From the NCBI GenBank assembly GCA_016839605.1, contig JAEOTX010000181.1, positions 1 to 21,946 on the forward strand: DNA of 21,946 bases, read 5' to 3'. A program made the position numbers and the translations under genes. Positions 1 to 21,946 of the stretch are shown one piece after another. Below the pieces are notes generated by a model. The model was given only the letters and a program-made list of their open reading frames with translations. It made no database searches and was not told the DNA's origin. How positions within the stretch are numbered: the stretch's first letter is position 1; every line of letters begins with the position of its first letter. Source of the DNA: Candidatus Thorarchaeota archaeon. Its GTDB lineage: Archaea > Asgardarchaeota > Thorarchaeia > Thorarchaeales > Thorarchaeaceae.

Positions 1-194
1 ACAACAGTTTCTACTCCGCCACCATGTATAAGCATCGCAATTGAACCAACATCCATCTCTTCGTTCCAGACATCAAGAGATATGGTGTCGATATACATTG
101 AAACACTGAGCAGCATCAATCCTACAAGGAACAAAGCAAAGGTAGTCAATCCGCGCCGCTGTCTGTTCTTCGTTTGAGGGTGTTTAGGAATCAA
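1..194 (-). CDS. N-terminus of a third FtsX/MacB-like ABC permease; runs off the left window edge
   Basis: Manual translation from TTG 194: MIPKHPQTKNRQRRGLTTFALFLVGLMLLSVSMYIDTISLDVWNEEMDVGSIAMLIHGGGVETV. This aligns with the N-terminus of 4265..7093 (RRRRGVTLLCFLL...MTVYVDSYSVHYWEEATDVGDVSLIVEG). SD-like GAGGTGG upstream. Not in the ORF track. Confidence 0.8.
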   Translation of the reverse strand, partial: MIPKHPQTKNRQRRGLTTFALFLVGLMLLSVSMYIDTISLDVWNEEMDVGSIAMLIHGGGVETV

Positions 195-281
195 GAGAGT
201 CGTTGAATTTCCACCTCAGTATGATGTGTAAAATTGGCGAGAAGCCTCCCTAAAAAGTTACCAATCATGACAACGTTAGGT

Positions 282-521
282 TTACTCGATTTCTTCCTTC
301 TTTGCCGCTATTAGCTCTCTCTGATGTATCCTTGCCATGTAGATGGAGTACATAAGGCCCACAAATCCAATGCCTACACCCAAGAGCCAAAGGTCACTCT
401 GCATAGGGTGTGAAAGCCAAATCGTTAGGAGATGGGCATTGACACTAAAGAAGAAGACTGCGAAGGTGACTATGACTGCATAGTATGACATTGGTAGACT
501 CTTTGTGCTCATTTTCATCAC
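282..521 (-). CDS. Small two-TM membrane protein in the ABC operon
   Basis: 79 aa with two hydrophobic segments and a charged C-tail; 27 nt downstream of the ATPase on the same strand. Confidence 0.75.
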   Translation of the reverse strand: MMKMSTKSLPMSYYAVIVTFAVFFFSVNAHLLTIWLSHPMQSDLWLLGVGIGFVGLMYSIYMARIHQRELIAAKKEEIE

Positions 522-548
522 GCAATATCTCTTGGGAAAAAGGATTCA

Positions 549-1451
549 TCAGGCCTCAGATGCCTCACCTGCCACTTCCTGCAAATCATTTTCCATCTCT
601 TCACTTTCGAGAGGAGTTACAAGGATTCCCTCGTTGGTCACTTTCAGAACAACTCTCTTTCCAATTCCAGCAAGCTTTCTCACCGTATCTGGAATCACCA
701 TACGCCCCTTGGCATCGATCTCAGTTATATCGCCGTACAGAGTGTGTCGCTGGCCTTCAATCAATCCGTCTCTGATCCGAATCACACGACTTGCGTATTC
801 AGCTACTCTTGGATTATGAGTAACATTCACGATACACGTACCAAAATCCTTGTTGATAGTCTTAAGAGCCTCCATCACCATCATTGCGGTTTCTGAATCG
901 AGCTCACCAGTCACTTCGTCAGCTAGGACGAGCTCTGGTTTGTTCGCCAAAGCTACACAGATGGCAACTCTTTGATTCTCACCCCCGCTTAGCTGGCTTG
1001 GTTTGTGAGTAACTCTTTCTGATAGACCCATCGTATCAAGAAGCATTTTTGCTCTCTCATTTGCGGCCGCCTTTGGTGCACCAGCGAGTCGCATTGGGAG
1101 TGTAACATTCTTGAAGGCTGTCAGCCCAGGCACTAAGTTGCCAGTTTGCCAGACAAATCCGACTTTAGCCCTCCGAAACAGCATTGATCGTCTATCATCT
1201 AGAAGAGTCAAGCTATTCCCGTCAAAGAGAATTGCGCCAGCGGTAGGCTTGTCTAGAGCTCCGAGCATTTTCAGAAGAGTTGATTTGCCTGATCCACTCG
1301 GCCCAACGATACTAAGGAACTCTCCGTGCCCAACCTCGAAATCTAAACCTCTGAGGGCAATGACTTCCTTCTGTCCACGTCGATAGACTTTCATGAGGTC
1401 TCTCACGACGACTTTGTTTTCATGTGCTACTTTTTCCAAGTCTTCTGACAT
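549..1451 (-). CDS. ABC transporter ATP-binding protein (LolD/MacB family) with C-terminal AbrB/MraZ-like domain
   Basis: Walker A GPSGSGKS, signature LSGGENQR, Walker B LVLADEVTG, H-loop VTHN. C-terminal extension EIDAKGRMVIPDTVRKLAGIGKRVVLKVTNEGILVTP. Confidence 0.95.
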   Translation of the reverse strand: MSEDLEKVAHENKVVVRDLMKVYRRGQKEVIALRGLDFEVGHGEFLSIVGPSGSGKSTLLKMLGALDKPTAGAILFDGNSLTLLDDRRSMLFRRAKVGFVWQTGNLVPGLTAFKNVTLPMRLAGAPKAAANERAKMLLDTMGLSERVTHKPSQLSGGENQRVAICVALANKPELVLADEVTGELDSETAMMVMEALKTINKDFGTCIVNVTHNPRVAEYASRVIRIRDGLIEGQRHTLYGDITEIDAKGRMVIPDTVRKLAGIGKRVVLKVTNEGILVTPLESEEMENDLQEVAGEASEA

Positions 1452-1454
1452 GAT

Positions 1455-4265
1455 TCATTCCACATATTGTATTTCTTCTGCGATGTTTCGTCTAAGATTT
1501 CTCGCAACGACGAAATAAGTCGCTGCAAGGGTGGAGAGTATTGCTGCTCCAAGGATAATAACTAGTAAAGCTATCGGCACTGCGAGGAGTACAGGAAGCC
1601 GATTCCATAGGGTTATTGTCATGCTACCCATATAGGTGAGTGGCAGTTGAATGACAAAGCTAGTAAGCAACAGACCCACCAAGCCACCAATTGCCGCAGC
1701 CAGAATCACTCCGGTCAATGACTCTATGAGCACTGCAACAAGGATTGCTCTTGACTCTGTACCTAAGGCTCGCATAACCGAGAATTGTCTTCTCATCTTA
1801 CCAAACCTAACCATCGCAACTATGAGTACTCCTGCAGTTAGGTAGAGAAATGCAAACACAACGTTTAGCGTGTAGGCGCCGTAGATTGACTGCCCCGCCC
1901 TTGACTCAAGTGCCGCATCTATGAGGGCTTGAGTTGAATCTATCGATTGAAAGCTGTGTGGTGCAACCTCATGGATGTCGCGCAGGACTTGCGTGTAGTT
2001 TGCCCCCTCTGCTAGGTCGACGTATATTTTGTCAATCCGTGAGGTATTGAGACAAGCATGGACATAATCAAGGTTGATAACTAGAAAGTTGCTTGCTGAG
2101 GATTCACCTGGAAGGTAGTTATTGCCCCCACGGGCTTCGTATCCGCTTGCCATGACATCTATGATAGTGCAGTCGCTCACATTCTCCCAAAACAAACCTC
2201 TCAGTGTCAGGGTAAGCAGATCACTGTATACAGGTGTGTACTGGTAGCCTTCATAGTGATCAACTGGCTTGAAAGAGGTTAGAATGCTGGTGTTATCAGT
2301 GGCTAGCTGAGGTATTGAATCTGAAGGAATTGTATCTTTTGTGAAATAGTCTAGCCAGAACGCGGAATCTAACCACTCATTCGGCTGAACACCATACACT
2401 GAAACACCGTGGCTCACTCTTTTTCTAGTGCCGAATTCCGATGTCCAATAACTCACTTCAGCATCTGTTCGAAACGTTCCACTGGCATGAGACACGCCGT
2501 CTATCGCAGTGATGTTCTCCAGAATATCGAGTGTTACATTCTGCAATCCAGGAGCGACTTCAATACTGACATCAGCTCCCACCTCAAAATTCAGCACTTG
2601 TTTCATGTGGGTTGTACCAGTTGTGGCTGACAGCGAAGAGAATATTCCCGCCGCAAACACCATTGCAACGAACATCACGCCCATTGCTTCGCTCTTCTTG
2701 AATAATCGGATGTTTCCTGAAATGACCCGAGAACCGGCATGTAGAGACTTGCTGCTTATTCGTGCAAGCACTTTGGATTTTAGGGACGCAGTAGGACGAG
2801 ATAGTAGCCTCGTTAATACTACCGTGAAGATACCCAATAGTGGAACTACAAACGCTGCAAACAGCATTGCACTATACATGCTCATAGACATGTAGCTCAT
2901 AGCAAGGAGCATTGGCGAGAGGAGATACCCTGAGATAGCTAATGCAAGGAGATCTATCCCTGGACTGCTCATTTTCTCAGCCTCAAGCAGGACTTCTCTC
3001 TCTATTATGCTATGCGCCTCTGTGGGTGTCATGAGCAATGCTCTAATTGCTGATGGAAGTGCTACTATCAATCCCACTAGGAAGGAGAACAGGAACACAG
3101 CAGTCACAGCTTCGGGGGTGAGAAGCAACGAAAATTCAGCCAGCATGTCCAATCGAAATGACAAGAATTCGCGAACAGTAGCTGAGAATAAGGCGGAGAT
3201 CGAACCTGTCATGATGGCTCCAAAGCTCCCCATGATTCCTGTTGCTAATGCTATACTCAAGACCCATCGGAATGCTTGCCAACCTGATGCACCACGAGTC
3301 TTGAGTGTTCCAACATCTCTTCGCCTTTCATCGGCAAGCAGATTGGAGTTGTAGTAAACAAGCATCACAGCCATGACCAATGTTGGAATTGAGAATGCTA
3401 ATGCTACAGCACGCATACTGGTTCCCCAAGACATATACTCATACACTGCCCACAGCAGAGCAAACTCACTGACTCTGGCATATGGCAAGGCCTGCTGCTC
3501 AATTCTATGCTCAATATCCTGCATAGCTGAGATCGGATCAAGAGATGAAATTATCTCATGGTCCATACTTGACCAGATCTCGTCCTGTACGCCGCCATAA
3601 TATCCTGTTTCATGCCCCTCGAAAGCTTGAAACAGACCTTCCCTGGTGGTGACCATGAGCAAAGCCGTACCGATTGAATCCTCCCAATAGTAGTGCTGCA
3701 TAAACAGACTGGTGGTGAATGTGCCGACAATAGTAAAGTTGTGCCCTATCTCGTACCACCACCCAGAAGTATCATTGTACGCCTCCATCGAAACAGTGAG
3801 GTTGTCACCAATCATAAGACCTAGTCTACTAAGCTTGGCCTCTTCGACAAAACATGTTGTGTCAGTGAGAATGGATGGGTCCGCTCCAATGTCAAGCGCA
3901 TCTGGGAATTTGTCATAGAATGTATCATTGACGCCAAGTAGTACATTGAATTGCTCACGGTAATCCTCCTGCCGCCAGTCATAGTATTCCAATCTTGATA
4001 CAGTTTCTGTTTCAATAATCCATTCTTGTGAACTTACTATTTGCTCTACATCTTCAATGGTTGTTTCGTTCTGGCTATAGAAAGTATAGCTGAAAGTGAG
4101 AGTCATGTCAATAGGGATATCTTCTGTCATCTCCGCGAGGACATTAGGTCCAGCACTGTCCATATAGAATAGAATGCCGCCCAAGACTCCAGCTGAGATT
4201 GAGAACACAATCAAGGTTGCTGCAACTTGAGGCGCCCGTGAAACTATTCGAGCTGTCAGGAACAT
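1455..4265 (-). CDS. Large FtsX-like ABC permease (duplicated MacB/LolCE topology)
   Basis: 936 aa with two FtsX signatures (ERRRDVGTLKTRGAS; RRQFSVMRALGT) and two large extracytoplasmic domains. TAATG overlap with the upstream permease. Confidence 0.92.
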   Translation of the reverse strand: MFLTARIVSRAPQVAATLIVFSISAGVLGGILFYMDSAGPNVLAEMTEDIPIDMTLTFSYTFYSQNETTIEDVEQIVSSQEWIIETETVSRLEYYDWRQEDYREQFNVLLGVNDTFYDKFPDALDIGADPSILTDTTCFVEEAKLSRLGLMIGDNLTVSMEAYNDTSGWWYEIGHNFTIVGTFTTSLFMQHYYWEDSIGTALLMVTTREGLFQAFEGHETGYYGGVQDEIWSSMDHEIISSLDPISAMQDIEHRIEQQALPYARVSEFALLWAVYEYMSWGTSMRAVALAFSIPTLVMAVMLVYYNSNLLADERRRDVGTLKTRGASGWQAFRWVLSIALATGIMGSFGAIMTGSISALFSATVREFLSFRLDMLAEFSLLLTPEAVTAVFLFSFLVGLIVALPSAIRALLMTPTEAHSIIEREVLLEAEKMSSPGIDLLALAISGYLLSPMLLAMSYMSMSMYSAMLFAAFVVPLLGIFTVVLTRLLSRPTASLKSKVLARISSKSLHAGSRVISGNIRLFKKSEAMGVMFVAMVFAAGIFSSLSATTGTTHMKQVLNFEVGADVSIEVAPGLQNVTLDILENITAIDGVSHASGTFRTDAEVSYWTSEFGTRKRVSHGVSVYGVQPNEWLDSAFWLDYFTKDTIPSDSIPQLATDNTSILTSFKPVDHYEGYQYTPVYSDLLTLTLRGLFWENVSDCTIIDVMASGYEARGGNNYLPGESSASNFLVINLDYVHACLNTSRIDKIYVDLAEGANYTQVLRDIHEVAPHSFQSIDSTQALIDAALESRAGQSIYGAYTLNVVFAFLYLTAGVLIVAMVRFGKMRRQFSVMRALGTESRAILVAVLIESLTGVILAAAIGGLVGLLLTSFVIQLPLTYMGSMTITLWNRLPVLLAVPIALLVIILGAAILSTLAATYFVVARNLRRNIAEEIQYVE

Positions 4266-7093
4266 TACACATCGCCTCCGTAAGGTCCTGCTTCAGCCCA
4301 TGCCGCATTTAGAGCCGCAGCTATATTGACTCTTGACCCGAGCACAGCAATTGCTGCGATGAACAATACTGTTGAAACAATGAAGAACATCAGCACAAGA
4401 ACTAGCGTTGTCCAGGGAATCACTGGAAATACAACTACAGGAAACAGAAATGACCAAGTACTATACGACCCCAGAGACGACAGTAAGGAATTGGCCATAA
4501 ATAGTGGGCCATATCCAAAGAGCAAGAAGATACTTACTAGCGTCAACACTAGAAGCTCTGCACCTTGTGCTCTAACAACGAGACTATTCTTTGCTCCCAT
4601 AGACCTGAGTAGAGCAATCTCTCTTTTCCTCGCCGTGATCCCTTCAACTGCATATATTCCAAATGCCCCAAGTATTACTCCTACCGTAAAGGTGGTGAGC
4701 ATTGTGTCTACAGCTCGGTCTATTTGATATGTTACTTGACCTAAGTAGTAGGAAATTTCGTGTATCACAGTTCCCCATTTTTCGAATATGATGACGCTTG
4801 ATCCTCCAGAATCAAGTACGTCAATTGCCATTGTCGTGCCGTTTGTTCCTGTCTTTGTGCTTGCTACACAGAAGTGATCTGTTGTCAAAGTTTCATTCAA
4901 CAAAGTTTCTGCATAGGCTCTATGGATCCACGCTCGGCGAGTTCCATATGACTCACTCCAATAAGGAGGGGGAGGAATGATCTGTGAGGCTGCATAACCG
5001 TATCCTCCATAATAGAAGACATCGCCGCCAGTCCGGTAATTTGAGTACTTCTCCAATATTTCTGGAATTGCGGGAGCAATGCCAATCACTGTAAACTCAA
5101 AGACTTGTGGTACTATCTCTTGTTCAAAGGCTCGAAGAAGGCTTCCCACTTCAAGACTATAGGTGTCTGCAATATCCTGAGTCACTATGATGCCTGTTGG
5201 GTTGTTCTCTAGTTCCATAAGGAGTGGGTTCAAGCTAGAATCATTGAGTCGCACTCCTGACTGGTCGTATCCGATACGACTATACTCCGCCGGGTCAATT
5301 GCAGCAAAATACGCACGACTATACCAGTCATCTGCTAAATATAGAGTTGTGACATCAATCTGTGTTACCTCTTCGGTTACAGCATGGCTTGATATATTCT
5401 GCAGGAATCCGTCCCACTTCGCTTCCTGAAGCGGATCGAGCTGAAACGCCACATCTGCACCCATTGCAAACCGTGAATGATTCATGTGAGTGGCAGGTAG
5501 AGTGCTGTCAACTAGTGCATTGTTCCATGCTAGACTGATCGCCAATACAAGGACCATAACAGCTGGCCCTGCTGATGATGCTTCTTTTCCGATGCGTCGT
5601 ACTCCGACCGATGAGGAAACTTCTCCCACTATTCTCACGAAACGCCTGGACAGCACAACGGATCCTCGTCTGAGACCTTTGACCACCAAGCTCGCTACCC
5701 CTAGAAAGAGAGGTAAGGGTGTGATTGATGCCAGAAAGCCAAGCAGGAAATTAGATTGTATCTCTGGTCCTCCTGCGTAGAGTGCAACCATAAGGAGTGA
5801 TGTTAATGCAACAATCATTACGTCCCATCGAATCAAAGTGAGACCTTTAGCGACTTTCGCCAATCTGCCTGTGTCTTCTTCCACAGTCTTTCGTGTTGAG
5901 TAAATGGCTCGATATCCAACCAATGTGAATACAGGCAATAGGAAGCCTATGACTAGAGCAATTAATAGTGATTCCAATGTGATCAGGAATGGCTCCTGAA
6001 TCATCAGCGCGAAGTCAAACTGGAAGAACCCTGTAGCGGCAATCGCTATACGACTTCCAAATAAACCAAGTATCGGGCCAAGTAAACATGATGCCAGAGC
6101 AATGAGAGCTATCTCTCGGTTAATGATCCCATTCACATCTCCCTCTGATGCCCCTCTTGCCATTAACATATTAGCTTCATACCTTCGCTCATTCACGTTG
6201 AAGCGAATGGCAAGAAAGCTGACCATCAGCACTAGAAGGATAATAGGTCCAGCCCTCATGATTTGGGCAAGACGAGTCGACATCTGCCATGAAATGTATG
6301 AGAAGACTCCCCTCTGCAAGAAGTCGTTGGTGTAGTACTGGGACCATGGAGTAGTTGGAGTATAGTTGGGATCCAATGAATAGATCTGTTCACTTATTCC
6401 TGTCAGGAATCTGAGTGCCCCCGAAGCATCAAACGGACTTATCCTACGCCTATCTACATTTGCATGAATTGAGGTCCTGTAGTCCTGCTCTCCTATGAGA
6501 GAATCCGCTACGAGTAAGTCGCAGTAGAAGTAGTAGTAGGTATACCAGTCATCGCCAGTAGAGTCTCCTATACTGAAGACACCTACGACTGTGACCTCAG
6601 ACGGTTCACCATAGTCTGTAGATGAATAATTCAATCGAGAACCAAGAGATATGTTCAACCAATCATCATCTACTATCCATTCGGTGATAGCGACCTCCGA
6701 CGAGTTCTGCGGCATTCTACCAGCGATAATTGTGTATATGCTTGGGAATGCCTCCAGGTATTCCGCAGTGGGTGCCCGAACTTCCATAAACCATTGTACG
6801 TCTTCATACCCGTCGTTGAAGAAGATGAACCCCTCTGAGCCTTCCAGAAGGATTGCTTCGGTTATCCCATCTATGCCCTGAACTTGCGACACAATATCTT
6901 GAATCTCATAACCTTCCACGATGAGAGAGACATCACCCACATCAGTAGCCTCTTCCCAATAGTGTACTGAGTAGGAATCAACGTAGACGGTCATTCCCAT
7001 TACTATCGTGGATACCAATAGAAAACAGAGAAGTGTTACTCCTCTGCGTCTTCTGCTTTGGAATGCTTCGTATCCAGCTGGGACAGCAGCCAA
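4265..7093 (-). CDS. Large FtsX-like ABC permease (duplicated MacB/LolCE topology)
   Basis: 942 aa with FtsX signatures ERRYEANMLMARGAS and RKREIALLRSMGA, plus GRMPQNSSEVAI typical of MacB extracytoplasmic core domains. TTG start with GAGGG upstream. Confidence 0.92.
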   Translation of the reverse strand: MAAVPAGYEAFQSRRRRGVTLLCFLLVSTIVMGMTVYVDSYSVHYWEEATDVGDVSLIVEGYEIQDIVSQVQGIDGITEAILLEGSEGFIFFNDGYEDVQWFMEVRAPTAEYLEAFPSIYTIIAGRMPQNSSEVAITEWIVDDDWLNISLGSRLNYSSTDYGEPSEVTVVGVFSIGDSTGDDWYTYYYFYCDLLVADSLIGEQDYRTSIHANVDRRRISPFDASGALRFLTGISEQIYSLDPNYTPTTPWSQYYTNDFLQRGVFSYISWQMSTRLAQIMRAGPIILLVLMVSFLAIRFNVNERRYEANMLMARGASEGDVNGIINREIALIALASCLLGPILGLFGSRIAIAATGFFQFDFALMIQEPFLITLESLLIALVIGFLLPVFTLVGYRAIYSTRKTVEEDTGRLAKVAKGLTLIRWDVMIVALTSLLMVALYAGGPEIQSNFLLGFLASITPLPLFLGVASLVVKGLRRGSVVLSRRFVRIVGEVSSSVGVRRIGKEASSAGPAVMVLVLAISLAWNNALVDSTLPATHMNHSRFAMGADVAFQLDPLQEAKWDGFLQNISSHAVTEEVTQIDVTTLYLADDWYSRAYFAAIDPAEYSRIGYDQSGVRLNDSSLNPLLMELENNPTGIIVTQDIADTYSLEVGSLLRAFEQEIVPQVFEFTVIGIAPAIPEILEKYSNYRTGGDVFYYGGYGYAASQIIPPPPYWSESYGTRRAWIHRAYAETLLNETLTTDHFCVASTKTGTNGTTMAIDVLDSGGSSVIIFEKWGTVIHEISYYLGQVTYQIDRAVDTMLTTFTVGVILGAFGIYAVEGITARKREIALLRSMGAKNSLVVRAQGAELLVLTLVSIFLLFGYGPLFMANSLLSSLGSYSTWSFLFPVVVFPVIPWTTLVLVLMFFIVSTVLFIAAIAVLGSRVNIAAALNAAWAEAGPYGGDV

Positions 7094-7103
7094 TTATTTA
7101 CCC

Positions 7104-7790
7104 TCACGCGTTAGTAATCAGTCCATCTCTCATTTTGAGCACGCGGTCCATCTTCTCGCCAACATCAGGATCATGTGTAACACAGATCAATGTGCCACCT
7201 TCCCCTTTCGTAAGCTCGATCAAGACCTTCATTATCTCTTCGCCAGTCGTGGAATCTAAATCTCCAGTTGGCTCATCCGCAAGGACGACAATAGAACTAG
7301 CAGAGCCAGGCGGCTTAGCGAGCGCTCGTGCAATTGCAACTCTTTGCTGTTCGCCTCCAGATAGTTCGTCGGGACGATGCTCGGCTCTCTCTGTGAGACC
7401 CACGAGGCTGATCAAATGGTCCACTCGAGACTTCCGTGTTTCTTCATCTACACCGCTGATAAGTAGAGGGAGTTCCACATTTTCATATGCTGATAACACA
7501 GGCAAGAGATTAAAGAACTGAAACACGAACGAGATCTTGTTTCTCCTTACTTGTGTGAGGTCTTTCTCGCTCATCTCTGTGATGTCTACTCCATCGATAT
7601 GGACCCTACCGCCTGTTGGTTTATCGAGAGCTCCTATGAGGTTCAGGAGCGTTGTCTTGCCAGATCCGCTAGGACCCATGATGGCTACGGATTCTCCTCT
7701 CTTGATAGTAAGGGAGGCCTCTCTAAGCGCATGAACAGAAATCTCTCCCATGGTGTATGTTCTTGAAACATCATCTAGGCGCACTATCAT
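7104..7790 (-). CDS. ABC transporter ATP-binding protein (LolD/MacB family)
   Basis: GPSGSGKT, FVFQFFNL, LSGGEQQR, LADEPTGDLD, VTHD. The true start may be the in-frame CTG at 7802, 6 nt from the SD AGGAGTGG. Confidence 0.96.
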   Translation of the reverse strand: MIVRLDDVSRTYTMGEISVHALREASLTIKRGESVAIMGPSGSGKTTLLNLIGALDKPTGGRVHIDGVDITEMSEKDLTQVRRNKISFVFQFFNLLPVLSAYENVELPLLISGVDEETRKSRVDHLISLVGLTERAEHRPDELSGGEQQRVAIARALAKPPGSASSIVVLADEPTGDLDSTTGEEIMKVLIELTKGEGGTLICVTHDPDVGEKMDRVLKMRDGLITNA

Positions 7791-7852
7791 ATCATCGTTC
7801 AGCTGAAACCACTCCTGTCTAGAGAATGTTTGCTATCTTGACCCCGTTCCAC

Positions 7853-7865
7853 GATTTAATAAATC
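7853..7865 (-). promoter_or_regulatory. Probable TATA box of the ABC operon, embedded in a palindrome
   Basis: GATTTA-A-TAAATC is a 6-bp inverted repeat; the minus strand reads TTTATTAA about 55 nt upstream of the ATPase start. Confidence 0.45.
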
Positions 7866-8082
7866 ACTCCGTTCGAGTACAGAACAGAGAGATGGCTTGA
7901 GTACTTCGAGGAATTTCTGGCTATAAACTCAACTATCTGAGAAAGAATGTACACCAATCCGAATTCTCTTTCTTCCCACAACCCAATTGTTTTTTTGTAC
8001 AATCGTTCAATGCTATCATACGAAACTTTATCAGAAATTTAGGTATTATCTGATTGTAGAATAGTAACAGGTGCAACAAGGA

Positions 8083-8727
8083 TTGTCTGATGAAATAATG
8101 GAAATGCGCTATGAATTCTTCAGTTGGAGAGGATTCCTTGTTGGCGCTGCGATAATTTCCGCAGCCCTCGTTTTGCAATCGTTTCTTGGGTTTCCCAACA
8201 TATGGGTTGAGAGTGGAACACAATTCGCCATTCAGATAGTCCTTACAGGCATTGTAGTAGGTATCGCATCAGGGAGCATCTTGGTCTTCCTGTATCCGCC
8301 AAACCAGGACATAATTGGAGTGGTTGGTCTTGGGAGCGATGATGCACCACAGTATCTGTCACTTGCACTCGTAGTCATTGCCTTGGTAGACCCGATTCTA
8401 AGCGGTTTTATCTTCTTCTTTGACTACTTTGCAAACGACCCATTCATTGTGATTTGGGTCATAGCGAGCTTCGCTGCTCCTAGTGTAGGTCTTACTGCGG
8501 CAATGTTTGACCGGACAAATGCGATAGCAGCAGATCTCAGGCTATACTTTGCACATCACGATAAACTTGTGTTGACCAGCCTCGACTGGCTACAAGGAGT
8601 GGGGCCTCGAACCGCGATGTATCGAATGGGCATGCTAGAGAATGCTGCAAGGAAATTCGAAGGACTTCGTTTCTCAGGACATGTCATTATCAGAGAAAAG
8701 GATACTTTCTCAGTGAAGAATGAATGA
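8083..8727 (+). CDS. Hypothetical membrane protein (about 4 TM plus soluble C-terminal domain)
   Basis: Clean ORF with four hydrophobic segments. TTG 8083 preferred over GTG 8071 because AGGTG (SD-like) overlaps the GTG. Confidence 0.8.
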   Translation: MSDEIMEMRYEFFSWRGFLVGAAIISAALVLQSFLGFPNIWVESGTQFAIQIVLTGIVVGIASGSILVFLYPPNQDIIGVVGLGSDDAPQYLSLALVVIALVDPILSGFIFFFDYFANDPFIVIWVIASFAAPSVGLTAAMFDRTNAIAADLRLYFAHHDKLVLTSLDWLQGVGPRTAMYRMGMLENAARKFEGLRFSGHVIIREKDTFSVKNE

Positions 8728-8738
8728 ATGCTGATTAC

Positions 8739-9053
8739 CTACTTCTGATGTTTTTTCTTCATGTGACTCGCTAGTCCTTCCTCAGTCCACGCAACCCATT
8801 CACACTTGAGACAACTAAGCTTGGAACTACCTAAGCCAAACCTCGGCGCAGCCTTCTCGGTTAATTCGTAGATAGTGCCTCCATATCCACTGTGCTTCTT
8901 AGTGTTCACCTTGAATCGCTTCCTAAAACAATCAACACAGATACACATGTCTTTTCGAGCATCGTGTATGAACTGCTCTTCCAGATTTTTCGCGATTCCT
9001 ATAGGGTCTACTGTCTTTCCACAGCTTTCACAATTATCTACCGTGTTAACCAC
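8739..9053 (-). CDS. Small basic double zinc-finger protein (N-terminal C4 plus C-terminal C2H2)
   Basis: CESC...CVDC and CLKC-x12-H-x4-H (CLKCEWVAWTEEGLASHMKKKH). GTG 9053 preferred; ATG 9101 is the alternative. Confidence 0.85.
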   Translation of the reverse strand: MVNTVDNCESCGKTVDPIGIAKNLEEQFIHDARKDMCICVDCFRKRFKVNTKKHSGYGGTIYELTEKAAPRFGLGSSKLSCLKCEWVAWTEEGLASHMKKKHQK

Positions 9054-9133
9054 GCTCGCCGTGTATTGTAAGGAGAATCTTCTATGCTGTCTGTAGCGCA
9101 TATCTGCGGAGTATAAGACTATTTCCAGTCATT

Positions 9134-9170
9134 CGCTAATCTTCTTATCAAAGTCAAAAGAGAATTAGCG
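9134..9170 (-). terminator. Stem-loop immediately after the GTPase-like gene stop
   Basis: CGCTAAT...ATTAGCG 7-bp inverted repeat with extra imperfect inner pairing, directly after the TAG. Confidence 0.4.
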
Positions 9171-9171
9171 T

Positions 9172-10506
9172 CTATTCTTCGGGTTTATTTTGGGCCGCCA
9201 GCTCAGCTGAAGTTGTAAAGACATCGAGGACCCCCTCCCCAGTCAGACATGATGTTCCGATATAAGCTACAGGATGCAATTTCTCCTCGCTGCCAAATTT
9301 CTTAGCAAGCTCTTCGGCAAGTGCGAAGCCCTCTTCTGGTGTCACGGGTTGGTCTCCTTCATCTTCATCGAATTCCGCGACTAGATCTGTTTTGTTGGAA
9401 ACAACAACTATTGGAGGCACCTCTTCTGTAGTGATAGTAGCTTCTTTGAGCCAGAAATCTATGGATTCAAAGCTCCATCTGTCTGAGGCTGCATAAACTA
9501 CTATCAGCGCCTCTGCTTCATCATAGAATTCAGTTCTTGATATCTTTGACTTGACCGCCTCGTCAAACGACCAGACTCTAATTCTCACCCTGTGATTCTC
9601 GGTCTCCACAATTTGAGTGTGTATATACGGTTCTCCACCAGGTGCATCGTCTTCCACTGGTTCGAGTTCGGCCTTTCGCATTAGACTGCGCTTGCCAACT
9701 CCGGCTTCGCCCAGAATTAGGATTTTCGATTGGATCAGAGGTTTGACAACATGGGCTGGAGTGGTCTTCACGGCTGGTTCGGCTTGCACAGCTTCTGGCT
9801 CAGGTACTGTTTCGATCTCTTCAAAAACCTCTTCCTCGAATTCATCTTCTGTTGGAGGGGCGGGTACGGCTTCCAATTCAGGCTCTGGTTCTGCTACATC
9901 GATTTCTTCAGCTGGTTCAGTGACTGGAATTTCAACCTCAGGCGGAACCATTTCTGCCTCTGGCTCTTTTTCCTCTTCGGCAAGTGCGTCTTTCTGCGTT
10001 GTCGGAGTTGAAGCAAAAGTAGTTGGAGCTGCGGTTATTTCATCTGAACCTGCAACATTGATTCTAAGACCTGGTTTTGCCGGTTCTGCTTCCTCTTCAT
10101 CCACAGAATCTGCTTCAGGTTTCGGCCTTGCTGCCATGAAGGTGTCACTCATCGACTCTACAGCATTTAGTGCATCCGTGATGTTGCTGAAATCATCTCC
10201 GTCTAGGACCGTAACACCTGGGACATCAAGCTCAGGATTCTCCACAAAGGTGGCTGCAGTATCATCGGTCGACAACGGTTCACTTGGAGTCTTAGGTGCT
10301 TCATCCTTGACAATAGTAGCGACTTTGGGTTCAGGCCTTGGCTTGGTTGTTTTTGGTTTCGCTTCTGCAGGTGCCGTTTCAAGTTCTTGGGCAGATACTA
10401 TCTTCTTTGCAGTTGGCAGTCCTATTCGTACAAGAACGTCTCGCAAGATACCCGGAGCAAGAATTTTCCTTCTGACTCGAAAGAACATCTCAACCTCTTC
10501 AAGCAC
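9172..10506 (-). CDS. Long acidic/proline-rich protein with C-terminal degenerate Rab/Ras-like small GTPase domain
   Basis: KILILGEAGVGKRS (G1), RIRVW, FYDEAEALIVVY, SF..W, PIVVVSNKTD (G4), TSCLTGEGV (G5). The frame stays open upstream to 10701, so the real start is probably at about 10620-10644. Confidence 0.88.
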   Translation of the reverse strand: MLEEVEMFFRVRRKILAPGILRDVLVRIGLPTAKKIVSAQELETAPAEAKPKTTKPRPEPKVATIVKDEAPKTPSEPLSTDDTAATFVENPELDVPGVTVLDGDDFSNITDALNAVESMSDTFMAARPKPEADSVDEEEAEPAKPGLRINVAGSDEITAAPTTFASTPTTQKDALAEEEKEPEAEMVPPEVEIPVTEPAEEIDVAEPEPELEAVPAPPTEDEFEEEVFEEIETVPEPEAVQAEPAVKTTPAHVVKPLIQSKILILGEAGVGKRSLMRKAELEPVEDDAPGGEPYIHTQIVETENHRVRIRVWSFDEAVKSKISRTEFYDEAEALIVVYAASDRWSFESIDFWLKEATITTEEVPPIVVVSNKTDLVAEFDEDEGDQPVTPEEGFALAEELAKKFGSEEKLHPVAYIGTSCLTGEGVLDVFTTSAELAAQNKPEE

Positions 10507-10721
10507 ATTGTCAAATGATCTATGCTTTGTGGGTATCTTCTTTTTGACAATACCTTTGTCTCTGATTTCAACATAGCCTGGAATGAGCGAAACGCCAATG
10601 GTAGTTCCTGGTACTATCAGCTCCTGCGACGCTCCAATAAGCAGATGAGAATCGACTGCCGAATTTGTTTGATAACTGTTTCTCCGACTTCGTGCAGCAA
10701 ACTAGCAATTCTACTGCATTA

Positions 10722-10874
10722 TCATGGAGCGTTCTTGTCACATTCACACTCCAAGCCAAGATTTATTCTCATGTTCCTTTTCTGTTCTTCAGTAGAGCTC
10801 TCAGCCATTTCCCTTATTTGATCCACAATGAGGTCTGTGAGTGATGTAACGGTTTCATCGGAAGGAGCATTCAT
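10722..10874 (-). CDS. 50-aa hypothetical protein with C-terminal CxC motif
   Basis: Manual translation: MNAPSDETVTSLTDLIVDQIREMAESSTEEQKRNMRINLGLECECDKNAP. Amphipathic helix pattern; TATA-like TTTAAATAAAA 20-30 nt upstream, consistent with a leaderless transcript. Confidence 0.65.
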   Translation of the reverse strand: MNAPSDETVTSLTDLIVDQIREMAESSTEEQKRNMRINLGLECECDKNAP

Positions 10875-10892
10875 ACAAATTTCCGTGGAGAA

Positions 10893-10903
10893 TTTTATTT
10901 AAA
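10893..10903. promoter_or_regulatory. AT-rich TATA element between divergent genes, possibly bidirectional
   Basis: TTTTATTTAAA is the only strong TATA-like tract between the 50-aa ORF (-) and the APRT-like gene (+). Confidence 0.5.
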
Positions 10904-11001
10904 GGTCTACCAATGAAGCAATCTGCGCAATCACAAGACACTGATACAGATACAGAAAGAATTATGACTACCTTGGATTGTGATTGCGATGAGGTGTCAG
11001 G

Positions 11002-11550
11002 ATGACAGACGTCGATTTTCGTGACTATGTAGAAGTCATCAAGGACTGGCCTGAGCCAGGGAAGGCTGTTATTGACATTAGCCGACTCCTGGAACACCCA
11101 ACGGTATTCCATGAAGCGGTGGTCACCTTGGCCAAACCATTTCTGGAAGTCCAGCCGAACAAGGTTATTGGTATTGATCTTCGAGGATTAGCCTTGGGTA
11201 GTGCCATTGCGTATTATTTGGGATGCGGTGTTGTGCCGGCCCGATCAATAGCATATCTTCCTGAAGACTACAGTCGGCCTGTGGAGCTACTACCGATTAG
11301 CAAGTTCGCGGATCATCGTCTTTCACTTGTTTCGGAGTCTATCGATAAAGGAGATCGCATAGCTATCGTCGACGACTGGCTGATTAAAGGAACGACGGTT
11401 CTAGCAGTCAAGAAAGCGGTGGAAAAGCTGGGTGCTACTGTTGTAGGAATCGCCTGTGTTATCAACAATCTTTCCGAAACAAGGAGAAAGCTTCTGGGTA
11501 GGCCTGAAGTACAATCACTCATCGAAAATCTCGTCACTGACACGGAGTAA
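11002..11550 (+). CDS. apt: Adenine phosphoribosyltransferase-like protein (type I PRTase), divergent
   Basis: IKDWPEPG..IDISRLL, GIDLRG, GDRIAIVDDWLIKGTT, LGATVVG. SD GAGGTG 5 nt upstream. Confidence 0.85.
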   Translation: MTDVDFRDYVEVIKDWPEPGKAVIDISRLLEHPTVFHEAVVTLAKPFLEVQPNKVIGIDLRGLALGSAIAYYLGCGVVPARSIAYLPEDYSRPVELLPISKFADHRLSLVSESIDKGDRIAIVDDWLIKGTTVLAVKKAVEKLGATVVGIACVINNLSETRRKLLGRPEVQSLIENLVTDTE

Positions 11551-11561
11551 GCGGTTGCTTC

Positions 11562-11651
11562 TTACCAAATGTATGAGATGAGATAGAGCGAAAGGATTGA
11601 CATTGCACCATATATTGCAGCCATCACTTCAGTAGATGCCGCATCTTCCAA
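11562..11651 (-). CDS. Possible 29-aa single-TM peptide
   Basis: Manual translation from TTG: MEDAASTEVMAAIYGAMSILSLYLISYIW. It fills the gap between convergent apt and GGR. Confidence 0.35.
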   Translation of the reverse strand: MEDAASTEVMAAIYGAMSILSLYLISYIW

Positions 11652-11692
11652 AAAGAAGCGGCAACATGCGGCAGTGCCACTCCCTTTTTATT

Positions 11693-12889
11693 TCAGAAAC
11701 TCATTGCTTCTCTCAGACATACATAGAGAAACCGTCCCAGAAGCTTCATGACATCATTCCTTCCCCGCGATGCCTCAGACATCATTTCTGATACAGTATC
11801 CTGCAGTGATGAATCCCGTGCTCCTATCTCAAAGAGTGTACTCGCGAGAGGCCCTGTGAAGATTTTCTGTATGAGGAGTTGTGACTTAATCTCGGTCCCA
11901 AACTGCTGCATCCAAATTCTCTGATAGAGACTCAGCGCTGTTTCATCAAGCGTACCTTGGTCTAGGCATTCCCCTAAAACTCCCGCAGCAAGCTTTCCAG
12001 CTGACATAGCATACGCTATGCCTCCTCCTGTGATTGGATTCACCATCCCAGCAGAGTCACCCACAAGTAGGCAGTTATTTGAATAGGACTTAGAAATGGG
12101 CCCTCCAGTGGGAAGTAGAGCTCCCTTCACACCTCTCAGATCCGCTTCTCTAGTGATATATCCCTCACTTTTGAGAAGTTTGACAAATGAATCAAAGTAC
12201 ATAGGCAGTCCTCTCGCATGATTTCCAACGATTCCAAGCCCTACGTTGATAGTATCCAGTTTGGGGAAAATCCATCCATATCCAGGTAACCCGCCCAAGT
12301 TGGCAAAGAAGTGATACTCTCTATCTTCAGTGTAGAGGTCCTCAACAAATGATGACTTTGTGGGAATCTCCGCGACTCTACAAGCAGTCACGCTTCCTGA
12401 TGACCATCTGGTGTTCAATCCAGTTGACCTAGCAACCATGCTTGTTACACCATCTGCACCAACAAGGGTTCTTGCAGTAACAGTTGAACCATCTCCGAGA
12501 TTCACTACTGCTCCGTTAGGTGAAATGTCAATTGATTTTGCTCTATGACCAGCCAGTGAAGTAGCGCCTTCATCAACAGCTGATTCGAAGAGAACATTGT
12601 CAAAATCTGTTCTTAGTGCAACCGCCATATCGACTCGCCCTCGCATCACTGTCTTTCGGTTAGGAGAGTGAAGCACTCCCACGCGACATACTCCTTTGAG
12701 GAAGTCTTTCTCCCTCCTCTTGAGATAAGGGAACTCGTCAACTAGATGAGTTGAAAATCCTCCTCCACATGGCTTGTCTCTGGGAAACTTGTCCTTATCG
12801 ATGAGACATACTTCATAGCCCTTTTTTGCCAGATATCTAGCTGCTGTAGAACCGCCTGGTCCTGCTCCTATTACCGCAACATCGAACAT
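11693..12889 (-). CDS. Geranylgeranyl reductase family FAD-dependent oxidoreductase (DGGR-like)
   Basis: DVAVIGAGPGGS, PRDKPCGG, GADG, GYGWIFP, GDSAGMVNPITGGGI. Confidence 0.93.
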   Translation of the reverse strand: MFDVAVIGAGPGGSTAARYLAKKGYEVCLIDKDKFPRDKPCGGGFSTHLVDEFPYLKRREKDFLKGVCRVGVLHSPNRKTVMRGRVDMAVALRTDFDNVLFESAVDEGATSLAGHRAKSIDISPNGAVVNLGDGSTVTARTLVGADGVTSMVARSTGLNTRWSSGSVTACRVAEIPTKSSFVEDLYTEDREYHFFANLGGLPGYGWIFPKLDTINVGLGIVGNHARGLPMYFDSFVKLLKSEGYITREADLRGVKGALLPTGGPISKSYSNNCLLVGDSAGMVNPITGGGIAYAMSAGKLAAGVLGECLDQGTLDETALSLYQRIWMQQFGTEIKSQLLIQKIFTGPLASTLFEIGARDSSLQDTVSEMMSEASRGRNDVMKLLGRFLYVCLREAMSF

Positions 12890-13006
12890 GCTTGCGACCT
12901 GATAGTCAAGCCTGCCAAGGGGTTCTTTTGCTTTCCGTTTGGACTCCCTTTTGGTCTGGACCCGAGAACCTTATCTGCTTGGCTTTGCACCCAATCGAGA
13001 GGCCAG

Positions 13007-14596
13007 ATGAGCGGGTTAATACTTCGGAGAAGAGAGCTGCGCGCCAATATTCGGTCAAATGAGATTTGGGATCGCAGACTTCACCTCTTCGCTACAGGGG
13101 TATTGATTCTCAATATATCACTGATTCTCTACACTATGTTATCAGTGACTATCCGGATGTCATTAGCAGGTATCGGATTCATTGACTCTCTCCCTATCTT
13201 TCTCTATATCCTTCCGCTCGTGATCATTCTGCCTCTAATTGTGAGGGCATATTATAGGGACAGATTTGCACCAGCAAGCTTCGTCATCCTTCTCATTGCA
13301 TCTGTCTTCTTCGGTGTACTCTCACTTCTTGTTCGTGGATTCATTTTCTTCCTTCTTCTGAACGCTTTGACACTGTGTATCATTTTCTTGATGGGCCGTT
13401 TCCGTCTGAAGACCAGCATTCGCCAAGTAGGAAGAAAGACATGTGTCACATTTGTCATCATCAATCTACTCGGCTTGAGCTTTCCTGTGACCACACTTGC
13501 ACTAGGTCAAACACCCCTTGCATTGATTGAGCCTACTGGTGAGATGAATCTGACACTTGAAGTCCCTTTGGCTGATTTCGATTTCAGCTACACCGATCTG
13601 ACACCTAGTGCAGCTCTTCTTCAAAATCTCAGCTCTGCAGATATCGCATTAGACCTTCATCTACTAGAGGGAAGCACAGATTCTTTGAGTCGCTTGCGAG
13701 ACTGGTTAACTGCTCTCAATCAATCGTCAGTTCAATATACCGTAACAATGACTGCACCAAGAGAGTCATTCATTGAAAGCGAACCAAGATCGCTGGGAAC
13801 AACATCTGTCATCCAAGGAGTCTATCAAAGCCATCTTGATTCGTTGCAACAGGTTGTTTCGGAGCTAGAATCACTGAATATGACAATAATGCCTTACTGC
13901 ATATACTTCGATATGACATTGTCAGCGCCCGAGTGGCAGATTCTTATGGCGCGAACACGCAGCCTTGATCTACCCGGCTTTTCCAGTTTATTTCGTTCTT
14001 CATTGGATACCATTGATGTGAGTGCGCTGGAAACTGGTGCAGCACTCCTAGTAAGCGAATCCGAATCATCTGACCTAAGTTCAGGCGTATTAGTTGAATC
14101 ATTCATTCTTGATGACCTTCAGGACTCTGACAACGTAGCAATGAAGGTCTGTGGCCAAACAGTATATACTCTCTCTCAGTGGGATAAGATACAGGTCGAC
14201 TGCTCTCGATCAAGGTTCTCCTATGAGATGCAGGGTGATGTTGGGGAATACCTCACTCATTCATTCTCAAGAACTGCTGCGCAATATGGGCTCGATTGGT
14301 CGATGCGACTTGGAACCACAGGCAACGAGACTGATATGCAATCAAGACCCAACCTAGTATACAACTCTCTGGAGAGCATAGCGGAGGACTTGGTAATAGC
14401 TGAAGGAAATGGAGTGTCCTCGCTGACCATGGAATCACTATCCCTTCTCCTTGCAACGTTTGGTCCGGATGCTGTGGAAAATCTTATGGCATCTATTCAT
14501 GACATCACACAAGTAGGTGTCACATACACATTCAGGATCTATGCCTTTCGAGCAGTCTTTATCGCTATCGATTCTTTTGACCCAATCATGATTTAG
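13007..14596 (+). CDS. Hypothetical protein: about 5 N-terminal TM helices plus large acidic alpha/beta domain
   Basis: 529-aa clean ORF with a hydrophobic N-terminal third, then alternating beta/alpha patterns with acidic motifs (YFDM, ILDDLQDSDN). Confidence 0.8.
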   Translation: MSGLILRRRELRANIRSNEIWDRRLHLFATGVLILNISLILYTMLSVTIRMSLAGIGFIDSLPIFLYILPLVIILPLIVRAYYRDRFAPASFVILLIASVFFGVLSLLVRGFIFFLLLNALTLCIIFLMGRFRLKTSIRQVGRKTCVTFVIINLLGLSFPVTTLALGQTPLALIEPTGEMNLTLEVPLADFDFSYTDLTPSAALLQNLSSADIALDLHLLEGSTDSLSRLRDWLTALNQSSVQYTVTMTAPRESFIESEPRSLGTTSVIQGVYQSHLDSLQQVVSELESLNMTIMPYCIYFDMTLSAPEWQILMARTRSLDLPGFSSLFRSSLDTIDVSALETGAALLVSESESSDLSSGVLVESFILDDLQDSDNVAMKVCGQTVYTLSQWDKIQVDCSRSRFSYEMQGDVGEYLTHSFSRTAAQYGLDWSMRLGTTGNETDMQSRPNLVYNSLESIAEDLVIAEGNGVSSLTMESLSLLLATFGPDAVENLMASIHDITQVGVTYTFRIYAFRAVFIAIDSFDPIMI

Positions 14597-15500
14597 GTGA
14601 TTTGAGATAGACTTCAAACACGCCCATCCATATCTCACTCGTTGGCTCTGCTCTGATCAGGATGTCGCCATCAAAGTTCACACTAAGCGGCTTAGCTGGA
14701 CTCTTCTTCCATACATCTGAGAAGATTAGGGAGTGCAGGCTGTTCTGAAAGTCTTCGGTCACTTGAGAAATTTTCGTTTCTATGTAGGCCTTGTCAATGC
14801 CAAATTGGGAGAGGTCCTCGCTCGTTCTAAAGAGCCGCTCTTCACTTACCGCTCCGAGTTTTTTGTCAAATGTGTAGCCTATCCCTCCAACGAAATAGAA
14901 CACCCCATGAGGAATAGCACAGTCATCCCCCATGACAATTATGTCGTTCCCAGTCAATGTGATATAGAGTGGGTCTGCAACATTGAATGCAATGGATGCG
15001 GCTTCGATTGACACCTCATCCATCTTGAGTGTCGTCTTTAAGAAATCCTGGAGCGTGGACACTCTATTGTCAAAATGAAATGGTGTGAAATCACCCATGT
15101 GAACTACATTTCTCGCTTTCCGAAGAAGTACATCGATTATGCGCTGACATTTTTTCAGGAAATCAACTCTCTCTTGATAAGCGTCAAGGAGGAAGCCTGC
15201 AGAAATAGCCACCTTCAAGTATTCCAGTGACCTTATGTCTGATAGAATCGTTCGGCACAGAAAGCTCTCTTCCTCCGTTTCAAGAAATCCTTCTTCTTTT
15301 GCAACCTCGAATGGGATAGGATTTCCCATAAACACCTGCGCTGGCTTCTTTCGTTTGGACTTGAAGAAAATGCCAATGTCCAAGCCTGAGCGTGTTATAT
15401 CGCTCAGCTGTCGAACGAATGGGCCTTCTGGTACTATTTCTCTAGCCCTTGTTTTTTGGTACAGTTGGGTATACTTTCCGAACAGATCTGCTCTTGACAT
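14586..15500 (-). CDS. Hypothetical soluble protein
   Basis: 304-aa ORF with normal composition; 3' end overlaps the convergent gene by 11 nt. No motif recognised. Confidence 0.8.
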   Translation of the reverse strand: MSRADLFGKYTQLYQKTRAREIVPEGPFVRQLSDITRSGLDIGIFFKSKRKKPAQVFMGNPIPFEVAKEEGFLETEEESFLCRTILSDIRSLEYLKVAISAGFLLDAYQERVDFLKKCQRIIDVLLRKARNVVHMGDFTPFHFDNRVSTLQDFLKTTLKMDEVSIEAASIAFNVADPLYITLTGNDIIVMGDDCAIPHGVFYFVGGIGYTFDKKLGAVSEERLFRTSEDLSQFGIDKAYIETKISQVTEDFQNSLHSLIFSDVWKKSPAKPLSVNFDGDILIRAEPTSEIWMGVFEVYLKSPKS

Positions 15501-15605
15501 GCCGCATCACGTTAGCTGCAGATACACTCGTCAGGGTTATTATCTCTTGTCCATGTTAACTGAAACAAGCCACAATGTATAAAGAGGACCTATCTCCCGC
15601 TGTAG

Positions 15606-15623
15606 GAAGCCTGAAACGGCTTC
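15606..15623 (+). promoter_or_regulatory. 5'-UTR hairpin
   Basis: GAAGCC-TGAAAC-GGCTTC, extendable by TAG/CTA, between TATAAA (15578-15583) and the start codon. Confidence 0.35.
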
Positions 15624-15639
15624 GACCTAGGTGTTTCTG

Positions 15640-15936
15640 ATGGAACGAAAGAAGAGAGGTCTATTGCTTGCGTCAGCTGGCGTCCTGCTATTTGTGATAT
15701 CATTGGTATTGCTTTTGTACTTCGCAGACCTCTACTTGATTGCACTTGTCATGATGTTCATTGGAGTTGTGCTCATTGGAATGGGAACGGCTCTAGTAAA
15801 GGGGATAGATGCCTCCATTGAAATGCCTAGTGATGATTGCTATTATTGCAGGGGAATAGGTAAGATTGGCTCAGGCGATGAAATAGAAACGTGTCCAAGG
15901 TGTGGCGGCACCGGACTATCACGCCAGGATGACTAG
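15640..15936 (+). CDS. Two-TM membrane protein with C-terminal DnaJ-type zinc finger
   Basis: Two TM helices, then CYYCRGIG...CPRCGGTG (two CxxCxGxG repeats). ATG 15640 follows SD-like AGGTG. Confidence 0.85.
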   Translation: MERKKRGLLLASAGVLLFVISLVLLLYFADLYLIALVMMFIGVVLIGMGTALVKGIDASIEMPSDDCYYCRGIGKIGSGDEIETCPRCGGTGLSRQDD

Positions 15937-15988
15937 AATCAGCACAGCATTTGTGCATTTCGAACAGCAGTTATTGTGGCGATATTCA

Positions 15989-16696
15989 ATGAGAGACATA
16001 CTAGTAATGGGGCATCGCGGTTCACCAAAGGCTGCACCAGAAAATACCCTCAAATCTTTCGAAATTGCCATGCAAGCAGGCGTCGACATGGTAGAAGTGG
16101 ATGTTTGGAAAAGTGCAGATGGCCATATGGTTTGCATACATGACCCGGATGTTTCATCCACCACCAATGGATTTGGAATGATAGAAGAACTCACTCTAGC
16201 AGAGATCAAGTCATTAAATGCAGGCGAGGGTCAAGAAGTGCCTCTCCTTTCTGAAGTGTTTGATTTGGTCCAAGGAAATGTAGGTGTCAACATTGACCTC
16301 AAATCTTTTGGAATAGAAAAGCCTGTAGTAGACTTAGTGATTGAAAGAAGAATGAAAGACTCTGTCATCATCTCTTCATTCTTTCTTCTGACTATTGAGG
16401 TTGTTAAGGAACTGGACAAGGACATAGAGACTGGAGCCTTATTTCAGGTAGGGATGGACGACCACGTGCCGCACACCTTGCATGTAGGCGCCGATGCGAT
16501 TCATCCACCCCTTGTAGATGTCAATAAGGAACTAGTGGGTCACGCTCATAGAGAAGGATTGAGAGTCAATGTCTGGGATGTTGATGATGAGGTTGATATG
16601 CTTCAAATCTTAGAGTGGGGTGTCAATGGGATAATTACTGATTTTCCTAAGATAGGAGTTCGTGTCGTTGACGATTGGCTATCTGAGAGGAAATAA
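15989..16696 (+). CDS. Glycerophosphodiester phosphodiesterase (GDPD, UgpQ-like)
   Basis: MGHRG...PENT, EVDV, HD, NIDLK, SSF, ITDFP. Start corrected to ATG 15989. Confidence 0.95.
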   Translation: MRDILVMGHRGSPKAAPENTLKSFEIAMQAGVDMVEVDVWKSADGHMVCIHDPDVSSTTNGFGMIEELTLAEIKSLNAGEGQEVPLLSEVFDLVQGNVGVNIDLKSFGIEKPVVDLVIERRMKDSVIISSFFLLTIEVVKELDKDIETGALFQVGMDDHVPHTLHVGADAIHPPLVDVNKELVGHAHREGLRVNVWDVDDEVDMLQILEWGVNGIITDFPKIGVRVVDDWLSERK

Positions 16697-16810
16697 TGAA
16701 TTCAGCCTGAAACGCATTATCTGAAAATAGCTGATTGAGAGAATATCTAGCGATGAAGATGACTTCCACAAAGATGGGGCGCCAATCGGACTATTCTATC
16801 ATTCAGTAGT

Positions 16811-18952
16811 TCAGAATTGGTGCTCTACCTTTGTGAATTTGAATCCCTCATTCATCATTCCTAATCTGACACCAGCAACCAGCCACGAAATGATGCATAG
16901 AATTTCAAGACCAACCACCAGCGTAACAAGGAGTCGGATCACGAATGCAATCTCAAGCGCAGTGGGGAAGACTGAGAATGTTGCGAATACAATTATAGCC
17001 ACTACTGCACCAAATCCCAATCCCAATACTGATGATACCCTGATGTACTGACCTTCAAATGCACGTCCCGTGTTTTCCACTTCTGCGGCGAGATTCATGT
17101 TGAGAGAAAGCACTAGTACGAAGCTGACTGCGTAGAGTGCAAGCAAGACTGCTGCCGCTGTGCTTGCAACATGAGCAATACCTACATTGAAGGCAATTAA
17201 TGGAATCATGAGCGCAAAGATGACACTAATACCCATTAACATCTGCCCGCCAGTGTATCCTCTTCCATATGAGTATCCAGCTAGTGATACATTGCGCAAG
17301 AGAAGCATAAGTGCAGGCAATGCAACAACTGTTGATGATTGAATGGCTTCAGGGATTAATGGGAATAGCCTGATGTTGAACCATTGGTTAGTTGGCCAAA
17401 TTGCCGCAGGACCACTGCCAAAGCCTCCAAGAATGAACATTACGAACAGACCAGATGTTAGAATACTTAGAATAACAGAGAGTGCTCCTTGCGAGTAACT
17501 AGTGAGCCCTCGTACAAATGTTTCAACCATAAGCAGGCCTTGAGTAATGATGACAATTATCCATGTAATAGTGACGAAGTCTGCAAGTACGAAGGGGTGA
17601 ACCATAAGGAAAATCGAGGTTAAGGCGAGAGGGATTCCCGTAATGACATCGGTCGTCGCAGCATAGAGCGCACCCATTAGGAACATTACTGCAGCAGGTG
17701 CCATTGAAAGCCAAATTCCAACACCTTCAGCTCCATCGAGCATTGTTCCAGCTTGAGCTGAAGCAATAACTCCCAATGCTGCAAGAAGGACCATAAACCA
17801 CTTGACGCCACCTTTGATGATGTCTTCTCCAATATGTGCTACACTCAGCTCTTTTGCTCCAAGACGCGGTGCGAGCATGATCCAAAATATCATGGAGGTG
17901 CAGAGAGCAAATATTAGTGCAGGATTTGTAACGAATATGTTCTCTTGTACTGGATCCAACGTGCTCCATGGCCTCCAGATGGATATTTCGCCAATTGAGG
18001 TAAATGGTCCTACAAATACTGCAGCTGAACCGATTAGGAAGGTCAAGAAGCCACTGATACCAAAAGCGAGTTTTGCTTTGTTGGGGGATCTGGCATATTC
18101 ACGTATACTACCCAATGGCGACCACCAATATAGGAAGGTGCTAAATTGGCCAATCAATAGAAAGGCGTAGCCGATGTAGACAATACCATTACCCATTATT
18201 TGACCTAAGGCAACTATGGGAATGAAGAAGGCATTCATTAGTCCGGCGAGGAAGCCGAACCAGTTCTTGCTTGTATCTGTATACAGTACTGCATTTAGTT
18301 GCCATAGAATGGCGAACAGGCCGAACTGGATTGAGAATCCAGACATGAAATTAGTCTGGCGATCCACATAAACTCCAGCCTGAGCAGGACCCACGAATAG
18401 ATTGATAATCATGATGGCTCCAACAGCAATGCATAGATAGATGATGTAGGAATAGTTGGAACCAAGCCGCAGTTTCAGAGCTCCGGAACCGAGTACCTGC
18501 AGCAACAGCCCAGCAATGAGCAAACCTAAGAACAAGGCGGCTGCCAATTGATATGTTTCGGTTTGGAATACCACAAAGGGGATTGTGGGAATCGGTAGAA
18601 GGGAGTAACCTGCAGTCATGAAGATGCCTACTACTGCAGCAGCGATACCCAACAATGCGCCAAATCCACTGATTCGACCGACTGGCTCAACTGCTACTCC
18701 ATCTGGTGTGGTCTGAGTGAATATTGTTTGCAATGAGCCTGTGTCTTCAATGCTTCTATGGATTTCAGGAGGTCTCTCAGAATCAGCGGTATCAGGTGAA
18801 TCAGTGCCTGCTTGAGAAATGTCAGGACTGGCGGCAACAGGAGAGCTGTCCCTACGACCTCTCTGCCATCTCCAGCAACAGACAAACGATCCTCCGACTA
18901 CTAAAATCATGAAAAGCATATTCAAAGTTGGGTCTGAGAATGCCTGCATCAT
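16811..18952 (-). CDS. Large polytopic membrane protein of unknown function
   Basis: 713 aa: one N-terminal TM, a CCWRWQRGRR segment, a disordered linker, then roughly 17-18 TM helices. SD-like GAGGA upstream. Confidence 0.85.
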   Translation of the reverse strand: MMQAFSDPTLNMLFMILVVGGSFVCCWRWQRGRRDSSPVAASPDISQAGTDSPDTADSERPPEIHRSIEDTGSLQTIFTQTTPDGVAVEPVGRISGFGALLGIAAAVVGIFMTAGYSLLPIPTIPFVVFQTETYQLAAALFLGLLIAGLLLQVLGSGALKLRLGSNYSYIIYLCIAVGAIMIINLFVGPAQAGVYVDRQTNFMSGFSIQFGLFAILWQLNAVLYTDTSKNWFGFLAGLMNAFFIPIVALGQIMGNGIVYIGYAFLLIGQFSTFLYWWSPLGSIREYARSPNKAKLAFGISGFLTFLIGSAAVFVGPFTSIGEISIWRPWSTLDPVQENIFVTNPALIFALCTSMIFWIMLAPRLGAKELSVAHIGEDIIKGGVKWFMVLLAALGVIASAQAGTMLDGAEGVGIWLSMAPAAVMFLMGALYAATTDVITGIPLALTSIFLMVHPFVLADFVTITWIIVIITQGLLMVETFVRGLTSYSQGALSVILSILTSGLFVMFILGGFGSGPAAIWPTNQWFNIRLFPLIPEAIQSSTVVALPALMLLLRNVSLAGYSYGRGYTGGQMLMGISVIFALMIPLIAFNVGIAHVASTAAAVLLALYAVSFVLVLSLNMNLAAEVENTGRAFEGQYIRVSSVLGLGFGAVVAIIVFATFSVFPTALEIAFVIRLLVTLVVGLEILCIISWLVAGVRLGMMNEGFKFTKVEHQF

Positions 18953-19126
18953 CTAATTCCTCACTCGAAGATGGTCGACCGTTGGCTTCGGCTACATTTG
19001 TGTGAGCTATAAATGCCTATCGGAGCCAGCGAAGAACAATGGACTTCTCTTGTGTAGCGCATTTTTTTTCATGCTTAGGAATACCTAAAAGGTGCGACAT
19101 CGCAACCCCCCCCGAGGTTGGACAAT

Positions 19127-19276
19127 ATGACTTCTGACTTGAAAGTAATTGTCGGTGGAGAAGAACTGCATATGAACGAATTCGTTGCAAACGTAATTCA
19201 TGATGTTGTTCTTGCTATTCTCAATAATCTTCGCGATATCCATCTAGATGAAATATCAAAAATCGAGGTTTCATAA
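19127..19276 (+). CDS. 49-aa protein resembling the C-terminal extension of archaeal MobB
   Basis: Manual translation: MTSDLKVIVGGEELHMNEFVANVIHDVVLAILNNLRDIHLDEISKIEVS. SD GAGG upstream; directly precedes AOR. Confidence 0.8.
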   Translation: MTSDLKVIVGGEELHMNEFVANVIHDVVLAILNNLRDIHLDEISKIEVS

Positions 19277-19318
19277 TAACCGGACCCTATCACCCATTGA
19301 TCTTGGATGTGAACATAA

Positions 19319-21142
19319 ATGACAGTGCTAGGTTGGAATGGTAAGGTTTTGTGGATAGACTTGTCCACTAAGGAAACAGTGGAAGAAGCTCTTGATCCAG
19401 GAATATATGAGAAGTTTATCGGTGGCAAGGGATTGGGATCTTACCTCCTCTATCGTGAGCTTGAGGCGGGCATTGATCCTCTTGGGCCACAGAATATACT
19501 CCTTTTCATGACTGGTCCGCTTCAAGGACTCCCTGCTCCTAATGTTGGGAGATGGTCACTCGTGACGAAATCACCCCTCACAGGAATATATCTTGACACT
19601 CATAGTGGCGGTGCACTTGGGAGAGAAATTAAGACCTCTGGATATGATGCTGTAGGTGTCAAGGGGAAAGCTGAGACCCCGACTACGATTGTCATTGCAG
19701 ATGACACTATTAGATTCGAGGATGCATCGGGCATATGGGGGCAAGGGGTTCATGAATCGACAAAGGCATTGAAGGATGCTAATCAGAAAGGAGCCAGTAT
19801 CTATGTAATCGGACCTGCTGGTGAGAATATAAGCCTCCTTGCTACGGGGTGCTGTGAGATTGCTCATCAGACTGGCCGGGGAGGCGCTGGGGCAGTTATG
19901 GGTTCAAAGAATCTCAAGGCTGTTGTGGCGAAGGGGTCCAAGCGGATAACACCTGCAGACAAGGATGTCTTTGGTGCTGTCCGAAAAGAGGCGCAAGAAC
20001 TCTGGGATGACAAGGGCCCGGACTTTGGCTTCAAGAAGTATGGCACTGCATCGTTGATTGAAACCGCGAATGCTAATGGTCAATTTCCGACTCGCAATTG
20101 GCAGAGTGGGTACTTTGAGGGGCATGAGAACCTCTGGCCAGAGAAGCTAGCTGATTGGTATGCAGGCGACGACATGTCATGTCCACACTGTATAATGCGA
20201 TGCACTCATGCTTATCGAACTGAGAATCCCGATGTTGAGGGTGAAGAAATCCTATCAACTCCTGAATATGAGACTTGGGGGATGATGGCTGGCGATTTGG
20301 GAATCGATGATCCACATGTGCTTCTCAAACTCTGCTATCTCGCTGACGACTTGGGACTTGACACTATTGGAGCAGGCTCTGTGATTGCTTTTGCCATGGA
20401 AGCCTTCGAGAAGGGCATACTCACTGAAGAGGAAATCGGATTCCCATTGAAGTTCGGTGATGGCCAAGCTGCAATCCGTACTCTTAGGATGATAGCCAAA
20501 AGAGAGGGCATTGGTGATGTGTTAGCACTTGGCACAAAGAAAGCTGCAGCCAAGATTGGAAAGGGTAGTGATGCACTAGCAGTTCATGTAAAGGGACTTG
20601 AGACTGCTGCATGGGATCCCCGAGGAAAGAGGGGATTGGGACTCTCATATGCGACAGGGGATGTAGGTTCTAGCCATCTCAGGGGATGGCCTGATACATC
20701 TGAACCACCAACTGAATCCGCTATTGATATGGTTGAGTCAATGCTCGAAAGCCGATATCTCAAGATTCTTCGTGACTCTCTTATTGTGTGTCATTTCGTC
20801 TGGAGATTCCCCCTTGGCTTTGAACCTCTCATACGTTTACTGAACGGTGCTACAGGGCTCAAATATGACCAAGAAAGCATCAACCTTTATGGACAGCGGA
20901 TTGAGACTCTGACTCGAATGTTCAATCAGAGAGAGGGAATATCCAGAGTTGATGACATTCTTCCTACGCGATTCTGGGAAGGCCAAGTCAGTGGCCCCAA
21001 CGAGGGATTACCAGCTTATGTAAGCAAAGAGGACTTCAATGCGAGTCTTGATCTATACTATGATCTTATGGGGTGGGACAAAGAGGATGGTCTACCCACG
21101 GCAGATACCCTGAAGAAACTGGGCTTAGATGAGATTGTGTGA
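19319..21142 (+). CDS. aor: Tungsten-dependent aldehyde:ferredoxin oxidoreductase family protein
   Basis: KSPLTG, GRGGAGAVMGSKNLKA, CPHCIMRC plus DSLIVCHF (4Fe-4S ligands), EYET, DDLGLDT. Confidence 0.96.
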   Translation: MTVLGWNGKVLWIDLSTKETVEEALDPGIYEKFIGGKGLGSYLLYRELEAGIDPLGPQNILLFMTGPLQGLPAPNVGRWSLVTKSPLTGIYLDTHSGGALGREIKTSGYDAVGVKGKAETPTTIVIADDTIRFEDASGIWGQGVHESTKALKDANQKGASIYVIGPAGENISLLATGCCEIAHQTGRGGAGAVMGSKNLKAVVAKGSKRITPADKDVFGAVRKEAQELWDDKGPDFGFKKYGTASLIETANANGQFPTRNWQSGYFEGHENLWPEKLADWYAGDDMSCPHCIMRCTHAYRTENPDVEGEEILSTPEYETWGMMAGDLGIDDPHVLLKLCYLADDLGLDTIGAGSVIAFAMEAFEKGILTEEEIGFPLKFGDGQAAIRTLRMIAKREGIGDVLALGTKKAAAKIGKGSDALAVHVKGLETAAWDPRGKRGLGLSYATGDVGSSHLRGWPDTSEPPTESAIDMVESMLESRYLKILRDSLIVCHFVWRFPLGFEPLIRLLNGATGLKYDQESINLYGQRIETLTRMFNQREGISRVDDILPTRFWEGQVSGPNEGLPAYVSKEDFNASLDLYYDLMGWDKEDGLPTADTLKKLGLDEIV

Positions 21143-21151
21143 CGGAAACCA

Positions 21152-21598
21152 TTAGAAGATGCGCTCTCTGAAGTATCTACGCAGGCATACGTCTTTCCGC
21201 ATCTCCGTGAATTCACTATCTAAGTAGAGCGTGATAACATCCGCTCTCTCCTCTCGAACCACTGCGTCAAGTGCCCTCAGCCCTTTTTCTTGAGCGATTT
21301 CGATAGTCATGTCGAGCATTCTCCTGCCTAGGTCGGTGCTTTCCAAAGCATCTTCTATTTCGAAATGAAGAACATGTCCTATATCCCCGAGTTCCGGATC
21401 TCTCACCACATCTAACTTCAAAGCGGCAACTACGATATCTCTTGTTGCTGCTACGATATACATGGTTTCTCGAGCTGCTCCAATTGATGAGAGCGGTTGG
21501 CGACTTGATAAGCCATGGAAGTCAAGACCTTCTCTCTTGTAGAACTCTTCTAAGGACATTCTGTCTTGAGCTGTGGCTAGCCTGACTTCTATCTCCAA
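21152..21598 (-). CDS. GNAT-fold protein with degenerate acetyl-CoA motifs
   Basis: GNAT spacing (YIVAA...IVVAAL...LGRRMLDMTIEIAQEKG...LY). TTG 21598 follows SD AGGAG; TTG 21616 is the alternative. Confidence 0.8.
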   Translation of the reverse strand: MEIEVRLATAQDRMSLEEFYKREGLDFHGLSSRQPLSSIGAARETMYIVAATRDIVVAALKLDVVRDPELGDIGHVLHFEIEDALESTDLGRRMLDMTIEIAQEKGLRALDAVVREERADVITLYLDSEFTEMRKDVCLRRYFRERIF

Positions 21599-21723
21599 TA
21601 ATCTCCTACTCCGCAAATTCCGAAAGACCCACCATAATAGATAGAAATGTTGTGGTAACGCAATCTGTCTTCTTGGTGCACATCTTCATATATTGAAACG
21701 TGGTTATTGCGTCTGAATTCATC

Positions 21724-21855
21724 ATGGAAACTTCAAATCCGTCACTAGACACAAGAAGCACTTCTGACAGCCTTCTCCTTCTCCTCCTAGCAATGTGCTT
21801 CATAATCCTCTTACTGGCTATAGCTTTCATCTACTTACCCGTTTTATACAGATAG
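21724..21855 (+). CDS. 43-aa single-TM small membrane protein
   Basis: Manual translation: METSNPSLDTRSTSDSLLLLLLAMCFIILLLAIAFIYLPVLYR. TATA-like ATATATT about 30 nt upstream; fits between its neighbours without overlap. Confidence 0.65.
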   Translation: METSNPSLDTRSTSDSLLLLLLAMCFIILLLAIAFIYLPVLYR

Positions 21856-21864
21856 GATATGCAT

Positions 21865-21946
21865 CTATTTGATTACTTCATATATCCTTTCAATGCATTT
21901 TGTGAACTCGCTATCAGGATGTCGCATTGTAACCACATAGCGACTG
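21865..21946 (-). CDS. C-terminal end of a gene entering from the right edge, possibly a MinD/ParA-family ATPase
   Basis: ...SRYVVTMRHPDSEFTKCIERIYEVIK*. Resembles the P-x-S plus amphipathic helix ending of MinD-like proteins, but only 26 codons are visible. Confidence 0.45.
   Translation of the reverse strand, partial: SRYVVTMRHPDSEFTKCIERIYEVIK

Follow-up and report, generated by a model that had tools for sequence, protein, structure and literature searches.

In Ras, residues S17, T35 and D57 bind Mg2+, G60 and Q61 serve in gamma-phosphate sensing and catalysis, and across the Ras superfamily the guanine base is recognized by F28 and by the NKxD and SAK motifs. The small GTPase whose structure has been studied from the Thorarchaeota, Thor-Rab, is a canonical small Rab (PMC10933270). 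PseudoGTPases are known from bacteria to human (PMC12490416; PMC5593906), and those of eukaryotes form parts of larger proteins, in which they presumably serve as binding modules (PMC5593906, PMC12490416). In a survey of the Asgard Ras superfamily, 159 divergent sequences were explicitly given no annotation, as they might be new subgroups confined to particular taxa (bioRxiv 10.1101/2024.02.28.582541). Our literature search found no paper linking pseudoGTPases with Asgard archaea, and no mention was found, in papers or supplements, of the representative accessions KXH71916, OLS30845 and UCE08916. What is new here is an order-specific pseudoGTPase protein in three parts, of which we found no earlier description in the literature.

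The protein is encoded in the window analyzed here, a stretch of 21,946 nucleotides from a Candidatus Thorarchaeota archaeon. The original prediction placed a Rab-like pseudo-GTPase domain at positions 9172-9735. All of the motifs it named were found in that interval, but they lie on the minus strand, with 9175-9735(-) as the coding part; the plus strand there contains many stop codons. The interval is not a stand-alone protein but corresponds to the C-terminal domain, the third part, of a 482-residue protein.

The extent of the gene had to be revised at its 5′ end. Both the public annotation and a mechanical ORF call begin at GTG 10506 and give 444 residues, omitting 38 conserved codons. The reading frame is open to 10701(-), and no ATG, GTG or TTG lies in frame 5′ of GTG 10506 up to that position. 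The 38 codons that precede the GTG encode L-I-V-P-G-T-T-...-R-D-K-G-x-V-K-K-K-I-P, which is the N-terminus of almost every homologue (beginning M/L-I-[IV]-P-G-T-T). The probable start codon, CTG at 10618..10620(-), occupies the homologous position in a conserved context, opposite ATG in SMTZ1-45 (locus L046) and TTG in two further loci (L049 and L050), and every orthologue from the same genus retains the string CTG-ATA-GTA-CCA-GG. At locus L003 a TAG stop codon directly abuts the CTG, so nothing further upstream can be the start there. A GGAG-like motif is found 12-17 nt upstream of the start in all loci compared. Across the 35 upstream codons most changes are silent, with, for instance, 22 synonymous and 2 replacement differences relative to locus L009. 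The stretch was found in only four runs, all of DNA and all from one marine-sediment study, with no RNA run listed, and the four run assemblies, which were built independently, are identical in sequence at the gene start. Because the CTG is conserved, the upstream differences are synonymous for the most part and the assemblies agree, the gene (P0123) most likely starts at CTG 10620 and spans 9172..10620(-), comprising 482 codons and a stop codon at 9172-9174(-). An ORF on the plus strand (9617-10576, 319 residues, Ser-rich) was rejected as a gene; it mirrors, on the opposite strand, the acidic linker described below. In a scan for promoters and terminators, sites were not above those in shuffled sequence, the model being one for bacterial sigma-70 that is unsuited to archaea.

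Three parts make up the 482-residue protein: an N-terminal domain that is basic and specific to the family, a disordered acidic linker that includes a conserved helix, and a degenerate G domain. We modeled the full protein with AlphaFold2 (AF2), using a 65-sequence alignment. The N-terminal domain (residues 1-75; 10396..10620(-)) is predicted to form three strands followed by two helices, with pLDDT values above 90 for residues 1-70 in the full model and of 88 when the domain was modeled alone. Residues G5, T6, T7, E18, R20, D21, K22, G23, K26-K28 and S35 are invariant. The domain matched nothing in Pfam, even at E values up to 10, an ESM-atlas feature search yielded no usable match, and fold searches gave nothing convincing (best VIA Z 5.3, Foldseek E >0.1, atlas TM ~0.5). 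The weak structural matches look like a generic three-strand-plus-helix unit, as in ROK, TsaB and ribosomal proteins. The idea that its segment RDKGxVKKKIP may be AbrB/SpoVT-like was unsupported, with no AbrB-type structure among the matches listed.

The first part of the linker (residues 76-139; 10204..10395(-)) is Pro/Lys/Glu-rich, predicted to be disordered (pLDDT <50) and poorly conserved (dN/dS 0.16-0.29). It leads into a conserved amphipathic helix (residues 140-165; 10126..10203(-)), which AF2 places at residues 147-162 with a pLDDT of ~80, coinciding with the invariant columns A150, L151, V154, E155, S158, D159 and F161. The second part of the linker (residues 166-285; 9766..10125(-)) is acidic, again predicted to be disordered (pLDDT <50), and variable in length through indels (dN/dS 0.15-0.25), and it holds a short conserved motif, L-R-I-N-V-x-G. 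The degenerate Ras/Rab-fold G domain follows at residues 293-478 (9187..9744(-)).

The G domain matches the Pfam Ras profile (PF00071) with 59.3 bits and an E value of 4.5e-16 for the 187-residue domain, and with 55.6 bits for the full protein, against a cut-off of 21.6. It is also above the cut-offs of the Roc and Arf profiles and matches DLIC weakly (E 0.022). The only NCBIfam match was small_GTP, which was sub-threshold (19 bits vs 42.5). The closest solved relatives by sequence are Ypt51, Rab1, Rab14, Rab9 and Sec4. The AF2 model has pLDDT values above 90 across residues 293-478, and a Foldseek search with the G-domain model (E 1e-13 to 1e-11, TM by target 0.7-0.84) retrieved Sec4, Rem2, RhoA, many Rabs and the Thorarchaeota Rab (7ezb, 7eze), with Rem2, an RGK protein, as the second-best structural match; the TM is ~0.8 for Sec4, Rem2 and Thor-Rab. 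Sequence profiles and the predicted model thus agree that this is a domain of the Ras-superfamily small GTPase fold, with its six-stranded sheet and five helices.

Beyond the fold and the closest sequence relatives, the G domain shares with the archaeal and eukaryotic Rabs (Thorarchaeota Rab 7ezb/7eze, Ypt51 1ek0, Rab1 and Rab14) the P-loop GxxGVGK, the NKxD motif, the G5 Ser, the h-h-h-W pattern of strand 3, the F-Y-x-x-A and V-Y segments and the helix-3 pattern S-F-x-x-x-x-x-W. The Rab-like segments listed in the original prediction are present on the minus strand (RVRIRVW, FYDEA and IVVY); RIRVW, FYDEA and IVVYAAS resemble, on inspection, RabF2, RabF4 and RabF5, and the RabF1 region (IGxDF) is replaced by a variable loop. 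The protein ends in ...AAQNKPEE and lacks a prenylatable cysteine, as had been predicted. Thor-Rab and other archaeal Rabs likewise have no C-terminal prenylation cysteine (PMC10933270). Unlike the Rabs, the protein carries an N-terminal extension of ~290 residues, made up of the novel domain and the acidic disordered linker, and it is missing the P-loop Ser/Thr, the switch-I Thr, the DxxG Gly, the catalytic Gln and the base-stacking Phe.

The first four of these losses, which agree with the original prediction, are seen in a HMMER alignment to Ypt51, Rab1 and Rab14. The G1/P-loop, GEAGVGKRS (9685-9711(-)), has Arg 311 at the Mg-ligand position of GK[S/T], a Gly is aligned with the switch-I Thr, and WSFDEA (9556-9573(-)) stands opposite WDTAGQ. 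In a profile alignment the residues SF form a two-residue insertion, placing D-E-A-V-K opposite D-T-A-G-Q. On that alignment the Walker-B Asp (D353) may be kept, with Gly60 replaced by Val and Gln61 by Lys/Arg. The Gly and Gln of G3 are absent under both alignments, the Gln position being occupied by Ala or by Lys/Arg. S351 is the last residue of the strand in the AF2 model, and F352 the first of a helix. G4 (NKTD, 9385-9396(-)) and G5 (TSC, 9247-9255(-)) are retained, again as predicted. As a control, we inspected 14 canonical Rab-like paralogues from the same genome, and all 14 keep GK[ST], the switch-I Thr and DxxGQ. At the position of base-stacking Phe28 in Ras, 12 of these 14 paralogues have Phe but this domain has Val/Ile, a further degeneracy that the original prediction had not listed.

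The 65-sequence alignment separates the positions that are held from those that drift. G304, E305, V308, G309, K310, W350, S351, F352, D353, A355, N409, D412 and S457 are invariant. The G3 region reads W-S-F-D-[EL]-A-V-[KR], with Val in place of Gly60 in 64/65 sequences; K410 of G4 is present in 64/65, and G5 has Cys instead of the usual Ala in 61/65. The invariant W-S-F-D-x-A and D-R-W-S-F sequences form surfaces in the switch II/helix 3 region. Variability within the domain peaks in switch I (residues 318-336), where no Thr/Ser is conserved. Position 311, which directly follows the invariant G309 and K310, has an entropy of 2.20 bits (86th percentile of the domain) and is occupied by E (29), R (16), Q (8), G (6), N (2) and S (2). 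The original prediction had proposed that both the GKR and the WSFD substitutions be checked for conservation. WSFD is invariant, but the Arg of GKR is not conserved and position 311 is unconstrained in the alignment.

To see how widely this pattern holds, we searched 5.8 billion proteins and found 174 homologues of similar length, from Thorarchaeota entries named "Rab family GTPase", "Arf-like", "GTP-binding" or "hypothetical". All of the ~120 homologues listed, down to 53% identity, have W-[SC]-F-D-x-A and NKxD and show no preference for GK[S/T], the residue after GK being E, G, R, Q, K, N, S or A. Orthologues with intact motifs, which would have spoken for strain-specific decay, were sought, and no intact set of G1, G2 and G3 was present among these ~120 of the 174 homologues. 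The G domain differs from same-genus orthologues by a dN of 0.08-0.09 and a dS above 1.5, at or beyond saturation. The dN/dS, which the original prediction had proposed as a check, is below ~0.06 for the G domain, 0.03-0.05 for the N-terminal domain, 0.06-0.13 for the helix and 0.15-0.29 for the linkers; dS is saturated for most pairs, and these ratios are given as upper bounds. No internal stops or frameshifts were seen in the members examined. On these sequence comparisons the degeneracy is family-wide and under strong purifying selection, and is not strain-specific decay.

A profile of the N-terminal domain, searched against 1.84 billion proteins, retrieved only 44 representative clusters, with the match always N-terminal. 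Every full-length match carries a G domain with D-R-W-S-F, W-x-F-D and NKxD. Among 301 Asgard genomes sampled, the N-terminal domain was found in 68/76 genomes of the organism's family and in the single genome (1/1) of a sister family from the same order, and in none of the ~224 genomes searched from other Asgard families. Contig C50 of the genome that harbors the gene carries a tandem pair of further paralogues with this architecture, one of which reads GEAQVGVKS / WTFEGS / NKTD; the sister-family orthologue reads GEDDVGMSS / WPLNEA / NKID. The P-loop Lys is also gone in the paralogue clade and in the sister-family orthologue (GVGMSS, GEAQVGVKS) while NKxD persists, so something other than base binding can account for the retention of NKxD. 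A maximum-likelihood tree groups all G domains attached to the N-terminal domain in one split (support 100/99), separated from the 14 canonical paralogues by a branch of length 1.38. The tree fits a single event of fusion plus degeneration, followed by duplication. On this tree, the architecture is an independent, order-specific invention from archaeal Rab-like genes.

A gene for a zinc-finger protein of ~105 residues with C4 and C2H2 fingers (8739..9101(-)), for which Pfam gave only weak C2H2 matches, lies directly downstream. The two genes are direct neighbors in this order, on the same strand, at each of the 14 related loci of family f1 that we inspected, separated by 4 to ~170 nt, and the zinc-finger gene is missing in one genome (G019). 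The conserved order runs from a geranylgeranyl reductase and a phosphoribosyltransferase through the 482-residue protein and the zinc-finger protein to a convergent ~210-residue membrane protein, an ABC ATPase and two FtsX permeases, an arrangement shared by members of the genus, SMTZ1-45 and a 3.16-Mb Thorarchaeota contig. Since synteny extends over the entire block, the position of the zinc-finger gene next door does not in itself prove a functional link. A complex prediction combining the N-terminal domain, the G domain and the zinc-finger protein scored 0.00, a run without controls that is evidence neither way.

By sequence-defined criteria, a GTPase fold combined with conserved loss of the catalytic motifs, this is a Rab-like pseudoGTPase domain, and very probably it is neither a canonical Mg-dependent switch nor a product of decay. 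We lean somewhat towards a conserved pseudoGTPase that would bind guanine nucleotide and be inactive as a canonical Mg-dependent switch. Binding is predicted because G1, G4 and G5 are conserved, so that contacts to the beta-phosphate (the P-loop Gly residues and Lys310) and to the guanine (N409-K410-x-D412 and S457) would be kept. Lost family-wide are both the Mg2+ ligands of the P-loop (Ser/Thr) and switch I (Thr), the DxxG glycine, the catalytic Gln and the base-stacking Phe. Without the Mg ligands and Phe28, nucleotide binding would be weaker, and guanine nucleotide is probably still bound, if weakly or without canonical Mg2+. A conformational switch between GTP and GDP, and hydrolysis at a useful rate, would be impossible. 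The W-S-F-D-x-A and D-R-W-S-F surfaces may instead form a constitutive binding platform, which the acidic disordered linker with its conserved helix would tether to the basic N-terminal domain.

The simultaneous loss of five nucleotide or Mg contacts (P-loop S/T, switch-I T, DxxG Gly, Gln and Phe28) would also suit a class-i pseudoGTPase, a pure protein-interaction scaffold with no nucleotide bound, in which the residues of G1, G4 and G5 would be structural. The same-architecture relatives without the P-loop Lys yet with NKxD point the same way, as do known class-i examples such as the AAGAB psGD, which act as binding modules (PMC12490416). Set against this, GxxGVGK, NKxD and the G5 Ser are strictly invariant in the 65 sequences of the orthologue group at saturated dS, and solved class-i examples are generally without G1, G4 and G5 motifs, as stated for AAGAB (PMC12490416), whereas the G1 Lys, G4 and G5 are kept here; we regard a nucleotide-free scaffold as unlikely. 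A genuine non-canonical GTPase seems more improbable still. It would use D353 as the Walker-B Asp and S/T312 or an acidic residue as a metal ligand, with catalysis supplied by a partner or a monovalent cation. Some real GTPases do without the Gln (Rap) or the G3 Asp (MglA), the profile alignment sets D353-x-A355 on D57-x-A59, and with the G1 Lys, G4 and G5 intact and S/T at position 312 in 63/65 sequences, D353 and the conserved S/T312 could make up a non-canonical metal site. The difficulties for such an enzyme are a switch I that is the least conserved region and has no conserved Thr/Ser, Val for Gly60 in 64/65 sequences, and Lys/Arg for Gln61. An S/T at the equivalent of position 312 is moreover common in the canonical paralogues (GKTS, GKSS) and would therefore not be a new compensating ligand. 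That an ordinary Rab-like gene has become a pseudogene, or has decayed in this strain alone, is hardly credible: the called ORF does lack a canonical start for the conserved N-terminus, but the same motifs recur across the homologues listed, with a dN/dS <0.06 and neither stops nor frameshifts, synteny is kept across the family, the four assemblies are identical, and the CTG start is conserved and is the sole start available at L003.

The conserved loss of catalytic or switch motifs is shared with p190RhoGAP pG1/pG2, the AAGAB psGD, CENP-M, dynein LIC, Rnd and the RGK proteins (Rem2). The domain shows no specific sequence kinship to these eukaryotic pseudoGTPases and atypical small GTPases, its best matches being ordinary Rabs, and it arose independently inside one archaeal order. 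The original prediction had called it an archaeal counterpart of eukaryotic pseudoGTPase domains. This holds in the sense of an analogue but not of an orthologue, given the independent, order-specific origin seen in the tree.

A further comparison is with the dominant-negative mutants Ras S17N and Rab S/T22N, which are altered at the same P-loop Ser/Thr that is missing here, a functional analogy only. In those mutants the affinity for Mg2+ and nucleotide is lowered and the protein is locked onto its exchange factor. Unlike the engineered S17N-type mutants, the protein described here is natural, multiply degenerate and without a known partner. It is a speculative and improbable idea that it acts as a natural, dominant-negative-like Rab which, for want of the P-loop Ser/Thr, the switch-I Thr and Phe28, would be permanently of low affinity and nucleotide-poor and would clamp an exchange factor or other regulator of the roughly 15-30 canonical Rab-like GTPases of Thorarchaeota. 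If true, the protein would be a built-in decoy or scaffold, placed by its basic N-terminal domain and tuning a small-GTPase network of proto-eukaryotic kind, and no regulatory pseudoGTPase would have been described in archaea before it.

The conserved pseudoGTPase bears on how the GTPase repertoires of Asgard genomes are read. Owing to the probable CTG start, the N-terminus is mis-called in many records, and counts of Asgard "Rab-like GTPases" include members that are not switches. The G domain, residues ~286-482, offers a defined, expressible target for studies of Mg-independent nucleotide binding. Asgard archaea are studied for their expanded, eukaryote-like repertoires of small GTPases, and a near-universal gene of one Thorarchaeota order encodes, on the sequence-defined criteria above, a pseudoGTPase. 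Paralogue expansion followed by catalytic inactivation and recruitment as a scaffold, a hallmark of eukaryotic signaling, would thus have taken place within an Asgard lineage as well.

The pseudoGTPase gene is predicted to begin at a CTG codon (10618-10620, minus strand) that is conserved in comparison with its relatives. This codon is preceded, at a distance of 12-17 nt, by a GGAG-like motif, the homologous position is occupied by ATG or TTG in other genera, and in one related locus (L003) a TAG stop immediately precedes the CTG on its 5' side. Since the start appears to be CTG, many members of the family have been truncated or mis-started by gene callers, with N-termini such as 'VSEEL...', 'MVKKK...' and 'MFFRV...'. 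On the opposite strand, a Ser/Gly-rich ORF of 319 residues (9617-10576, plus strand) was rejected as a gene, as it only mirrors, in antisense, the sequence that encodes the Glu/Pro-rich linker.

Downstream of the pseudoGTPase gene lies a C4 + C2H2 zinc-finger gene (8739-9101, minus strand), and this adjacency is kept throughout the family. Residues C8, C11, C39, C42, C81, C84, H97 and H102 of its product are invariant, and the majority of the sequences contain an S-G-Y-G-G-T-I-Y-E-L motif. The call at ATG 9101 may be 16 codons too long, because the starts of the homologues align with GTG 9053. Convergent to this gene, with the two ends 12 nt apart, is a gene for a 218-residue multi-pass membrane protein (8071-8727, plus strand), which matched no Pfam family and is conserved at this position in every related locus, at 56-88% identity.

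The three-part architecture of N-domain, linker and degenerate G domain recurs in the same genome in two tandem paralogues on the plus strand of contig C50 (locus L035). The first (679-1995) has a P-loop, GEAQVGVKS, in which the GK is disrupted, together with WTFEGS and NKTD; the second (from 2633) is incomplete, as the contig ends within the gene. The sister-family orthologue (L049, 565 residues; G019 contig C21, 2382-4079, minus strand) has Met in place of the P-loop Lys (GEDDVGMSS) and a linker of tandem E-T-K-V-E-A-P repeats; the zinc-finger gene does not adjoin it.

Distinct from these is a degenerate Rab-like protein of 200 residues encoded in the same genome as the window (L030; contig C98:7798-8262, plus strand), which carries GKRT, W-R-W-P-F-N-N replacing WDxxGQ, and T-N-A as G5. 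It sits on a very long branch (2.58) beside a canonical paralogue. It may represent a second pseudoGTPase of this genome, unrelated to the first.
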